Assembly: GCA_011839185.1 (NCBI GenBank)
Contig: GCA_011839185.1_3918.1
DNA length: 64,000 nt
Source: a phage
Reading direction: 5' to 3' (one strand)
In this document: positions 1 through 64,000 of the stretch, one piece after another
Position numbering within the stretch: position 1 is the stretch's first letter
Layout of the letters: every line of letters begins with the position of its first letter
Notes under the pieces: model-generated
What the model was told of the DNA's origin: nothing
Seen by the model: only the letters and a program-made list of their open reading frames with translations
Databases searched by the model: none
Position numbers and translations under genes: made by a program

Positions 1-2
1 TT

Positions 3-269
3 GTGGTAGTATCTGAGACATGCGTTATCTGCAAAGGTATTGTAGGTAGCTTAAAGGATTTGGGTGTAGATGGTTTTGTAGAAGTTAATCCAATTACCTC
101 TAAAGCAGATAAAGACTTCTGTAAAGAGAACGGACTATGGATTGCAGATATTGTCTACTATGATGGTGAGCAGTTCCATGTAACCTCATACCCGAAACTG
201 AATTATGATGCTAATAACCTGAAGTGCTGGTTAAAAGGGGTTGGTTATAATGGATTCACAGAACATTAA
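3..269 (+). CDS. hypothetical protein (start at window edge, possibly N-terminally truncated)
   Basis: ORF track 88 aa; same strand and tight spacing with downstream genes; no recognisable motif. Confidence 0.35.
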   Translation: MVVSETCVICKGIVGSLKDLGVDGFVEVNPITSKADKDFCKENGLWIADIVYYDGEQFHVTSYPKLNYDANNLKCWLKGVGYNGFTEH

Positions 270-573
270 TAAAGAAGGTGTGGCTCAGAAGAGCCACTTC
301 TCAAACTACAATATTTCTATGACGGTGTTTATGAATGACCCGTTACTAGAAAAATATGGTGAGACTCCAGATACACTTCTGGACAATGAACAAGTTTTAA
401 AAGCAGTCCTGTACAAATATGGGATTGATATTGAGAAAGAATATTCTTTTGAAATCTGCCAACACAGGAATACTTTTGGTAAAGTTGTAATGGCTCCACT
501 ATTCATGGGTGTAGAAAGAACTGACTATGGTTGGTTATATCTAAAAAGAAACTTGGAGAAATACCGTGTCTAA
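241..573 (+). CDS. hypothetical protein
   Basis: ORF track 110 aa; short overlap with neighbours suggests an operon; no motif recognised. Confidence 0.45.
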   Translation: MVIMDSQNINKEGVAQKSHFSNYNISMTVFMNDPLLEKYGETPDTLLDNEQVLKAVLYKYGIDIEKEYSFEICQHRNTFGKVVMAPLFMGVERTDYGWLYLKRNLEKYRV

Positions 574-901
574 AGCAAAAAAGCTATCTTATGATGACAT
601 TATCTCAGGTGCTAAATTAGGTGTTGACAGTATCGGACAAGATGTTAAGCACGGAGACACAGTTATGTACTGTGATGACCGAAGAGGCAGAAGTGCAATC
701 TTGTTTGGAAGAATTGTTTGCAAGATGCGAGGTAACTACGTTGTTGCAGACATGGATGAGAACACTACACAAGAGCTTGAAGCAATTATGAATGGCAACA
801 CATCATCGTGGTTCCTGAATTGTATGCACACTTCATCAGTCACAAAGGTAAGCGATAAGTTTTACGATATGTGGCAGAATGAGCAAATTTTCAAGATTTA
901 A
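566..901 (+). CDS. hypothetical protein
   Basis: ORF track 111 aa; followed by a terminator-like hairpin. Confidence 0.45.
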   Translation: MSKAKKLSYDDIISGAKLGVDSIGQDVKHGDTVMYCDDRRGRSAILFGRIVCKMRGNYVVADMDENTTQELEAIMNGNTSSWFLNCMHTSSVTKVSDKFYDMWQNEQIFKI

Positions 902-907
902 ACTAGG

Positions 908-930
908 GAGCCTCTTCGGAGGCTCTTTTC
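908..930 (+). terminator. rho-independent terminator-like hairpin
   Basis: GAGCCTC-TTCG-GAGGCTC stem-loop followed by TTTTC. Confidence 0.55.
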
Positions 931-947
931 ATCTGTAGGATTTAAAA

Positions 948-3182
948 ATGATTAAGACAATTAAAAAATCAAACGGTACAGTAGTAAGCTTTGACCCAGA
1001 AAGACTGAATAAATGGGCATCATGGGCAGATAAGCGTGGAATTATCTGGTCAGAAGTCACTATGGAAGCTATGAAACGTGTCTATGAAGGTTGCACCACA
1101 AAAGAGATGCACCAAGCCATGATTGATGTTTGTGTTGATAAACAAACTCAAGAGTACTCAGATATGGCTGGACGGCTACTTCTGGGTATTATCTACAAAG
1201 AAGCCTTTGGAGGCTTTACTAAGGTTCCTACGCTGGTTACCTTCGTTAAAAATATGGAGAGAGCAGGACTTTGGGAGAAGATGGATTATTCACAGGAAGA
1301 ACTTGAATACCTGCAAGGCTACATCGTACACTCAAAAGATATCTCTTACGGCTATGCAGTGTTGAAACAGTTCAGAGATAAATATGGTATCCGTGATATT
1401 AAAACGGGAAGACTTTTTGAGTCACCACAATTTATGTTTATGGGTATGGCTATGAAAGCCTTTGAGAAGCAACCAAAGCACCGTAGACTGCAAGATGTTA
1501 TTAAGCTGTACACTTACCTATCTGACCTGAAGATTAATGCTCCTACACCTTATCTGAATGGTTTACGTGCTACTAAATCAGGTTATGCGTCATGCTGTTT
1601 GATTAAGGCGAATGATACTGCTGAATCTCTCGGTATTGCTGCAAAGGTTGCTTATGACATGACTACAAAGCAAGCTGGCATTGGGATGCTGATGGAGACT
1701 CGTACTATTGGTGATGGTATCCGTCAAAATACTATTGAGCACATGGGTAAACTACCTTATTACAAGCTTGTACGCTCATCTGTAGAGGCAAACAAACAGA
1801 AGAGTCGTGGTGGTTCAGCTAATAACTTCTACACTGCTCTAGACCCGCAGATTGAAGATTTACTGCGTTTGAAGCACCCTACAACGGTTCCTTCTAAACG
1901 TATTAATGAGATGGACTACTCATTCGGCACAAACGATTATTTCTGGCAGTGTGTTCAGTATGATACAGATTGGTTGCTATTCTCTTACAAAGATGCACCA
2001 AAACTCTATGACATGTTCTACACAGCATCTGCTGATGAGTTTGCTATGGCAGTTGGTCATGCAGTACATTCAGGTGTTAAGCATAGACGAGTCAAGGCTC
2101 GTGAAATTGCTAAGCTGTTTATTCAACAGCGTTATGCTACAGGTCGTGTGTATCCATTCTTCACTAACAATGCAAACACACATACACCATTTAAAGAACC
2201 ATTGAAGATGTCAAATCTTTGTATGGAAATTGTATTGCCAGTGTATGGTTTTGAGAAAGAGACAGACCTTTACAGAGACGATGCTGTGAAAGAGGATGGT
2301 GAGGTGGCTCTTTGCTTCCTAGCTAGTTTGGTTGCAGGGAGAATTTCAGAAGATGAATACGCTGACGTTGCTTATTATGCTCTTGCAATGGTTGACTCCG
2401 TTATTGACCTTATGGATTATCCGTATCCGTCGATGCGTAACCATGTTCAGAAGCGTCGTTCTGTTGGGATTGGCCTTACAAATGTGGCTCATTACCTTGC
2501 GAAGAACTACGTGAACTATTCTTCAAGAGCGGGTAAGACGAAGCTTCATGAGCTTGCTGAAATGCACTCTTACTACTTACACGAAGCTTCTTTGAGACTT
2601 TCTAAAGAACGTGGTGTACCTGAATACATGAAGTTCACTAAGTACCCTGAAGGATGGGTTCCTCCGAAGACAGCTAACAGGAAGATTGATGAGAAGCATG
2701 ATGCAAAACTTCGTTATGATTGGGATGACTTAGCACAACGTATTAAAGAAAATGGTGGAATCCGTAACTCTGTATTAGAAGCTTACATGCCTAATGAGAG
2801 TTCTTCACTGGCAACTAATACGACAAATGGCTTGTATCCAATTCGTGACTTTATTTTAACTAAAAAGTCTGCAACTGGTAACGTACTGTTTATTGTTCCA
2901 GATTATGAAGAGTTGAAGTATGTCTATGAAATTGCTTGGGATATTGACACCTTTGACCTAATTGATTGTTATGCAATTGTTCAAAAGTTCACTGGTCAAG
3001 CTATCTCTTCAGATTTCTATGTTGACTACGCAAAAGCGAAGAAGGTATCATTGGCTCAAGCTTTGAAGTATATGATTTATGCCAACTCAGTAGGTATGAA
3101 AACCATGTACTACCTTAACAGCCGCATTGGTGTAGGTAAATCTGCACTGCAAGATGCTTATTGCGAGGGTTGTGGTGTTTAG
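948..3182 (+). CDS. nrdA: ribonucleotide reductase class Ia large subunit
   Basis: 744 aa; N-terminal ATP-cone-like segment; NLCMEI active-site motif; C-terminal CEGCG cysteine pair; followed by a beta-subunit gene. Confidence 0.9.
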   Translation: MIKTIKKSNGTVVSFDPERLNKWASWADKRGIIWSEVTMEAMKRVYEGCTTKEMHQAMIDVCVDKQTQEYSDMAGRLLLGIIYKEAFGGFTKVPTLVTFVKNMERAGLWEKMDYSQEELEYLQGYIVHSKDISYGYAVLKQFRDKYGIRDIKTGRLFESPQFMFMGMAMKAFEKQPKHRRLQDVIKLYTYLSDLKINAPTPYLNGLRATKSGYASCCLIKANDTAESLGIAAKVAYDMTTKQAGIGMLMETRTIGDGIRQNTIEHMGKLPYYKLVRSSVEANKQKSRGGSANNFYTALDPQIEDLLRLKHPTTVPSKRINEMDYSFGTNDYFWQCVQYDTDWLLFSYKDAPKLYDMFYTASADEFAMAVGHAVHSGVKHRRVKAREIAKLFIQQRYATGRVYPFFTNNANTHTPFKEPLKMSNLCMEIVLPVYGFEKETDLYRDDAVKEDGEVALCFLASLVAGRISEDEYADVAYYALAMVDSVIDLMDYPYPSMRNHVQKRRSVGIGLTNVAHYLAKNYVNYSSRAGKTKLHELAEMHSYYLHEASLRLSKERGVPEYMKFTKYPEGWVPPKTANRKIDEKHDAKLRYDWDDLAQRIKENGGIRNSVLEAYMPNESSSLATNTTNGLYPIRDFILTKKSATGNVLFIVPDYEELKYVYEIAWDIDTFDLIDCYAIVQKFTGQAISSDFYVDYAKAKKVSLAQALKYMIYANSVGMKTMYYLNSRIGVGKSALQDAYCEGCGV

Positions 3183-3195
3183 TTTTAACAACTAT

Positions 3196-3215
3196 GAGGG
3201 TCGTAAAAGACCCTC
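3196..3215 (+). terminator. intergenic stem-loop between nrdA and the next gene (attenuator or weak terminator)
   Basis: GAGGGTC-GTAAAA-GACCCTC perfect 7-bp hairpin followed by an A-rich rather than T-rich tract. Confidence 0.3.
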
Positions 3216-3237
3216 TAAAAATAACTTTGGAGAGACC

Positions 3238-3495
3238 ATGAAAGATTTAATAGAAAAACATGAGCGACCAATATACTTGCTCTACAAACCCCGCAAAACA
3301 TTGTACTATGTGAGCAGCACAGGTATCATGATAAAGCAGAATGATGACTTATGGGTCACTGGAGCCTCTTACATCTCTACAGCAGATGGTAAAATCTACG
3401 CAAGACCTTATGAGATGTTTAATAAAGAAAATTGGGAAGTTTTAGATAGAAAACAAGCCTTAGAGATGATAAAGAAAGGAGAAATCACATTATGA
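3238..3495 (+). CDS. hypothetical protein (start trimmed from ORF-track 3154 to the ATG behind a GGAGAG RBS)
   Basis: ORF-track start overlaps nrdA and the hairpin; ATG at 3238 is preceded by GGAGAG. Confidence 0.4.
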   Translation: MKDLIEKHERPIYLLYKPRKTLYYVSSTGIMIKQNDDLWVTGASYISTADGKIYARPYEMFNKENWEVLDRKQALEMIKKGEITL

Positions 3496-4565
3496 TTAAC
3501 CAACACCCAATCTTTTTAGGTGGTGAGAGAAAGACATTTGACTCACTTAACAAGCACTACCCAAAAATCTTTGAGCTATATAAACAACAAAAAGCGCAAG
3601 ACTGGTCAGAAGATGAGTTCCCTTTTGAACAATCACGTCTTGATTTTGAGAGTGTGCCAGCATCAATGTCAGGTGTAATGCTTGAGATTCTTAAGTGGCA
3701 GTGGGAAGCAGATACCCAAGTTGCTAAGAGTTTAGCGTTTGCTTTTGCACCATTCATCTCTGATGACATTTATGCAACTGCAATTATGAAGCAGTCTGAG
3801 ATTGAAAACTTACATGCTCTGACTTACTCAGAGATTGTAAGGCAATGTATTAAAAACCCTGAAACAATCTTAGATGAGATTAACCAGAACATTGCTGTAC
3901 AAGACCGATTAAAAACTGTGAATCGTGTTCTTGAAGAATTGCTGGATGAAGGTATAAACTATCGACTGAGTTATGTCCGTGACTCACTTCTGGACAAAGA
4001 CCCTTTACACTTCCATAAAGTGATTCTGAAAGGTCTATTTGCAGTGACTGCACTGGAAGGTATATCTTTTATGGCATCCTTTGCATGTACTTTTGCACTT
4101 GATGCTCAAGATAAATTTCAGGGTATTGCTCAAGCTGTTCAGAAAATTATGCTTGATGAAATCCTTCACACTAAAATTGATATTGAAGTTTTAAAAGAAA
4201 CTTTAAGAGACGATGAGTGGCAAAAAGCTTTCCAACAAATTCTTCCAGAGATTAAAGTAATCTTAGATGAAGTAGTTGAAAGCGAAGAAAAATGGTCGTA
4301 TTATATCTTCTCCGAAGGACGTGCTGTAGTTGGTTTAAATACAAAGCTTCTCCATGAGTGGGTTTACTATAATGCTGCCCCACTGTATGATATGTTTGGC
4401 ATTCCCAGAGATTTTGTAGCTCCTAAAGAACCACCTCTGAAGTATATGATTAAGAAGATGGAAATTGATAAAGAGCAGAATGCTAATCAGGAGCAACAGA
4501 ACGGCGCGTATTTATTGAATACTGTTGTAGATGATTTGAATAGTGGATTTTTAGAGGTTCCTTAA
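3492..4565 (+). CDS. nrdB: ribonucleotide reductase class Ia small subunit
   Basis: 357 aa immediately downstream of nrdA; size and helical, acidic composition fit the di-iron R2 subunit. Confidence 0.8.
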   Translation: MINQHPIFLGGERKTFDSLNKHYPKIFELYKQQKAQDWSEDEFPFEQSRLDFESVPASMSGVMLEILKWQWEADTQVAKSLAFAFAPFISDDIYATAIMKQSEIENLHALTYSEIVRQCIKNPETILDEINQNIAVQDRLKTVNRVLEELLDEGINYRLSYVRDSLLDKDPLHFHKVILKGLFAVTALEGISFMASFACTFALDAQDKFQGIAQAVQKIMLDEILHTKIDIEVLKETLRDDEWQKAFQQILPEIKVILDEVVESEEKWSYYIFSEGRAVVGLNTKLLHEWVYYNAAPLYDMFGIPRDFVAPKEPPLKYMIKKMEIDKEQNANQEQQNGAYLLNTVVDDLNSGFLEVP

Positions 4566-4807
4566 TGACTTATGTAATTTACTCCAAAACTGGATGCCCT
4601 CAGTGTGAGACTGCAAAGAATTTTGCAAAAGCTCGTGGTATTGACCATGTTGTGAGAATGTTAGGGCAGGACTATGAACTGTCAGACCTGATGGATATTG
4701 CACAGATGCCAGTTCGTCAGATGCCATTCATCATGAAAACTGATGGTCAAAATCTAAAACCTGTTGGGACGCTACAGAATTTTATGGTAGAGGTGAATAA
4801 TGCTTAA
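4565..4807 (+). CDS. glutaredoxin/thioredoxin-like redoxin (NrdH/NrdC-like)
   Basis: 80 aa with CPQC redox motif near the N-terminus; sits between nrdB and nrdD. Confidence 0.6.
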   Translation: MTYVIYSKTGCPQCETAKNFAKARGIDHVVRMLGQDYELSDLMDIAQMPVRQMPFIMKTDGQNLKPVGTLQNFMVEVNNA

Positions 4808-5006
4808 ACGCCTTTGGGAAGGTTTGGTTGTTGATGCACCAGCCATTGTGATTGGTATGCTTGTTGTTAACCTATTTACTGATTTTGAACAAGGTTCATT
4901 GTTTGGAGCCATGCTATTATGGGTTATCTTTGAAATATTAGAGATACAGCTAGGCATCACTGAAAAACTAAGAAAACTCGTTTCAAAGTTTTCTAAAAAG
5001 ATTTAA
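4800..5006 (+). CDS. small hydrophobic protein
   Basis: 68 aa, mostly hydrophobic with a basic C-terminus; overlaps the previous stop. Confidence 0.35.
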   Translation: MLKRLWEGLVVDAPAIVIGMLVVNLFTDFEQGSLFGAMLLWVIFEILEIQLGITEKLRKLVSKFSKKI

Positions 5007-5013
5007 AATGAAA

Positions 5014-5035
5014 GGGTCTCTTCGGAGACCTTTTT
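5014..5035 (+). terminator. rho-independent terminator-like hairpin
   Basis: GGGTCTC-TTCG-GAGACC followed by TTTTT. Confidence 0.55.
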
Positions 5036-5054
5036 AGCATGTAAAGGGGCAATA

Positions 5055-7199
5055 ATGAACAAAGTACAGATTATTAAAAAGAATGGCTCACTTGAAGAAC
5101 CTGATATCAAAAAAGTTTTAGCAGCAGTAACTAAGTCAGCTAACAGGGTTGGGTATAAAGAACTTCCACCAGATGTTACCCAAGCTCTTGAGTCAGCATT
5201 CATGAGGATTCTGGTGAAGTCCACTAAGCAGAATAATTTGCTCATCTCGGTAAATGACATTCACAGTATTGTTGAGGGTGCTTTGGCAGAAGTCAATCAC
5301 GAGATTTACGAGTCTTACTCAACATATAGAAATTACCGTAAAGAGGTTGCTCAAAATTGGGATGAGCTTTACCAAAAGACTAGAGACACACTCTTCTTAG
5401 GTGACCGTGAAAATGCCAACTTTGACAGCAGTTTAATTTCTACAAAAGGTTCAATTATTCGTGGTTATCTGACTAAAGAAATCTTTAAACAATACCATTT
5501 AACACCAGAGGAACTTGAAGCCATTGAAAAAGGGTTTATCTACATCCATGACTTAAGAGACTTAATTTTTGGTGGTATTAACTGCTGCTTGTTTGACATT
5601 GGTAAAGTACTGAAAGGTGGCTTTGAAATGTCTGGCATCGAATATTGTGAACCGAAGTCTGTGCTGTCGGCCTTACAAGTTATTGGTGACGTAGTTCTTT
5701 CAGCAACTGCACAGCAATTTGGTGGCTTTACTTTAGCAGAGATTGACAAGGTACTTGTACCGTATGCTAAGAAGTCTCTACGCTATCATGCTGAGAAAGC
5801 AACATCTTATGGTATTCCTAAAGAACATTACCATAATTATGTCATGGAGCAGTTACAGATTGAATTAACTCAAGGTTTCCAATCACTTGAAATGAAGCTA
5901 AACACTGTACCTTGCAGCCGTGGTGATTTCGCATTCACAACTTTAACATTTGGTTTACTTGACTCAGATATGTCTAATGAAGACAACCGATTACAATACA
6001 TGATTGCAAGTACTCTCCTAGATGTTCGTATGAATGGACAAGGGAAGAGCAAGAAGCCTGTTGTATTTCCTAAACTGGTTTATATTTATGACCAGAAGAG
6101 GCATGATGAAAATATCTGTCAAGGTCAACTGTACAGTAAAGCCATTGAGTGTTGCTCTAAAGCAATGTATCCAGATTTCTTAAGTGTATCTGGTCATGGT
6201 GCTGTAGCAGAGGCTTTTGAGCGTTCTGGCAAGGTAATTTCACCGATGGGTTGCAGAGCCTTCTTATCTCCATATCTTAATGAGGATGGAGAAGAGTTCT
6301 ATGTTGGTCGTGCTAATATTGGTGCTGTATCTTTGAACTTACCAATGATTTATCAGTACGCCAAAGAGAATGGTTTAGATTTCTGGAAAGAGCTTGATAA
6401 GTACCTAGAGATGATTCGCAGCTTCCACAAGAAACGCTACGAAATGATTGCTAATATGCCAGCAAGTTCTAACCCTCTTGCATTCACACAAGGTGGTCTG
6501 TACAAAGGAACTAAGAAACCTACTGACAAGGTTGGTTGGGATATTGTGAAGTCCTTCACAGCTTCTTTTGGGGTTACTGCGCTTGATGAGTTATCTGTTC
6601 TTGCTGAGGGTAAACGACTTCATGAAGTTGGAAGCTATAGTTTTGCATACGATGTTCTGGCATACATCAACATGAAAACTGAAGAGTTTAAAAACGAAGA
6701 TGGCTTCTTATATGCCGTCTATGGTACTCCAGCAGAATCACTTTGTGGAACTCAACTAAAACAGTTCAGAGATATGCTTGGCGTTATTAAAGGTGTTTCT
6801 GACAAGGAATACTTCACAAACAGTTTTCATATGAATGTTGCAGCAGACATCTCACCATTTGAGAAGCAGGACTTAGAAGAGCCATTCTTCCATATCTGTA
6901 GAGGTGGCAGAATCCAGTATGTAAGGGTGGCTAACCCAGAAAACTTATCAGCACTTAAAAGCTGTATTACAAGAGGCATGTTGAAAGGTTTTTATCAGGG
7001 ACTTAACTTTGACTTAGCAATCTGTGAGCATTGTGGTAACAGGCCAAAGGCTGATGTTGAAGAATGTGAAGTTTGTCACTCACATGATATCTCTGTGATT
7101 AACAGGGTGTGTGGGTATCTTGGATGGACTAAGATTAAAGGTGAATCCCGAATGAACGATGCAAAAATCGCTGAGATTCGTGATAGAGTCTCTATGTAA
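5055..7199 (+). CDS. nrdD: anaerobic ribonucleotide reductase class III
   Basis: 714 aa; N-terminal ATP-cone-like segment; C-terminal glycyl-radical motif RVCGYLG; CxxC...CxxC zinc ribbon before it. Confidence 0.9.
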   Translation: MNKVQIIKKNGSLEEPDIKKVLAAVTKSANRVGYKELPPDVTQALESAFMRILVKSTKQNNLLISVNDIHSIVEGALAEVNHEIYESYSTYRNYRKEVAQNWDELYQKTRDTLFLGDRENANFDSSLISTKGSIIRGYLTKEIFKQYHLTPEELEAIEKGFIYIHDLRDLIFGGINCCLFDIGKVLKGGFEMSGIEYCEPKSVLSALQVIGDVVLSATAQQFGGFTLAEIDKVLVPYAKKSLRYHAEKATSYGIPKEHYHNYVMEQLQIELTQGFQSLEMKLNTVPCSRGDFAFTTLTFGLLDSDMSNEDNRLQYMIASTLLDVRMNGQGKSKKPVVFPKLVYIYDQKRHDENICQGQLYSKAIECCSKAMYPDFLSVSGHGAVAEAFERSGKVISPMGCRAFLSPYLNEDGEEFYVGRANIGAVSLNLPMIYQYAKENGLDFWKELDKYLEMIRSFHKKRYEMIANMPASSNPLAFTQGGLYKGTKKPTDKVGWDIVKSFTASFGVTALDELSVLAEGKRLHEVGSYSFAYDVLAYINMKTEEFKNEDGFLYAVYGTPAESLCGTQLKQFRDMLGVIKGVSDKEYFTNSFHMNVAADISPFEKQDLEEPFFHICRGGRIQYVRVANPENLSALKSCITRGMLKGFYQGLNFDLAICEHCGNRPKADVEECEVCHSHDISVINRVCGYLGWTKIKGESRMNDAKIAEIRDRVSM

Positions 7200-7209
7200 A
7201 ACTTGACAA

Positions 7210-7247
7210 GGTGATGTGGGTCTTGATAGGCTTACATCACCTTTTTT
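7210..7247 (+). terminator. rho-independent terminator
   Basis: GGTGATGT...ACATCACC hairpin followed by TTTTTT right after the nrdD stop. Confidence 0.6.
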
Positions 7248-7353
7248 ATTGGATGTTAGATATGACAGATAGTATTATTGGGTTGTTCATAGGTTCTGTC
7301 TTACTAGGGTTCTTTTTAGGACTCTCTTATTGTGAATTGAGAGATAAGTTAAA

Positions 7354-7554
7354 ATGTTTAAGATATCAAAAGCGTTGATATACATACTCCACATTCTAAT
7401 CTTCTTCTTTGGTGTTAGCGTTATGGTATGGGGTTTTTCAGACCCACAATGGAGTTTCTCATATCATGGTCAGATGGATTTATGGCCATGCTTCAAACCA
7501 TTTTTAGGATTAGCTATAGCATTCAGTACATTACCAACTAAGGTGAAATTATGA
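7354..7554 (+). CDS. small membrane protein
   Basis: 66 aa with a hydrophobic N-terminal segment. Confidence 0.3.
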   Translation: MFKISKALIYILHILIFFFGVSVMVWGFSDPQWSFSYHGQMDLWPCFKPFLGLAIAFSTLPTKVKL

Positions 7555-7946
7555 TTAAGTTAAGCCAAAAACAGTTAGAGTGGATTAAAGATTATGCCTC
7601 AGAGTGTGGCTCTTGTGAAAAGAATCACGTAAGATACTCAACATTCCACACGGTCTTCACATTGTATATTGGCGACAATGTTCTAAGTGATTCTGTAGAA
7701 GATGGTGTAGCATTGCCTAATGAATTGCTTGACAAATTAGCTGTAGTCACTGGAACTTGGTCTGAAGAAGACGGTCATGAACTATCTAACGATGTTGTCT
7801 TCTACAGTCTTGAAAACATCATGAATCCAGAGTACATTATGCTAATGACTTGCGCACAAGATTGTGTACCATTACAAAACTTCATTAAAGAGCACTGTGA
7901 AGAATTTATTACTAAACAGGTTCCTTGTCAGGTGGTGTTTGAATGA
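7551..7946 (+). CDS. hypothetical protein
   Basis: 131 aa; cysteine-containing; overlaps the upstream stop. Confidence 0.45.
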   Translation: MIKLSQKQLEWIKDYASECGSCEKNHVRYSTFHTVFTLYIGDNVLSDSVEDGVALPNELLDKLAVVTGTWSEEDGHELSNDVVFYSLENIMNPEYIMLMTCAQDCVPLQNFIKEHCEEFITKQVPCQVVFE

Positions 7947-8005
7947 GTAAAACAATTCGAAGAAAAGGTTTAAAGAACGTTTATATTTATTGGTGAGGTA
8001 ACTAG

Positions 8006-8491
8006 ATGAATTACATGGAGATTAGACCATTTGACACAGCTAATGGTGAAGGGGTTCGTGTAAGCCTCTTCGTAGCTGGTTGTAAGCATCACTGCGAAGG
8101 CTGCTTTAACAGGGAGTCTTGGAAGTTTAATGCTGGTAAAGAGTTTACTTATGCAAACCTCTACGGTATCATTAAGTTAATGGATGATGAGGCCATCAGT
8201 GGGTTGTCAATACTCGGTGGAGAGCCTCTGGATGATAGAAATATTCAAGAGGTTACCAACATATGCAAGCGTATTAAAACTGTTTATCCAGAAAAGTCTA
8301 TATGGCTTTGGACAGGTTTTCAACTGCACGAAAAAATTCACCTAGATGTGATGAAATATGTTGACGTGGTGATTGATGGTAAGTATGATTCATCTAAACC
8401 AACAGTTAAACCATATCGTGGTTCTGATAACCAAAACCTCTGGAGAAAAGAGTATGGGTGGCAAGGCGATTGTCAGTGGAGAGCCGAGTAA
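8006..8491 (+). CDS. nrdG: anaerobic ribonucleotide reductase activating protein (radical SAM)
   Basis: 161 aa; CKHHCEGC cysteine cluster near the N-terminus; close to nrdD. Confidence 0.85.
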   Translation: MNYMEIRPFDTANGEGVRVSLFVAGCKHHCEGCFNRESWKFNAGKEFTYANLYGIIKLMDDEAISGLSILGGEPLDDRNIQEVTNICKRIKTVYPEKSIWLWTGFQLHEKIHLDVMKYVDVVIDGKYDSSKPTVKPYRGSDNQNLWRKEYGWQGDCQWRAE

Positions 8492-8615
8492 GTCTCGTTG
8501 TAAAGTAGGTTATCGGTAAAGGCCACTTTACAATGTTCTACAGAACAAACTTAACCGTTGGTGTCACTGAAGAAGAACTTAAAACATTTTGTGAAAAGAT
8601 TGAGAGAGATATGAA

Positions 8616-8873
8616 ATGGGACTCTGGAATAGTTTTAAATCAAAAGTAAAAGCCGCACTAGCTTCATTAGGTATGCTCACTGGGGTTGATGTGACTCATC
8701 TTATGCAGAACTTTAAGATGGATGAGAAGCTGGCTAATGAGATTATGGAAAGTATCTATGTAGGCCGTGGCAAAGGTGGTAAGAAACAAGCCCACCGTCC
8801 GTCTGGTGCAGCAGCTATTAAACGAGCAGCTAAGAAAGCTCGTAACCGTAAACGTAATAAGAAGGCTAAATAA
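8616..8873 (+). CDS. small basic protein
   Basis: 85 aa with a Lys/Arg-rich C-terminus. Confidence 0.4.
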   Translation: MGLWNSFKSKVKAALASLGMLTGVDVTHLMQNFKMDEKLANEIMESIYVGRGKGGKKQAHRPSGAAAIKRAAKKARNRKRNKKAK

Positions 8874-8875
8874 TC

Positions 8876-9196
8876 ATGAGCAAAGTTTATAACACTCGCA
8901 AATTACAGATTTTCGTACTGTGCCAGTTTATGGCTAAAGAATACAACTTCTACTATTGTGGTACAGGTTTTATTAGTGATGATGATGGCTCATACCTTCC
9001 ATTCAAAGAAGCTGTGAAGCTCTTTAATGAAGAGGAAAGCTCTAAGAAAGATATTGAAAAGGTGAAACTGACCTACAGCAAGAAAGATAAGAAGATTATC
9101 TGCCTAGATAACTTTGTAAAAGTTACTGGAAAAGCAAAAGAGCTTATGGATGAGAGTGAGATTCCATTCACAAGCCTCTTGAAAGTAGCTCAGTAA
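8876..9196 (+). CDS. hypothetical protein
   Basis: 106 aa; followed by a terminator. Confidence 0.45.
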   Translation: MSKVYNTRKLQIFVLCQFMAKEYNFYYCGTGFISDDDGSYLPFKEAVKLFNEEESSKKDIEKVKLTYSKKDKKIICLDNFVKVTGKAKELMDESEIPFTSLLKVAQ

Positions 9197-9209
9197 GCAG
9201 ATACTATAA

Positions 9210-9235
9210 GGGAACTGTAAAGGTTCCCTTTTTAT
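9210..9235 (+). terminator. rho-independent terminator
   Basis: GGGAAC...GTTCCC hairpin followed by TTTTTA. Confidence 0.6.
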
Positions 9236-9247
9236 TTTGGAGATAGT

Positions 9248-9763
9248 ATGTACCTGTCAAATCTGAAACGTTCTGCTGCAATGTCAGTGTTAAGACTCAG
9301 TTTTGAGGAACGTCAAGAGTTCATTGACTCCCACCAATACGACCCTTCCAACTCCAATCACATGATTCTCTGGAATCGTGAGAGTACTCGTGAAAGAGCA
9401 TTATTTCGATATTACCCACACTACACCATAGATAATCTGTATGAATGTTTTGTTGTGAAGAACACCATTACAGTACTCAATAAACTTTGCAGATACACAG
9501 GCAGTCAATCCTTCACATTAGGTCATCACAAACCTGTTACAAAAGGTGGTGAACATCACTGTGCAAACTGGTTTATCCAAACTAAAGCTGATAACCAGAA
9601 GCAAGGAGATAGCCTCCTAAGTATCCCTAAGATGACCTATGAAGAGCAAGAGAAATATATCAAAAATAATATGCCAGATGTGCTTGACAACAACTATACA
9701 GATTTGGCAATATCTCTCCTGTTGAAGTTCGAGACAGTTTATAGGGCAACTTATAATGGCTAA
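9248..9763 (+). CDS. HNH-family endonuclease-like protein
   Basis: 171 aa; HHKPVTKGGEHHCANWFIQ...N matches the HNH pattern. Confidence 0.55.
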   Translation: MYLSNLKRSAAMSVLRLSFEERQEFIDSHQYDPSNSNHMILWNRESTRERALFRYYPHYTIDNLYECFVVKNTITVLNKLCRYTGSQSFTLGHHKPVTKGGEHHCANWFIQTKADNQKQGDSLLSIPKMTYEEQEKYIKNNMPDVLDNNYTDLAISLLLKFETVYRATYNG

Positions 9764-10034
9764 AGAAAAGTGGGAGATTTTACCATTAGTCAGTGAAGGA
9801 GGTAATGGTTGTGAAATGTACATGATACGTGGTCATGTTCCAGAGCCAATTGCACTTGAGATGGTAAACAACTTTACAGATGGTTCTTACAAAGACTTAG
9901 GCGAACCAACTGTCAAGCAACAATGGGTTAAACCTGTACCAGACAGCACAGGTAACTGTAGTGTACTTTATCACGTTGTAGACCCTGCAAAATGCAAATC
10001 TGCAATGGCAGTAACAAACGTAACTTTTGATTGA
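9756..10034 (+). CDS. hypothetical protein
   Basis: 92 aa; start overlaps the upstream stop. Confidence 0.4.
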   Translation: MAKEKWEILPLVSEGGNGCEMYMIRGHVPEPIALEMVNNFTDGSYKDLGEPTVKQQWVKPVPDSTGNCSVLYHVVDPAKCKSAMAVTNVTFD

Positions 10035-10049
10035 GAGAGAGAGAAAACT

Positions 10050-10931
10050 ATGAAAACAACTATCCGAGTTCTGCTTAATGCTAATACTAAAGGTAGCATT
10101 CAAGAAGTCTTTAACATTATCCAATTCCCGTCTGGTGAGATTGGTGGCAACTTCTCCGAAGACTTTGTTGGATTTGCTGAAAAATTTGCTGGACAGATTG
10201 ATAATGCTTTCTTCGCAGTGCAAGGCTATGACAAAGATACGCTATTTGCATTAGCTCTGGCTAAAGAGGCAGTTGATAAATTGGTTCCTCAAGGTTCAGC
10301 TACGAAGACAGTTGTTTTTGGATTCTTACCAAACGCACGTTATGACCGTCACATGTTTAAAGGTGATGCAGCAGCCCTTAAGGTATTTGCTAATTTGGTA
10401 AATGCAATGGAGTTTGATGCAGTATGTGCTTTGGACACTCACAGTAACGTTGCAGAAAACCTTTTCAAGTGCTTCCACAACTTACCTCAGAAAGAGTTTG
10501 CAGCACACTTTGCAAGTGACCCTCGCATTGATTACTTGGTAGCTCCAGATGCAGGTGCAGCTAAGAAGACTGAAGAGACTGCTAAAGAGGTTGACAAGCC
10601 TTACATTACAATGGCAAAAGTTCGCAACCTGAAAACTGGTGAAATCACTGGTATGCGACTTCTCGATGATGTAGACTTAACTGGTAAAACCGTCATGATT
10701 CTTGATGATATTTGTGATGGTGGTCGAACATTCGTAGAGGCTGCAAAGTGTCTTCGTGAAGCTGGAGCAGAACGTGTGGAACTGTATGTGACACATGGTA
10801 TTTTCTCTAAAGGTGTCCAGAACCTTCTTTACAATGGTATTGACCATGTTTATACTACAAACTCTTTAGGAAATGCTGAAGACCGTGGGTTATCACATTT
10901 CAACAAAGTAACTGTAGCAAACCTTGATTAA
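10050..10931 (+). CDS. ribose-phosphate pyrophosphokinase-like enzyme (PRPP synthetase or ADPR-PP synthetase type)
   Basis: 293 aa; LVAPDAGAAKK and VMILDDICDGGRT PRPP-binding-type motifs. Confidence 0.7.
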   Translation: MKTTIRVLLNANTKGSIQEVFNIIQFPSGEIGGNFSEDFVGFAEKFAGQIDNAFFAVQGYDKDTLFALALAKEAVDKLVPQGSATKTVVFGFLPNARYDRHMFKGDAAALKVFANLVNAMEFDAVCALDTHSNVAENLFKCFHNLPQKEFAAHFASDPRIDYLVAPDAGAAKKTEETAKEVDKPYITMAKVRNLKTGEITGMRLLDDVDLTGKTVMILDDICDGGRTFVEAAKCLREAGAERVELYVTHGIFSKGVQNLLYNGIDHVYTTNSLGNAEDRGLSHFNKVTVANLD

Positions 10932-10940
10932 AACTTTATA

Positions 10941-10963
10941 GGGGCTTTTAAGCCCCATTTTGA
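10941..10963 (+). terminator. terminator-like hairpin
   Basis: GGGGCTT-TTAA-GCCCC followed by ATTTT. Confidence 0.45.
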
Positions 10964-10976
10964 GAGAGATTAAAAG

Positions 10977-12758
10977 ATGACTAAATCACTTTATGCAGTA
11001 CCAGCAGGTTTAAACGCAGATGCTTACAAATCTGGTCACATTTACCAGTATCCTAGTGCAACAGAATACTTGATGTTCAACCTAACACCACGTAGTGACA
11101 AATGGTTTAACAGCCCTTTAGCAATTGACGGTGTAGTGGCTTTTGGTATTCAACGTTTTGTTAAAGATTACCTGATAGACCACTGGAACGCCACCTTCTT
11201 TGAACGTGACAAAAAAGAAGCAATTGATGAAATCTTAGAAGTCATGAACGGTGTTCTGGGTAAAGATGCTATTGGTCGAGAGCATTGGGAAGCACTCCAT
11301 GACTTAGGTTATCTACCAGTTGAAGTATACGCTGTAGAAGAAGGCACAGTTGTCCCTATGCGTGTACCAATTATTGTCTTCCAGAACACTGTTTCAGGTT
11401 TCCATTGGGTAGCGGGGTATCTTGAAGATGCTTTCTCTGCTGAGATTTGGAAGGCTTGTACCATTGCAACTATTGCATTGCACTACAAACGTATCTGTAA
11501 GAAGTGGGCTGACCTTACTTGTGACAACGACTTGCATTTACCTTATCAGTGCCATGACTTTGCTATGCGTGGTATGTCCGGCTTTACTGATGACGCATTT
11601 AACGCTGTAGGACACTTAACCAGCTTTAAAGGAACTGATAGTTTCCCTGCTGTGTATACAGCTAAACGCATCTATGGGCAGTCCTACCCAATCTCTGATA
11701 TTGGTAGTTCTGTACCAGCCACTGAACACTCTGTAATGTGTGCAAACATTGCTTGGGAAGGTGGTAATGAATTGATTGAAGAAGAAAGACGCTTCAAAGG
11801 TGAGTTGCAAACCTTCCGTCGCTTCTTAACAGAGACTTACCCGACTGGTATTGCAAGTATTGTTTCAGACACTTATAACTTCTGGAGAACTGTGTCAGAA
11901 ATCTTGCCAGCACTTCGCAAAGAGATTATGGAACGTGACGGTAAACTGGTAATTCGTCCTGACTCTGGAGACCCTGTACATATTGTCACAGGTTATAAAG
12001 CAATCCACTTAGAGTGTGCTAAAAAGGCTTATTATGAACACCTAAGCAAGCTGGAAGCCAGTGACACAATGCTGAATGCTGTTCTGAACATGAAGCTTGA
12101 GAATATCAACTATGGTATTGCTGGATGGCTACTGTCAGAAGGCTATGAAATGGTTGTTGACAGAGAAGACTTTGAAGTTGCTGATACAGTGATGTTGAAA
12201 AATGCTTATATGGTTGGTTCTGCAAACGTTGTAACACGTCCTGTAGCAGAGATTGATGGGGCCATTAAGACCCTGTATAACATCTTTGGAGGAACTATCA
12301 ACTCTAAAGGGTTTAAGGTACTGGATGAGCACATTGGACTTATCTATGGTGACTCTATCACGTTGGAACGTGCAAACGAAATCCTGAAGCGTTTGTATGA
12401 AATGGGTTTTGCAAGTTCTAACGTAGTGTTTGGTGTAGGTTCTTACACTTACCAGTACATGACTCGTGACACCTTTGCATTTGCTGTCAAAGCAACTCTT
12501 GCGAGCATTGGTGGTAAAGAGATTATGCTTGCAAAAGACCCTAAAACAGATAGTGGTATTAAGAAGTCTGCTTTTGGTGGTGTAGCCCCTATGTGGGATG
12601 GTGAGAACCTGAAAGCTGTAGATGGCTATGGATTCCAGAGTTTTGCAGATGCACTTGAACACCCAGCTTGTGCTTTACGTCTAGTCTTTAGCGACTCTGA
12701 GCAGTTCGGCTACACAACTCTTGGCGATATTCGAAATAATATTGACAAGCAGCTTTAA
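10977..12758 (+). CDS. nicotinamide phosphoribosyltransferase-family protein (NAMPT-like)
   Basis: 593 aa; VIRPDSGDP motif typical of NAMPT/NAPRT enzymes; directly downstream of the Prs-like gene. Confidence 0.7.
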   Translation: MTKSLYAVPAGLNADAYKSGHIYQYPSATEYLMFNLTPRSDKWFNSPLAIDGVVAFGIQRFVKDYLIDHWNATFFERDKKEAIDEILEVMNGVLGKDAIGREHWEALHDLGYLPVEVYAVEEGTVVPMRVPIIVFQNTVSGFHWVAGYLEDAFSAEIWKACTIATIALHYKRICKKWADLTCDNDLHLPYQCHDFAMRGMSGFTDDAFNAVGHLTSFKGTDSFPAVYTAKRIYGQSYPISDIGSSVPATEHSVMCANIAWEGGNELIEEERRFKGELQTFRRFLTETYPTGIASIVSDTYNFWRTVSEILPALRKEIMERDGKLVIRPDSGDPVHIVTGYKAIHLECAKKAYYEHLSKLEASDTMLNAVLNMKLENINYGIAGWLLSEGYEMVVDREDFEVADTVMLKNAYMVGSANVVTRPVAEIDGAIKTLYNIFGGTINSKGFKVLDEHIGLIYGDSITLERANEILKRLYEMGFASSNVVFGVGSYTYQYMTRDTFAFAVKATLASIGGKEIMLAKDPKTDSGIKKSAFGGVAPMWDGENLKAVDGYGFQSFADALEHPACALRLVFSDSEQFGYTTLGDIRNNIDKQL

Positions 12759-12773
12759 AAGTATATGATAAGA

Positions 12774-12795
12774 GGCTCCTACGGGAGCCTTTTTA
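12774..12795 (+). terminator. rho-independent terminator
   Basis: GGCTCC-TACG-GGAGCC followed by TTTTT. Confidence 0.6.
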
Positions 12796-12811
12796 ATTTC
12801 TGGAGAAGATT

Positions 12812-13147
12812 ATGAAAATCAAAGAAATGAACATCAATATTGTCTTAGAAGAACGCTGGGAGAACATCAAGAAGCCTGAAAATGGTCATAAGTTCCTCAA
12901 CAAAATCTTAGTAGCAGCTAAAGAAGAACTGACTGGCAAGATTGCAGCAGCAGTCACAATAAAAGTTTGTGTAAAAGGTCTTCCAGACAACCACCAATTT
13001 GCGCTTGACGAGTTTAAAAAAAGCTTCTACAATCCAAACAAACAGATGCTTGAAAGTAACTTTGCAGTATCTACAAGTATCGTCCATGACAGAAGCTTTA
13101 TCCTTTACAAAAATATGAGAGGTGAGTCATGCAAGCATATTGGATAG
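12812..13147 (+). CDS. hypothetical protein
   Basis: ORF track 111 aa. Confidence 0.45.
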   Translation: MKIKEMNINIVLEERWENIKKPENGHKFLNKILVAAKEELTGKIAAAVTIKVCVKGLPDNHQFALDEFKKSFYNPNKQMLESNFAVSTSIVHDRSFILYKNMRGESCKHIG

Positions 13148-13305
13148 AAATTTTACTGTCACTTGGTAGCGTAGCAGTATTTGTTTACCTTCTTTGCAAG
13201 TACTATGCAGAGTACAAGAAGTGTGATTACTGCAATGGGGAAGGGTATACAAGAGCAGGTTGTTGCCCTATGTGTGGTGGTTCTGGTAAAATGTTTAATA
13301 AGTAA
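13129..13305 (+). CDS. small membrane protein with C-terminal zinc ribbon (58 aa, absent from the ORF track)
   Basis: ATG at 13129 to TAA at 13303-13305; hydrophobic N-terminus then CDYC...CPMC. Confidence 0.3.
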   Translation: MQAYWIEILLSLGSVAVFVYLLCKYYAEYKKCDYCNGEGYTRAGCCPMCGGSGKMFNK

Positions 13306-13333
13306 TTTAACAGTAAACTAAGAGGAAAGTATT

Positions 13334-15700
13334 ATGCGCATGGTAAATGACCACGCAGAAGTGATTAAGAGTTCAACTTCTTTAGAGACGTCTCAAGCAC
13401 AGATTACAATGACACCTGAGATGTTCAGCCTTTTGAGTTCTGGTGTATATACCTTTAAAGAAAGGGCAGTGATTCGTGAACTGTCATGTAACGCAGTAGA
13501 TGCTCAGAAAGAAGCTGGAAAAGAGAACATTCCGTTCCATGTGCATTTACCTACTCGTTTTGAGCCTTACTTTGAAGTTCGTGATTTTGGAACTGGATTG
13601 ACTCATGATAAAGTTATGAGTTTGTACCTAAACTACGGGGCTTCTACGAAGAATGACTCTAATGACTACATTGGTGCAATGGGTATCGGCTCAAAATCCC
13701 CATTTGCAATTGCTCAGTCATTCACAGTATCTAGCTATGTTGATGGTGTTGTTAATAAGTACTCTGTTTATCTTGAGAATGGTATCCCTCAAGTAACTAA
13801 GCTGACCACTAACCCAACAAAAGAACCCAATGGTTTAGCTGTACGTGTGGCAGTTGCTGACCACCGTATCTCAAAGTTCTTTGAAGAAGCTGGAAATGTG
13901 TACTCATACTTCACTGTAAAACCAGAAAGTAATATTGAGTACGACGATGTATTAGCAGATATGAACGTCATTGCCCGTGAAGAAGGTGTTTATGATGCCA
14001 TGATTCATAAGCAAAGCTGGCGTTCTAGTGGTAACAGGACAGAGTTTAATGTGGTGATGGGTAATATTGCCTATCCAGTGAACATGGAAGCATTACTTGG
14101 TGATGATTTCTTCAAAGTCTTGCCAGAGTTTTTCCGTAGGAGCGTAGACCTTGTAAACATCTACATGCCTATTGGTTCAGTTGCTATAGCAGCTTCTCGT
14201 GAAGCATTGCAGATGAATGATACGACAAAAAATGTTATCATCGAGGCTACCAAAAAGATAACTGAAGCAATTACAAAGGATGTTATCAAGAAAGTTAATA
14301 GCCAACCTACACTCATGGATGCTGCACAGGCTTATGCAGAGTTACGTTTGAACTCACGAGAGATGTTTAATGCTGTGTGTCCAAAGCTAGAGTGGGGAGG
14401 CGTTAAGCTTGATTCTCTGGAAGAAGAATTGTTAAACATTCGTCGTGGAATTATCTACGCAGAAGACGGCTCAGTCATTTATGAACGTGACGGTAAAGGC
14501 AATATTAAGGTTGATAGGAACGGGAACAATATCCCTAAAGTAGATTATCTTTATAACCCAGTTGCTTATGTCAAGTTCAACTCTTTAGAGAGTAAGATTC
14601 GTGCAACAGCACTTTCCTACACTCAAGAGGCAAGTATGTTCAATATCTTTGGCGCAATGCGTAAAAGCCAAATTGAACAGTTTTTGTTCGTGATTAATGA
14701 CCGTCGCAATAAAAATGGTACTGAGAAGACTGTAGGCCGCAATCAGATTCTGCGTGGTGCATGTCGAGACTACGCCAGTGAGTCAAGTCTGTTTCACAGA
14801 TATAATGGTATTGTGTTTGTATTCTCGACTGAAAAAGAGTTAGACGACCTAATCAACCTACACAAACTTGATAAAAGCTTGTTAAAGATTGTGAAGATGT
14901 CTGATAAGGAACATCACTATCAGCGTAAAGAAGCTGTAAGAGGTGTTGTAAAACTCTGGAAAGCTGTTCCAGCAGAAGGTGTAGCTTCCTATAAAGAGGT
15001 TTCAGAGGACTTAGATACGATTGAAGAGCCTCAGCTTTATATTAAGGCAGTAGGCGACACAGTTGATGGCGAATGTTTTTGCTCATCTCCAGAAGATGTA
15101 GCTAAGTCAGTTGCCAATGTCATTGGAAAGAAAGTATATGTTTTCCGAAAAGCAAATTGGAAAAAGATACCAGAAGACTGGATTGAAGTAGATGAGAAGC
15201 TCTTGAATGACAGCTTAACTGATGTTCACTGGATTAACCATAACAGGTATATGACACGTATCTATATGAATGGTGTCCTTGACCTTACAAGCAGTTGGAT
15301 TATTGCCAGAAACTTTACGTTCAATAACAGGAAGATTTCTCGTGGCTATTGTTATTCGCGGGATACAAACAAAACTATCTTCTTAGAAGGTAATGAAGAT
15401 GCTGTAGAGGCAATGTTTGGTAAAATCCAATACGTTGCTGCACCATTTGCATACACTTACATTATTAGTGTGTTGCAAGATTTGAAAAGGTGTCTTGATA
15501 ATGATACAAAGCTTTACAAGAAAATTAAGAAAGCTGGTGACCGCATGGTCATTAAGGTGACAAACTACCTTTCAAAAAGAAAACAAGAAAACTTCTTGCT
15601 TTCTCATTTAGATTGGAATAAAGTGTCACCCATCGAAGTGAGTAAGTTCTTAGGCTTTGATGTGAAGTGTGTTCCAGAAGGGACTACAATTTACGATTAA
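13334..15700 (+). CDS. rIIA: rIIA-like protein with GHKL-type ATPase N-terminal domain
   Basis: 788 aa; ELSCNAVDA, DFGTG and GAMGIGSKS motifs of a histidine-kinase-like ATPase fold; followed by an rIIB-sized gene. Confidence 0.7.
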   Translation: MRMVNDHAEVIKSSTSLETSQAQITMTPEMFSLLSSGVYTFKERAVIRELSCNAVDAQKEAGKENIPFHVHLPTRFEPYFEVRDFGTGLTHDKVMSLYLNYGASTKNDSNDYIGAMGIGSKSPFAIAQSFTVSSYVDGVVNKYSVYLENGIPQVTKLTTNPTKEPNGLAVRVAVADHRISKFFEEAGNVYSYFTVKPESNIEYDDVLADMNVIAREEGVYDAMIHKQSWRSSGNRTEFNVVMGNIAYPVNMEALLGDDFFKVLPEFFRRSVDLVNIYMPIGSVAIAASREALQMNDTTKNVIIEATKKITEAITKDVIKKVNSQPTLMDAAQAYAELRLNSREMFNAVCPKLEWGGVKLDSLEEELLNIRRGIIYAEDGSVIYERDGKGNIKVDRNGNNIPKVDYLYNPVAYVKFNSLESKIRATALSYTQEASMFNIFGAMRKSQIEQFLFVINDRRNKNGTEKTVGRNQILRGACRDYASESSLFHRYNGIVFVFSTEKELDDLINLHKLDKSLLKIVKMSDKEHHYQRKEAVRGVVKLWKAVPAEGVASYKEVSEDLDTIEEPQLYIKAVGDTVDGECFCSSPEDVAKSVANVIGKKVYVFRKANWKKIPEDWIEVDEKLLNDSLTDVHWINHNRYMTRIYMNGVLDLTSSWIIARNFTFNNRKISRGYCYSRDTNKTIFLEGNEDAVEAMFGKIQYVAAPFAYTYIISVLQDLKRCLDNDTKLYKKIKKAGDRMVIKVTNYLSKRKQENFLLSHLDWNKVSPIEVSKFLGFDVKCVPEGTTIYD

Positions 15701-15705
15701 AGTGT

Positions 15706-15735
15706 TTGACAAGGGGCTTCAAAGCCCCTTAGAAT
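15706..15735 (+). promoter_or_regulatory. sigma70-like promoter overlapping a hairpin
   Basis: TTGACA, 17-nt spacer (AGGGGCTTCAAAGCCCC, itself an inverted repeat), then TAGAAT. Confidence 0.45.
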
Positions 15736-15779
15736 AGCCTTACAAAATGATTTATTAACTAACAAGAGAGAGTAATAAG

Positions 15780-16889
15780 ATGACTACTAAAACTAAAGCA
15801 CAGATTGACGCAGAAATTTACAAACTGGTTAAAGAAGGTAAGCTGACTAAAACAGCTATTGCACAGAAATTTAATACTTCAACCCGTTCAGTTGGTCGTG
15901 CTGTAGAGCGTCATGAAGCAACCTTAAAAGGGAATAAGAAGGCGACTTCTACACCAGCTACGAAAACTTTGAAGCAAGTTGCTAAGACCTTTAAGAAGAA
16001 AGCTGGCAAACCAGTTGAAAAGGCTGTTAAAGAGTCTGTACAGAAAGCTCCGGTGAATAAACTGCATGAAGCTATGCAGAAAGATGACAAGATTGAGTAC
16101 ATGATTACTGGTGACTCTGTAATTATGACTTACGGTTCAGAATCTGAAATTGTTGAGTCTACTCATCCGAACTATCAAGATATTGTAGTTCATGTTGTGA
16201 AAGGTGAGTTTAAGAAAGCCTTTGAACTGATGAACATTCGTAAGTCTATCGAAAACTTCACTCAGGGTGCTATCACAATCAAAGGTGACAAGCTATTCTA
16301 CGGTGCTGTTGAGATGCGTTCTACTCTGGTTGACCGTATTCTTCACATGATGAAGACTGGGGATAAAGGTTTTGAACGCCTTGTGATGTTCTTCGAAAAA
16401 CTGATGGAAAACCCATCTAAAGATTCTGTAGAACAACTTTGGGGCTTCGTATCTCACCTTGATGTTGAAATTGATGAAGAAGGTTACATCATTGGTTGGA
16501 AGAAAGTATCTACTCGTGAAGGCAAGTTGGTTGATTCTCACACCTACAGAGTGCCTAATGATTTGGGTAACATTGTAGAAATGCCACGTTGGATGGTTGA
16601 TAATAACCGTAACGTGACTTGCTCTCAAGGTCTTCATGTTGGTGCTTGGGATTATGTTCGTTGTTTCTCAGGTGATACAATTCTGAAGGTTCGTGTCCAT
16701 CCACGAGATGTTGTATCTGTTCCAACTGATTACAACGATATGAAGATGCGCTCATCTCGTTATGAAGTTGCAGCAATCGTTGATAATCAACGTAAAGTGT
16801 TGAAAGCATGGGATGGCAAGACTGAAGCTTTACATGTCATCGTTGGTACTGCTGGTGAACTCATCTCTCAGCGTAAACGTGAAATCTAA
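15780..16889 (+). CDS. rIIB: rIIB-like protein
   Basis: 369 aa immediately downstream of the rIIA-like gene; assignment by position and size only. Confidence 0.5.
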   Translation: MTTKTKAQIDAEIYKLVKEGKLTKTAIAQKFNTSTRSVGRAVERHEATLKGNKKATSTPATKTLKQVAKTFKKKAGKPVEKAVKESVQKAPVNKLHEAMQKDDKIEYMITGDSVIMTYGSESEIVESTHPNYQDIVVHVVKGEFKKAFELMNIRKSIENFTQGAITIKGDKLFYGAVEMRSTLVDRILHMMKTGDKGFERLVMFFEKLMENPSKDSVEQLWGFVSHLDVEIDEEGYIIGWKKVSTREGKLVDSHTYRVPNDLGNIVEMPRWMVDNNRNVTCSQGLHVGAWDYVRCFSGDTILKVRVHPRDVVSVPTDYNDMKMRSSRYEVAAIVDNQRKVLKAWDGKTEALHVIVGTAGELISQRKREI

Positions 16890-16906
16890 TAAGTAATTTC
16901 TTAAAA

Positions 16907-16928
16907 GGCTGCTTCGGCGGCCTTTTTT
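16907..16928 (+). terminator. rho-independent terminator
   Basis: GC-rich hairpin around TTCG followed by TTTTTT. Confidence 0.55.
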
Positions 16929-16989
16929 ATTTGTATTTTGTGCAGAGTGCTGTATAATTGTTGTCACGATAAACTAAACAGGAGAACCA

Positions 16990-17538
16990 ATGAAGAAATT
17001 GATTCTAGGTTTGTGCTTAATGTTTACAGCACACTTATCTTATGCAGTTGACTGCCCAGAGCTATCAATTAGCCAAAAAGTGAACATGTTAAAAGCTTAC
17101 CAGTATGGTGAGAATAACATGGGTAAAGGTTGGGGTATCACTCTAGCAGCTATAGCCTTACAAGAGTCAGAGTTAGGTCTGAAGGTAGAAAATAAAAAGA
17201 CCCATGACTATGGTATCTTCCAGAATCACTTGAAGACTGTTGTAAAGCGTAACAAAATTAGTCCTAATGTTGCTAAAAAGAAACTCTTAAAAGATTTTGA
17301 CTATGCCGCAAAAGAAACACATAAAGAGCTTGAGTTTTGGACGAAGGTACATGGTCAGCCAAAGTCAAAGAAGACTTTACAAAAAGTTTTAGCATCATAT
17401 AATGCTGGGTATTCGTACAAAACCCCTAAAGCTAAGAAATACTCTCAAGATGTCTATAACAATATGAAAGTTATCGCTCAATGTGAATTTGCAACAAACA
17501 TTTCTAAGGTAAATCATGAAAAAATTAAGAAAGTCTGA
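16990..17538 (+). CDS. secreted lytic transglycosylase / lysozyme-like protein
   Basis: 182 aa; N-terminal signal-peptide-like segment; ALQESELG ... DYGIFQ resembles the SLT catalytic region. Confidence 0.45.
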   Translation: MKKLILGLCLMFTAHLSYAVDCPELSISQKVNMLKAYQYGENNMGKGWGITLAAIALQESELGLKVENKKTHDYGIFQNHLKTVVKRNKISPNVAKKKLLKDFDYAAKETHKELEFWTKVHGQPKSKKTLQKVLASYNAGYSYKTPKAKKYSQDVYNNMKVIAQCEFATNISKVNHEKIKKV

Positions 17539-18211
17539 TGAAGTCCTGTGCCACGCTTATGACTTGCATCCTCATGAGTTAGGTCTTGATTCCTGTGTAT
17601 GGACTCCAGAACAGTGCAGGGATTTTGAAGACACTGCAAGAGAAGTTGTATGTTCACTGGAAGAGTTCCACACATCAGAACCAATTGTGAACGTTGTGGA
17701 CAAAGAGACTGGACAAACTATAGGTGTAAGGCGTGATAGTTTAGTCATAGTCAATAAAGACCTTGTAGAAAAAGGTAACCTCATCTTAGCAGATATTGAT
17801 GGTGTTCTTACAAATTTTAATCACGAAGATTGCTCAACGGAATTGACTGATGGGTCATTCTCACAGTACACTAATCTTCTTGACTCTGTAAGAGCAAAAC
17901 CAACGTATGTTTTTAGTATTATTGATGCAATTGCTAATCATGCTGCCATTGGACTCTTGACAGCGAGAGGTGAATCTCAGAGAATACCTACTGAGATGTT
18001 TTTAAGGCATAACATAGAGCATGATTACATGCTTTTTATGCGTGGTTTTGGAACTAACTCTATAAGTGCAGAAAGTTTAAAAGTGAGGATGATTCAGTCT
18101 TGCATTCTTCCTTATTTTAATATAGTATGCTTTATAGAAGATACAGAGAAGAATGTTCAGAAGGTAAACAGAATCCTTCCACACATTAAAACCATGTTAG
18201 TTAAACATTGA
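17516..18211 (+). CDS. hypothetical protein, possible HAD-family phosphatase
   Basis: 231 aa; LADIDGVLTNF resembles the HAD DxDG motif; weak. Confidence 0.35.
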   Translation: MKKLRKSDEVLCHAYDLHPHELGLDSCVWTPEQCRDFEDTAREVVCSLEEFHTSEPIVNVVDKETGQTIGVRRDSLVIVNKDLVEKGNLILADIDGVLTNFNHEDCSTELTDGSFSQYTNLLDSVRAKPTYVFSIIDAIANHAAIGLLTARGESQRIPTEMFLRHNIEHDYMLFMRGFGTNSISAESLKVRMIQSCILPYFNIVCFIEDTEKNVQKVNRILPHIKTMLVKH

Positions 18212-18687
18212 GAGAAAAACTTATGAACAATATCATTACGGTAGCACTGGACGATACGGCAAACAAATCTGAAGTAGTTCGTAAAATGATTCAAGGTAAC
18301 TTTGAAGGTAAAATTTTCCGTGCTGTTAATGTAAAAGCTGATGGCAGTATTCGTGAATACCGTGCATTGTTGAATGTTAAAAAGCACGTAAAAGGTGCTG
18401 GTTCAACGACTGCACACAAAGAAAACCTGATGACTATCTATGATATGGGTAAGGCTTCAGAGTTAGGTGCTGAAGGTATCGTTAAAGAAGGTGCTCCGTA
18501 TCGCTCTTTCAATCTGGAAACTACTCTTATGCTTTCCTTTACGAGTGGTTCTAAAACAATCACTTATCTCTTTACTGATGCTGCAACGGTATCTGCTATT
18601 AAGGATAGCACTGTCAAAGCTGGCGTAGTTGCTGCTGCAAAAGCTTCTTCGATGGCTGCAAATATCCTTGCTAAAGTCCTCGGTTAA
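18208..18687 (+). CDS. hypothetical protein
   Basis: 159 aa; followed by a strong terminator. Confidence 0.45.
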   Translation: MREKLMNNIITVALDDTANKSEVVRKMIQGNFEGKIFRAVNVKADGSIREYRALLNVKKHVKGAGSTTAHKENLMTIYDMGKASELGAEGIVKEGAPYRSFNLETTLMLSFTSGSKTITYLFTDAATVSAIKDSTVKAGVVAAAKASSMAANILAKVLG

Positions 18688-18699
18688 GGTTAAGATACA

Positions 18700-18721
18700 G
18701 GCTCCTTCGGGAGCCTTTTTC
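18700..18721 (+). terminator. rho-independent terminator
   Basis: GGCTCC-TTCG-GGAGCC followed by TTTTT. Confidence 0.65.
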
Positions 18722-18739
18722 ATTTCAGGAGATTGTTAA

Positions 18740-19087
18740 ATGACATTTAAAGAGTTCTGTCAAGCTACTTTCATAATTGTTTTCTTAGTTGGGGCAGGTG
18801 TCTGGGGAGGATACTCTTACAGAGACTACCAAGTTGCTGAAACTGAGCTAAACAATGAGAAGCTGATAAGTGTTGCTAAAGATGCTTATCAGGAAGGATT
18901 AGCTACACTGAGCACCAATTACAAAAATGATTTGAAAGATGTGCTTGCTAAGAATAAGCACACAAAAGAGGTACTAACGTATGAAAAAACTAAGCCAGAG
19001 TTTTATAATGTTTGTGTTACTGATAATTATGTCAGGGTGTTCAACGAACAAAGTGAACAGTACATTCAAAAACTCCCAAGTAAGTGA
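18740..19087 (+). CDS. inner-membrane spanin-like protein
   Basis: 115 aa; single N-terminal TM segment then charged periplasmic-type region; 3' end overlaps a lipoprotein gene in another frame. Confidence 0.4.
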   Translation: MTFKEFCQATFIIVFLVGAGVWGGYSYRDYQVAETELNNEKLISVAKDAYQEGLATLSTNYKNDLKDVLAKNKHTKEVLTYEKTKPEFYNVCVTDNYVRVFNEQSEQYIQKLPSK

Positions 19088-19250
19088 GAGTGATAAGTAC
19101 ACTCAAGAAGATTCAAGATTCACTATCAAAGGTAATACTGGTAGTGATGTGGCAGCAGCCCTTGAGTTCTATCGTGATGGATTTTACCAGTGCACAATCA
19201 AAGCTAATAACCTTATTGATATGATTTTATTAGGAAATAAACAGCAATGA
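18981..19250 (+). CDS. outer-membrane lipoprotein, spanin-like
   Basis: 89 aa; signal peptide with lipobox-like IMSGC; starts inside the 3' end of the preceding gene. Confidence 0.4.
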   Translation: MKKLSQSFIMFVLLIIMSGCSTNKVNSTFKNSQVSESDKYTQEDSRFTIKGNTGSDVAAALEFYRDGFYQCTIKANNLIDMILLGNKQQ

Positions 19251-19516
19251 CAGAGAATGAAGATACTTTTTACGTAGAAGGATACTTACTGTTACCGCGA
19301 CCAAAAGAAACTTATATGCGAATTGACTTTATACCAACCATTATGGATAATGTGATGTGTCATATCTTTATGCAGGGTGTCACAGCACAGCTTAAGCATG
19401 TTGGTAAAGAGTGCAAAATAAAGGTTGACACTCATCCAGAAATCAAAGAGAATCACTACACATGGTTCTTACCAGACTCTAAAGAAATCTTAGCAGTTCT
19501 TAAAACGAGGAAGTAA
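19247..19516 (+). CDS. hypothetical protein
   Basis: ORF track 89 aa. Confidence 0.4.
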   Translation: MTENEDTFYVEGYLLLPRPKETYMRIDFIPTIMDNVMCHIFMQGVTAQLKHVGKECKIKVDTHPEIKENHYTWFLPDSKEILAVLKTRK

Positions 19517-19518
19517 CT

Positions 19519-19845
19519 ATGCAGATTAATGGAAGAGACTTTGTAGCCGTTTACTACGAGAAAGATAAAGAGGTTGGTGTAGCACAAGTAACTTACGGCA
19601 ATGGTAAGTGGCTATATGGAACAATCGCAGTAGTTGGAACAAGAAGTGACACAAAAACTTTTAAAGATTGTGTTGACCTTCTTGAAGAATCCATTCAGAA
19701 TCATTGGTGTCTGATATGGATGACTGACAACGAAGTGATAGAACGCTTCAAAAAGATTGATATCAACATTGATAGTATTGAGCATGTTGATTTATACGAG
19801 CTAACTGAGAAGGTAAACTATGAAAGTAATACTAGCCAGAGATAA
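19519..19845 (+). CDS. hypothetical protein
   Basis: ORF track 108 aa. Confidence 0.4.
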   Translation: MQINGRDFVAVYYEKDKEVGVAQVTYGNGKWLYGTIAVVGTRSDTKTFKDCVDLLEESIQNHWCLIWMTDNEVIERFKKIDINIDSIEHVDLYELTEKVNYESNTSQR

Positions 19846-20047
19846 AAAGACACGAAAGCTTATCAGGTCAGCAGTGTTCATTGGACGAAATGAGGTCATC
19901 CCATTTACAGCAAATGATGTGATAGCTTACAGGAAGAACTTAGTATTCACTGACTGCTTACGTGGCTTCATCTCTGAACCATTGGAAGACTTTAAAAGTC
20001 GTTGTGGTAAAGGTATCATCATTCAAGAGGCAATTATTCATGGCTGA
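19820..20047 (+). CDS. hypothetical protein
   Basis: ORF track 75 aa. Confidence 0.35.
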   Translation: MKVILARDKKTRKLIRSAVFIGRNEVIPFTANDVIAYRKNLVFTDCLRGFISEPLEDFKSRCGKGIIIQEAIIHG

Positions 20048-20240
20048 CTTCTGTAAAGATTGTTCTATCGAAATGTTCGGACGTGATACAGGTGACTTAA
20101 AAGGTCTTATCACTGAAGATGACTTTAAAGCTGGTTATGCAATGCCAGTAATCTGTGAAGGTTGTGGGTGCATCTGGGTAGACCACGAAGGGCAGCGTGT
20201 AAAACCTTCAGAAGATAAAGAATCTTGGGAGAGATGTTAA
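20040..20240 (+). CDS. small Cys-rich protein (start trimmed to the ATG overlapping the upstream stop)
   Basis: MADFCKDC ... CEGCGC cysteine pairs; ORF-track entry 19962..20240 trimmed. Confidence 0.35.
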   Translation: MADFCKDCSIEMFGRDTGDLKGLITEDDFKAGYAMPVICEGCGCIWVDHEGQRVKPSEDKESWERC

Positions 20241-21026
20241 ATGGGTATTGTAAAAATCATCAATGGCGATATCTTTGCCGCATTTGATAAAGGTAAGTTT
20301 GACATTATTGGTCACGGTTGCAACTGTATGAATTTAATGGGTGCAGGTATCGCTGACAAGATTTCTAAACTTTACCCAAAAGCATATGAGACAGATACAG
20401 AAGTCTATCTATATGCAGGTGGCATAGGTCACAAACCCTGTGAAAATTTACTGGGTAATTTCTCTGTAGCACGTTTAAAACAAGGTCGTATAGCTAACCT
20501 TTACACTCAGCTTAAGACTGGTAAAGATGCCCGATACAGTGCTTTAGAGTCATCTTTGAAACAGCTTAACAGATACTGTGAAGTTAATCAGTTGAAGAAA
20601 GTTGGTTTACCTATGATTGGTGCAGGTATAGGTGGGCTGGACCCTCAAGCTGTCACAGTTATCATCAATCAGGTGATGAAGAGTGTAGATGTTTATCTGT
20701 ATGTCTATGAAGGAGAGATGTACCACAAGTTACGCTCAGGTTGGAAGAACTACTGTGAACCAGAATACTTTGCAGGTGTAGCAGTGTTCACGGATAACGC
20801 AGTTACCCTCTTCAGACGAAGAAAAGGTAAGATACATCAAAGTAACCCTCCGGTTGAAAGGATGTCTCTAAGTAACGCTCTAGTTACCCACCTGTCGAAG
20901 AGCAATCACAGAATAGCTGTGACATTTGGTAGTGATGCAGATGCTTACATCTATGCAAGAACTGATGAGGATATCGAGGCAATTTTCTCATCACCGGAAG
21001 TTACCTTCTTAGACGCAAAGAACTAA
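20241..21026 (+). CDS. macro-domain-like protein (ADP-ribose binding or processing)
   Basis: 261 aa; GHGCNCMNLMGAGIADKI resembles the macro-domain Gly-rich loop; not confirmed. Confidence 0.4.
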   Translation: MGIVKIINGDIFAAFDKGKFDIIGHGCNCMNLMGAGIADKISKLYPKAYETDTEVYLYAGGIGHKPCENLLGNFSVARLKQGRIANLYTQLKTGKDARYSALESSLKQLNRYCEVNQLKKVGLPMIGAGIGGLDPQAVTVIINQVMKSVDVYLYVYEGEMYHKLRSGWKNYCEPEYFAGVAVFTDNAVTLFRRRKGKIHQSNPPVERMSLSNALVTHLSKSNHRIAVTFGSDADAYIYARTDEDIEAIFSSPEVTFLDAKN

Positions 21027-21094
21027 GAAACTCTGTAGAATATTCACAATAGACTAAGCCTTTCTTATCTGGTAAATTTTTCAGGTAAGGGGGG

Positions 21095-21280
21095 CTTTTT
21101 CATTTCAGGATTGTGCAGGTAGAGTTCTGTATAGAAATCTGTAGAGAAAATTTTGAACTCCAAAGGGAAAATTCATTTTCAAGCTGTGCAGGTAATCTCC
21201 AAAGAGCTTTTTCATTTTCAAAACGTGCAGACCCCGCTCAGGTCGGGCAAGAAAAATCATTTTAGAATCGTGCAGGTAGG
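21095..21280 (+). repeat. four direct repeats of about 25 bp (TTTTCATTTTCA-N4-GTGCAGGTA)
   Basis: copies at 21095-21122, 21168-21195, 21207-21233, 21251-21280; non-coding context upstream of the early-gene array. Confidence 0.6.
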
Positions 21281-21302
21281 TTTTTATAGAGAGTCAGACC
21301 AA

Positions 21303-21334
21303 CCCCTCTCCCCCTCTTACTCCCCCTCTCCCCA
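21303..21334 (+). repeat. CT-rich polypyrimidine tract
   Basis: CCCCTCTCCCCCTCTTACTCCCCCTCTCCCC. Confidence 0.6.
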
Positions 21335-21453
21335 AAAGTCAAGAGAAAAATTTGTAGTGGATTGAAAAATAATTCTTGATTTGTGTTTTGTTTTGTGGTA
21401 GTCGTGCGCGCCCGTTCATTTCCCAACCTTACAAAAATATTTAATAAAAACCG

Positions 21454-21482
21454 TTGACACGCCAAACAAGTTTACGTACTAT
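21454..21482 (+). promoter_or_regulatory. sigma70-like promoter
   Basis: TTGACA, 17-nt spacer, TACTAT; downstream GGAGAATC RBS before the ATG at 21532. Confidence 0.55.
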
Positions 21483-21531
21483 TTGCATCAGACGGGCAAG
21501 CTAGCCACTTCCTAAACTGGAGAATCTAAAA

Positions 21532-21723
21532 ATGGCATCAAGAAAAATCAAAGTCGGTGATGAGGTTAACGTTAAGTATGAGCACTCTCATAAAATGTTA
21601 ACTATTCGCTCTTACAAGGTTTATCAGGTGGAAGCTATCCACGAAGACGGTACATTTTCCCTAAAAGGACATAGCGAACGTTTCCCTGCTGAATTGTTCG
21701 AAAAATGGAGTACTAAAAAATGA
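21532..21723 (+). CDS. small early protein
   Basis: 63 aa; conserved AAACTGGAGA RBS context. Confidence 0.55.
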   Translation: MASRKIKVGDEVNVKYEHSHKMLTIRSYKVYQVEAIHEDGTFSLKGHSERFPAELFEKWSTKK

Positions 21724-21926
21724 TTTACAGCCGTGAATTGATGGTTACAACTAACGTTAACACAAAGGTAAAACGTTTTTACATGCAAATCTGTGGCGTA
21801 TGGTCCAGAATATCAGAAGCCGACTATTGCAACTATGTAGAAACGGCAATCAACTCGAATTGCTACCTTACAAGAAACACTAAGAATTTTACAAGGCAGA
21901 CAGCGATTTACTACTACGATAAATAA
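21720..21926 (+). CDS. small early protein
   Basis: 68 aa; start overlaps the upstream stop. Confidence 0.45.
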   Translation: MIYSRELMVTTNVNTKVKRFYMQICGVWSRISEADYCNYVETAINSNCYLTRNTKNFTRQTAIYYYDK

Positions 21927-21931
21927 AGTAC

Positions 21932-21967
21932 TTTACAAGGGGCTTATAGTTCGATAGAGTAAGCCCC
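21932..21967 (+). promoter_or_regulatory. type-I cassette: promoter embedded in a hairpin
   Basis: TTTACA, 17-nt spacer, TAGAGT; the spacer and -10 lie inside the inverted repeat GGGGCTTA...TAAGCCCC; followed by the conserved UTR CAGATAAAGAGCTTTAC...GGAGATTCTAAAATG. Confidence 0.5.
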
Positions 21968-22012
21968 AGATAAAGAGCTTTACTAACTAACCTTAAACTA
22001 GGAGATTCTAAA

Positions 22013-22393
22013 ATGGCTTATCGTGCACCGAAATTCATCAACAAAGACAACTTTCGCAACGTACTGGAGAAGGCACTTGATGAAAAATTTAAAGGTAACA
22101 TTATTATTGTTCACTCATTCAATTTTAAGTATGACATCAACGGGAATAAAATCAACCATTACACGGCAACAATGATAGACGGTACGTTATCAAGTGAAAA
22201 AGCCGTACTGAATGCACTTGCTGGACGTGGTAAAAACCTGATAAGCTGCAATAAGAGACGTTATCAAGGTGGCGCATATGGTTATGATGATGCTGTTTAC
22301 CATCTTGAAAATATGGGCTATTCAGTGGAGAAAGCTGGAGCGTCTCAAATAATTGGTAGTGATGGTTATGTGACAATATTCAAAATTAACTGA
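22013..22393 (+). CDS. small early protein
   Basis: 126 aa behind a type-I cassette. Confidence 0.55.
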   Translation: MAYRAPKFINKDNFRNVLEKALDEKFKGNIIIVHSFNFKYDINGNKINHYTATMIDGTLSSEKAVLNALAGRGKNLISCNKRRYQGGAYGYDDAVYHLENMGYSVEKAGASQIIGSDGYVTIFKIN

Positions 22394-22401
22394 TAAAGTA
22401 C

Positions 22402-22437
22402 TTTACAAGGGGCTTATAGTTCGATAAAGTAAGCCCC
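22402..22437 (+). promoter_or_regulatory. type-I cassette promoter/hairpin
   Basis: near-identical copy of the 21932 cassette (TTTACA, 17 nt, ATAAAG/TAAAGT). Confidence 0.5.
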
Positions 22438-22481
22438 AGATAAAGAGCTTTACCACTCAATCCTAAATTGGAGATTCTAAA

Positions 22482-22772
22482 ATGGCTATTATCAAAAACG
22501 TTGTAATTCCTGCAAAAACTCGTGATGACGCTCGCATCATGGCGAAAAAGTTAGGCGGGAAAGTGGTTGACAATGGAAAACAATCTGCTGTAAGATGGGG
22601 CGTAAAGGCTGATAAACAGTTGAAGCTAAAAAATTCACCGATAAACCTTTTTACATGTGTAAGCACTATCGGGAAGACAAATGTATACACGAAAAAGGCA
22701 TATATTAGACGCATAACCTTAACATCCCCCATTCGTACAATGAGAAGTTATGCAAAGCTGAAAATTAACTGA
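22482..22772 (+). CDS. small early protein
   Basis: 96 aa behind a type-I cassette. Confidence 0.5.
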   Translation: MAIIKNVVIPAKTRDDARIMAKKLGGKVVDNGKQSAVRWGVKADKQLKLKNSPINLFTCVSTIGKTNVYTKKAYIRRITLTSPIRTMRSYAKLKIN

Positions 22773-22780
22773 TAAAGTAC

Positions 22781-22816
22781 TTTACAGGGGGCTTAAAAGT
22801 TGATATCTTAAGCCCC
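22781..22816 (+). promoter_or_regulatory. type-I cassette promoter/hairpin
   Basis: TTTACA, 17 nt, TATCTT inside GGGGGCTTAAAAG...CTTAAGCCCC. Confidence 0.5.
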
Positions 22817-22860
22817 AGATAAAGAGCTTTACCACTAAATCCTAAACTGGAGATTCAAAA

Positions 22861-23157
22861 ATGAAACTATCAAATAAAGTCCGTGAAAATCTAAGCAAGT
22901 TACTTAATAAAATTGATTTCATTGAAACATCAAGGAATAGTCATGATGTTATGGAATGGTTACACGGAAAAATCAAAGGCCGTCGTGTAGTGATTTGCTT
23001 ATGGAATAGTTGCAGGGAGTATAAAAAACCTGTATTGCAAGTCAATATTTACGATGATACTTTTAAAAGCCCTGTAAAGTCTAAAAGCGATTTATTAGAA
23101 TCTTATGAGATAACTGTAAGTGGCAAAGTATCACGTAAAGAGGAAACACCATGTTAA
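22861..23157 (+). CDS. small early protein
   Basis: 98 aa behind a type-I cassette. Confidence 0.55.
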   Translation: MKLSNKVRENLSKLLNKIDFIETSRNSHDVMEWLHGKIKGRRVVICLWNSCREYKKPVLQVNIYDDTFKSPVKSKSDLLESYEITVSGKVSRKEETPC

Positions 23158-23483
23158 TGACTGGTATCACTGCAATCATTGCCATTTTCGCGCTATATAA
23201 GGCATATAAAGCCTATAATCTAGCAAATAAGGCAATCACACAGCAGGTTAGCAATAACCTTGTAGAAAGCTTTCTAGGACGTCTCAGTGATGAGCAAATA
23301 AAGCGGCTAGAGATGAGCTTCAGATATAAAGCCAAAACCTATCAGATAAGTGACATCTTCAAAGATGATTTTCAGTTAGTTGATGATTATAATTCTCTGA
23401 TAAATGCTTTAAACATCAGTGACTTGAAAGGCTATCATGCTGTAATTGTTCAAGAGTTGAGCAAACGAAAACAAAATTCTTGA
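23151..23483 (+). CDS. small membrane-anchored protein
   Basis: 110 aa; hydrophobic N-terminus; start overlaps the upstream stop. Confidence 0.45.
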   Translation: MLMTGITAIIAIFALYKAYKAYNLANKAITQQVSNNLVESFLGRLSDEQIKRLEMSFRYKAKTYQISDIFKDDFQLVDDYNSLINALNISDLKGYHAVIVQELSKRKQNS

Positions 23484-23538
23484 CACTGGTTTTTAGATAG
23501 ATTAAATTACACATCAACGGGGAGGGGATGACCTTCCC
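23479..23538 (+). promoter_or_regulatory. type-II cassette: promoter plus 5'-UTR hairpin
   Basis: TTGACA, 17 nt, TAAATT, then hairpin GGGGAGGGGATGACCTTCCCC and the conserved RBS GGAGAATCTAAAATG. Confidence 0.55.
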
Positions 23539-23571
23539 CACTAAATAAAGTCCTAAACTGGAGAATCTAAA

Positions 23572-23844
23572 ATGTATGCTACTAACAATGGTCGCACTTT
23601 AAATGTCACACTACGTCACTATGTAGATGGTGTCATGCACTTTGAAGATTTACAAGCTGAGCAACATATCTTAGATTGGCAAGTCGCAGGACTCCAAAAA
23701 ACTGCTACGGGATACGGTAAAAAGATTCCAACCAGTTGGAAAGTACACTACGAAGGACGTTTGCGCAGAATTTATCAGGATGTGCAAAGCAATAGTGCAT
23801 CGAGTTACATTATAGTAAAAGGTAAAAAACTGCATTTAGTGTAA
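23572..23844 (+). CDS. small early protein
   Basis: 90 aa behind a type-II cassette. Confidence 0.55.
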   Translation: MYATNNGRTLNVTLRHYVDGVMHFEDLQAEQHILDWQVAGLQKTATGYGKKIPTSWKVHYEGRLRRIYQDVQSNSASSYIIVKGKKLHLV

Positions 23845-23849
23845 AGTAC

Positions 23850-23885
23850 TTTACAGGGGGTTATCAAGCTGATAAGATAGCCCCA
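23850..23885 (+). promoter_or_regulatory. type-I cassette promoter/hairpin
   Basis: TTTACA, 17 nt, TAAGAT inside GGGGGTTATC...GATAGCCCC. Confidence 0.5.
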
Positions 23886-23928
23886 GATAAAGAGCTTTAC
23901 CACTCAATCCTAAATTGGAGATTCTAAA

Positions 23929-24333
23929 ATGACTATTAATAACCGTGAATTATCAATCTTAAAAGCACGTTTGACCGTCAACCGGATTAATGTTCTGACA
24001 TCATCAGCGCCTGATGAAACATTGCACAACATTATCGGAAAGATTCAAAGCGTTATTTTAGACGTTGAAAACGTAAAAAGCTCATTGGCTGACGTTGCAG
24101 CAGGTATCACGCTAGACGGTGCGCAATATGAAATGGCTGACATGTTAGGCAAATCGAAGGTAATGAATAAAGAGCTTGATTTAAAAATGTTTCGATTTGC
24201 CGTGAAAGTATGGCTATCCGTCGAGTATGACGCTAATTTTGCAATCGCTGATTTCTTCGCCACTTGGTTACAACGTAATTTGGCAAATCATGACTTTCGT
24301 GACATCTGCGACGCAATTTATGCAGAACTCTAA
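23929..24333 (+). CDS. small early protein
   Basis: 134 aa behind a type-I cassette. Confidence 0.55.
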   Translation: MTINNRELSILKARLTVNRINVLTSSAPDETLHNIIGKIQSVILDVENVKSSLADVAAGITLDGAQYEMADMLGKSKVMNKELDLKMFRFAVKVWLSVEYDANFAIADFFATWLQRNLANHDFRDICDAIYAEL

Positions 24334-24341
24334 AAATTTTA

Positions 24342-24401
24342 TTGACACTGGTTTTTAGATAGATTAAATTACACATCAACGGGGAGGGAATGACCTTCCC
24401 C
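24342..24401 (+). promoter_or_regulatory. type-II cassette: promoter plus 5'-UTR hairpin
   Basis: TTGACA (24342-24347), 17 nt, TAAATT (24365-24370), hairpin GGGGAGGGAATGACCTTCCCC (24381-24401). Confidence 0.55.
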
Positions 24402-24433
24402 ACTAAATAAAGTCCTAAACTGGAGAATCTAAA

Positions 24434-24637
24434 ATGGCTATTATTAACGGCTTACACATTGAAACAACTCACATCAAAGATATTAAAGTTGGTGATGTAG
24501 TCCTTTCCCACGGCGTAGAGAAAACTGTCACTGCAAAGGATATCAAAGAGGACTCTTTCATGGGTAGGACTCTCTTCGGTGATTCTTATTGCTTAGGTTA
24601 TCTTGCAGTTTTAAAAGTTGTCAAAAATAACAAATAA
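24434..24637 (+). CDS. small early protein
   Basis: 67 aa behind a type-II cassette. Confidence 0.5.
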   Translation: MAIINGLHIETTHIKDIKVGDVVLSHGVEKTVTAKDIKEDSFMGRTLFGDSYCLGYLAVLKVVKNNK

Positions 24638-24642
24638 AGTAC

Positions 24643-24680
24643 TTTACAGGGGGCTTGGAAGTTGATATCTTAAGCCCCAG
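24643..24680 (+). promoter_or_regulatory. type-I cassette promoter/hairpin
   Basis: TTTACA then GGGGGCTTGGAAGTTGATATCTTAAGCCCC. Confidence 0.45.
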
Positions 24681-24724
24681 ATAAAGAGCTTTATCACTCA
24701 ATCCTTAAACTAGGAGATTCAAAA

Positions 24725-25267
24725 ATGAAATGCTATCACGGAACTACTCAAGAAAATTTCCTCAACCTGATTAATAACGGTGATAAACCATCAGGCGCAT
24801 GGAATTGTTCGGATATGGACGGCAATTTTTACGTGTATCCAGAAAATAAAATCTATGGCGACGATGAGGAAGAGATAACATCAGAAGGCATCCAGCAAGC
24901 TCTAGGCAATGCCACTATCACCGCAGCTTTTCAGATGAAGACTCAAAATATTGTTATCTTAGAACTCGATATTCCAGAGGATGAGCTGAATGACGATTAT
25001 TCTTGTGATAATATGTCGAGTGTAGCAAGTTTTACAGAGTACTTTGATGTAAATTGGATTAAAAAGGTCTATACAACAGAGTTTAACGCTATGTATTCAC
25101 CTTTTTGTCTTCCTTCATTGGATAACCCAAATTTAAACTATCTTGATGAGTCTCTGGAGCTTCTTGCTAAAAGTGTCCAACAGTCGGACAGTATTCAGGT
25201 TTTTTGTGACATCATGGATACACTGACAGGGAACATTGCAGAAGAGGATTTAAAGAGCTTTTTCTAA
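24725..25267 (+). CDS. hypothetical acidic protein
   Basis: 180 aa behind a type-I cassette. Confidence 0.55.
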   Translation: MKCYHGTTQENFLNLINNGDKPSGAWNCSDMDGNFYVYPENKIYGDDEEEITSEGIQQALGNATITAAFQMKTQNIVILELDIPEDELNDDYSCDNMSSVASFTEYFDVNWIKKVYTTEFNAMYSPFCLPSLDNPNLNYLDESLELLAKSVQQSDSIQVFCDIMDTLTGNIAEEDLKSFF

Positions 25268-25300
25268 AAACCTATGCAATCACCTTATAAACACTAATTA

Positions 25301-25320
25301 GCCCCTTGTAGGGGCTTTTA
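25301..25320 (+). terminator. terminator-like hairpin
   Basis: GCCCC-TTGTA-GGGGC followed by TTTTA. Confidence 0.5.
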
Positions 25321-25333
25321 GAGGACTTAAATC

Positions 25334-25567
25334 ATGCTTACAACCATTTATCTCATCCTTTCCATTTGTAACGGCCATTCATGCGATTTTAAAGGGCTTG
25401 AGGAGTTCACAGGAAGTAAAGAAAATGCCATTCAAGTTTGTCAGATAGCAAGGCAAGACTATCCCGCCAGTGATGACATACAATGCTACTTTAAGACAGA
25501 AGATGAAGAAGGCATTTATTTTGATAGTGTTGACGGTCAATATGAAATTATCATTGAAAAAGACTAG
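25334..25567 (+). CDS. small protein with N-terminal hydrophobic segment
   Basis: ORF track 77 aa. Confidence 0.45.
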   Translation: MLTTIYLILSICNGHSCDFKGLEEFTGSKENAIQVCQIARQDYPASDDIQCYFKTEDEEGIYFDSVDGQYEIIIEKD

Positions 25568-25603
25568 ACAAGCCTGATAAAAGCTTGTAGAGTGTCAATC
25601 AAC

Positions 25604-25624
25604 GGGGAGGGAATAACCTTCCCC
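25604..25624 (+). promoter_or_regulatory. type-II cassette 5'-UTR hairpin
   Basis: GGGGAGGGAATAACCTTCCCC followed by the conserved RBS context. Confidence 0.45.
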
Positions 25625-25658
25625 ACTAAATAAAGTCCTTAAACTAGGAGATTCTAAA

Positions 25659-25907
25659 ATGTATACTAAAACGCAACTTAAAAGCATGGTTAACAATGGT
25701 TTAATGGATGAAGTCTACAAAGAATGTAGACGCTATGGAAAAATCATGGATAAGTCTAGTTATGAGTATACTCACACAATAGATTTCAAAACTAATGAAA
25801 AACGAACTGACTTTATCACTGTGATAGTTATTGAATATAAATGCTTACTGTGGACTTTTGAGCTAGTAAAGGGTGAGTGTATAGAAATCGAATACAAAGA
25901 CGCTTAA
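25659..25907 (+). CDS. small early protein
   Basis: 82 aa behind a type-II hairpin. Confidence 0.5.
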   Translation: MYTKTQLKSMVNNGLMDEVYKECRRYGKIMDKSSYEYTHTIDFKTNEKRTDFITVIVIEYKCLLWTFELVKGECIEIEYKDA

Positions 25908-25913
25908 AAGTAC

Positions 25914-25950
25914 TTTACAGGGGGCTTAAAAGTTGGTATCTTAAGCCCCA
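25914..25950 (+). promoter_or_regulatory. type-I cassette promoter/hairpin
   Basis: TTTACA then GGGGGCTTAAAAGTTGGTATCTTAAGCCCC. Confidence 0.45.
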
Positions 25951-25993
25951 GATAAAGAGCTTTACCACTAAATCCTAAACTGGAGATTCAAAA

Positions 25994-26335
25994 ATGGCTT
26001 ATGTAACTGTAATTACCGATAAAGAGAATTCATCTTGGTCAACTCAGGTTAGTGATAAGATGTCACCTATGCAGTGCCTAAAATACTTTGAGCAGTGGAA
26101 CAAAGGCGAGGATGTAAGCCCCTTTCAGGTAATGCAAATCATCCATACAGATAACGAAGGGAATAAAACGACACTGAATAGTGAGTACTATGCAAGCCGT
26201 TTTGAAACGAGAAGTAAAACAATGAAGCTTTTACGTGAATCCGGCTATTCTCACATTGCCGCGCTAATATGGGATGACCTGCTGAAAAGCCAGCGTATCA
26301 GCTATGTAAAACCTGAAAAAATATTCATCAGTTAA
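25994..26335 (+). CDS. small early protein
   Basis: 113 aa behind a type-I cassette. Confidence 0.55.
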   Translation: MAYVTVITDKENSSWSTQVSDKMSPMQCLKYFEQWNKGEDVSPFQVMQIIHTDNEGNKTTLNSEYYASRFETRSKTMKLLRESGYSHIAALIWDDLLKSQRISYVKPEKIFIS

Positions 26336-26535
26336 TCAATAACTTATAAAAAACTTTAAAAAATTACTTGACGATACCCCTTGACAATAGTACATTTGTT
26401 CGAGGGGGTTTATCTAAAAGGGATTCACTTAAAAGATTCTTTATAGATAAACTTAAAAAATTGCTTGCAATCATCTTCCAAAAACTTTATAGTTTATCTC
26501 AAGCAATAATGCTTTCCTAAACTGGAGATTCAAAA

Positions 26536-27066
26536 ATGAACAAGTTCAAAGCTATCAACTACATTCGCTCAAATAGTGTCATGTCTAAGCCTGTTAAGGA
26601 TACCTACGAATTTCGTTGCAATGGCGAACACTTTGCTACCATCACCAAATCAAACAACGGGGCTTATTATATCCATCGTCGTAATGTTTCTACGGTTGTA
26701 GTTTCTAACTTTATGCAAGCTGTAGCGGAACTCCTCCCACTCTTCTTAGAAAAGTATGCCGTACAGTGTGAAAGTGTTCGTGAATGCACTAAAACAGTGT
26801 TAAACGGTTATCGTATGGCTTATGAGCGCTCTTTAAAGAATCTCAATAAATACTACAAAGCACCGGAAGGTACTTCATCCACAGCCTACGGGGTAGGGGG
26901 CTTCAATGTCAGCCTTTACGAAGTGGAAGAAATCGAGCTTTATGACCATCGCCCAAATGGTTACGCTAAGACACTGGGAGATGGGTTAATGCTGAATATC
27001 AAGAACTTAGAAAAAACTTTAAGAGAAATTGAAAAAGATATTGACGAGACAATCAAAAGTCTGTAA
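26536..27066 (+). CDS. hypothetical protein
   Basis: 176 aa; conserved GGAGATTCAAAAATG RBS context; promoter-like TTGAC/TTGCTT words upstream. Confidence 0.55.
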   Translation: MNKFKAINYIRSNSVMSKPVKDTYEFRCNGEHFATITKSNNGAYYIHRRNVSTVVVSNFMQAVAELLPLFLEKYAVQCESVRECTKTVLNGYRMAYERSLKNLNKYYKAPEGTSSTAYGVGGFNVSLYEVEEIELYDHRPNGYAKTLGDGLMLNIKNLEKTLREIEKDIDETIKSL

Positions 27067-27079
27067 ATTATCAATCAAC

Positions 27080-27100
27080 GGGGAGGGAATAACCTTCCCC
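27080..27100 (+). promoter_or_regulatory. type-II cassette 5'-UTR hairpin
   Basis: GGGGAGGGAATAACCTTCCCC. Confidence 0.45.
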
Positions 27101-27131
27101 ACTAAGTAAAGTCCTAAACTGGAGATTCAAA

Positions 27132-27395
27132 ATGGAACACGTAGAACTGACCACACTCTTACAAATCGCAACCGACAAGGAAGACGTAGCATTATTTCAC
27201 CGTATCGAAAGTGATTTGTTCAATGGTGAAATCATCAAAGAATCTTACGAAGTTGTCGGATTCAAAGATGGTAAAGCATTTGGCTTTTTTGACCTCGACA
27301 AAAGCAAAGCGGTTACAAAGTACGATGTTCTATCTTGTGAGATTCTTACAAAATACAACGAAAAAAGGCTTGCAACATACGCCAACATGCAGTAA
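27132..27395 (+). CDS. small early protein
   Basis: 87 aa behind a type-II hairpin. Confidence 0.5.
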   Translation: MEHVELTTLLQIATDKEDVALFHRIESDLFNGEIIKESYEVVGFKDGKAFGFFDLDKSKAVTKYDVLSCEILTKYNEKRLATYANMQ

Positions 27396-27408
27396 ATTAC
27401 TAATCAAC

Positions 27409-27427
27409 GGGGAGGGATGACCTCCCT
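27409..27427 (+). promoter_or_regulatory. type-II cassette 5'-UTR hairpin (variant)
   Basis: GGGGAGGGATGACCTCCCT. Confidence 0.4.
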
Positions 27428-27459
27428 ACTAAATAAAACCTTAAACTAGGAGATTCAAA

Positions 27460-27708
27460 ATGGCTACTATCCGCGCAACTGTTAACGAATTCGGCTTTTG
27501 CTCTCTGGATGTTAAATTTGACCTTGTAGGTACTGATAACGCCTTTGAGATGGTGAAAGGTCTTATCAGTCAAACCATCAAAGACTATAACCCTTCTGAT
27601 GAGTTCTGGAAAGAAACAAAACAGGAAGTTCTCAAAGATGGTTATTCTTATCACTATTGGGGTGAAAAAATTGTCTCCCTATACTACGACAAAGAGGGCA
27701 CTAACTAA
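27460..27708 (+). CDS. small early protein
   Basis: 82 aa; last gene of the + strand block. Confidence 0.5.
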   Translation: MATIRATVNEFGFCSLDVKFDLVGTDNAFEMVKGLISQTIKDYNPSDEFWKETKQEVLKDGYSYHYWGEKIVSLYYDKEGTN

Positions 27709-28482
27709 TCGACGCAACGGGGCTAAATAGCCCCAGATACCTTAAAAGCTCCTTCTCATAGGGGCTTTTTTACGTCTATAAAGAATCCTTTCCCTTTCCT
27801 TTCCAGAATCTACCCCACTGATTCGATAGAGTCTATCTCATACCTTAAAAAGCAATAACTCTATAGTCTATTCTATAGCCCCTTATCAAATCAACTTAAA
27901 TAAAAGCCAATAACCCCAGAAAGGGGATGGCCCATTTAAACGCTCTATAAAGCTCTATAACAGCCTTATCAACCTAACTTAAGGGATTGCATTAACCCAC
28001 TCTAAAAAGCCCTTTATAAAGCTTCCTATAGCCTTAAAAGAATCTTATAAGGTGTAAGCTTTATCATCTCGTTAGTTTCTTGTGAATATCTAAAAAGGGC
28101 TTGTTAGTGTCTTAAAAGTATGTTATAGGGGCTTAAAAGTAGCTTAAAAGCTATGTGAAAGAGGCTATAAAGTTACGTAAATGCTAGCCCCCTTAACATT
28201 TTCTTAACAATTTCTTAACAAACCCTACATAGTTATGCTTGTTAGAGACTTGTTAGCCCCTTGTTAAATCTCTGTTAAAACCACGTAAAAGGCTTGTAAG
28301 AACCTTTGGCATAGCCTTAAAAGCTCCTGTAAAGCCCTATAAAGAGCTATCCATACAGTTGAGGGGTAAATACTAGGAAGAGGCTTAAAAGAGCTTACAA
28401 GGAGCTATAGAGAGCTTTTAAGAGGCATGTTTAAGGAATCACTAAGAAAGGAAAGGGAACGATAAGGAAGAGATAGTGACCA

Positions 28483-28757
28483 TGTTAATAGCTTGTTAAA
28501 AAGATTAAACACTTGTTAGAAACTTGTTAATTATCTTAACAAAATAACCCTTTAAAATTAACTTGTTAGCTCTTGTTAGTCATCTGTTAAGATTCTGTAA
28601 AGCCTATTCAGCACTTGTTAGAAAACTGTTACAGTCTTGTTAGTTCTGTTAAGAATCTGTTAAGACCTTTGAAGAGTTGTTAAGAAGATGTAAGGACTGT
28701 TAAGAGATTGTTAAGGATATTTTAAAATTTTGCAAAGTACTTGTAAGGGAGTTGTTA
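28483..28757 (+). repeat. helically phased array of at least 16 TGTTA(A/G) words
   Basis: TGTTA at 28483, 28494, 28514, 28524, 28564, 28574, 28585, 28615, 28627, 28638, 28648, 28658, 28678, 28698, 28709, 28753; spacings are multiples of 10-11 bp. Confidence 0.65.
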
Positions 28758-29317
28758 AGGGCTACCAAGCAGATATACATCTTCTACAGATATTTTTCAG
28801 TTCCTTCAAAGACCCTAAAAAATGACTTGATAGTCCTATTTTATAAAAATTTTAAAATTCTGAATAATTACCTATACAGTCTTTTAAAAATACAGGTAGA
28901 AACAGGCTTATAAGATACCTTGTTAGTACCGTGTTAGACCTTGTGAGATAAGGTCTGTAAAGATATTACTGTTAAGTTTGTTAAAACAGTCTATATAGAG
29001 GCTTAGTATTTCCTAGTGAACATCTATAGAGAGTCACATAGCTGACATAGAGATTAAGAGGTGTATAGGAGCTTCTAAGAAGGTGTAGAGAGATGGTTAA
29101 GGTGATTGTATAGGTTGTTAAGAAGGCTTGTTAGAGGGCTTGTTAGAAGGGTTATACAGAGGGGCTATTAAGACCACTAGATAGTTACTAAGATACTATA
29201 TAGTACTATATAACTATATAGAGAGTAAGATTAAGAAGGTTGTTAAGAAGGGTAGATATTTTATTCACATATGATGGTGACCCAGAGGTTGGGACAACCG
29301 ATAAATTTTATAAAAAT

Positions 29318-29345
29318 TAAAAAGCCCCCGATTAAGGAGGCTCTT
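29318..29345 (-). terminator. terminator-like hairpin for the minus-strand block
   Basis: on the minus strand AGCCTCC-TTAATC-GGGGGCT followed by TTTTT. Confidence 0.4.
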
Positions 29346-29353
29346 AAGATATT

Positions 29354-29947
29354 TTAAATCAGTGTTTCCAGAACTGTTTTTAATGATGACTTAGTTGTCT
29401 GATAAAAATGAGTGAATCCGTTGTTGTTATCGAATATCTGCATCATGATATCATCTCCCTTGATTGGATACACTCGGATATCATAGTGAAACCCATTAAA
29501 GACAGCAGAACCATTACAGAACACACTAAAATCACTTGCTGAGATATACTCTTCATGACCTGTGATTTTTATACAGATACCCTTACTTGGTCTCTTAGGG
29601 TTGATATCCTCCATCACAGACATACTCTGTCCACCAAGAGATACCATAGTGACCACTTTACGGTTCTTCTGTTTAAAGTACATCTTAACTTTCTGCAAAG
29701 TGTCTTCATAGAACGGATAAGACTTCTCTACAAAGATTCCTTCTAATGGCTCTTTACCATTTTCAACCTCTCTGTTGTGTCGTACTGCAAAGGTAATTTG
29801 TTCGAACCAGTCAAGATTTTCTTCGGAGAGTGCTTCTCGAATATCATTCGAGTCAAGGACTAGGTAGTTACCTTCAACCTCTTTTAAGTTATCTTTTTCC
29901 ATAGCTATCACACCATTATCGTAAAACTTGGTAAGCTGGTACTGCAA
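29354..29947 (-). CDS. hypothetical protein
   Basis: ORF track 197 aa. Confidence 0.5.
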   Translation of the reverse strand: MQYQLTKFYDNGVIAMEKDNLKEVEGNYLVLDSNDIREALSEENLDWFEQITFAVRHNREVENGKEPLEGIFVEKSYPFYEDTLQKVKMYFKQKNRKVVTMVSLGGQSMSVMEDINPKRPSKGICIKITGHEEYISASDFSVFCNGSAVFNGFHYDIRVYPIKGDDIMMQIFDNNNGFTHFYQTTKSSLKTVLETLI

Positions 29948-30380
29948 ACTTGTTGCTATTGTTCCTAATAAGGTCTTCTTCTGTTACTAAGAATGTAATC
30001 CCACATAAGTGCGTATAGTGGCTGTCATACTCGAATATTTTAAGTAAGTATTTACCATCATGATAAACAGATTCTACTACACCTTTTGCAACAATCTTTC
30101 CAGTCTTGAAGTCTTTAAGAGGGTATGTATTACCAACTTTAGGGACTGTTTTCACTTCAGGTTCTTTTAGCTTCTCACTAGCTTCTACATCACCTAGTAA
30201 GTTAGAACTTTCAAAAGCTCTGAATCTCATATAAGCTTCTGAACATTCCCAGATAAAACAATGTACAAGAACCTTAGCAGCATGTCTTGAGCAATTCAAC
30301 TCATCACAGATTTCTTTGTACATCTCATCTTTAGTTGAGTTGTTAAGCATTGCTTTTTGAACTACTTCTTTAATTTTCAT
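29916..30380 (-). CDS. hypothetical protein
   Basis: ORF track 154 aa. Confidence 0.5.
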   Translation of the reverse strand: MKIKEVVQKAMLNNSTKDEMYKEICDELNCSRHAAKVLVHCFIWECSEAYMRFRAFESSNLLGDVEASEKLKEPEVKTVPKVGNTYPLKDFKTGKIVAKGVVESVYHDGKYLLKIFEYDSHYTHLCGITFLVTEEDLIRNNSNKFAVPAYQVLR

Positions 30381-30798
30381 AAGCTCTCCGAATAACCCTA
30401 TTAAGCATCTCTAAAGTCAGCTTTCCAGACTCTAAATGTGGCATAACAAGCTTTAAAGCTTTTTCAACATCATGCACAACATCTATTATACCTTCTTCAT
30501 AGGCTTCTACAAGGATATCTTTTACGTTTTGTTGGTTATCTTTTTGTGGTATTGCTAGACGCATATCAAACTCATTTGCTTGAGGGTGGTCACTACCATG
30601 CCAGTAACCATCTTTGTTAAAGCTGATGTAGTCACCGTGGTAAAAGTGTACACCATTAGCTTTAAACTTCTCCAGCACAAGGCATTGAATTGGGTATTCA
30701 GTATTCCACTCCCTGACTCCTATAACCTTCACTGTTGCGATGTACTCCTGTGTTTTTGCATCTACGATGTCAAGTTCTTGACCAGCTATGATTTGCAT
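30370..30798 (-). CDS. hypothetical protein
   Basis: ORF track 142 aa. Confidence 0.5.
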   Translation of the reverse strand: MQIIAGQELDIVDAKTQEYIATVKVIGVREWNTEYPIQCLVLEKFKANGVHFYHGDYISFNKDGYWHGSDHPQANEFDMRLAIPQKDNQQNVKDILVEAYEEGIIDVVHDVEKALKLVMPHLESGKLTLEMLNRVIRRAYEN

Positions 30799-30851
30799 AT
30801 TCGCTACCTTCTAAGTTCTACAAAGGGGCTATCAAGTAACCCCTCAAGCTA

Positions 30852-31076
30852 CTACTCAGACTTTTCAGTCTTCTTATCGGATTTCTTACTAGTCTTCTTC
30901 TCAGCTTTCTGTTCAGGTTCCTTCTCAGAAGTTGCCTTGATAACCATATCAAGAAGCTCTGATAAGTCACTCTTCAGCAAAGTAACAGGTTGCTCATTGT
31001 AGAAGTTTTTGTCAAGATAGACTTTGAACTCTTCAATAGATGGAAATCCAAAAATTGGTACAGGTGTCTTAATCAT
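30852..31076 (-). CDS. small protein with Lys-rich C-terminus
   Basis: ORF track 74 aa. Confidence 0.4.
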   Translation of the reverse strand: MIKTPVPIFGFPSIEEFKVYLDKNFYNEQPVTLLKSDLSELLDMVIKATSEKEPEQKAEKKTSKKSDKKTEKSE

Positions 31077-31152
31077 TACTTAGTTTCTCCATAAGCATCT
31101 TTCAAGATTGCCTTGTTAATCATTTCAGCGATTGCAAAACGAACACATACAG

Positions 31153-31656
31153 CTATAATTGTAGGTTGCATTCTTTACTTACCTCTTCAAGTTTAACCTC
31201 AGAGTCCTTAAGTCGTTTCTTATGAACTCTGAATCTTATTAGTGAGATGATGATACCAGCTAAAGGAACAGCATACAAGTACCAGATATCATGTAGCTTT
31301 GCAGTAATCTGTGTAATTGTCAAATCTTGAGCTATGTAGCTGATTGCTGATACTGCTAGTAATGTTGCTAAGAAAAACACTAGTATCATTGCAATATTCA
31401 TACAACCTCTTGCATGGTACTCATGCTTAATACACTTATTCTTTTCGTCAACAACCCTGTTGTAGTCATTTGTAAAGTCTCTGTAGAAAGCTTTCAAGTA
31501 TTCTTTATTGTAGCCTTCAAAGCAACCTGTACCGTACCAATAATCACCACCAAAATGTGCTATGATACCAGTATCTCCGTTTGGTTTGGTTACTCTTAGA
31601 GAGACATGATGACCAGTCTTCTGGTAATCTATCTTATATCTTTCTTCGTAAATCAT
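31153..31656 (-). CDS. membrane protein (two predicted C-terminal TM segments)
   Basis: 167 aa with hydrophobic stretches MILVFFLATLLAVSAI and YAVPLAGIIISLI. Confidence 0.5.
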   Translation of the reverse strand: MIYEERYKIDYQKTGHHVSLRVTKPNGDTGIIAHFGGDYWYGTGCFEGYNKEYLKAFYRDFTNDYNRVVDEKNKCIKHEYHARGCMNIAMILVFFLATLLAVSAISYIAQDLTITQITAKLHDIWYLYAVPLAGIIISLIRFRVHKKRLKDSEVKLEEVSKECNLQL

Positions 31657-31871
31657 TTTTCAACCCCTCTCAATCTCTTGTTCCATTCAAGGTCAACAAA
31701 TCTTTGCAGAACTTTTCCTCTAGGTGTTACACCTTTTAAATCTGCATCGTAACAATGGTAAAAGTCACCTTCAGCGTGTTTACCATAGCATTTTCTGATA
31801 TTCTGGCTTCTGCGATACTGTTCTAACAAGGACAGTTTGTAGTAATCTTCAACTGTAGTTAGTTTTTTCAT
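31653..31871 (-). CDS. hypothetical protein
   Basis: ORF track 72 aa. Confidence 0.4.
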   Translation of the reverse strand: MKKLTTVEDYYKLSLLEQYRRSQNIRKCYGKHAEGDFYHCYDADLKGVTPRGKVLQRFVDLEWNKRLRGVEK

Positions 31872-31955
31872 TCTTTCACCACGTATCTTCTCAAGAAACT
31901 AAAAAAGGGAACTACCTCTCGATAGCCCCCATCATAGTTAATGTTGTATATTCGG

Positions 31956-32537
31956 TCAAGAGTATTTTTTAGGCAGTAATGCACTGCGCTTATTGCTCTC
32001 TTCACTCAATAGTGCGATAAATTCATCACCTTTACCCTTCCACGGGCTGAATGTCGGAATGTGCTCTCTGATAGCATCAATCACTGTTTTAAGGGCGTTG
32101 TTTTTTAACCACCAATCAGACACTGCTGAGGCTACAATATAATAAGCACCATCATCTGTGAAGATTGGCTCAGAGATACATGGTGAAATCATAGTGGTGA
32201 TGATAGAGCCGTTATTCATGTAATATGTTCTTTTTTCAACCTTATCAAGAAGTTTATGTAGGTCTGCAAAGAGACTCACAACCTCTTTATGGTCAATATC
32301 TTTTTCAAGATTTGCTCTGTATTTCAGCAGTGCAGCATCGACCTCTTTGTCATTGAATTTGAAGTATTGAACTTCTTCATTCACACATACACTGATGTTG
32401 TTGGTGTTTATCGTCAATTTGCACAGTTTGACTGGAGAGTTAATGTTGGTCTGAAAAAGTGCTACACAGCCTTCTACATTCCCGAAATGTTTGACTAATG
32501 TAACTTCTGGTTGGATGTGCTCATGTTCTTCTGACAT
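31956..32537 (-). CDS. hypothetical protein
   Basis: ORF track 193 aa. Confidence 0.5.
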   Translation of the reverse strand: MSEEHEHIQPEVTLVKHFGNVEGCVALFQTNINSPVKLCKLTINTNNISVCVNEEVQYFKFNDKEVDAALLKYRANLEKDIDHKEVVSLFADLHKLLDKVEKRTYYMNNGSIITTMISPCISEPIFTDDGAYYIVASAVSDWWLKNNALKTVIDAIREHIPTFSPWKGKGDEFIALLSEESNKRSALLPKKYS

Positions 32538-32881
32538 TATAGTTTCCTCATTAAATACTTTTTAAGTTGTGTGTTAGGTTTCTCAAAAACTTCTATAGAA
32601 GATATCTTGACAGACTCACCACGCATACCTGTATGTTTAAATATGTAATACTCTAACATCCCTATGTACTTTGCTGGTAAGTCATGTTTGACATACACTG
32701 TTACAGAATCTTCAAATTCAACAACCTTTGTACCATCCTTGTAGTTAAACTCTCTAGGGTGGTTGTAGTTATCAATGTCATACATTAAAAAGAGTCTTTT
32801 CCGTTGCATGTCAAGCTTATTGGTTAAAGACTCTTTAATATCTGAGAAGTTTTTGTACACTGTGACATGGAGCTTACTCAT
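32537..32881 (-). CDS. hypothetical protein
   Basis: ORF track 114 aa. Confidence 0.45.
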   Translation of the reverse strand: MSKLHVTVYKNFSDIKESLTNKLDMQRKRLFLMYDIDNYNHPREFNYKDGTKVVEFEDSVTVYVKHDLPAKYIGMLEYYIFKHTGMRGESVKISSIEVFEKPNTQLKKYLMRKL

Positions 32882-33167
32882 CGTTAAACTCTCTGACGAA
32901 GAAATAGTTGACTTTATTATTACCTACCATAAGGTCAAAGCAGGTATTCTCAAAAGGTTTGTTGTAGGCATCGTATGAAGTGTACGTATCAGCTACTTGT
33001 TTAGTATTGAGCTTTTTACTTGATGGGTTTAAGAGGCCACCATACAGTTTCTTGATAGCCTCTTCTACAACAGACCAGATGATTTCGTCAGTAATTTCTT
33101 CGTACAGGTCAAGTTCACGCTCTAGTGAGAAGTCACAAATAGGGAAGATAACCTGTACTTTGCTCAT
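32874..33167 (-). CDS. hypothetical protein
   Basis: ORF track 97 aa. Confidence 0.45.
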   Translation of the reverse strand: MSKVQVIFPICDFSLERELDLYEEITDEIIWSVVEEAIKKLYGGLLNPSSKKLNTKQVADTYTSYDAYNKPFENTCFDLMVGNNKVNYFFVREFNDE

Positions 33168-33562
33168 TAACGAATAACCTGTGAAACTTGAATTGCTTCA
33201 GTTACAGACAAATCACCAACTTTCTCTTCTTTGATGAAAGTAAAGGTGAGTTCAACAGGTTCTTGCTCTTCTTGCTCAACTGGAATACCGTTAAGCTCAT
33301 CAAAGATTGATTGGGTAGTCCAGTCTTCTCCACCATCTGGATAGTGGATGGCATAAAGAGGAAACTCTAAATTATACCAAGCAAAAACAGGACAACCGTC
33401 TGCATCATCTCGGCATCTGTGGAGGTACGTATTTGTACCTTCAAAATGCAAATGAAGATTGCCATTCTTCTCAAAGAGAAGAGCATCTCGCAGGTCTAGT
33501 TCCTCATTTTCGCTGTAACGACTGACATCAACTTTAACGTGGATATGACTGTTATTATTCAT
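33167..33562 (-). CDS. hypothetical acidic protein
   Basis: ORF track 131 aa. Confidence 0.45.
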   Translation of the reverse strand: MNNNSHIHVKVDVSRYSENEELDLRDALLFEKNGNLHLHFEGTNTYLHRCRDDADGCPVFAWYNLEFPLYAIHYPDGGEDWTTQSIFDELNGIPVEQEEQEPVELTFTFIKEEKVGDLSVTEAIQVSQVIR

Positions 33563-33953
33563 AAAAACCTCTCTCTGCTTGTTCGATTTTTGCTCTTAAA
33601 GTTTCGCAATGCTGTAAATGGTAGTTAGCTTCTTGTTCATGTGTTGCTAACTGCCTTTCAAGAACAGTTTTATAGTAACCTGCAAGTTGCTCTTTTGTCA
33701 ATGGGTGCTCTGAAATAATATCAAGTCCACTTTCACCAAGAGGATTGAATTGTCCATGCTCATTGACATTGTAAGTCTCAAACTTGAACATACCATTGTT
33801 CACAGACTCAATAGGTGACAGTTCAACAAGCTCTACAGTAAACCGTGTATACACCTTGTCGCCTCTTGAAACTACATTGTTTCCAATGATGCGTACAAGC
33901 GAACCATTACGAGTGTATTTAAAAGTCCCAAAATCACTAGCCCAAAGCTTCAT
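33555..33953 (-). CDS. hypothetical protein
   Basis: ORF track 132 aa. Confidence 0.45.
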   Translation of the reverse strand: MKLWASDFGTFKYTRNGSLVRIIGNNVVSRGDKVYTRFTVELVELSPIESVNNGMFKFETYNVNEHGQFNPLGESGLDIISEHPLTKEQLAGYYKTVLERQLATHEQEANYHLQHCETLRAKIEQAERGFYE

Positions 33954-33971
33954 AGTTTTCTCCTTAGAAAA

Positions 33972-33994
33972 TAAAAAAGGCTCCCGAAGGAGCC
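33972..33994 (-). terminator. rho-independent terminator downstream of the endolysin gene
   Basis: on the minus strand GGCTCC-TTCG-GGAGCC followed by TTTTTT. Confidence 0.6.
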
Positions 33995-34004
33995 TATGAA
34001 GATA

Positions 34005-34469
34005 TTACTTTGGATATACACTGTCAAGATAAATGTCAGCTTCCATTCTACGTCTGTTTTTCAGACCGTTTGAAGTGACCTTCTTACCTTTGACTGTAAC
34101 CTTGTTCCACCACTGCATAGCTTCTGCACAACCTACCTTATTACCAGCATTGTGGCGCTTGATAAATGTGGAATCCTGCATAGCTGTGATACCGATGTTG
34201 TATGTTTCACTTACAAGTGCATCGAACTCATTCTGAGTAGTTGGAACCTTGATAGCTTTGTTCACTGCTGCAACAAACTTCTCAACATCCGCGAGAAGAT
34301 ACTGTTCAGCTTGTTCAGCGGTGATTTTCATTCCCATCTTAACAGGTTTTCCGTCAATACGGATTGTACCATACCCGATTGTTGGGATTCCGGCAGAGTC
34401 TTCGTAAGCCTCTAACTCCAGACCTTCGAAGAACTTAATAGCTTCTAAACCTTTTCTTGAGAGTTGCAT
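34005..34469 (-). CDS. endolysin, phage lysozyme (glycoside hydrolase family 24 type)
   Basis: 154 aa; LEAYEDSAGIPTIGYG and NEFDALVSETYNIG motifs typical of T4/P22-type lysozymes. Confidence 0.85.
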   Translation of the reverse strand: MQLSRKGLEAIKFFEGLELEAYEDSAGIPTIGYGTIRIDGKPVKMGMKITAEQAEQYLLADVEKFVAAVNKAIKVPTTQNEFDALVSETYNIGITAMQDSTFIKRHNAGNKVGCAEAMQWWNKVTVKGKKVTSNGLKNRRRMEADIYLDSVYPK

Positions 34470-35353
34470 TATGCCTCCCCTGCTGGGTTAACAGTAACTG
34501 TTGCAGCATTAGACGTTACAGAACCACCTGCACCAGTAACTACACAGGTGTAGCTTCCTGCATCAGCAGCGGTTGCACCTTCTTTGGTGTAAGTTGCAGT
34601 AGTTGCATCGAGGATGTCTTCCTCACCTTTCTTCCATTGGTAACCTGTCGCACCTGTTGCCACAACATTCAGCGTTAAGGTCTCACCTTCAGTGATTTCT
34701 TGATTTGCTGGCTGTTGAGTGATTACTGGAAGTGCATTCACAGTAACTGTTGCTGCATCTGAGGTAACACTTGTTCCACCCTCTCCAGATACAACACAAG
34801 TGTATGAACCAGCGTCAGAAGGTGCTACTGACTGTTTTGTGTAAGTTGCAGAATTGGCACTAGGGATGTCCTCACCATCCTTTTTCCATTGATATCCAGT
34901 GGCATTAGTTGCAATAACGCTTAGGGTAAGTGTACCCCCTTCATTTACTGTTTGATTGGTTGGTTGCTGAGTGATTGATGGTGGTGTGATGACATCTTTC
35001 AACTTAGCATTCAACATTGAGAACGGCTTAACTCTTGCCAACCATTCACAGTAAATTGTGTCAACATCTTTACCATTGATGATTGCATACTGCAAATCCA
35101 TGAAGAAATCAGCAGTTCTCATCTGTGCACCAACACTGTAAAGCAATTCATCACTAAATGGAACTTTGTAGTCTGGTTTGTAGTCAAACTTCTCAACTTC
35201 TGCAATATCAGCTTCAGGCCAATATGAACTATAGGTAAGTGGTAAAATAGCCTCTTGATATGTTCTAAAATCATATCTCTTACCAGCCTTTACGTTTGCA
35301 ATGAAGCCCTTCACAAACTCTTTAAAGTCTGGGTAAGTCTTTGCTTTAATCAT
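34469..35353 (-). CDS. protein with two tandem C-terminal Ig-like domains
   Basis: 294 aa; duplicated ~85-aa segment each with DAGSYTCVV and GYQWKK motifs; N-terminal ~100 aa paralogous to the upstream gene. Confidence 0.6.
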   Translation of the reverse strand: MIKAKTYPDFKEFVKGFIANVKAGKRYDFRTYQEAILPLTYSSYWPEADIAEVEKFDYKPDYKVPFSDELLYSVGAQMRTADFFMDLQYAIINGKDVDTIYCEWLARVKPFSMLNAKLKDVITPPSITQQPTNQTVNEGGTLTLSVIATNATGYQWKKDGEDIPSANSATYTKQSVAPSDAGSYTCVVSGEGGTSVTSDAATVTVNALPVITQQPANQEITEGETLTLNVVATGATGYQWKKGEEDILDATTATYTKEGATAADAGSYTCVVTGAGGSVTSNAATVTVNPAGEA

Positions 35354-35721
35354 TTCTTTTTAGCCTCTAAATGTGCGTTTAGTCTAAAATAACCTTTGTG
35401 GTGTGGAGATACATCACCAACAACAATGCCTTTAACCTTATAACCTTTACCAATTACATACTGAATATCCATAAGGAATCTCCCAAGACCAACAATATGG
35501 AACATTGGATATAATAGGTTCTCAGAGTCTGGAATATTGATTTCAGGTTTGTAGGTGTGTTGTTTGCTTGTTGGTGTAATATCTTCTTCAGGCCATTTAC
35601 TGAGTCTCCATGTCAAAGGTGTTGGGATAACATCATTAAGGTTGTACCTTTCACCATTTTGCACGGAATTGATATAGGATTGTAGGAAGCAATAAAAGTC
35701 TTTTGCACTCTTAGCTTTCAT
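35350..35721 (-). CDS. hypothetical protein, paralog of the N-terminal domain of the Ig-like protein
   Basis: 123 aa; shared YKP, LLY and FLMD(I/L)QY(V/A)I segments with 34469..35353. Confidence 0.5.
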   Translation of the reverse strand: MKAKSAKDFYCFLQSYINSVQNGERYNLNDVIPTPLTWRLSKWPEEDITPTSKQHTYKPEINIPDSENLLYPMFHIVGLGRFLMDIQYVIGKGYKVKGIVVGDVSPHHKGYFRLNAHLEAKKK

Positions 35722-35768
35722 TAAATATCCTTATAAATAGTTAAAGGGGCTGATGCCCCTATTCACAC

Positions 35769-36359
35769 TTAAGCTTTGGTCTTAAGTAGGTTTTTAAGTT
35801 TTTTAAGATTCATACTCTCATCAAACTTAAAACCAAATCCATTGACATAATCAATGAACTCGGATTTCTTACTGAGTGACAATGCGTAACTCATATCGAA
35901 GTTCTTACTTGTTTCTGCGTCTGGACTAGAGTTCACATCAAATGAAATTTCTGTAGGTTCTTGCTTACTTTTTCTCATATTATCAACCAACAAACATGTA
36001 TAGTTTGCTGGATAGAAGTTTACACTACCATCAACGTAGCTGTACTTATTATTATGGATAAGGTTTGAAAATACCTTAAGAAATGTTTCTGAGTCGTGGC
36101 AAACAAGTTTGAATTGGCTGCTCTCTCCAAGCGCAACTAATGAGTACGGACTTTCACTATCAAAGTCATAATTTGGATTCGATGGCGTCACTGTTACACG
36201 CATCAAGTTATTAGCGATAGTCTTCTGTTTAAAAGAATTTTGAACATAGTGAAGACCTCTATCACACTGATTGACTAGCTCTTTAAGTAGGTCATTTGCA
36301 TATGGTGAATTAATTGATACAGAGCCATCACTATTGTAATTAAAACTTACTGTTAACAT
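35769..36359 (-). CDS. hypothetical protein
   Basis: ORF track 196 aa. Confidence 0.5.
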   Translation of the reverse strand: MLTVSFNYNSDGSVSINSPYANDLLKELVNQCDRGLHYVQNSFKQKTIANNLMRVTVTPSNPNYDFDSESPYSLVALGESSQFKLVCHDSETFLKVFSNLIHNNKYSYVDGSVNFYPANYTCLLVDNMRKSKQEPTEISFDVNSSPDAETSKNFDMSYALSLSKKSEFIDYVNGFGFKFDESMNLKKLKNLLKTKA

Positions 36360-36586
36360 TTTTCAGTTCTCCTGCGATTTATAATTTTGCTGCAATAGAG
36401 AAACGAAGTAAACTCACTGGAAGAAACCATTAAGTGTTGTTCACTAGATTGAGCCATTGCCCTGAAATACATTCCAGTCAAAGCATCATAGTGACTATTC
36501 TTTCCAATTGAGGTTATATAGCCATGACTCTTTGCAGTTTGATATAAATCTATAATATCTGCGATTTCTAATTGGGAACTACACAT
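36353..36586 (-). CDS. hypothetical protein
   Basis: ORF track 77 aa. Confidence 0.4.
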   Translation of the reverse strand: MCSSQLEIADIIDLYQTAKSHGYITSIGKNSHYDALTGMYFRAMAQSSEQHLMVSSSEFTSFLYCSKIINRRRTEKC

Positions 36587-36750
36587 AGATAATCCTCTTG
36601 TCTTCTGTAATTTTGAAAGAACAGGTACAGACCAATTTCAGAGGATGAATAGTAGATTAACTCTACCCTTTTTGATTCCTTACAGTGATTGGTATTCTTA
36701 CCTTTCTTCGGTTTATTTGATTTTCTCATTAAGTCTCCTTTGTAGAACAA
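36568..36750 (-). CDS. small basic protein
   Basis: ORF track 60 aa; first gene of the minus-strand block. Confidence 0.35.
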   Translation of the reverse strand: MFYKGDLMRKSNKPKKGKNTNHCKESKRVELIYYSSSEIGLYLFFQNYRRQEDYLCVVPN

Positions 36751-36978
36751 GGCAGACCTACAGCTTTAACTAAGATGGTACAGTAATCCATACAACAAGT
36801 CAAGAACTATTGCAAGTTAAAAAAGTTGTTGACAAAGTACTTGACAAGGTGTAGGCTTATAAATACTTAGAAGATAACTTAAAAGGTTCCTCTAAAAAGG
36901 CTATTTAAACAGATATCTTTCTGGATATCTATCTTTTATCTTAAAAGCCTTTTAAGAGGTCTTATAAGAGGCATACCA
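36751..36978. promoter_or_regulatory. divergent promoter region between minus- and plus-strand blocks
   Basis: two TTGACA hexamers (36829, 36841) and TATAAAT (36858-36864) in an AT-rich intergenic region. Confidence 0.4.
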
Positions 36979-37350
36979 ATGAAAAACAGAACAAACAAAG
37001 GCCAGTTTAAAAAAGGCCAGTCTGGAAACCCATCTGGAAGACCAAAAGGCTCTCGTAACAAAAGCTCACTTGTAAAAGCTCAACTGACCATTGATAATTC
37101 TGCTGAGTTTGCTGCAAAGTTGTTTGAAGCAATTGTTACAAGGGATGCTGCTAAGCTTGCAGAGTTCGGGTTAAACACAGACGACGTAACCATCAAGAGC
37201 ATGATTGAGGTCGGTAAAACTATCATGACTCACTCAGCAGGTGAGATGAAAGCCATTGCAGCAGACACTAAGAAGACTCCTGATAATGGTGGTCAGTCTC
37301 AGACAGATAACAAACCAACGTTCTCTGCTGTAGCGACTCTTAAAAAATAA
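36979..37350 (+). CDS. hypothetical protein with basic N-terminal KGQSGNPSGRPKG motif
   Basis: ORF track 123 aa. Confidence 0.5.
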   Translation: MKNRTNKGQFKKGQSGNPSGRPKGSRNKSSLVKAQLTIDNSAEFAAKLFEAIVTRDAAKLAEFGLNTDDVTIKSMIEVGKTIMTHSAGEMKAIAADTKKTPDNGGQSQTDNKPTFSAVATLKK

Positions 37351-37362
37351 TTTTAAAAGATG

Positions 37363-37392
37363 TTGACAGACTCTACAAAGTTGCTCTAAAGT
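37363..37392 (+). promoter_or_regulatory. sigma70-like promoter
   Basis: TTGACA, 18-nt spacer, TAAAGT. Confidence 0.5.
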
Positions 37393-37431
37393 CTGTCACA
37401 TCAAACAACAAATGAGAGAAGAGAGTAAAAT

Positions 37432-38847
37432 ATGAGCGAATTATTTAAACATGCGCACCTTCATGCAGGTCGAACTGAAAATGGTGCTGTAAACCATACT
37501 TCATCAATGTCTGCTCTTGTAGACTTTTACAAAGCTGCTGGTTCAAGCCGTAGTAACGTAGAAATCTTACCAGACCTGTTCTACAAAGCTTTGCGTGAGG
37601 ATGTTGATGTTGCAGTTCGTATTTTGCTTCATATGCGAGATGTACGAGAAGGTATGGGTGAGCGTAAAGCCTTCAGAACTGTTTTGCTTCAAGCAATTGA
37701 AGATAAAGTTTTAGAGTCTACGCAGGTTCTTCGCATTATGGATAAGATTGCAGAACTTGGTCGTTTTGATGACTTCAAAATCTTCGTAGGTACTCGTTTC
37801 GAGACAGATGCCTTCAAACATTTAGAAGAAGCATTACTAGACCCTGCAACAGCAGGTTTGGCGGCTAAGTGGTTACCACGAGTCAAACCACGTCATAAGC
37901 AGTTTGTAAAACGTTTCTGCAAGTTTGCCAACTTGAGTGAGAAAGAGTACCGCACACTGTTGTCTGCACTATCTGATACAGTTGAGCAAAAAATCTCTGC
38001 TAATGAGTTTGGTAAGATTGACTACAGTAAGATTCCTTCACTTGCTGCTGCACGTTACCAAAAACTGTTTAACCGTAAAGATGGAGAGCGTTACAAAGCT
38101 TACATCGAGTCCTTATCAAAAGGTGAGGCTAAGATTAATGCTGGTGCTGTTTACCCATACGATGTGATTAAATCTGTCAAGCATGGTAATGCAGATGTTG
38201 CTAATGAGCAGTGGAAAGCACTACCAAACTGGATGGCAGAAGGTGAAAACATCTTGTGTATGTCTGATGTATCAAGTTCAATGTCTTGGGTGAATTTTGG
38301 CTCCATTACTGCTCTGGATATTGGTGTATCACTTGCCTTGTATGTAGCAGAACGCAATACAGGTTGCTTTAAGAATGAGTTGATGGTTTATTCAACAAAC
38401 CCTCACTTCATCGAACTGAGTGGTGATTTACGAAACCGTCATCGTCAGGTGATGCGACACGTTGAATATGGCTCAACTAACTTACAAGCAGCTTTTGACC
38501 GCATTCTTGAGACAGGCAAAAGAAACAACTTGACTCAGAAAGATATGCCAAGTAAGCTTATCATCTTCTCCGATATGGAGTTTAATCAGGTTGATGGGGC
38601 TAACGGTCGTACAAACTTTGAAGCAATTCAGAGTAAGTACAAAAAAGCTGGATATGAGATGCCACAACTGGTATTCTGGTACTTAGCAAACCGTAATGGT
38701 ACTTGCGAAGTATCTGTTAAGGATAACGGTGTAGCAATGGTATCAGGGTTCTCTCCAGCCACTTTAAAAGCTCTGCTTGGTGGTGAGAAGTTTGACCCAA
38801 TCAGTGTAATGCTCAAAGCAGTAATGATTGACCGTTATATCTGGTAA
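37432..38847 (+). CDS. vWA-domain protein with helical N-terminal domain (possible Ro60/Rsr-like or DUF2828-like)
   Basis: 471 aa; MIDAS-type DVSSSM at about residue 279 with downstream T and D residues; ~270-aa helical N-terminal region; directly upstream of the tRNA array. Confidence 0.6.
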   Translation: MSELFKHAHLHAGRTENGAVNHTSSMSALVDFYKAAGSSRSNVEILPDLFYKALREDVDVAVRILLHMRDVREGMGERKAFRTVLLQAIEDKVLESTQVLRIMDKIAELGRFDDFKIFVGTRFETDAFKHLEEALLDPATAGLAAKWLPRVKPRHKQFVKRFCKFANLSEKEYRTLLSALSDTVEQKISANEFGKIDYSKIPSLAAARYQKLFNRKDGERYKAYIESLSKGEAKINAGAVYPYDVIKSVKHGNADVANEQWKALPNWMAEGENILCMSDVSSSMSWVNFGSITALDIGVSLALYVAERNTGCFKNELMVYSTNPHFIELSGDLRNRHRQVMRHVEYGSTNLQAAFDRILETGKRNNLTQKDMPSKLIIFSDMEFNQVDGANGRTNFEAIQSKYKKAGYEMPQLVFWYLANRNGTCEVSVKDNGVAMVSGFSPATLKALLGGEKFDPISVMLKAVMIDRYIW

Positions 38848-38865
38848 AAAGTTTTAAAAAGGGTA

Positions 38866-38894
38866 TTGACAATGTGTTTAATACCCTTTAATAT
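38866..38894 (+). promoter_or_regulatory. sigma70-like promoter
   Basis: TTGACA, 17-nt spacer, TAATAT. Confidence 0.5.
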
Positions 38895-38955
38895 GTTCTA
38901 CATAGAAACGAAATGAGAGCTTTTCTAAGATACTGAAAAATATTTTAAAAAGTTC

Positions 38956-38985
38956 TTGACAACCACTAAAAAATAATGTTAAAGT
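38956..38985 (+). promoter_or_regulatory. sigma70-like promoter ahead of the tRNA array
   Basis: TTGACA, 18-nt spacer, TAAAGT. Confidence 0.5.
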
Positions 38986-39011
38986 GGTTACATAGAGTTT
39001 GAAAAGTTTAT

Positions 39012-39088
39012 CTCTGTTTAGCTCAGCTTGGTAGAGCGTTCCGTTTGGGGCGGTAAGGCCGGAGGTTCAAGTCCTCCAACAGAGACCA
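39012..39088 (+). tRNA. tRNA-Pro (anticodon TGG)
   Basis: manual cloverleaf: acceptor CTCTGTT/AACAGAG, D-arm GCTCAGCTTGGTAGAGC, T-arm GGAGGTTCAAGTCCTCC, encoded CCA. Confidence 0.8.
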
Positions 39089-39095
39089 AATTAAT

Positions 39096-39173
39096 GTTCC
39101 AGTGGACAAAATGGTAAAGTCACCACTCTTTCAAAGTGGATATTTGAGGGTTCAAATCCCTTCTGGAACGCCA
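39096..39173 (+). tRNA. tRNA-Glu (anticodon TTC)
   Basis: acceptor GTTCCAG/CTGGAAC, anticodon arm CCACT-CTTTCAA-AGTGG, T-loop TTCAAAT, encoded CCA. Confidence 0.75.
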
Positions 39174-39180
39174 GTTTTGA

Positions 39181-39253
39181 CAGAAGACCAATTACAGCAA
39201 ACTTAATCTTATTCATCTGAAGGTAAATCGGACAAAGAAGAGATTTGGTCTGG
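39181..39253 (+). ncRNA. candidate structured element A (hairpin with conserved bulged closing stem)
   Basis: 5' CAGAAGACCAAT ... ATTTGGTCTGG 3'; AT-rich ~48-nt interior; one of four related elements. Confidence 0.35.
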
Positions 39254-39264
39254 TCATTAAGAAT

Positions 39265-39341
39265 TGCGGGTATAGAGAAAGGGCGTCTCACATGTCTCAT
39301 TAGCATGGTATCGGCAGGTTCGACTCCTGCACCCGCCTCCA
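39265..39341 (+). tRNA. tRNA with CAT anticodon (Met or Ile2)
   Basis: acceptor TGCGGGT/ACCCGCC with 1-72 mismatch, anticodon arm CATGT-CTCATTA-GCATG, T-arm GCAGGTTCGACTCCTGC, encoded CCA. Confidence 0.65.
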
Positions 39342-39347
39342 AATTTA

Positions 39348-39411
39348 CAGAAGACCGTTTACAGCAATATTTATTAAATTTTTAGCGGAAAAATTGAAAG
39401 ATACGGTCTGG
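39348..39411 (+). ncRNA. candidate structured element B
   Basis: 5' CAGAAGACCGTTTACAGCAA ... ACGGTCTGG 3'. Confidence 0.35.
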
Positions 39412-39424
39412 TAATACTAAACAT

Positions 39425-39501
39425 GGTTAGGAAGCACATAAGGTATGTGCGGTCGCCTGTTAAGCGAATGGCACAGGGTTCGAATCCCTGACTAACCGCC
39501 A
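39425..39501 (+). tRNA. tRNA-Asn (anticodon GTT)
   Basis: acceptor GGTTAGG/ACTAACC, D-arm GCACATAAGGTATGTGC, loop CTGTTAA, T-arm CAGGGTTCGAATCCCTG, encoded CCA. Confidence 0.75.
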
Positions 39502-39570
39502 AATTTAGGAGAGAAGCGATTGCTCACCGATTTGTAAGGTGCAAGTCCTTAGCCTGAATAGAAATCAAAT

Positions 39571-39658
39571 GTGTCGTTATCCCGTAGATGGTAGCGGTGG
39601 GGACTGTAAATCCCTTGTCATTGAGACTCGGTAGGTTCGACTCCTACACGGCACACCA
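39571..39658 (+). tRNA. tRNA-Tyr (anticodon GTA), long variable arm
   Basis: 88 nt; acceptor GTGTCGT/ACGGCAC, loop CTGTAAA, T-arm GTAGGTTCGACTCCTAC, encoded CCA. Confidence 0.75.
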
Positions 39659-39663
39659 ATAAA

Positions 39664-39741
39664 GGTTATGTAGTTTAATTTGGTTAAAATACTCCCCTGT
39701 CACGGGAGATGATGAGGGTTCAAATCCCTTCGTAACCGCCA
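39664..39741 (+). tRNA. tRNA-Asp (anticodon GTC)
   Basis: acceptor GGTTATG/CGTAACC, arm CTCCC-CTGTCAC-GGGAG, T-arm GAGGGTTCAAATCCCTT, encoded CCA. Confidence 0.8.
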
Positions 39742-39769
39742 ATTTTGAGAGGGCTATTTAGCCCCTCCC

Positions 39770-39797
39770 TTAAAGGGTTCTTACGAGTATCCTTTAA
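39770..39797 (+). promoter_or_regulatory. conserved hairpin with GTTCTTACGAG loop (copy 1 of 4)
   Basis: TTAAAGG-GTTCTTACGAGTAT-CCTTTAA. Confidence 0.4.
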
Positions 39798-39802
39798 AGG
39801 AG

Positions 39803-39876
39803 CAGAAGACCAAATACAGCAAGTTACTTAAAATTTCAAGCCAATTTAATTTTGAAAAATTTAAAACTTGGTCTGG
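39803..39876 (+). ncRNA. candidate structured element C
   Basis: 5' CAGAAGACCAAATACAGCAA ... CTTGGTCTGG 3'. Confidence 0.35.
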
Positions 39877-39889
39877 CTCAACAAATTTA

Positions 39890-40020
39890 CAGAAGACCGT
39901 TTACAGCAAAACTTAAACAATCTATTTCTCGGTAAAGAAAAGGCGAAGGTTCGATTCCTTCACTCGGCAGATGTCGAGTTGGTGTAATGGTAGCACTTAA
40001 GATGATAAACAACGGTCTGG
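39890..40020 (+). ncRNA. candidate structured ncRNA D: closing stem as A-C, enclosing a permuted tRNA-like module
   Basis: CAGAAGACCGTT ... AACGGTCTGG; inside in order: T-arm GAAGGTTCGATTCCTTC, 7-bp acceptor-like hairpin ACTCGGC-AGAT-GTCGAGT, D-arm GTGTAATGGTAGCAC. Confidence 0.45.
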
Positions 40021-40021
40021 T

Positions 40022-40165
40022 AATTATCTTTGTAGATAAGTTATTAAGCTTACCTGTGAGTATGCGACCACAAAGGGTGAAAGGGTAAATTCTAGATTTA
40101 AACCTAAAAAGGCACATCGCTACAGACCTTAAGCAAGTCTGGGTAGCTTATCTACAAAGATAATT
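40022..40165 (+). repeat. long inverted repeat (19-bp perfect arms) enclosing about 106 nt
   Basis: AATTATCTTTGTAGATAAG (40022-40040) and its exact reverse complement (40147-40165). Confidence 0.6.
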
Positions 40166-40169
40166 TAAT

Positions 40170-40245
40170 GGAAGTGTAGCAGAATGGTGATGCGGCAGAC
40201 TTTTAATCTGACAGGCGATGGGTTCGAATCCCTCCACTTCTACCA
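40170..40245 (+). tRNA. tRNA-Lys (anticodon TTT)
   Basis: acceptor GGAAGTG/CACTTCT, loop CTTTTAA, T-loop TTCGAAT, encoded CCA; T-stem imperfect in my parse. Confidence 0.65.
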
Positions 40246-40323
40246 AATTCACCCTTAACTGAGAAACACCTGCGCGGCTGGAAACACCCACTCAACAGTT
40301 TCTCTAACTAGGGTACTTATTCT

Positions 40324-40400
40324 GGTTCAGTCGCAGATAAGGTAATGCAAGGGTCTCATAAGCCCTATGAATGTGGGTTCGATTCCCATCTGAACCTCCA
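40324..40400 (+). tRNA. tRNA with CAT anticodon (Met, fMet or Ile2)
   Basis: acceptor GGTTCAG/CTGAACC, anticodon stem with three G-C pairs (AGGGT/GCCCT), loop CTCATAA, T-arm GTGGGTTCGATTCCCAT, encoded CCA. Confidence 0.7.
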
Positions 40401-40416
40401 ATTCGTTGGTGATATT

Positions 40417-40902
40417 ATGTTTTGTGCTAATAAAGATTGTGACAACAAAGCCGTTAAAGGTGGAAAGTATTGTTCACGCTCTTGTGCTGCAAGGGTAAAC
40501 AACAAGAGTCATCCAAAAAGAAGACAAGAAGGCTCTTGTCATTCATGTGGAAAGCAGACACCAAAATCAAGAAAGTATTGTGATGAATGTATTTCAAATG
40601 GTATTCTGAAACAATACAAAAACCCCGATGAAGAAAAGAAAGCGAAGTCACAACACGTTAAAAAGTCTCGTGACAAACTTAAGAGGGTTTTAGTTGATTA
40701 CAAAGGTGGTTGTTGCTCAATTTGTGGATACAATAAGTGCATAAAGGCTTTAGAGTTTCACCACTTAGACCCTAATACAAAGGACTTCACAGTAGGACAA
40801 AAACACTTCTCTATAGAGGTAATGAAGTCTGAAGTTGATAAGTGTGTATTACTGTGTGCAAATTGCCACAGAGAGGTACACGAAGGGGTAACAAAGCTGT
40901 GA
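40417..40902 (+). CDS. HNH homing-endonuclease-like protein with N-terminal zinc ribbons (start trimmed past the tRNA)
   Basis: C-terminal EFHHLDP...LLCANCHREVH HNH motif; several CxxC pairs; ORF-track start 40345 lies inside the tRNA. Confidence 0.65.
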   Translation: MFCANKDCDNKAVKGGKYCSRSCAARVNNKSHPKRRQEGSCHSCGKQTPKSRKYCDECISNGILKQYKNPDEEKKAKSQHVKKSRDKLKRVLVDYKGGCCSICGYNKCIKALEFHHLDPNTKDFTVGQKHFSIEVMKSEVDKCVLLCANCHREVHEGVTKL

Positions 40903-40971
40903 AAGCACATATGGATGTGCATTCGGCTGATAACCGAAAGGCAGAAGGTTCGAATCCTTCTCACAGTACCA
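40896..40971 (+). tRNA. tRNA-Ile (anticodon GAT)
   Basis: acceptor GCTGTGA/TCACAGT, D-arm GCACATATGGATGTGC, arm TTCGG-CTGATAA-CCGAA, T-arm GAAGGTTCGAATCCTTC, encoded CCA; first 7 nt overlap the HNH stop codon. Confidence 0.75.
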
Positions 40972-40986
40972 ATTTCAATAAAGTTG

Positions 40987-41015
40987 TTGACATTGAGATG
41001 TGACTACTTTATAGT
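40987..41015 (+). promoter_or_regulatory. sigma70-like promoter inside the tRNA array
   Basis: TTGACA, 17-nt spacer, TATAGT. Confidence 0.55.
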
Positions 41016-41182
41016 AACCTTAGTTTTCGTTGCGTAGCGTCTATTTTGCAAATTTAAAATAAATGCAAACGACAATGTTTTTCTGGCAGTAGCTTGATAG
41101 GCTAAACACCAGTGAGGTCTTCCAATCCCTCATCAAAGAATTTGGCGTACTCGCCCACGGTATGATTAATAAGGTGGGCATC

Positions 41183-41210
41183 TTTAAGGGCTTTCTAAGA
41201 GAGTCTTTAA
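41183..41210 (+). promoter_or_regulatory. conserved hairpin-motif variant (copy 2 of 4)
   Basis: GGCTTTCTAAGAGAGTCTTTAAAG, about 10 nt upstream of tRNA-Arg. Confidence 0.3.
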
Positions 41211-41218
41211 AGATTAAT

Positions 41219-41295
41219 GCACCCTTAGTTCAACTGGACAGAGCAAATGACTTCTAATCATTGAGTTACAGGTTCGAATCCTGTAGGGTGTGCCA
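41219..41295 (+). tRNA. tRNA-Arg (anticodon TCT)
   Basis: acceptor GCACCCT/AGGGTGT, arm AATGA-CTTCTAA-TCATT, T-arm ACAGGTTCGAATCCTGT, encoded CCA. Confidence 0.8.
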
Positions 41296-41437
41296 ATTAG
41301 TTAGCAGATTACTTAGACGACCTTATCGGGTCTCCGTGTAAGGAGGTGGTCTGTATCTCATGTTTTCCAGAACATGTAAATAATCTGAGAAGGGGCTTTA
41401 CAGTGTTGAGATAACAGGGTAAGCTTCGAATTATAGT

Positions 41438-41520
41438 ATGGGACGATGTTAAGACTCTAAGGCATGAGCAACGGCTTCCAACACCGTTTCAAAGGGGTTC
41501 AACTCCTCCGTCCCATGCCA
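41438..41520 (+). tRNA. atypical tRNA-like gene, anticodon CCA (Trp-type), about 7 extra nt between acceptor and D-arm
   Basis: 3' two-thirds parse canonically (arm ACGGC-TTCCAAC-ACCGT, T-loop TTCAACT, acceptor GTCCCAT, CCA) but the complementary 5' acceptor sits 7 nt too far upstream. Confidence 0.3.
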
Positions 41521-41533
41521 AAGTCTTATTAGG

Positions 41534-41621
41534 GGTAGGTAGCGGCTAATGGTAGCCAAACTGTCTTGAAAACAGTTGCCACTGTAGAGATACGGTGAGG
41601 GTTCGACTCCTTTACTTACCG
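41534..41621 (+). tRNA. tRNA-Ser (anticodon TGA), long variable arm
   Basis: 88 nt; acceptor GGTAGGT/ACTTACC, 3-bp D-stem, arm ACTGT-CTTGAAA-ACAGT, T-loop TTCGACT; no encoded CCA. Confidence 0.65.
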
Positions 41622-41843
41622 CCTAATAAGATTTAAAGCCAAGCTTCATTCGGATGTTGCTTTGGTATCCCTCGTGTATTGTCGTACACACTGATAAAGC
41701 ACCTAGTAGGTGTCACGGAGAAGAGATAATATCAAGCTCTCCAAAGGTTCTAGTCACCGGATTAAACAAGACTATGCAAAGACCTATTTAGGTCTTTTTA
41801 GAGGGCTTCTAAGGTTATTACAGCTTGTTGTGGAACCTTGTTG

Positions 41844-41868
41844 CTTAGGTTCTTAGAAGTTCTCTAAA
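41844..41868 (+). promoter_or_regulatory. conserved hairpin-motif variant (copy 3 of 4)
   Basis: TTAGGTTCTTAGAAGTTCTCTAA, about 10 nt upstream of a tRNA. Confidence 0.3.
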
Positions 41869-41878
41869 AAGATTTAAT

Positions 41879-41955
41879 GCACCTATAGCCCAACTGGTAG
41901 AGGCAGCAGACTTAGAATCTGCTCAGTGTGAGTTCGAATCTCTCTAGGTGTACCA
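41879..41955 (+). tRNA. tRNA with Leu anticodon TAG, class-I-length variable loop
   Basis: perfect anticodon stem GCAGA/TCTGC with loop CTTAGAA; Leu-like D-loop AACTGGTAGA; discriminator A; 5-nt variable loop. Confidence 0.6.
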
Positions 41956-41962
41956 AATTAAT

Positions 41963-42038
41963 GCAGGTGTAGCAAAATGGTTATGCGGCTGACTCTTAAT
42001 CAGTAAGACGATGGGTTCAATTCCCTCCACCTGTACCA
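41963..42038 (+). tRNA. tRNA-Lys (anticodon CTT)
   Basis: acceptor GCAGGTG/CACCTGT, loop CTCTTAA, T-loop TTCAATT, encoded CCA. Confidence 0.65.
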
Positions 42039-42044
42039 AACATT

Positions 42045-42120
42045 GGGGTCATAGTTTATATGGTTAAAATTCGAGTTTTGCAAACTTGGGAACTGAGTTC
42101 AATTCTCAGTGACTCCACCA
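42045..42120 (+). tRNA. tRNA-Ala (anticodon TGC)
   Basis: acceptor GGGGTCA/TGACTCC with G3-U70 wobble (Ala identity element), loop TTTGCAA, T-arm CTGAGTTCAATTCTCAG, encoded CCA. Confidence 0.8.
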
Positions 42121-42125
42121 ATTAG

Positions 42126-42201
42126 TGCATCCATAGTTTAAACGGGAAAATTACAGTCTTCCAAACTGAGGTTGAGGGTTCGATTCCCTCTGGATGCTCC
42201 A
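42126..42201 (+). tRNA. tRNA-Gly (anticodon TCC)
   Basis: acceptor GCATCCA/TGGATGC, loop CTTCCAA, T-arm GAGGGTTCGATTCCCTC, encoded CCA. Confidence 0.75.
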
Positions 42202-42208
42202 AATTAAT

Positions 42209-42284
42209 GCTCCTATCGTATAATTGGCTATTACGGTTGCCTTGTAAGCAACTTATCAGGGTTCGAATCCTTGTGGGAGCACCA
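42209..42284 (+). tRNA. tRNA-Thr (anticodon TGT)
   Basis: acceptor GCTCCTA/TGGGAGC, arm GTTGC-CTTGTAA-GCAAC, T-arm CAGGGTTCGAATCCTTG, encoded CCA. Confidence 0.8.
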
Positions 42285-42287
42285 ATT

Positions 42288-42376
42288 CAGAGGTCAAGTG
42301 AAAGACCGCTTTGAGTCAACTGAAGACCGTAACAAATTCCACGGAGTTGAGTTAGCGGCACAACTCCAGACCTCTT
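42288..42376 (+). ncRNA. candidate structured element E between tRNA-Thr and tRNA-Val
   Basis: 7-bp closing stem AGAGGTC/GACCTCT enclosing an internal hairpin GGAGTTG...CAACTCC and a GAAGACCG word shared with elements B and D. Confidence 0.3.
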
Positions 42377-42380
42377 TCAT

Positions 42381-42455
42381 ACTCGCTTAGTTTATATGGT
42401 AAAACATCACCCTTACAAGATGAAGAAAAAGGTTCAAGTCCTTTAGTGAGTACCA
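42381..42455 (+). tRNA. tRNA-Val (anticodon TAC)
   Basis: acceptor ACTCGCT/AGTGAGT, loop CTTACAA, T-arm AAAGGTTCAAGTCCTTT, encoded CCA. Confidence 0.7.
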
Positions 42456-42456
42456 T

Positions 42457-42534
42457 GTTCCAGTATCCCAATTGGCAGAGGATGCAAGCTCAAACCTTGT
42501 ACTAGTGACGGTTCGAATCCGTCTTGGAACACCA
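42457..42534 (+). tRNA. tRNA with Leu anticodon CAA, class-I-length variable loop
   Basis: acceptor GTTCCAG/TTGGAAC, Leu-like D-loop CAATTGGCAGA, loop CTCAAAC, T-arm GACGGTTCGAATCCGTC, discriminator A, encoded CCA. Confidence 0.55.
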
Positions 42535-42539
42535 ATTTT

Positions 42540-42615
42540 GCAGGATTAGTTCAAATGGATAGAGCAACAGTCTACGAAGCTGTTAGTAGGGGTTCGAATC
42601 CCTTATCCTGCGCCA
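42540..42615 (+). tRNA. tRNA-Arg (anticodon ACG)
   Basis: acceptor GCAGGAT/ATCCTGC, arm ACAGT-CTACGAA-GCTGT, T-loop TTCGAAT, encoded CCA. Confidence 0.75.
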
Positions 42616-42633
42616 GATAAGCAAGAGGAATTT

Positions 42634-42876
42634 ATGCAAACATTAATCGTCGTTGAACATGAAAATCCCAACAGTATTGAGTTTGTAAGGGTTCCCACTA
42701 TAGATACTCACATTTTCTTGAAAGTCGGATGGGAATGCGACCCGATAAAAGTAGGAAAATTTCTTGGTCATTACTTTGGTGGAAGACAATTTAAAAGTAT
42801 CAATTTTGAGACAGTATTACCAGAAAACTCAGAAACAGACAATAATACTTACCTCCTTACGAGGATTAGACAATGA
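42634..42876 (+). CDS. hypothetical protein inside the tRNA array
   Basis: ORF track 80 aa; does not overlap any tRNA. Confidence 0.45.
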   Translation: MQTLIVVEHENPNSIEFVRVPTIDTHIFLKVGWECDPIKVGKFLGHYFGGRQFKSINFETVLPENSETDNNTYLLTRIRQ

Positions 42877-43430
42877 GATACTTAAAATATGTTTCATGGA
42901 TTTTCTTAGCTTTGTTAGAACCATTTGCAGCAACCCTAGCAGTCATCTTAGCACCTTTCGTAGTTCCATTCTACAGTGAGAAGAAAGGGCATCTACCTTT
43001 TGGATTCAGATGGATGGAGACCTATGACAACCCTATTGATGGTGACAAAGGCCACGTTGAGAGATGGGCTAAGATTAGAAAGATTGGTAAGCTTGGTGTC
43101 TACATGCAGAGAGTTGGATGGCTCTGGAGAAACAAAGCTTATAACTTCTCTTACCATGTATTAGGAAGAGATGTAAAAGACGTTACTAAGTGGAAAGGTA
43201 ATATCAACGTAAGTTCTAACCCTGAAGATAATCAAACAGGTTATCTCCTAATGTGGAATAGCAATGCTTGGGGATTATTTGCTTTTATCCCATCAATTAA
43301 AGTCTTTGGTAAACAGTTTTACTGGAGAATTTATATTGGATGGAAACTAAAAAGTGTTGTCCCAGAAGAAAGAGCATTCTCAAGGGAAAGAGTTATGTTG
43401 GCATTCTTTATTCATCCACTGAGAAAGTAA
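42873..43430 (+). CDS. hypothetical protein with N-terminal hydrophobic segment
   Basis: 185 aa; Trp/aromatic-rich; start overlaps the upstream stop. Confidence 0.5.
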   Translation: MRYLKYVSWIFLALLEPFAATLAVILAPFVVPFYSEKKGHLPFGFRWMETYDNPIDGDKGHVERWAKIRKIGKLGVYMQRVGWLWRNKAYNFSYHVLGRDVKDVTKWKGNINVSSNPEDNQTGYLLMWNSNAWGLFAFIPSIKVFGKQFYWRIYIGWKLKSVVPEERAFSRERVMLAFFIHPLRK

Positions 43431-43438
43431 AGATTTAA

Positions 43439-43514
43439 AGGGGATTAGTTTACAAGGTTAAAACCTCGGTCTTTGAAATCGAAGAAGTTGGTTCAATTCC
43501 AACATCCCCCGCCA
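43439..43514 (+). tRNA. tRNA-Gln (anticodon TTG)
   Basis: acceptor AGGGGAT/ATCCCCC with weak 1-72 pair, arm TCGGT-CTTTGAA-ATCGA, T-arm GTTGGTTCAATTCCAAC, encoded CCA. Confidence 0.7.
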
Positions 43515-43516
43515 AT

Positions 43517-43595
43517 GCTCCATTACTCCAATTGGCAGAGAGGCCAGACTTAAAATCTGTGTTATGTATCGGTTCGAATCCGATATGGAGTACCA
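43517..43595 (+). tRNA. tRNA with Leu anticodon TAA, short variable loop
   Basis: acceptor GCTCCAT/ATGGAGT, Leu-like D-loop CAATTGGCAGA, loop CTTAAAA, T-arm ATCGGTTCGAATCCGAT, discriminator A, encoded CCA; anticodon stem imperfect. Confidence 0.5.
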
Positions 43596-43600
43596 AATTT

Positions 43601-43675
43601 AGCGGTATAGCATAACTGGCAATGCAACAGTCTCTGAAGCTGTCCTATTAAGGTTCAAATCCTTATGCCGCTGCC
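43601..43675 (+). tRNA. tRNA-Gln (anticodon CTG)
   Basis: acceptor AGCGGTA/TGCCGCT, arm ACAGT-CTCTGAA-GCTGT, T-arm TAAGGTTCAAATCCTTA, encoded CCA. Confidence 0.7.
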
Positions 43676-43680
43676 ACTTC

Positions 43681-43704
43681 TAAGGGTTCTTACGAGAGTC
43701 CTTA
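43681..43704 (+). promoter_or_regulatory. conserved hairpin with GTTCTTACGAG loop (copy 4 of 4)
   Basis: TAAGG-GTTCTTACGAGAGT-CCTTA just upstream of tRNA-His. Confidence 0.4.
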
Positions 43705-43707
43705 AAT

Positions 43708-43783
43708 GTGGCCTTATCATAAATGGTAATGACCCATGCTGTGAACATGGTCTATACGGGTTCAAATCCCGTAGGTCACCCCA
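43708..43783 (+). tRNA. tRNA-His (anticodon GTG)
   Basis: acceptor GTGGCCT/AGGTCAC, arm CCATG-CTGTGAA-CATGG, T-arm ACGGGTTCAAATCCCGT, discriminator C, encoded CCA; no encoded G at -1. Confidence 0.7.
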
Positions 43784-43789
43784 ATTTAT

Positions 43790-43865
43790 AGTCCAAGTAG
43801 CTTATATGGTTAAAGCGCGTGTCTGAAAAACATGAGAAGAGGGTTCAAATCCCACTGGACTACCA
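43790..43865 (+). tRNA. tRNA-Phe (anticodon GAA)
   Basis: D-arm GCTTATATGGTTAAAGC, arm CGTGT-CTGAAAA-ACATG, T-loop TTCAAAT, CCA; acceptor pairing imperfect so ends are approximate. Confidence 0.6.
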
Positions 43866-43881
43866 ATTTCAAAGGTGCTTA

Positions 43882-44616
43882 ATGAAAGAGATGACAGAAC
43901 AAGGTAAGGAGATTTTTAATCTCTTAAAAACCGGTAAAGGGTTCTCTAACCCACTTATTACTGGTGCAGCAGTTCTCGGTGGAACCGTAGCTGCTTCTAC
44001 ATCACTTGTAAGCTCTATTAGTTCTGTAACAGACCCTACAATGAAGGAGAAACTTGTTGCTGCTGGACTTACAACAGTCCTTCTAAACAGCTTTACAACA
44101 AGCCTTACAAGCACTACAGCAACTACTAAGACCCTAACAGACTACGGTCAAAAGTCTATTGATGAGTTTTCATCACGTATGCAGGTAGCAAAGGGATACT
44201 CCAATGTTATGGGTGCAGCAGGAGAACAAGTTGGTTGTACACCATTCAGTGGTATTATGGGTGTTGCTACAGAGTATGGTCAAAAAGCTATTGACATGAT
44301 GAACAGTACACTAGATAGTGTTAATGGTGTGTTAAGTGACTTACAAGATGCTATTGACAAAGGTCTTGATACTATTTCTGATTTAGCTGAGCAAGCTGTT
44401 AGTAAGATTAATGAAGGTATTTCAAAAATTACAGCTTATGCAGATGAAGTTGTGCAGATGATTGAAGAAGAAGCTGCTCTTATTGCAGAGTACCTTAAAA
44501 CGAATATCAATGGGTTCTTAGCAGGTATCTTACCAGACTGGTTTGATGATGCCTGTAAAACTGGTGTAATTGACACTATTGCAACACCAGAAATGAAGAA
44601 CGCATTACAGAAATAA
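43882..44616 (+). CDS. hypothetical protein (Ser/Thr-rich segment then helical region; start trimmed past tRNA-Phe)
   Basis: ATG at 43882 preceded by AAAGGTG; ORF-track start 43819 lies inside the tRNA. Confidence 0.5.
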   Translation: MKEMTEQGKEIFNLLKTGKGFSNPLITGAAVLGGTVAASTSLVSSISSVTDPTMKEKLVAAGLTTVLLNSFTTSLTSTTATTKTLTDYGQKSIDEFSSRMQVAKGYSNVMGAAGEQVGCTPFSGIMGVATEYGQKAIDMMNSTLDSVNGVLSDLQDAIDKGLDTISDLAEQAVSKINEGISKITAYADEVVQMIEEEAALIAEYLKTNINGFLAGILPDWFDDACKTGVIDTIATPEMKNALQK

Positions 44617-44618
44617 AT

Positions 44619-44711
44619 GGAAGATTAACCCTAAAAGGTAAGGGAGCAGTTTGCTAAACTGCCAGTAGCTGAGAAATCGGTGTACCAGTTCAAGTCTGGT
44701 ATCTTCCTCCA
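44619..44711 (+). tRNA. tRNA-Ser (anticodon GCT), long variable arm
   Basis: 93 nt; acceptor GGAAGAT/ATCTTCC, arm GCAGT-TTGCTAA-ACTGC, T-arm ACCAGTTCAAGTCTGGT, encoded CCA. Confidence 0.75.
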
Positions 44712-44715
44712 ATTT

Positions 44716-44791
44716 GAATCCGTGACAGAAATGGCTATGTGCCTGTCTGCAAAACAGGTTTATAAGGGTTCGAGTCCCTTCGGATTCTCCA
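44716..44791 (+). tRNA. tRNA-Cys (anticodon GCA)
   Basis: acceptor GAATCCG/CGGATTC, arm CCTGT-CTGCAAA-ACAGG, T-arm AAGGGTTCGAGTCCCTT, encoded CCA. Confidence 0.8.
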
Positions 44792-44828
44792 AGTTATTTT
44801 ACTCTCTCTCAATTAAAATAATAATAAT

Positions 44829-44888
44829 GCCCTGCTATAAGTATTCTTCCTTTCGCTACCGAAGAGTATTTTTAGACAGGGCTTTTTT
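44829..44888 (+). terminator. rho-independent terminator (long nested hairpin) ending the tRNA array
   Basis: GCCCTG ... CAGGGC with inner inverted repeat, followed by TTTTTT. Confidence 0.55.
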
Positions 44889-44953
44889 ACAGAGTTATAC
44901 TTTATAAGAAGACTTATACAGTATGTCTCTGACGTACATTGTGGTTTCTCCTT

Positions 44954-44977
44954 GACGGTCTCTGTGCCGTCTTTTTT
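44954..44977 (+). terminator. rho-independent terminator
   Basis: GACGG-TCTCTGTG-CCGTC followed by TTTTTT. Confidence 0.6.
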
Positions 44978-45013
44978 AAGGGGAAACATGGTTAACTATT
45001 TGGAGAAAACATA

Positions 45014-45214
45014 ATGAGCGAGACCGTTTATAAAGAGCTTTATGAAGCTAATAAGAAGCTAGAATTTATGCAGAATACTATCATGGCAATTGCAGACAGA
45101 TTGTCTGTAGCAACAGGTATTGATATTAAAGAAGCATCTATGGATGCACTTCTTGATGCTGTTGATGCAAAGTTCGAAGTTAAGAAAGAAGAGACTGCTA
45201 CAGACTCTGAATAA
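45014..45214 (+). CDS. small acidic helical protein
   Basis: 66 aa immediately upstream of the large terminase gene. Confidence 0.45.
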   Translation: MSETVYKELYEANKKLEFMQNTIMAIADRLSVATGIDIKEASMDALLDAVDAKFEVKKEETATDSE

Positions 45215-45220
45215 TTCTAT

Positions 45221-46837
45221 TTGCGGAGGTGCTTAATGGACTTAAATGCTGTTAAGCAGAAGCGAGTGGAAGATGTTAGGAAAGTCCTAGCTGGAGAGTT
45301 GGGGCTCTCTGATGAAGTAAAAGAAATTATCAAATCATTCGGTAAAGACCCCTCTAAATTCCTTCCAACTCAAATTCTGACTTTATTAAGATACACACCA
45401 GACCAAGTTAGACTTATCTTCAAATTGATGACTGATAAGAATTATGTAGCCCCTCAGCCGGGTTCTCAAGAGGTCTTTTTAAATACTAATGCTGACTTGG
45501 TTCTCTATGGTGGTGCTGCTGGTGCTGGTAAAACTGCTGCATTGTTAATGGATTCTTTAAGGTTTATTGAAGACCCTAACTATAATGCTGTATATTTCCG
45601 TCGAAATACAACACAGCTACAAGGTGGTTTATGGCCTGCTGCAAAGAAACTATTTGGTAAGTTTGGTGGGATTCCTCACGAGCAGAAAATGACTATCACA
45701 TTCCCTTCTGGGGCAACTATCAAGTTTACCTACCTAGAACTTGAAAAGCACGCTGAAGGTCATCAGGGTATTGAATACTCAGCTATTTACTTTGACGAAG
45801 GTACACACTTCTCTGCTTCACAGATTTCATACCTACAAACCCGTCTACGTTCTGGTGCTGAAGGTGATTCATACATGAAGATTTCCATGAACCCAGACAG
45901 AGACCACTTTATTTACGATTGGGTAGAGCCATTCTTAGATGAAGAAGGCTATCCAGACCCTGAAAAATGTGGTCGTATTCGTTGGTATGTAATGAACGAT
46001 GGTGTGATGGTTTCTGATTGGGAGAGAGACAAGATTCTTGAAATGTTCCCTCTTGAGATTCCTCAAACATACACCTTTATCTCTGGTACGATTGATGATA
46101 ACCCAATCCTTGACTTCTTAGAGCCTAAGTACCGTGGTAAGTTGGAAAACAACACCCCTGTAAACGTTGCAAGACTTCGTTTCGGTAACTGGAAGGCTCG
46201 TGCAGAAGGTTCAAACTATTGGCAAAGGCAATGGTGTGAGATTGTTGATTCACTCCCAGAAGATGTATTTGATGTTAGAGCGTGGGACTTAGCAGCAACT
46301 TTACCATCTGAGATTAACCCTAATCCAGACTGGACAGCAGGTGTTAAGATGGGTAAATCTAAAAAAGACGGTTGCTATTATATCATTGATGTAGTAAGAT
46401 TTAGAGATAGACCCTCTGGAGTCGAAACACAAATTAATTTGACTGCTGAAAGTGACGGTAAGCGAACTGGTATTTTTATCCCTCAAGACCCAGGCGCTGC
46501 TGGTAAATCCTACGCAACATCCCTCATCAGGAAACTTGCCGAGAAAGGTTATCGTGCAAGAGCTAAACCAACAAATAAAGATAAAGTTACCCGCTTTGCG
46601 GGATTTTCTGCTGCTTCTGAGGCTGGACTTGTAAAAGTCTTGAGAGGTAGTTGGAACGAAGCTTATTTTCAAGAGCTTGAAGGCTTTTGTGGTGATGGCA
46701 AAACTAAAGATGACCAAGTGGATGCTACCAGTGATGCTTTCAACAGTCTTAACGAAGTTAAATTATTCAAGCCACCATCAATGGGTGCTCACACAGACTT
46801 AGTGAGAGGAAACCCATATGAGGGGCTTAGACGTTGA
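45221..46837 (+). CDS. terminase large subunit
   Basis: 538 aa; Walker A LYGGAAGAGKT; Walker-B-like IYFDEG; position ahead of the portal gene. Confidence 0.8.
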   Translation: MRRCLMDLNAVKQKRVEDVRKVLAGELGLSDEVKEIIKSFGKDPSKFLPTQILTLLRYTPDQVRLIFKLMTDKNYVAPQPGSQEVFLNTNADLVLYGGAAGAGKTAALLMDSLRFIEDPNYNAVYFRRNTTQLQGGLWPAAKKLFGKFGGIPHEQKMTITFPSGATIKFTYLELEKHAEGHQGIEYSAIYFDEGTHFSASQISYLQTRLRSGAEGDSYMKISMNPDRDHFIYDWVEPFLDEEGYPDPEKCGRIRWYVMNDGVMVSDWERDKILEMFPLEIPQTYTFISGTIDDNPILDFLEPKYRGKLENNTPVNVARLRFGNWKARAEGSNYWQRQWCEIVDSLPEDVFDVRAWDLAATLPSEINPNPDWTAGVKMGKSKKDGCYYIIDVVRFRDRPSGVETQINLTAESDGKRTGIFIPQDPGAAGKSYATSLIRKLAEKGYRARAKPTNKDKVTRFAGFSAASEAGLVKVLRGSWNEAYFQELEGFCGDGKTKDDQVDATSDAFNSLNEVKLFKPPSMGAHTDLVRGNPYEGLRR

Positions 46838-46844
46838 TAGCTAG

Positions 46845-48320
46845 GTGAGAAGAATGGCAGATATTACAGAAACACAAGAAAGCTTACCACCATTTAGAAT
46901 GGGTGAAGTAGGTTCTTTGGGTCTGAAGGTTAAGAATGGAAGAATCTATGAAGAACCTCGTCAGGCACTAAGGTTCCCTGAAAGTATTAAAACTTTCCAA
47001 TTAATGATGCGTGACCCTGCTGTAGCAGCATCTGTAAATATTATTAAGATGTTTGTCAGAAAAGTCAACTGGAGATTCGTACCTCCAAAGGGAAAAGAGC
47101 AAGACCCTAAAATGCTTGAAAGAGCAGACTTCTTTAATTCTTTAATGGATGACATGGAGCATGATTGGGCAGATTTTATTAACTCTGTAATGTCATTCTG
47201 CACTTATGGGTTCTGTGTTAACGAAAAGGTTTATAAGAAACGTCAGGGTAAAAAAGGAAAGTACCAGTCAAAATTTGATGATGGTCTAATTGGGTGGGCT
47301 AAATTACCAATCAGAAACCAGTCAACGCTTGATAAGTGGTATTTTGACGAAGACTTTAGAAAAGTTACTGGTGTTAGACAGAATCTGAGAAATGTTTCAC
47401 ATATTGCTGGAGCAATCAATCTCGGAGAAAGACCACTAACAAGAAAACTTCCACGAGCTAAATTCATGCTGTTTAAGTATGATGATGAGTATGGTAACCC
47501 AGAAGGTCGTTCACCATTACTTAATGCTTATGTACCGTGGAAATATAAAGTACAGATTGAAGAGTATGAAGCTGTTGGTGTTTCAAGAGACTTAGTAGGT
47601 ATGCCAAAGATTGGTTTACCACCAGACTATCTGGATGAAAATGCAGAGCCTGAAAAGAAAGCTTTCGTACAATACTGCAAAACTGTTGTTAATGACATGA
47701 TTGCTAATGACAGAGCAGGTTTAATCTGGCCTAGATATATCGACCCAGAAACTAAAGAGGATATCTTTGAGTTCTCATTAGTTTCTAGACAGGGTGCTAA
47801 AGCATATGATACAGGTTCTATCATTGACAGATATTCCAAGCAAATTATGATGGCATTTATGTCAGATGTTCTTGCTATGGGTCAGTCAAAATATGGTTCA
47901 TTCTCTCTTGCAGATTCTAAGACAAGCCTATTAGCAATGTCAGTAGATATTCTGCTGAAGCAAATTAAGAACGTAATTAACCGTGATTTAGTTGCACAGA
48001 CTTATGCTCTTAATATGTGGGATGATGAAGAACATGTACAAATCACATACGATGATATCGAAACTCCAGACCTTGAAGCAATTGGTTCTTATATTCAGAA
48101 GACTGTTGCAGTAGGTGCTTTGGAAGTTGACAAAGAGCTATCTAACAAACTTAGAGAGCATATTGGTCTTCCTCCTGCTGATGAGTCTCAGCCAGTATCT
48201 GAAAAGCTTTCTCCAAATAGCCAAAGCCGTTCAGGAGATGGTTATAAGACCGCTGGAGAAGGTACTGCAAAGACACCTTCAGCGAAAGACCCAAGCACAG
48301 CAAATAAGGCAAATAAATAA
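46845..48320 (+). CDS. portal protein
   Basis: 491 aa immediately after the large terminase; assignment by size and position. Confidence 0.6.
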   Translation: MRRMADITETQESLPPFRMGEVGSLGLKVKNGRIYEEPRQALRFPESIKTFQLMMRDPAVAASVNIIKMFVRKVNWRFVPPKGKEQDPKMLERADFFNSLMDDMEHDWADFINSVMSFCTYGFCVNEKVYKKRQGKKGKYQSKFDDGLIGWAKLPIRNQSTLDKWYFDEDFRKVTGVRQNLRNVSHIAGAINLGERPLTRKLPRAKFMLFKYDDEYGNPEGRSPLLNAYVPWKYKVQIEEYEAVGVSRDLVGMPKIGLPPDYLDENAEPEKKAFVQYCKTVVNDMIANDRAGLIWPRYIDPETKEDIFEFSLVSRQGAKAYDTGSIIDRYSKQIMMAFMSDVLAMGQSKYGSFSLADSKTSLLAMSVDILLKQIKNVINRDLVAQTYALNMWDDEEHVQITYDDIETPDLEAIGSYIQKTVAVGALEVDKELSNKLREHIGLPPADESQPVSEKLSPNSQSRSGDGYKTAGEGTAKTPSAKDPSTANKANK

Positions 48321-48820
48321 TGGCTGAAGTTATCTCTATTTCAAATGCTACACGAGTGCATTCGTATAGGGGTGTCCTTATCATCACTAATAAGTTATCT
48401 GTAGAGGCTGGCTCAAGGGTCAGCCTTTCAGGTTATGTTAGTGATGGTGGAGTCTCTGACGTTTTCACTATTTGCAGGTTACTTGATGCACCAATGAGTG
48501 GAAAACCGTTTATTTCAGGAAATTGTAGTGAAATTGTTAAAATTCCATTTGACAGTTCATGCCTTTTGGGTGTAAAGTTATATAACTGCGAGAATAAACG
48601 TATCAATGTTAATAGCATTGAAGCCGCTTTCATTACCCTCGATACTGCATTTCAATCCCCAATGACAGTTAACAAAGAAACAAACAGACTTGAATACATT
48701 TTTTCACAAAATGATTACAAAGTACTTGTCAAAGGTAAAGTATATGATATGATTGTAAATGTGGTAGATGAATCTGGTAACCATTCAACAGTCCTTAAAC
48801 AAAAAGTAAGGTTTAATTAA
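48320..48820 (+). CDS. hypothetical head-module protein
   Basis: ORF track 166 aa; start overlaps the portal stop. Confidence 0.45.
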   Translation: MAEVISISNATRVHSYRGVLIITNKLSVEAGSRVSLSGYVSDGGVSDVFTICRLLDAPMSGKPFISGNCSEIVKIPFDSSCLLGVKLYNCENKRINVNSIEAAFITLDTAFQSPMTVNKETNRLEYIFSQNDYKVLVKGKVYDMIVNVVDESGNHSTVLKQKVRFN

Positions 48821-49152
48821 TGGGAACATTAACTATTGATGGTAAGAATAAAATCCTCGCCACGCTAACCCCAACGACTATTATTTTACACAATGTAGAC
48901 CCAACGGCAGACCCTACAGCAAATAAGGTTACTCAGCCAGTGGCTATTTATTTTTCTGAACCGGATAATGGCTTAATTGCCTCAGAAGACACAGTTAATA
49001 TTACTGTTCCAGCTTCTGCAACGGTCTCACACTATAGCTTGTGGGATGCTAACGATAAATGCGTGGCAACTGGTGCTCTTAGCAAACCTCAATTCTTTGC
49101 TGAAGAAGGTATCTATGTTATCTCTTCAGTCTCTGTAGATTTAAACAAATAG
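48820..49152 (+). CDS. hypothetical head-module protein
   Basis: ORF track 110 aa. Confidence 0.45.
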   Translation: MGTLTIDGKNKILATLTPTTIILHNVDPTADPTANKVTQPVAIYFSEPDNGLIASEDTVNITVPASATVSHYSLWDANDKCVATGALSKPQFFAEEGIYVISSVSVDLNK

Positions 49153-49163
49153 GGTGAGTAAAA

Positions 49164-50510
49164 ATGAGTTCGAATATCTTCAGACTTGCTGATAGATTAT
49201 TCAACCAACCTTTACTAGCCACTGAATCATTAGCTCACTCAGCAGCAACTTATGTGAATAACAGATTGCTGGGTGATGTCCAAGCAGCAGTAAACTTTGA
49301 TAAACCCAAAGGTGAAGCAAGAAGTCTTTTAAAAGTGAAAGATGATATTGCTATTATTCCTATTATGGGTGGCTTAACCCATCGTATGACATTCATTGAT
49401 GCAATGTGTACAGGTGGTTTAAGCTCTTATGAAGGTTTACGCAGAGGCTTTGACGAAGCTTTAGCAGATGAGTCAATTAAGACTATTGTTCTGCACATCG
49501 ATTCTGGTGGTGGTGAAGCTTCAGGTTGCTTTGAATTAGCACGTCACATTATGGCTTCAAGAGGCCAAAAGAAAATTATTGCTTATGTAGATGAGTTCGC
49601 TTGTTCCGCTGCATATGCTCTTGCATCTTCTGCTGAAGAAATTATTGCATCACCAGATGCAGATGTTGGTTCTATCGGTGTAATCATGGTTCATCAGGAA
49701 TTAACTAAGGCATTTGAAAAGAATGGCGTAACAATTAACGTCATCAAAGCTGGTGAGTTTAAAGGTATGGGTTCACCATTCCAAGCACTTTCAGAAGAAA
49801 GCAAAGAAAGACTTCAAAAGAGAATTAATGATACCTACGCAACCTTTACAGGTTTTGTAGCCGAATCTCGTAATCTCTCTGAAGAAGCTGTAAAGAATAC
49901 TGAGGCGAATGTTTATTCTGCTCAGGAAGCTCTTGAACTTGGTTTAATTAACTCAATCATGTCTCAAGATGATTTCTTAAATTACTTACAAGGTTCTGAA
50001 GAGGCTCCTGTAAGTTTAAACGTTAACAATTCAGGTGAAGAAATGACTGAACAAGAAAAGCAAGAACTAGAAGCTTTGCGTCTTCAGGTTGCTCAAATGA
50101 AAGCTAAAGAACAGGAAGCTGCTTTGTCAGATTTGACTAATAAGATTTCTGCTTCTGCTGAAGCTTTTGGGTTTGATGCAAAAGAAGCTGCAACGACTAT
50201 TTTAGGTGCTGGTCTTGATAACCCTCTGAGCGTTCTGTTTATGAATGCTATGGAAGGTGCTAACCAGAAACTTAATGAAACTATCGCGTCCCATGCTTCT
50301 GCAATGGAAGAAAAAGAATCAGAAATTACCAAGCTGAAAGAAACTGCTGGTGCTGTTCTTGAACATTCCAACGCTATGGAAGAAATGGGTAATGACGGCG
50401 AAGCTGATTTGGTTGAAGAAGAAAAAGAACCAGCTAAGAATGCTTCCGAAGACACCGCTGAACAACGCAAACTGGCTCTCCAGAATGCTCTAAAATCTCT
50501 TATTAAATAA
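49164..50510 (+). CDS. prohead serine protease (S49/ClpP-like) fused to a scaffold-like coiled-coil C-terminus
   Basis: 448 aa; HIDSGGGEASG and FACSAAYALA motifs; C-terminal helical E/K/A-rich region. Confidence 0.7.
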   Translation: MSSNIFRLADRLFNQPLLATESLAHSAATYVNNRLLGDVQAAVNFDKPKGEARSLLKVKDDIAIIPIMGGLTHRMTFIDAMCTGGLSSYEGLRRGFDEALADESIKTIVLHIDSGGGEASGCFELARHIMASRGQKKIIAYVDEFACSAAYALASSAEEIIASPDADVGSIGVIMVHQELTKAFEKNGVTINVIKAGEFKGMGSPFQALSEESKERLQKRINDTYATFTGFVAESRNLSEEAVKNTEANVYSAQEALELGLINSIMSQDDFLNYLQGSEEAPVSLNVNNSGEEMTEQEKQELEALRLQVAQMKAKEQEAALSDLTNKISASAEAFGFDAKEAATTILGAGLDNPLSVLFMNAMEGANQKLNETIASHASAMEEKESEITKLKETAGAVLEHSNAMEEMGNDGEADLVEEEKEPAKNASEDTAEQRKLALQNALKSLIK

Positions 50511-50521
50511 GGAACACAATA

Positions 50522-50899
50522 ATGGCATATGAAGGTTTTACTAAGCTAGGTAAAAGAGAACCTCTGAATGATATCATTCTTTGGGAACAGGTTACCCCAA
50601 CAGGCCACTCTCGTAAAGAGTACACTCCAGTTGCTTCAACAGAATACCGTGTAGGTGAAGTTCTGAAAGCAGATGGTACTAAAGTTGCAGCAGGGGAAGA
50701 AACTCAGGCTGATTCTGTATGTATCGTTAACTTTTATGCAGACCTGCAACTGTCTTACCACGGTCAGTTGAAAGTTGTTGGTATTTACCGCGACGCAGAA
50801 CTAAAAGACCTGCTTACTCTTGAATCAGGTGTTGATGCTGCCGCAGTCAAGACAGCTCTGGCTGCTAAAGGTATCGATTTCGTACCAACTGGCCTGTAA
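50522..50899 (+). CDS. hypothetical head protein (possible decoration protein)
   Basis: 125 aa between the protease and the capsid gene. Confidence 0.4.
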   Translation: MAYEGFTKLGKREPLNDIILWEQVTPTGHSRKEYTPVASTEYRVGEVLKADGTKVAAGEETQADSVCIVNFYADLQLSYHGQLKVVGIYRDAELKDLLTLESGVDAAAVKTALAAKGIDFVPTGL

Positions 50900-50932
50900 T
50901 AACAATAATAAGACATTCTGGAGAATTTTACA

Positions 50933-52039
50933 ATGTTGACTAATTCTGAAAAAAGCAGATTTTTCCTTGCTGACCTGACTGGTGAAGTCCAGTCTATCCC
51001 AAATACTTATGGGTATATTTCCAACTTAGGTCTGTTCCGTTCAGCACCAATCACCCAAACTACTTTCCTTATGGACTTGACTGATTGGGATGTTAGCTTG
51101 CTTGATGCGGTAGACCGTGATAGCCGTAAAGCAGAGACTAGCGCACCTGAGCGTGTTCGTCAAATCAGCTTCCCAATGATGTACTTCAAAGAAGTTGAAA
51201 GCATCACTCCTGATGAAATTCAGGGTGTACGTCAGCCAGGCACTGCAAACGAACTGACTACTGAAGCTGTAGTACGTGCTAAGAAACTGATGAAGATTCG
51301 TACCAAGTTCGATATTACTCGTGAGTTCCTGTTTATGCAAGCTCTGAAGGGTAAAGTTGTTGATGCTCGTGGTACTCTGTATGCTGACCTGTACAAGCAG
51401 TTCGACGTTGAGAAGAAAACTGTTTACTTCGACCTTGACAACCCTAATGCTGACATCGACGCTTCTATTGAAGAACTGCGTATGCACATGGAAGACGAAG
51501 CTAAGACTGGCACTGTAATCAACGGTGAAGAAATTCACGTAGTTGTTGACCGTGTATTCTTCAGCAAGCTGACTAAACACCCTAAGATTCGTGACGCTTA
51601 TCTTGCACAGCAGACTCCGCTGGCTTGGCAACAGATTACTGGTTCTCTGAGAACTGGTGGTACTGACGGCGTTCAGGCTCACATGAACACTTTCTACTAC
51701 GGTGGTGTTAAGTTTGTCCAGTACAACGGTAAGTTCAAAGACAAGCGTGGTAAGGTTCACACTCTGGTGAGTATTGATAGTGTAGCAGCAACTGTTGGTG
51801 TAGGTCATGCTTTCCCTAACGTTTCTATGCTGGGTGAAGCAAACAACATCTTCGAAGTGGCATATGGTCCATGTCCTAAGATGGGTTATGCAAATACACT
51901 TGGTCAGGAACTGTACGTATTCGAATACGAAAAAGACCGTGACGAAGGTATTGACTTTGAAGCTCACTCTTACATGCTGCCATACTGCACACGTCCTCAG
52001 TTGCTGGTAGACGTTCGTTCTGACGCTAAACCAGACTAA
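50933..52039 (+). CDS. major capsid protein
   Basis: 368 aa; position after protease/scaffold; by position and size. Confidence 0.6.
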   Translation: MLTNSEKSRFFLADLTGEVQSIPNTYGYISNLGLFRSAPITQTTFLMDLTDWDVSLLDAVDRDSRKAETSAPERVRQISFPMMYFKEVESITPDEIQGVRQPGTANELTTEAVVRAKKLMKIRTKFDITREFLFMQALKGKVVDARGTLYADLYKQFDVEKKTVYFDLDNPNADIDASIEELRMHMEDEAKTGTVINGEEIHVVVDRVFFSKLTKHPKIRDAYLAQQTPLAWQQITGSLRTGGTDGVQAHMNTFYYGGVKFVQYNGKFKDKRGKVHTLVSIDSVAATVGVGHAFPNVSMLGEANNIFEVAYGPCPKMGYANTLGQELYVFEYEKDRDEGIDFEAHSYMLPYCTRPQLLVDVRSDAKPD

Positions 52040-52060
52040 TATTCTTAAGGAGGGTTATGA

Positions 52061-52510
52061 ATGTGCTATACAGGCGACCCAGCCAATAACCCTCTTGATA
52101 GAGTAAGAATCCTCTGCACAGACACCAATAATGATGAAATTCTTATTGAACAGTCTGTGCTAGAGTGGTTCTATCTAGAATCTGGAAAGGATGAAAAGAA
52201 AGCAGCCATCAAAGCTCTTAAATATTTACTCTTTCAAGTAGCCAAGATGGGAGATGAGAAGGTTGGTGGTGTTTATTTACGTAACTCTTCCAGATTCAAA
52301 TCTCTGAAAGCTGTTTATGACGACCTTGTTAAAAGCTCTGTTTCAGGACTACCCTATGCAGGTGGTATTAATCAGTGTGATATTGACATGCGTCGTCAGA
52401 ATCCTTGCTCTGTCAAGAAATACACAGAATATGGTGATGCTGCCAGATACGAAGGCAGAGATTACTGCAACCGTGTTAATGGCGTATTTATTATCGAGCG
52501 AGATGAATAA
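52061..52510 (+). CDS. hypothetical head-tail joining module protein
   Basis: ORF track 149 aa. Confidence 0.45.
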   Translation: MCYTGDPANNPLDRVRILCTDTNNDEILIEQSVLEWFYLESGKDEKKAAIKALKYLLFQVAKMGDEKVGGVYLRNSSRFKSLKAVYDDLVKSSVSGLPYAGGINQCDIDMRRQNPCSVKKYTEYGDAARYEGRDYCNRVNGVFIIERDE

Positions 52511-52992
52511 TGGTTAAAAGGGTTATTCACCCCGCTAGAGCAAAATTAGTCGGGGCTATGAAGAACTTGCAAACGGCTAATGCTCAAGTTGGGTATTTTC
52601 AAGAACAAGGTCAACATAGCTCTGGTTTTTCTTATCCTGCTTTAATGTATTTGCAAGAAGTTATTGGGGTTCCCTCAGCTTCTGGTAAAGTATATCGTAG
52701 GTTGTTTGAAATCACTATGATGCTAAACAGACAGACCTTGTTAGAGCAGACTAAGAAGAATCTATATAAGCAACTTAGCAGTCTCAACACAGACCCTTCA
52801 AATACCTTAGAAGCATTTGCAAAGAATGCTCAAAAGGCAATTAAAAGAGGTTTTGGTAATTCTGCTATACTCCCTCCTAACGCACCTTCCACAGTCAAGA
52901 AAAAAGGCTTTAATGCACCTCTTGTTGAGACAGGTGACTTAAGGGATAACCTTGCTTATAAAATTTCTACTAAGAAGGGTATTAAAAAATGA
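52510..52992 (+). CDS. hypothetical head-tail joining module protein
   Basis: ORF track 160 aa; start overlaps the upstream stop. Confidence 0.45.
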   Translation: MVKRVIHPARAKLVGAMKNLQTANAQVGYFQEQGQHSSGFSYPALMYLQEVIGVPSASGKVYRRLFEITMMLNRQTLLEQTKKNLYKQLSSLNTDPSNTLEAFAKNAQKAIKRGFGNSAILPPNAPSTVKKKGFNAPLVETGDLRDNLAYKISTKKGIKK

Positions 52993-53390
52993 GACTCTTA
53001 AACAGACACAGCTTTGTAGTAAAGCGCAAAGTCTCTGAAGATGGTTATTACAATGATGATGGTGATTGGGTAGCTTCACAAGATATTGTAGAGGTTAACT
53101 GTAAAGGTAATATCCAGCCATATATCAAAGGTTCTGTAAAGAATGGTACACAGATTGCTTTACCGGAAGGTATTAGACTAACCGATACAAGAATCCTGTA
53201 TACTACATATAAACTTAGAACTTCAGATGATGTAGAGTGGAATGAGTCTGACATTGTTATGATTGATGGTCATGAGTATGAAGTATTTATGACTATGGAT
53301 TGGTCACAGCAATTAGCCCATACGTCCCATTATGAATATATCATTATTAGAAGGGATAAAATGAATGCAGTTAGAAACAGCAGAACTTGA
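52989..53390 (+). CDS. hypothetical head-tail joining module protein
   Basis: ORF track 133 aa. Confidence 0.45.
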   Translation: MRLLNRHSFVVKRKVSEDGYYNDDGDWVASQDIVEVNCKGNIQPYIKGSVKNGTQIALPEGIRLTDTRILYTTYKLRTSDDVEWNESDIVMIDGHEYEVFMTMDWSQQLAHTSHYEYIIIRRDKMNAVRNSRT

Positions 53391-53964
53391 AAAAGGTCTA
53401 GTTAGAACCTTAGTGGATGTTATTGGTCACAGACTAGCTCGTGATAAAAATAATAGACCAAACGTAATTAGAGCTTACCCTTCTGATAACTCAAATGACA
53501 AAGGTTTAAAACCTGACCAGCCATTTATTACCGTATATTGTCAAGATGCTGCAACACCTTATGGTTGGGTTCTTGATAAGTTTGTTGAGGATGATGTAGT
53601 TTGCTATAGAATTGCTTTTCAAATTCCAGTATTAATTACGGTAAATGGTAAAGGTGCTCACAGTATTATGCTTGAGCTTAAACAACGATTAGAGATGAGT
53701 TCAGTCAGAGATTTAATTCTTGAAGAGACAGGAGCTACAGTACTAGACACTGGAGCAATCCCAAATGATTATACTTATCTCAATACAGATTTCGAAAATT
53801 CTGCGCCTCTTGTTGTAACTCTTGTAAAAAATTCAGTCCTGAAAGATGAACGTGGAAGTATTATTGAGCGTGTCATTGTTGATGGTGAGTTGGTTTATGA
53901 AGAAGGACAAGAGCCACCAGAATATACTATCCATCTAGATGTAGACTCCAAAGGGGTAAAATAA
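53365..53964 (+). CDS. hypothetical tail completion-type protein
   Basis: ORF track 199 aa. Confidence 0.45.
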   Translation: MQLETAELEKGLVRTLVDVIGHRLARDKNNRPNVIRAYPSDNSNDKGLKPDQPFITVYCQDAATPYGWVLDKFVEDDVVCYRIAFQIPVLITVNGKGAHSIMLELKQRLEMSSVRDLILEETGATVLDTGAIPNDYTYLNTDFENSAPLVVTLVKNSVLKDERGSIIERVIVDGELVYEEGQEPPEYTIHLDVDSKGVK

Positions 53965-55317
53965 ATGTGGAATCCAATTGTTAATGTAGATATTACATTG
54001 AACACCGCAGGAACTACAAGAGAAGGTTTTGGTTTACCACTATTCTTAGCTTCAACAGATAACTTTGAAGAAAGAGTACGTGGCTACACTTCCTTAACTG
54101 AAGTTGCTGAAGATTTCGATGAAAATTCTGCTGCATATAAGGCTGCTAAACAACTTTGGAGTCAGACTCCTAAAGTAACTCAGCTTTATATTGGTAGACG
54201 TGCTATGCAGTACACTGTATCAATTCCTGATGAGGTTGCTGAGAGCACCGACTATTCTTTAACTGTAGCTGTGAGCGGTGGAGTTTCTCAGCCATTCCAG
54301 TACACTTCACAGTCAGAAGATACTGCTGAGAAGGTGCTACAGCAGCTTAAAACTCAGATTGAAGCAGAACCTTCTGTAAAAGACCTTGTTACTGTCAATG
54401 TAACTGGTGCTGGCGGTTCAGCAACAATGGTAATCACCAAAGCTGGTGTCAACGACTTCGTGAAGGTTACTACTACAGCACAAACAGTGTCAATTGCAAG
54501 CACAACTGCTGACACAGCATCGACTGCTCTGGCAGCTATTGAAGCGTATTCAACTGACTGGTATTTCATTGCAGCAGAAGACAGAACTCAACAGTTTGTC
54601 TTAGCAATGGCTTCTGAGATTCAAGCTCGTAAGAAGATTTTCTTTACAGCTAACTCCGATGTAGCAGCACTGCAAGGTACAGAATTAGCGAGTGCAAATG
54701 ATGTTCCAGCACAGCTTGCTAAGAATCAGTACACTCGTACAGTTTGCTTGTGGCATCACACAGCAGCAGAAGACTATCCAGAAATGGCTTATATTGCTTA
54801 TGGTGCTCCGTATGATGCAGGTTCAATTGCTTGGGGTAACGCACAGTTAACTGGTGTAGCTGCTTCTCTACAGCCATCTAACCAGAGACCTCTGACAAGT
54901 ATTCAGAAGTCAGCTTTAGATGCACGTCACTGTAACTTTATTGACCTTGATGGTGGTGTTCCAGTGGTTCGTAGAGGGATTACTTCTGGTGGGGAATGGA
55001 TTGATATCGTCCGTGGTGTTGACTGGTTAGAATCAGACCTGAAAACTTCTCTGAGAGACTTGCTAATTAACCAGAAGGGTGGTAAGATTACTTATGATGA
55101 TACTGGTATTACCCGTATTCGTCAAGTCATTGAAACCTCTCTGCAAAGAGCAGTCAACAGAAACTTCCTGTCATCTTACACAGTTAATGTTCCTAAAGCC
55201 TCTCAAGTTGCTTTGGCAGACAAGAAAGCTCGTATCCTGAAAGATGTTACCTTCGCAGGTATCTTAGCAGGGGCTATCTTGGATGTTGACTTGAAAGGTA
55301 CAGTGGCTTACGAATAA
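53965..55317 (+). CDS. tail sheath protein
   Basis: 450 aa directly upstream of a ~150-aa tube-sized gene and the tape measure gene; by order and size. Confidence 0.55.
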   Translation: MWNPIVNVDITLNTAGTTREGFGLPLFLASTDNFEERVRGYTSLTEVAEDFDENSAAYKAAKQLWSQTPKVTQLYIGRRAMQYTVSIPDEVAESTDYSLTVAVSGGVSQPFQYTSQSEDTAEKVLQQLKTQIEAEPSVKDLVTVNVTGAGGSATMVITKAGVNDFVKVTTTAQTVSIASTTADTASTALAAIEAYSTDWYFIAAEDRTQQFVLAMASEIQARKKIFFTANSDVAALQGTELASANDVPAQLAKNQYTRTVCLWHHTAAEDYPEMAYIAYGAPYDAGSIAWGNAQLTGVAASLQPSNQRPLTSIQKSALDARHCNFIDLDGGVPVVRRGITSGGEWIDIVRGVDWLESDLKTSLRDLLINQKGGKITYDDTGITRIRQVIETSLQRAVNRNFLSSYTVNVPKASQVALADKKARILKDVTFAGILAGAILDVDLKGTVAYE

Positions 55318-55332
55318 TAGAGGTAAATTGGA

Positions 55333-55779
55333 ATGGCTATGTATCAGCAATATTCCCCTAAAGACGTTGTGTGTAGCTGGAATGGTATTGCCATTGAAGG
55401 CTTTGCCCCAGACTCATTCTTACGTCTACAGAGAACATCACCACTTGTGACACCAGTTGTAGGTGCGGGTGGTCAAGTTGCTCTGACAAGAAATGCAGAC
55501 AAGACAGGTACTATTGAGATTGAGCTAATGCAGACTTCTCTCTCTAACCAGATGCTTTCTGCAATTCAAGCTAAACAAGACAATATGGAACTTGAAGAAG
55601 ATATCTCTTCTAACTTCGTAATCTACGACCCATCAGGCTCTGTTCTGGCAACTGGTATTAATGCTTGGTTGCAGGAATTACCACAGATTGAACTTGGTCG
55701 TGACCAGAACTCTAAAACTTGGATTTTTGGTTGTGAGAAGCTAGACTACACTTCTACAATTCCAGCGTCAAGTGTTTAA
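55333..55779 (+). CDS. tail tube protein
   Basis: 148 aa after the sheath gene; followed by a strong terminator. Confidence 0.5.
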   Translation: MAMYQQYSPKDVVCSWNGIAIEGFAPDSFLRLQRTSPLVTPVVGAGGQVALTRNADKTGTIEIELMQTSLSNQMLSAIQAKQDNMELEEDISSNFVIYDPSGSVLATGINAWLQELPQIELGRDQNSKTWIFGCEKLDYTSTIPASSV

Positions 55780-55791
55780 TAAATCCTATAA

Positions 55792-55824
55792 GGGGGAGAC
55801 TTTAAAAGGTCTTCCCCTTTTTTG
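55792..55824 (+). terminator. rho-independent terminator
   Basis: GGGGAGAC-TTTAAAAG-GTCTTCCCC followed by TTTTTTG. Confidence 0.65.
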
Positions 55825-55852
55825 TTTCTTTTAAAAGTATTAAGGAATCACA

Positions 55853-56251
55853 ATGAAAACAGAATCTAGAGTAATTAATGGTAAGAAAGTAAATATCGTT
55901 CTGCTTGGGGCAAGAGATGGTATTAAGATGTCTATGAAGTTGGGTAAAATTGTTGTTCCAACCTTTGCACAGATGCTGTCAAGTCTGACTGATAAAGACA
56001 AGAAAGAAGCTCCAATGGTTCCATTTAAAGAACTTGTTGAAGCTTGTTTTGACAGAATTGAAGAAATTAACCTTGAAGAAATGGCTACATTACTATTTCA
56101 AGGGGCAACTGTTGATGACTTCCCACTTAATATTGATACATACTTCCAAGCAAACTACGGTGAATTTATTGATTACTTAGCATTTGCGCTGGAGGCAAAC
56201 TTCGGAAGTTTTTTCGAAGCAAGCATTTTCAAAAGCCTAACTTCTCAGTAA
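55853..56251 (+). CDS. tail assembly chaperone-like protein
   Basis: 132 aa upstream of the tape measure gene. Confidence 0.45.
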   Translation: MKTESRVINGKKVNIVLLGARDGIKMSMKLGKIVVPTFAQMLSSLTDKDKKEAPMVPFKELVEACFDRIEEINLEEMATLLFQGATVDDFPLNIDTYFQANYGEFIDYLAFALEANFGSFFEASIFKSLTSQ

Positions 56252-56253
56252 AC

Positions 56254-56492
56254 ATGGGTAACACTCTACAGACACCACTGACTGATGCTGCTGTAGAGGC
56301 AACCTATGAAGAAGCAGACGAGATGAAATTTGTGCTTGCTATTTATGGTATGGAAGGGTGTAAAGAAACACTTGACCAACTCTTTGCTATGACATTCTCT
56401 GATTTATTATCATTGAGACAATTTCTTGAGATTCAGAGGTCGTATAAAGAGGAAATTGCTTACAACGAACTTAGAAGAGCAGGAAAAATGTA

Positions 56493-56493
<1 letters not shown>
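56254..56493 (+). CDS. tail assembly chaperone-like protein (second ORF)
   Basis: 79 aa in the -1 frame relative to the preceding ORF. Confidence 0.4.
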
Positions 56494-61877
<5,384 letters not shown>

Positions 61878-61878
<1 letters not shown>

Positions 61879-63347
61879 TGGCAGGATTAACTACAACAGG
61901 ATTACAAACTCTAAGATATCAGGAAATTTTTGATAATATCAAATCAAGACTTCTTAGAGATATTTCACCAAACCTTGACGTCTCTGAAGATAGCCAATTA
62001 GGTCTCTTCCTAGCTTCAATTGCAAGGTCTTTAGCAGATACACACGAGATTCTATCAGAAATCTATGACGGCGGGACAATTGACAAGGCTGAAGGATTTA
62101 ACCTTGATGATATTACAGCTTTGAATGCTGTATACAGATATGTTGCTCAGGCAACAAGGGGTCAGGTTGAGTTCACTGGAACAACTGGTGCTACCATCTC
62201 TTCAACAACAAGATTGAGAAGTACTGCTGGAAATATCTTTTATCCAGTTAACAATATTACCCTTACCCCATCATATTGTGTTGAAGCTGTTCTTGAAGTT
62301 AACTCTTTACGAACTGATGCAGATTATGTTATTATTATTGATAACGTTATTTTCTCATATAAACCAACCTCATCAGACACAATTACCACACTCCTAACTA
62401 AATTAGCAGAGGCTATTAATGGTGGTATTGTAGCAAAAGCAGAAGTTATCAATGATGGAGCCGCATTAAGAGTCTATAAAGATGAGGGTGATATCATTGC
62501 AAGAACAAATCCTATGGTTGTCACTGCGACAACGTTTCTGACCTTTACAAAGATTACAACTATCTCAGATGTAGTAGCTGAAGAGGTTGGTGCTATTCCT
62601 GCTTTAGCTGGAACTCTTATTGAGATTGAGACAACTGTTGATGGTCTTGACAGCATCTATAACAGGTATGACTTAACGACTGGTAGAAACGAAGAAACTG
62701 ACACAGAACTTAGACAGAGATATTTAGAATCCTTAGCAGTTACTGGTGTAGGGACTTTGGATGCAATTGTAGCTGCTGTTAAAAGAGTTCAAGGTGTCTC
62801 AGATGCTTCAGGTGTTGAAAATGATACTGAAGAGACAAACTCAGAAGGTCTTCCACCAAAATCTTTTAAGATTGTTGTAGTTGGTGGTCAAAATGATAAT
62901 GTTGCTCAAGCAATCTGGGATACAAAACCTGCTGGTATCAGGGCTTATGGCTCAATTTTTGGTACAGCCTATGATTTAGGTGGTCTGGCACATAATATCT
63001 ATTTTAGCAGACCAACACCAAAATACGCATTTGTTAAGGTGTCTTACTCATTATATGACGAAGAAAGTTTGACAATCCCTGAAGAAGATATCAGAGATAG
63101 TATTGTGCAAGGTATTAACGCCTACGGAAGAACTCTTAAGGTTGGTAATGATGTTATCCCTAACAGAATTTATGGGTACATCTATGACGTAATCAAAGGT
63201 ATTGAGATTAATGAGGTGAAAGTAGCATTATCAAACAGCCAATCAGTTCCACCTAGTGACGGACAATATACTACAGCAAGAATTACTGTTGACGGTGACC
63301 AATATACTGTTTGGGAAAGTAGCCAGTATACCATCACTAAGGAGTAA
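61878..63347 (+). CDS. putative baseplate J-like protein
   Basis: 489 aa; by position and size only. Confidence 0.4.
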
Positions 63348-63350
63348 TAA

Positions 63351-64000
63351 TGTTTGAAAAGATTGATAGTGTTTATTATAAAACACTTGATGAAAGGACT
63401 GTAACACAGTTTAAAGATAAATTTATCTATACAAGTATCTTGAAAGCAATCACTGATGAGCTACAAACACTAGAGGATGTTTGCTGGCAGATGCACACAG
63501 AGAGAAATATCAGGACGTCAGTAGGTCAACAACTTGATAATATTGGCTCACTGATTAAAGTTCCTAGACCTTTAGGTGCTGATGATGAAACATACAGAGC
63601 TATGCTTTATATCCAAATCTTCCTAAGACGTTCTGATACTACTCCAACATTCTTGCAAAAAGCAATTATGACATTGTATGGTGCAGCTTTCTCTCAGATT
63701 TTTGAGCATATTACTCCTAAGACTGGTGGTATCGTTATCCGTATTAATACTAGAAAAAGCGTTCTTGATGCTGCATATACACTGTCAAAGATTTCTGCAA
63801 CAACCACTGGTTCCGCTGTTATCTTAAGAGATGTTACTTTAAATGGGACTGCTTGGACACCTGTAGAGGTTGCTGATTCATCACTTGCTATTGTTGATGA
63901 TAAAGAGAACTGGTTTGTAACTGATGCTAACAGGGGTCTGGTAACAAATAACACTGGTGGCTCTCTGGAGTCCAACCTAGTAGGGAGTCTTGCAGATGCT
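63351..64000 (+). CDS. putative tail fiber or baseplate protein (3' end beyond the window)
   Basis: ATG at 63351 behind AGGAG; open to the window end with no stop; not in the ORF track because incomplete. Confidence 0.45.

Follow-up and report, generated by a model that had tools for sequence, protein, structure and literature searches.

How does a protein-coding gene come to lie between two tRNA genes of a phage tRNA cluster, and what does it mean that its stop codon falls inside the tRNA downstream? Here, we address both questions for an HNH endonuclease gene in the window (the whole stretch of phage DNA that was analyzed, 64,000 nucleotides). The region matched 283 phage records, nearly all of them Felixounavirus phages of Escherichia, Salmonella, and Shigella, which identifies the window as a Felixounavirus (Felix O1-like phage, Ounavirinae); the top match to the region was Escherichia phage KEP3 (98.9%). 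The tRNA cluster of the window comprises 26 tRNA genes (39012-44791), and the large terminase gene begins directly downstream of it at 45221.

Reading frame, tRNA overlap, and predicted product

Both tRNA genes that flank the HNH gene are intact, and ARAGORN and Rfam are concordant on the two calls (Table 1), with RF00005 spans of 40324..40397 for the CAT tRNA and 40896..40968 for tRNA-Ile that leave out the CCA. A pairwise comparison of the CAT tRNA did not tell the Met and Ile2 identities apart.

Table 1. Features of the HNH locus and its flanking tRNA genes, in window positions.
Feature	Position	Strand	Basis
tRNA, CAT anticodon (Met or lysidine-Ile2)	40324..40400	+	ARAGORN; Rfam RF00005 55.6 bits
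Inserted segment (putative mobile element), 493 nt: 16-nt leader and stop-less ORF	40401..40893	.	empty-site alignment (REP5, KhF3); junctions of 16 IMG/VR loci
Shine-Dalgarno-like GGTGA, 4 nt before ATG	40408..40412	+	sequence; kept in Felix O1 and IMG/VR locus L092 (GGTGATACTTATG)
HNH endonuclease ORF, 161 aa	40417..40902	+	sequence; ORF list; PHROG phrog_2255 E 2e-33
N-terminal Cys-rich region, residues 3-58	40423..40590	+	Cys 3, 8, 19, 23, 41, 44, 55, 58
Predicted HNH (beta-beta-alpha-metal) nuclease domain, residues 100-156	40714..40884	+	invariant columns; model; Foldseek
tRNA-Ile(GAT), allele A	40896..40971	+	ARAGORN; Rfam 60.0 bits

The left junction reads CTCCA(40400) ATTCGTTGGTGATATT ATG(40417), placing the ATG at the 17th nucleotide past the end of the CAT tRNA. 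The mechanical ORF listing has an earlier start at 40345, within this tRNA. We assigned the start to 40417 because the GGTGA motif lies 4 nt upstream, because homologues begin at the equivalent position (M-x-C-x-N...), and because this is the start annotated in Felix O1 phage. Longer calls with a start inside the tRNA upstream, for instance P0001, a database representative of 212 aa, were rejected as over-extensions.

At its 3′ end, the ORF reads GTA ACA AAG CTG TGA, with the stop codon at 40900-40902. The acceptor 5′ strand of tRNA-Ile, GCTGTGA (40896-40902), pairs with TCACAGT, and the final 7 nt of the ORF are nucleotides 1-7 of the tRNA, which encode the third base of Lys160, Leu161, and the stop (TGA, tRNA nucleotides 5-7). 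An earlier note, made from the sequence alone, had placed the ORF between two tRNAs with its TGA in the acceptor stem of tRNA-Ile, on which ARAGORN, Rfam, and the sequence agree; its remark that the translated HNH frame and the maturing tRNA-Ile have sequence in common holds literally, for 7 nt.

The HNH identity that the note had proposed is borne out by the PHROG family match, the motif, and the predicted fold, and we rely on these three since searches against Pfam and NCBIfam gave sub-threshold matches or none. The PHROG HNH families match strongly. In Pfam, PF01844 and PF21368 each reached 14.1 bits, below their cut-offs of 21.4 and 23, respectively, and NCBIfam gave no match to the window protein; many of its database homologues carry PF01844. 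A sequence search of the PDB returned weak matches only (E ~0.06). That the ORF is a genuine gene and not a chance reading frame follows from the phrog_2255 match, from a dN/dS of 0.19, and from 2492 database homologues at E<=1e-5.

The motif consists of C100xxC103, H115-H116, N149 within C147-A-N-C150-H151, and H155, all invariant or nearly so across sets of 7 and 27 homologues. Two zinc-binding CxxC pairs therein accompany the catalytic H...N...H, and each motif has its counterpart in an alignment to the HNH domain of a group II intron maturase. The AlphaFold2 model (mean pLDDT 90.7) comprises two Cys-rich modules at the N-terminus, one long helix, and, at the C-terminus, a beta-beta-alpha unit formed by strands 112-116 and 143-147 and helix 148-156. 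The best Foldseek matches in the PDB were all HNH domains (Cap5, with a probability of 0.97, T4 endonuclease VII, Gme HNH, and Cas9 HNH), with weak E-values of ~0.03. By sequence and model, the product is predicted to be an HNH nuclease with a complete complement of catalytic and zinc-binding residues. The N-terminal Cys residues are invariant or near-invariant across 27 homologues, and this region (pLDDT 79-92) probably forms two zinc ribbons with a putative role in DNA binding.

No sigma70-like promoter or terminator was found from tRNA-Lys to the ORF (40245-40417 scanned); the promoter scan as a whole turned up 16 sites where 16.6 were expected by chance. Sequences resembling promoters occur before the start of the cluster (38866, 38956) and shortly past tRNA-Ile (40987-41015, 11/12 consensus positions). 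The HNH gene is thus probably transcribed within the tRNA precursor. A sub-threshold RNA search of the gaps in the tRNA cluster found nothing relevant. We also considered a hairpin occluding the ribosome-binding site, as predicted for segB of T4 phage, and rejected it, as the sequence at 40398-40480 folds no more stably than shuffled sequence (z +1.1).

Insertion, empty sites, and linked tRNA-Ile alleles

A comparison with relatives, set beforehand, revealed plentiful empty-site variants in which the two tRNAs lie 1-2 nt apart, such as CCA-AA-GCTGTGA in REP5 and CCA-A-GCTGGTA in KhF3. Across the relatives, four types of empty site were noted: CCA-AA-GCTGTGA, CCA-AT-GCTGTGA, CCA-A- followed by a second tRNA-Ile allele (B), and CCA-AT- followed by a third (C). 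Since most relatives have an empty site, the locus is clearly not identical in all of them, and the proposal that the gene had inserted into a conserved phage locus is upheld, with 12 of 283 records carrying the gene and the tRNAs 1-2 nt apart in the rest. The CAT tRNA has the same sequence in relatives with and without the insert, and its 3′ CCA (40398-40400) forms the left border of the insertion; a CAA repeat at both ends (40399-40401, 40892-40894) makes the borders ambiguous by +/-2 nt. The tRNA-Ile sequence of the window is that of the empty-site phage REP5, and we therefore take the TGA to be target sequence and the element to lack a stop codon of its own. With a complete tRNA gene on either side, the gene lies outside any intron or intein, and no Rfam intron family was detected at the locus, either at the gathering threshold or at E<=1.

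The carriers amount to ~4% of the ~283 related records, and 11 of the 283 records cover at least 80% of the region. Window-type copies (97-100% nucleotide identity) occur in KEP3, whose protein is 100% identical to that of the window, and in Henu11 and Henu12. A second type (83-85%) occurs in Felix O1 (two records), FO1a, garuso, L27, Sl26, S.Kent 1-2-1, MET-P1-301, and OPT-SAL01. The flanking tRNAs are identical between the two types, and the wider flanks differ, with a 78-nt Lys/Met spacer that is present in the window and missing in Felix O1. Between the window and Felix O1 copies, dN/dS is ~0.19 at a dS of 0.53, which shows the gene to be under purifying selection.

Of the twelve copies, nine are intact and uninterrupted, those of MET-P1-301 and OPT-SAL01 align in two pieces, and the last is truncated where its record ends. 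Decay is a known stage in the cycle of homing endonuclease genes, and the two-piece alignments indicate that some copies may be decaying. Together with the lack of a detected promoter, this would be in keeping with the ORF being a decaying, unexpressed relic whose overlap with the tRNA is of no consequence. We consider this very improbable, as the dN/dS of 0.19 holds in both halves of the protein, the catalytic and zinc residues are all intact, the ribosome-binding site is conserved, and the nine intact copies come from different hosts and continents.

The tRNA-Ile(GAT) slot itself is occupied by three quite different genes between identical flanks, scoring 60.0, 62.3, and 63.4 bits and all looking functional. 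Allele A, as in the window, begins GCTGTGAAAGCAC and was found in 47 records, 12 of them with the HNH gene; allele B, as in KhF3 and wV8, begins GCTGGTATAGTTAAG (at least 90 records, none with the gene), and allele C, as in VpaE1, begins TGTGGGTTAGCAT (105 records, none with the gene). The counts for A and C come from whole-tRNA probes, and that for B is a lower bound from 40-nt junction probes, which catch exact junction variants only (10 for A with AA, 90 for B). The HNH gene is hence tied exclusively to allele A (12 of 47 records, compared with none of the 195 or more with B or C; Fisher p 8e-10, a value that overstates the evidence because the records are phylogenetically non-independent). 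This linkage fits what would be expected from co-conversion of flanking DNA during homing; a single acquisition followed by losses could explain it, and the sporadic spread of the gene, equally well.

The two empty allele-A spacers, AA and AT, each match the 3′ end of one gene type (last two bases before the bar in ..ACAAA|G and ..ACAAT|G, respectively). The two gene types may have inserted into separate spacer variants, or the gene-free allele-A sites may have arisen by precise deletion and would then not be naive targets. Other spacers of the cluster have also received related genes. In Felix O1, the paralogue ORF47 lies in the Gly/Thr spacer, which is empty in the window (42202-42208), and its TAA falls inside a duplicated target TTAA, 1 nt before tRNA-Thr. 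Such sites mark the tRNA cluster as a hotspot.

The window gene is thus probably a selfish mobile element, namely an HNH homing endonuclease gene of the free-standing kind, residing in the 1-2-nt CAT/Ile spacer of the Felixounavirus tRNA operon. We base this reading on the precise presence and absence of the insert, the HNH identity, purifying selection, the linkage to allele A, the lack of a detected promoter, the tRNA-cluster hotspot, and the homologues and other HNH ORFs that end inside tRNAs (below). During co-infection, the nuclease would cut gene-free genomes near the insertion site, and repair would then copy in the gene along with tRNA-Ile allele A, to which it is linked; this linkage and the differing flanks of the carriers lend such homing indirect support.

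Some other phages have HNH proteins that help their terminases, and in the window the large terminase gene (45221..) follows shortly after the tRNA cluster. Purifying selection would likewise be expected if the protein were a domesticated phage factor, such as a packaging helper, an anti-competitor nuclease, or a tRNA operon factor, and not selfish. However, ~4.3 kb and 17 tRNA genes separate the HNH ORF from the terminase gene, no promoter of its own was detected, and paralogues occur sporadically in other tRNA spacers. With precise empty sites and a gene present in ~4% of related genomes, most Felixounaviruses being viable without it, domestication seems very improbable to us. The consequence for annotation is a putatively mobile HNH gene without counterpart in most relatives, starting at 40417 and not inside the tRNA.

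The stop codon within the tRNA

If the HNH gene, lacking a promoter of its own, is transcribed as part of the tRNA precursor, an RNase P cut at tRNA-Ile +1 (40895/40896) would leave an HNH message ending in ...GUA ACA AA, without a stop codon. Normal protein would then arise from unprocessed precursor only, which would hold a potentially toxic nuclease at a low level. A selected gating role of this kind for the overlap is conceivable, though we view it with some doubt.

The arrangement recurs among homologues in unrelated phages, whose junctions run into tRNA-Ala (Klebsiella phage AmPh_EK80), tRNA-Ile (Salmonella phage Kenya-K36, T5-like), tRNA-Lys (Salmonella phage NINP13076 and Erwinia phage pEp_SNUABM_01), tRNA-Gly (cyanophage S-RIM50), and tRNA-Asn (the IMG/VR locus L076). 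The homologues that end in tRNAs span T5-like phages, Sugarlandvirus, Vequintavirinae, a cyanophage, and metagenomic phages. We inspected three further close homologues: P0003, the closest outside the Felix group (51% identity), lies in a tRNA cluster and ends in tRNA-Asn, and P0032 and P0063 have no nearby tRNA. The association of HNH genes with tRNAs is frequent, not universal. ARAGORN also called 'tRNA-Phe' in loci L025-L031; these calls start AAAAAG, look spurious, and were not used as junctions.

In these short-form proteins, all seven junctions share one phase, in which tRNA nucleotide 1 is the third base of a codon, and the stop lies at tRNA nucleotides 8-10 (usually TAG, from U8-A9-G10, and once TGA). 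The Felix-type tRNA-Ile has A instead of U at position 8, and the stop is at nucleotides 5-7. Between the last His codon and the tRNA lie 14, 17, or 20 nt, which rules out a fixed spacing; the phase alone is constant. The downstream junction is always tight, unlike the distance to the upstream tRNA, which varies from 10 to ~800 nt, and insertion beside an upstream CCA was consequently dropped as a general rule.

A longer relative, found on small metagenomic contigs and combining the HNH domain with a C-terminal helix-turn-helix, is fused to tRNA-Thr, Val, Lys, Asp, and Met. In this form, all three phases occur, tRNA +1 lies 2-5 codons past a conserved RKRL, and the first stop is 8-23 nt into the tRNA. 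In a sample of 80 IMG/VR loci, a same-strand tRNA contains the 3′ end of 15 of the 55 distinct HNH-motif ORFs, compared with 14 among the 402 other ORFs (odds ratio 10, p 5e-8). Several of these 402 other ORFs resemble endonuclease fragments.

Seen most broadly, selection would have placed the stop inside the downstream tRNA, and more than once, in the homing endonuclease genes of phage tRNA arrays; competition of translation with tRNA maturation would set nuclease output, and the elements would drive turnover of whole tRNA alleles. The layout is seen in at least two HNH subfamilies and in the unrelated T5.069 gene of T5 phage. If this were true, such turnover would explain why three tRNA-Ile alleles occur at the locus and why the gene is linked to a single one; taken as a whole, we regard this proposal as rather unlikely.

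The overlap may instead be a neutral by-product of compaction: deletions would trim the element up to the tRNA, loss of the native stop would be harmless given the early stops in tRNA 5′ regions, and the overlap would persist unselected. To this reading, we give close to an even chance. It is in accord with the longer lineage, fused to five tRNA types in three phases with variable tails that run to the first available stop, with the non-HNH ORFs that end inside tRNAs too (14/402), and with the lack of conservation in the tail residues encoded by the tRNA. An overlap is also not required, as ORF47 of Felix O1 stops 1 nt before tRNA-Thr and T4 segB 5 nt before tRNA-Arg, and neither a hairpin occluding the ribosome-binding site nor any other elaborate control was found. 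Less expected under neutrality is the shared phase of the 7/7 independent short-form junctions, with a chance of ~0.0014, as is the tenfold enrichment over other ORFs. Moreover, a stop codon of its own is one mutation away from the element, yet it is missing in lineages split by a dS >0.5. The shared phase is, however, the sole phase in which nearly every tRNA supplies an early stop, and the bias would thus follow from selection for a short tail; these points leave the neutral reading standing. A neutral origin of the overlap is compatible with the identity of the gene as a homing element.

The locus is a possible test case for selfish gene expression tied to tRNA processing, and genes of this type may help explain the fast change of phage tRNA sets and alleles. 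Both ideas, the tie to expression and the turnover of tRNAs, are briefly present in the literature on T4 and T5 phages, making the gain here incremental.

Comparison with known systems

The orthologue of the window gene in Felix O1 phage is ORF44 (Felix01p085, NP_944863.2, annotated as 'HNH endonuclease'; 81% amino acid and 85% nucleotide identity), which shares the insertion site between the CAT tRNA and tRNA-Ile. In the RefSeq record, its coding sequence (25030..25515) and tRNA-Ile (25509..25584) overlap by 7 nt, as in the window. The two differ in that ORF44 belongs to another subclade (dS 0.53) and has ATG (Met) as its junction codon, where the window has AAG (Lys); the Felix O1 cluster also lacks the 78-nt Lys/Met spacer and contains two more paralogous HNH genes. 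The Felix O1 genome paper reports six HNH copies and mentions neither the overlap nor the empty sites (PMC3185647).

In T5 phage, three free-standing nuclease genes in the tRNA cluster have RefSeq 3′ ends inside a tRNA, namely hegD (23 nt into tRNA-Gln2), hegC (14 nt into tRNA-Ser2), and T5.069 (24 nt into tRNA-Asn). Despite this likeness, T5.069 is not an HNH gene, and hegC and hegD have an N-terminal nuclease motif followed by a C-terminal helix-turn-helix. Blastp of the window protein against T5 hegA, hegC, hegD, hegE, and T5.069 gave nothing significant (the best match was E 0.007 over 55 aa, to hegA only), and homology to the heg genes of T5 was rejected. A T5-like phage, Kenya-K36, nonetheless carries a true homologue, as noted above. 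For the T5 F-Tfl enzymes of that cluster (Akulenko 2004, as cited in PMC2330249), reduced expression via tRNA precursor processing has been proposed (PMC2330249).

SegB of T4 phage is a proven homing endonuclease encoded in a tRNA cluster, which recognizes a T-arm motif, cuts the 3′ ends of tRNA genes, and co-converts neighboring tRNA genes (PMC2330249). The segB gene is transcribed within the tRNA precursor, and negative control has been proposed for it, in which the transcript is cut between the last codon and the stop during tRNA-Arg maturation (PMC2330249). SegB differs from the window protein in belonging to the GIY-YIG family and not to HNH, and a hairpin at the ribosome-binding site is predicted for segB, where none was found for the window gene. 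In the T4 record, the TAA of segB lies 5 nt before tRNA-Arg +1, with no true overlap with the mature tRNA, and we consequently treat segB as a near case and not as an exact precedent.

A further parallel lies outside phages. In the 'tRNA punctuation' of mitochondria, tRNA excision sets the ends of mRNAs and stop codons depend on the cut site, with cutting and subsequent polyadenylation completing the stop codon. The window differs in that cutting would remove the stop. In the searchable literature, we found no paper that presents the stop-in-tRNA overlap as a general pattern.

Several parts of this picture are known already: the gene is annotated in Felix O1, and T5 offers a precedent for its arrangement, to which T4 comes close. 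From the sequence comparisons, the window gene appears to resemble T5 hegC and hegD and T4 SegB by arrangement, as a functional grouping, and not by kinship.

The tRNA-Ile slot beside the HNH gene

Across the Felixounaviruses, a single slot with identical flanks holds three strongly divergent tRNA-Ile(GAT) genes, here termed alleles A (carried by the window), B and C, which are less than 65% alike. Allele A was found in 47 records, allele B in at least 90 and allele C in 105, with tRNA scores of 60–63 bits for all three, and allele A is the only tRNA-Ile partner of the HNH gene. In allele A, we noted a G1-U72 wobble pair and an A at position 8, where U is the near-universal base. Alleles B and C carry U8-A9-G10, such that a TAG stop would fall at nucleotides 8–10, in the same reading phase as in allele A.

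Directly 3′ of this tRNA (nt. 40987–41015) lies a strong sigma70-like promoter match (TTGACA-17-TATAGT, 11/12), within sequence that all relatives conserve; a new transcription unit may begin here, inside the tRNA cluster. At about nt. 41014–41018, the KEP3 phage (L001) carries about 88 nt more than the window downstream of tRNA-Ile, with the match between the two falling into two pieces (1282 nt in KEP3 vs 1194 nt in the window).

Features of the tRNA cluster (window coordinates unless a locus is named; L113, Felix O1; L003 and L105, Felixounavirus loci)
Feature	Coordinates	Remark
tRNA-Ile(GAT) slot, allele A	40896-40971	
tRNA-Ile(GAT) slot, allele B	L003 1803-1878	
tRNA-Ile(GAT) slot, allele C	L105 6454-6525	
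tRNA-cluster ORF	42873-43430	ends 8 nt short of tRNA-Gln (43439)
tRNA-cluster ORF	43819-44616	ends 2 nt short of tRNA-Ser (44619)
Felix O1 ORF47, HNH gene	L113 1900-2328	paralogue of the window HNH gene, 37% identity

CAT-anticodon tRNAs and the upstream spacer

The CAT-anticodon tRNA preceding the HNH gene (nt. 40324–40400) is either an elongator Met or a lysidine-Ile2 tRNA. An identical sequence lies directly upstream of ORF44, the Felix O1 orthologue of the HNH gene (NC_005282, about nt. 24936–25012; L002, about nt. 1651–1727), and is not annotated in the RefSeq record. A second CAT tRNA (nt. 39265–39341) has an acceptor stem (TGCGGGT...ACCCGCC, 1:72 unpaired) resembling that of the T5 initiator tRNA-fMet and is, for this reason, probably an initiator.

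The spacer between tRNA-Lys(TTT) and tRNA(CAT) is 78 nt in the window (nt. 40246–40323), as in the KEP3 and KhF3 phages, but 4 nt in the REP5, Felix O1 and VpaE1 phages, and is a second insertion/deletion polymorphism, independent of the HNH gene.

Further genes packed against tRNAs

The 7-nt Gly/Thr spacer in the window (AATTAAT, nt. 42202–42208) is the empty site of a second HNH gene, Felix O1 ORF47, the TAA stop of which lies within a duplicated TTAA, 1 nt 5′ of tRNA-Thr. The window's tRNA-Arg(TCT) and tRNA-Ser(TGA), at nt. 41219 and 41534, are absent from Felix O1, where the corresponding interval (window nt. 40972–41878; L113 nt. 186–1575) instead holds ORF46 and ORF45, another HNH gene (46% identity across the HNH domain). 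The two other window ORFs in the table are tightly packed against tRNAs, with no overlap.

Candidate tRNA-adjacent endonuclease genes in other phages

Small IMG/VR contigs (L020–L070) encode a near-identical HNH, zinc-ribbon and helix-turn-helix protein (...GVSDNAVRKRL), the 3′ end of its gene being fused to tRNA-Thr (three junction variants), Val, Lys, Asp or Met. The fusion of near-identical proteins to different tRNAs suggests one lineage hopping among tRNA genes. The C termini of some HNH homologues (P0018; L088) are extended by tails, ...AGLEPAT... being one example, that resemble the translation of an opposite-strand tRNA gene entered by read-through; if so, they would represent a further form of tRNA adjacency. 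In T5 phage, T5.069 (L106, NC_005859, nt. 9007–9525), annotated as hypothetical, extends 24 nt into tRNA-Asn at its 3′ end, and its product has a motif of the GIY-YIG/T5orf172-like type (YKIGMSQNPKERL); it may be a further tRNA-cluster endonuclease gene.

Follow-up and report, generated by a model that had tools for sequence, protein, structure and literature searches.

Three leucine tRNA genes with short variable regions in the tRNA array of a Felixounavirus

Organization of the tRNA array

The DNA analysed, a stretch of 64,000 nucleotides referred to here as the window, belongs to the approximately 86–88 kb genome of a Felixounavirus (Felix O1-like), a phage which infects E. coli and Salmonella. 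Between positions 39012 and 44791 it contains an array of 26 tRNA genes representing 19 amino acids, tryptophan being absent. Every tRNA gene is on the + strand, nearly all encode their CCA terminus, and a few small ORFs are interspersed among them. A gene specifying a TROVE/Ro60-like RNA-binding protein lies directly upstream of the array. Neither a leucyl-tRNA synthetase (LeuRS) nor a tRNA-modifying enzyme was recognized among the ORFs flanking the array and the ten largest ORFs of the window.

Among the tRNAs of the array are three with leucine anticodons: tRNA-Leu(UAG) (41879..41955, + strand; 74 nt plus the encoded CCA, 77 nt in all), tRNA-Leu(CAA) (42457..42534, + strand; 75 nt plus CCA, 78 nt), which begins one base past the end of a tRNA-Val gene, and tRNA-Leu(UAA) (43517..43595, + strand; 76 nt plus CCA, 79 nt). 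They received ARAGORN scores of 119.8, 117.0 and 108.2, respectively, all inside the range of 102–123 spanned by the remaining 23 tRNAs of the array, and scores of 57.3, 43.6 and 47.5 bits with the Rfam tRNA model RF00005, the gathering score of which is 29 bits. ARAGORN and Rfam agree on exactly the three genes that an earlier sequence-only reading had proposed at these positions. The possibility that the anticodon loop had been wrongly assigned can be dismissed, the automated assignments having agreed with that first reading on both anticodon and isotype.

The serine and tyrosine tRNAs of the same array serve as internal controls, since each retains a long variable arm. These are tRNA-Tyr(GUA) (39571..39658, + strand; 88 nt), tRNA-Ser(UGA) (41534..41623, + strand; 90 nt) and tRNA-Ser(GCU) (44619..44711, + strand; 93 nt), ARAGORN giving the lengths that had been claimed for them (88–93 nt). 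The variable region is thus short in three of three leucine tRNAs and long in three of three serine and tyrosine tRNAs. The same contrast is seen again in unrelated phages, which argues that it arises neither by chance nor from a misplaced anticodon loop. No long-arm tRNA-Leu gene or remnant of one was found between positions 38900 and 44900 at ARAGORN thresholds of 90% or 80%.

Structure of the leucine tRNAs

Parsing of the cloverleaves gave variable regions of 5 nt (UCAGU) for Leu(UAG), 6 nt (ACUAGU) for Leu(CAA) and 7 nt (GUUAUGU) for Leu(UAA), in agreement with the 5–7 nt and overall lengths of 77–79 nt first proposed. A stemless variable region of about 4–7 nt is what defines a type I tRNA-Leu, and the class II form, with a stem-containing arm of more than 10 nt, is represented by the 13–15 nt arms of the five E. 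coli isoacceptors. The anticodon loops are CUUAGAA, CUCAAAC and CUUAAAA, placing UAG, CAA and UAA at positions 34–36 by ARAGORN; each is a Leu-box anticodon (NAG or YAA) in a loop of 7 nt. The leucine-type D-loops, AACTGGTAGA and AATTGGCAGA, and the discriminator A73 that had been noted by eye were recovered from all three genes by segment parsing.

Leu(UAG) possesses G1·U72, U8 A9, A26 and A73, a variable region ending in U48, and a D arm with a 3-bp stem (G10 C11 C12 / G23 G24 C25), an unpaired C13·A22 and the D-loop AACUGGUAGA; its T stem contains a single U·U mismatch. Leu(CAA) has G1-C72, U8 A9, the D arm UCCCAAUUGGCAGAGGA, U48 and A73. Leu(UAA) has G1·U72, U8 A9, U48, A73, a mismatch at 27:43 and the D arm CUCCAAUUGGCAGAGAG, in which U11-A24 stands in place of C11-G24. 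In all three, A14-A15 are present, U48 lies immediately 5' of the T stem, and the T-loop is TTCGAAT.

The E. coli class II tRNA-Leu genes (leuQPV, leuT, leuU, leuW, leuX, leuZ) include isoacceptors with the same three anticodons. They have in common with the phage genes A73, U8, A14-A15, U48, the G18G19/YAGA register and a 17-nt D arm with a 3-bp stem and an unpaired 13·22, the D-arm length and register being those of the five E. coli isoacceptors. The core is another matter: G9, G12-C23 and a purine13·A22 in the long-arm tRNAs of E. coli are replaced in a coordinated manner by A9, C12-G23 and C13·A22 in the phage genes, and the two sets also differ at anticodon-loop positions 32, 37 and 38. 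Leu(CAA), having C38, is predicted to be devoid of i6A37/Cm34, and Leu(UAG), having A37, of m1G37. The G1·U72 pair was considered as a marker of the short-arm form and rejected, as it occurs in 34 of 54 short and 14 of 32 long viral leucine tRNAs, a difference which is not significant, and also in two E. coli isoacceptors (leuZ and leuU).

Conservation and covariation

Of the 264 phage records with a match to Leu(UAA), 216 show an identity of at least 99%; for Leu(CAA) and Leu(UAG), identities of at least 95% are seen in 248 and 85 phage records, respectively. For the surrounding 3.4 kb no record reached 99% identity across the full stretch. The three genes are therefore better conserved than the DNA which flanks them and are under strong purifying selection.

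An alignment of 50 distinct short-arm leucine tRNAs revealed that 98.2% of helix cells are paired, compared with 33–45% when the partners are slid, with 362 double-sided changes distributed over 18 of the 20 pairs. The covariation score was 1.00 against approximately 0.14 (0.12–0.17) for the slid controls, and in none of 500 shuffles was the observed value attained. The cloverleaf, backed by these compensatory substitutions, is canonical and strongly covarying, and the genes are no decayed truncations.

Distribution of the short-arm family

According to textbooks and recent reviews, a long variable arm is characteristic of bacterial tRNA-Leu. The sequence-only reading had likewise taken bacterial tRNA-Leu to be class II, a statement which holds for the E. 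coli isoacceptors and not as a universal, since type I forms exist in S. coelicolor and on the chromosomes of Actinomycetota. With the variable regions excluded, the three phage genes are 72–80% identical to other short-arm leucine tRNAs and 54–64% identical to the E. coli isoacceptors. These values, together with the remodelled core, show that the three genes are members of a pre-existing short-arm lineage. The description of them as truncated-arm isoacceptors was thus right in that they are leucine tRNAs devoid of the long arm; a local truncation is at odds with the identities and with a core that differs at the level of the lineage. A BLASTN search with Leu(UAG) of 5,426 complete E. coli genomes gave no match, which together with the low identity to the host isoacceptors rules out a recent deletion in a host gene and leaves none of the marks of a captured host gene.

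The family signature comprises U8 A9, N10 C11 C12, C13·A22, the D-loop AAYUGGYAGA, U48 and A73. As TANCCCAAYTGGYAGAGG it is present exactly in Leu(UAG) and Leu(CAA); Leu(UAA) deviates solely by its compensated U11-A24 pair. In GTDB genomes all 110 of the 110 carriers of the signature are leucine tRNAs with variable loops of 4–6 nt. A GTDB scan with the D-arm signature revealed that in many Actinomycetota the family is represented by a solitary chromosomal gene, so that it is not specific to phages; array-borne bacterial copies occur at six further loci (L138, L148, L154, L206, L218 and L224). Leu(UAG) is approximately 75–82% identical, in alignments lacking gaps, to leucine tRNAs of Mycobacterium, Streptomyces, Gordonia, Enterococcus, Pseudomonas and crAss-like phages.

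Comparison with the leucine tRNAs of other phages showed that the combination of short-arm leucine with long-arm serine and tyrosine tRNAs recurs in unrelated phages. Among enterobacterial viruses alone, short-arm leucine tRNAs are carried by the Ounavirinae, T5-like phages and the Vequintavirinae. In a sample of IMG/VR chosen independently of leucine, 32 of 62 unique leucine tRNAs were short and 30 long, while short forms made up just 4 of 51 serine and 3 of 23 tyrosine tRNAs. Viral members of the family (n=54) have variable regions of 5 nt (44 sequences), 6 nt (6), 4 nt (2) or 7 nt (2). The viral type II leucine tRNAs (n=32) possess G9 in every case and G12-C23 in 31. In some phage arrays (L023, L063, L090) both classes are found together.

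Type I leucine tRNAs are already known, S. coelicolor tRNA-Leu(CAA) having been described by Fan et al. (Nucleic Acids Res 2019, PMC6614811), and the phage genes are further members of this class. Like them, the S. coelicolor tRNA has a leucine anticodon, A73 and a canonical elbow, and its 5-nt variable loop, ACAGC, is of the same xCAGy form as UCAGU in phage Leu(UAG). Actinobacterial chromosomal genes with the phage D-arm signature have the same architecture, and the published variable loop and these relatives suggest that the S. coelicolor tRNA belongs to the same sequence family. In both S. coelicolor and the phage, long-arm serine and tyrosine tRNAs accompany the short-arm leucine tRNA. 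The S. coelicolor gene is, however, chromosomal, with a host LeuRS adapted to it, and is a single type I isoacceptor beside four long-arm ones, whereas the phage genes are borne in a host without such a tRNA and in their array all three leucine tRNAs are short. Horizontally acquired clusters of mycobacteria also include a short-loop tRNA-Leu(TAG), where the host isoacceptor has a long arm (Behra et al., BMC Evol Biol 2019, PMC6582537); this occupies a single sentence concerning a bacterial chromosome, in a study which analysed neither identity elements nor phages. [quoted passage not shown] Compared by description, it is floppy (PMC9976931), whereas the phage tRNAs have a standard G18G19, a TTCGAAT T-loop and stable helices. 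The literature searched for an earlier account of short-arm tRNA-Leu in phages yielded just the Streptomyces paper (PMC6614811) and the one sentence on the mycobacterial tRNA cluster.

Leucine identity elements

The leucine identity elements of E. coli include A73, A15-U48, G18G19 and A20a, and neither the sequence nor the folding of the long arm correlates with leucylation, arm-less variants of E. coli tRNA-Leu remaining active (PMC9976931). A set drawn from that review and from PMC6614811 (A73, A14, A15:U48, the G18G19 register, A20a and U54:A58) was compared with the phage genes, and every listed nucleotide and tertiary pair is present, by sequence, in all three. Among the unique viral short-arm leucine tRNAs (n=54), A73 occurs in all 54, A14A15 in 47 and U48 in 48; in viral class I tRNAs for other amino acids (n=591), A14A15 and U48 are each present in approximately 36–38%.

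According to PMC6614811, nearly all bacterial leucine tRNAs are type II. Leucylation of the type I tRNA-Leu(CAA) of S. coelicolor has been obtained with the LeuRS of that organism and with the human mitochondrial enzyme, while the E. coli enzyme, reported to charge long-arm tRNA-Leu only, does not accept this tRNA; Streptomyces LeuRS is presented there as the sole prokaryotic LeuRS to charge both types. That substrate has C48, however, a position occupied by U in the three phage genes and in 95 of 95 other actinobacterial copies. The published failure might be reconciled with the predicted charging of the phage tRNAs, as a C48 substrate may lack the A15:U48 element (position 15 is not given in PMC6614811). 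Leucine charging of the three phage tRNAs in either host, E. coli or Salmonella, is inferred.

Codon usage and proposed function

All six leucine codons are in use in the 64 ORFs of the window, leucine accounting for 8.0% of codons. UUA and CUU each make up 27% of the leucine codons, CUA 11.5% and CUG 15%; in E. coli roughly half of the leucine codons are CUG. We consider it probable that the three genes specify functional type I leucine tRNAs which are charged by host LeuRS and decode the leucine codons of the phage. In infected E. coli or Salmonella the tRNAs would be excised from the array transcript and then leucylated by an enzyme which would read A73 and the hinge and elbow (A14, the A15:U48 Levitt pair, the G18G19 register, A20a and U54:A58) independently of the anticodon and of the long arm. 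Leucylation without the arm would be possible because all of these features have been kept. Leu(UAA) would decode UUA and UUG, Leu(CAA) would decode UUG, and Leu(UAG) would decode CUA and CUG and possibly CUU, these being the codons which the AT-rich phage would over-use relative to its host. A match to codon usage is a generic explanation for phage tRNAs and leaves the absence of the arm unexplained. We propose that the arm could be lost in leucine tRNAs alone because, for seryl- and tyrosyl-tRNA synthetases, the long arm is an identity element.

Alternative explanations

The arm might instead have been lost because its absence is of advantage in a contest over tRNAs, adding to a role in translation: phages would prefer short-arm leucine tRNAs because these are spared by a nuclease or other factor which recognizes the class II shape, for instance a defence nuclease of the host or a phage-induced attack on host tRNA-Leu, while still being charged by host LeuRS, so that leucine codons would go on being read once the long-arm tRNAs of the host had been disabled, with the corollary that the E. 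coli enzyme accepts type I substrates provided they have A15:U48. This would account for short arms being far commoner in the viral sample (32 of 62) than would be expected from the "almost all" type II of bacteria (PMC6614811), for their presence in Ounavirinae, T5-like phages and Vequintavirinae while E. coli has none, and for an apparently independent shortening of a type II tRNA-Leu in one T5-like phage, where an 81-nt Leu(UAG) with a type II core is a candidate intermediate. Mammalian Schlafens are reported to cut type II tRNAs selectively, bacterial Schlafens act against phages, as do other anticodon nucleases, and escape of phage tRNAs from such enzymes is known (PMC13056530, PMC10264068), and the three phage anticodon loops differ from those of the host at positions 32, 37 and 38. 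No bacterial nuclease specific to the class II shape or to tRNA-Leu was found in the literature examined, however: the bacterial Schlafen that has been studied cleaves the anticodon arm and is discussed with tRNA-Ala, with no such specificity in PMC13056530, and Salmonella HepS, considered as a tRNA-Leu anticodon nuclease, was set aside since its published targets are Thr, Ile and Ser. Moreover, the serine and tyrosine tRNAs of the same arrays keep their long arms, some arrays hold both leucine classes (L023, L063, L090), and Actinomycetota carry the short-arm form as a normal gene of the chromosome, from which it follows that conflict is not required for its upkeep. We regard this explanation as unlikely, and rather more so the suggestion that host LeuRS does not charge the phage tRNAs at all, which would then depend upon a phage helper or serve as a decoy, regulator or processing signal. 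The failure of E. coli LeuRS on a natural type I tRNA-Leu in vitro (PMC6614811), the TROVE/Ro60-like protein encoded next to the array and the reported ability of phage tRNAs to neutralise defence systems would agree with it. A decoy would nevertheless have no need of the full E. coli identity set, which is conserved, nor do three intact anticodons that together can read most or all leucine codons, covarying acceptor stems and an encoded CCA fit such a role; the 64-kb window revealed no ORF resembling a synthetase, and the sole natural type I substrate that fails with the E. coli enzyme is the one with C48.

Two further explanations are highly improbable. That the genes are pseudogenes, or long-arm leucine tRNAs recently damaged by an internal deletion, might be read into the "tRNA-OTHER" label of some GenBank records, the U·U mismatch in the T stem of Leu(UAG) and the 27:43 mismatch of Leu(UAA). 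It is effectively refuted by conservation and covariation: near-identity in more than 200 phage genomes, exceeding that of the flanking DNA, and compensatory changes across the family in all four helices. ARAGORN scores on a par with those of the neighbouring tRNAs, a remodelled core common to actinobacterial chromosomal genes and an identity of just 54–64% to host tRNA-Leu also speak against it. Equally remote is the charging of these tRNAs with another amino acid, through which the phage would recode leucine codons. A class I shape is normal for tRNAs other than those for leucine, serine and tyrosine, and CUN codons have been reassigned in yeast mitochondria via an unusual tRNA(UAG) (PMC7609411). 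The D arm and hinge of the phage tRNAs are, however, specifically of the tRNA-Leu type, with A73; the alanine determinant G3·U70 is absent from the three acceptor stems, and a member of the structural class, that of S. coelicolor, has been leucylated experimentally (PMC6614811). In addition, the leucine total of 8.0% is an ordinary one for genes whose homologues are evident, among them those for ribonucleotide reductase, terminase and portal.

Implications

Among the phages of enterobacteria, no fewer than three unrelated groups carry well-conserved short-arm leucine tRNAs, and such tRNAs account for about half of the viral tRNA-Leu sampled. This spread implies either that enterobacterial LeuRS uses short-arm tRNA-Leu in vivo or that the phage tRNAs serve some purpose other than normal decoding. 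The natural short-arm sequences constitute a ready series for defining a minimal leucine identity set, varying as they do in U48 versus C48, in the 9/12:23/13 core and in G1·U72. Certain GenBank records annotate one of the three leucine genes as "tRNA-OTHER", and as pipelines occasionally apply this label, leucine may be under-called in phage tRNA repertoires.

Leucine tRNA genes of the array

ARAGORN analysis of the whole window revealed 26 tRNA genes, all on the + strand, between nucleotides 39012 and 44791. Among them are tRNA-Leu(tag) (41879–41955, +, 77 nt), tRNA-Leu(caa) (42457–42534, +, 78 nt) and tRNA-Leu(taa) (43517–43595, +, 79 nt), the lengths including the encoded CCA. Parsed cloverleaves show variable regions of five (UCAGU), six (ACUAGU) and seven (GUUAUGU) nucleotides, respectively, A73 as the discriminator in all three, and a D-loop of AACUGGUAGA or AAUUGGCAGA. 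The sequence-only reading had proposed, from manual assignment, that these are Leu-anticodon tRNAs lacking the long arm; ARAGORN returned the same isotype and anticodons and the cloverleaves agree. Its statement that Ser and Tyr tRNAs of the same array keep their long arms also holds (Tyr 88 nt; two Ser tRNAs of 90 and 93 nt). The three genes score 108–120 with ARAGORN, inside the range of the neighbouring array tRNAs (102–123), and match the general Rfam tRNA model with 57.3 (tag), 43.6 (caa) and 47.5 (taa) bits, above the gathering score of 29. No long-arm Leu gene or remnant was found in the array with ARAGORN at relaxed thresholds.

The array carries tRNAs for 19 amino acids, Trp alone being missing; nearly all of its genes encode CCA, and spacers are as short as 1–8 nt (a single base separates tRNA-Val, ending at 42455, from Leu(caa), starting at 42457). 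At 80% thresholds ARAGORN added a weak tRNA-like candidate with anticodon CUA between tRNA-Arg and tRNA-Ser (41424–41495, +; score 84.7); this is probably spurious or the relic of a decayed gene.

Conservation and distribution among phages

The tRNA region is 95–97% identical to those of Felixounavirus genomes (Felix O1-like myoviruses of Salmonella, E. coli, Shigella and Citrobacter), with 349 phage records matched. Searched alone, Leu(taa) shows at least 99% identity in 216 of 264 matching records and Leu(caa) at least 95% in 248 of 292, whereas the 3.4 kb around the Leu genes matched no record at 99%; conservation is thus higher in the genes than in the DNA around them. The window's form of Leu(tag) is limited to a subset, being matched at ≥95% identity in 85 records; Citrobacter phage Mordin and other relatives carry a different but equally short Leu(tag). 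In the 147-kb record of 'Staphylococcus phage SA1' (GU169904.1), nucleotides 59898–63407 are 96.3% identical to the Felix O1-like tRNA region, which probably reflects a chimeric or contaminated record.

The 77-nt Leu(tag) gene alone matched 274 phage records in all, with approximately 75–82% identity to annotated tRNA-Leu, ungapped across the variable region. The hosts include Mycobacterium, Streptomyces, Gordonia, Enterococcus, Bacillus, Pseudomonas, Klebsiella, Cronobacter, Pantoea and Acinetobacter, and one match is a crAss-like phage. Short-arm Leu genes occur in at least three unrelated enterobacterial phage groups, namely the Ounavirinae, the T5-like Demerecviridae and the Vequintavirinae. 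In nine phage loci plus the window, a sample biased by the choice of loci on similarity to a short Leu gene, the variable region is 4–8 nt in 20 of 21 tRNA-Leu genes, every Ser tRNA is long-armed, and so is Tyr wherever it was called. A Leu-independent sample was drawn from IMG/VR (809 tRNAs, 145 tRNA-bearing loci) by requiring T-arm motifs ahead of G73-CCA, an anchor that tRNA-Leu, having A73, cannot match. It contained 32 short and 30 long unique tRNA-Leu, both classes occurring together in six loci; short forms made up 4 of 51 unique Ser and 3 of 23 unique Tyr tRNAs, most of them low-scoring calls. Viral tRNA-Leu thus commonly lacks the long arm, a loss specific to this isotype.

Several Felixounavirus records, and Erwinia phage phiEa21-4 at 5489–5565 of the compared locus L005, label short-arm Leu genes 'tRNA-OTHER' or 'possible pseudogene', so that leucine tRNAs may be under-counted in phage tRNA inventories. 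Among other unusual genes, a T5-like phage (L007:3480–3562) has an 83-nt tRNA-Asn(gtt) with a 12-nt variable region, unusual for Asn. ARAGORN also called CUA-anticodon tRNAs (amber suppressors, labelled 'Pyl'). One lies in Acinetobacter phage vB_AciJM_313 (L008:1754–1827), and the first IMG/VR sample, in which they are spread over many loci, has 31, a good number of which come from one metagenome; they are consistent with stop-codon-recoded phages.

Family signature and bacterial members

Most short-arm Leu tRNAs share U8 and A9, a 3-bp D stem (N10 C11 C12) with C13·A22 left unpaired, AAYUGGYAGA as the D-loop, an xCAGU-type variable loop and A73. When GTDB was scanned with the pattern TANCCCAAYTGGYAGAGG, one genome being taken per species, at least 120 loci were found. 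Among the matches listed, all 110 of 110 tRNAs with this pattern are Leu with variable loops of 4–6 nt; the majority stand alone on the chromosomes of Actinomycetota, among them Nocardia, Mycobacterium, Gordonia, Corynebacterium, Rhodococcus, Amycolatopsis and Bifidobacterium, and are mainly Leu(UAA) and Leu(CAA), whereas a minority lie within arrays of 13–26 tRNAs in other phyla. The solitary chromosomal genes with the same signature rule out a phage-specific family. The scan also connects the phage genes to the published type I tRNA-Leu(CAA) of Streptomyces coelicolor, with variable loop ACAGC (PMC6614811), and to a mycobacterial cluster whose short-variable-loop tRNA-Leu(TAG) received a one-sentence remark (PMC6582537).

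Covariation among 50 distinct aligned members, from phages and arrays, strongly supports the arm-less cloverleaf. Helix cells are paired in 98.2% of cases versus 33–45% with slid partners, there are 362 double-sided changes, and the covariation score is 1.00 versus approximately 0.14 in slid controls, none of 500 shuffles reaching the observed value.

The observation is solid and general. Short-arm tRNA-Leu was already known from animal mitochondria and S. coelicolor. No description from phages was found in the searchable open literature, the older T5 literature lying outside this search, so an earlier report is possible; the tRNA reviews and phage-tRNA papers checked do not discuss it, and in the open literature searched the term 'type I tRNALeu' appears only in the Streptomyces paper (PMC6614811).

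Comparison with host tRNA-Leu

No Leu(tag)-like sequence was found in 5,426 complete E. coli genomes. With variable regions excised, the window genes are 72–80% identical to other short-arm Leu and 54–64% to five K-12 isoacceptors. Together these results rule out recent deletion derivatives of host genes. The description of 'truncated-arm Leu isoacceptors' in the sequence-only reading consequently stands for the missing arm in three Leu-anticodon tRNAs, and fails if truncation is taken as recent host-gene deletion.

E. coli tRNA-Leu resembles the phage tRNAs in A73, U8, A14–A15, U48 just 5' of the T stem, a D arm of 17 nt in which three pairs form and 13·22 stays unpaired, the G18G19 and YAGA register, and a standard T-loop. 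The two differ in the core: short forms have A9, C12–G23 and C13·A22, whereas long forms, including those of the host, have G9, G12–C23 and R13·A22. This switch is consistent when 54 short are compared with 32 long Leu tRNAs of viruses, and may plausibly be the repacking required without the arm. The 81-nt tRNA-Leu(tag) of the T5-like Escherichia phage TrudiGerster (L007:6354–6434) has the long-form core (G9, G12–C23, A13·A22) but a variable region of only 9 nt, UCUUCGGGU. It resembles either an intermediate or a class II Leu that was shortened independently, and the long-form core with a 9-nt stub suggests that shortening occurred more than once.

In two of the three Leu tRNAs of the window (41879–41955 and 43517–43595), the terminal pair of the acceptor stem is a G1·U72 wobble. 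This pair is strongly enriched in both viral Leu classes (short, 34/54; long, 14/32) against 82/591 viral non-Leu tRNAs and 12/95 solitary chromosomal short-arm Leu among the matches listed (Fisher p ~1e-14 and 5e-10). E. coli leuZ and leuU likewise have G1·U72.

The anticodon loop of Leu(UAG) (41911–41917) is CUUAGAA with A37, versus UUUAGGU in the host with G37, the m1G37 site. That of Leu(CAA) (42489–42495) is CUCAAAC, in which C38 disrupts the A36-A37-A38 motif tied to i6A37 and TrmL methylation (PMC9976931), and that of Leu(UAA) (43549–43555) is CUUAAAA, with C32 versus host U32. Modification states are therefore predicted to differ from those of the host isoacceptors; the loops recall the anticodon-loop divergence of phage tRNAs reported before (PMC10264068). 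In the T arm of Leu(UAG) (41928–41944) the second T-stem pair is a U·U mismatch, which recurs at the same position in Leu(tag) of one T5-like phage; the T stem of one Pantoea-phage Leu(tag) is irregular there too.

Probable charging and decoding, and loss of the arm

Leucine identity in E. coli depends on A73 and the hinge elements A15–U48, G18G19 and A20a (PMC9976931), all of which are present in the three window sequences. By the same review, neither the sequence nor the folding of the long arm correlates with leucylation, and E. coli variants without it stay active. In the viral short-arm family A73 occurs in 54/54, A14A15 in 47/54 and U48 in 48/54 members, the latter two each being found in approximately 36–38% of 591 non-Leu viral tRNAs. 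The phage Leu codons are UUA (27%), CUU (27%), CUG (15%), UUG (13%), CUA (11.5%) and CUC (7%). CUG is the dominant Leu codon of the E. coli host, and phage usage is shifted away from it toward codons read by UAA, CAA and UAG. On the observed structure, conservation and identity elements, the window genes are likely to be working leucine tRNAs which, once processed, would be charged by the host LeuRS and would supplement decoding of the AT-rich phage genes. Neither the ORFs near the array nor the ten largest ones in the 64-kb window were found to include a synthetase-like or tRNA-modifying gene; those examined encode ribonucleotide reductases, NAMPT, rIIA/rIIB, terminase, portal, tape measure, baseplate, an HNH endonuclease and a TROVE-like RNA-binding protein.

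On this account only Leu can drop the arm because, of the three class II systems, LeuRS alone needs none; for SerRS, arm size is a major identity element (PMC9976931). Ordinary codon supplementation, by tRNAs that are probably substrates of LeuRS, is the default explanation. As a reason for the phages' preference for the short form, an escape from some factor recognising the class II shape seems unlikely. The idea is attractive in view of the cleavage of type II tRNAs by mammalian Schlafens and of the anti-phage action of bacterial Schlafens and other anticodon nucleases. However, the literature examined yielded no bacterial enzyme with class II-shape specificity: a bacterial Schlafen cuts the anticodon arm, tRNA-Ala being the one discussed (PMC13056530), and the targets of Salmonella HepS are Thr, Ile and Ser. 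Moreover, the same family is kept on Actinomycetota chromosomes, so conflict is not required.

Charging by the host enzyme has to be set against the report that the S. coelicolor type I tRNA-Leu(CAA) is not leucylated by E. coli LeuRS, an enzyme presented there as restricted to the long-arm type (PMC6614811). That report is in turn opposed by the persistence of short-arm genes in at least three unrelated enterobacterial phage groups. The S. coelicolor substrate carries C48 (PMC6614811), whereas U48 accompanies A15 in the phage genes and in 95/95 other actinobacterial copies among the matches listed. C48 in place of the A15:U48 Levitt pair may reconcile the two, position 15 of the substrate being absent from that paper. 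The finding raises a sharp, cheaply testable question on E. coli LeuRS.

Protein-coding genes at the array

An HNH homing-endonuclease-like ORF lies within the array (40345–40902, +), with PHROG matches over residues ~77–184. As listed it overlaps tRNA-Met (40324–40400), so the true start is probably further downstream. Directly upstream of the array, an ORF (37432–38847, +) matches DUF2828 together with DUF7788, and phrog_850, 'RNA-binding protein' (TROVE/Ro60-like). A TROVE-like gene followed by a tRNA array is likewise annotated in Citrobacter phage Mordin, and in Streptomyces phage Daubenski an 'RNA-binding protein' also precedes the array; possibly, a Ro-like protein is functionally linked to phage tRNA arrays.
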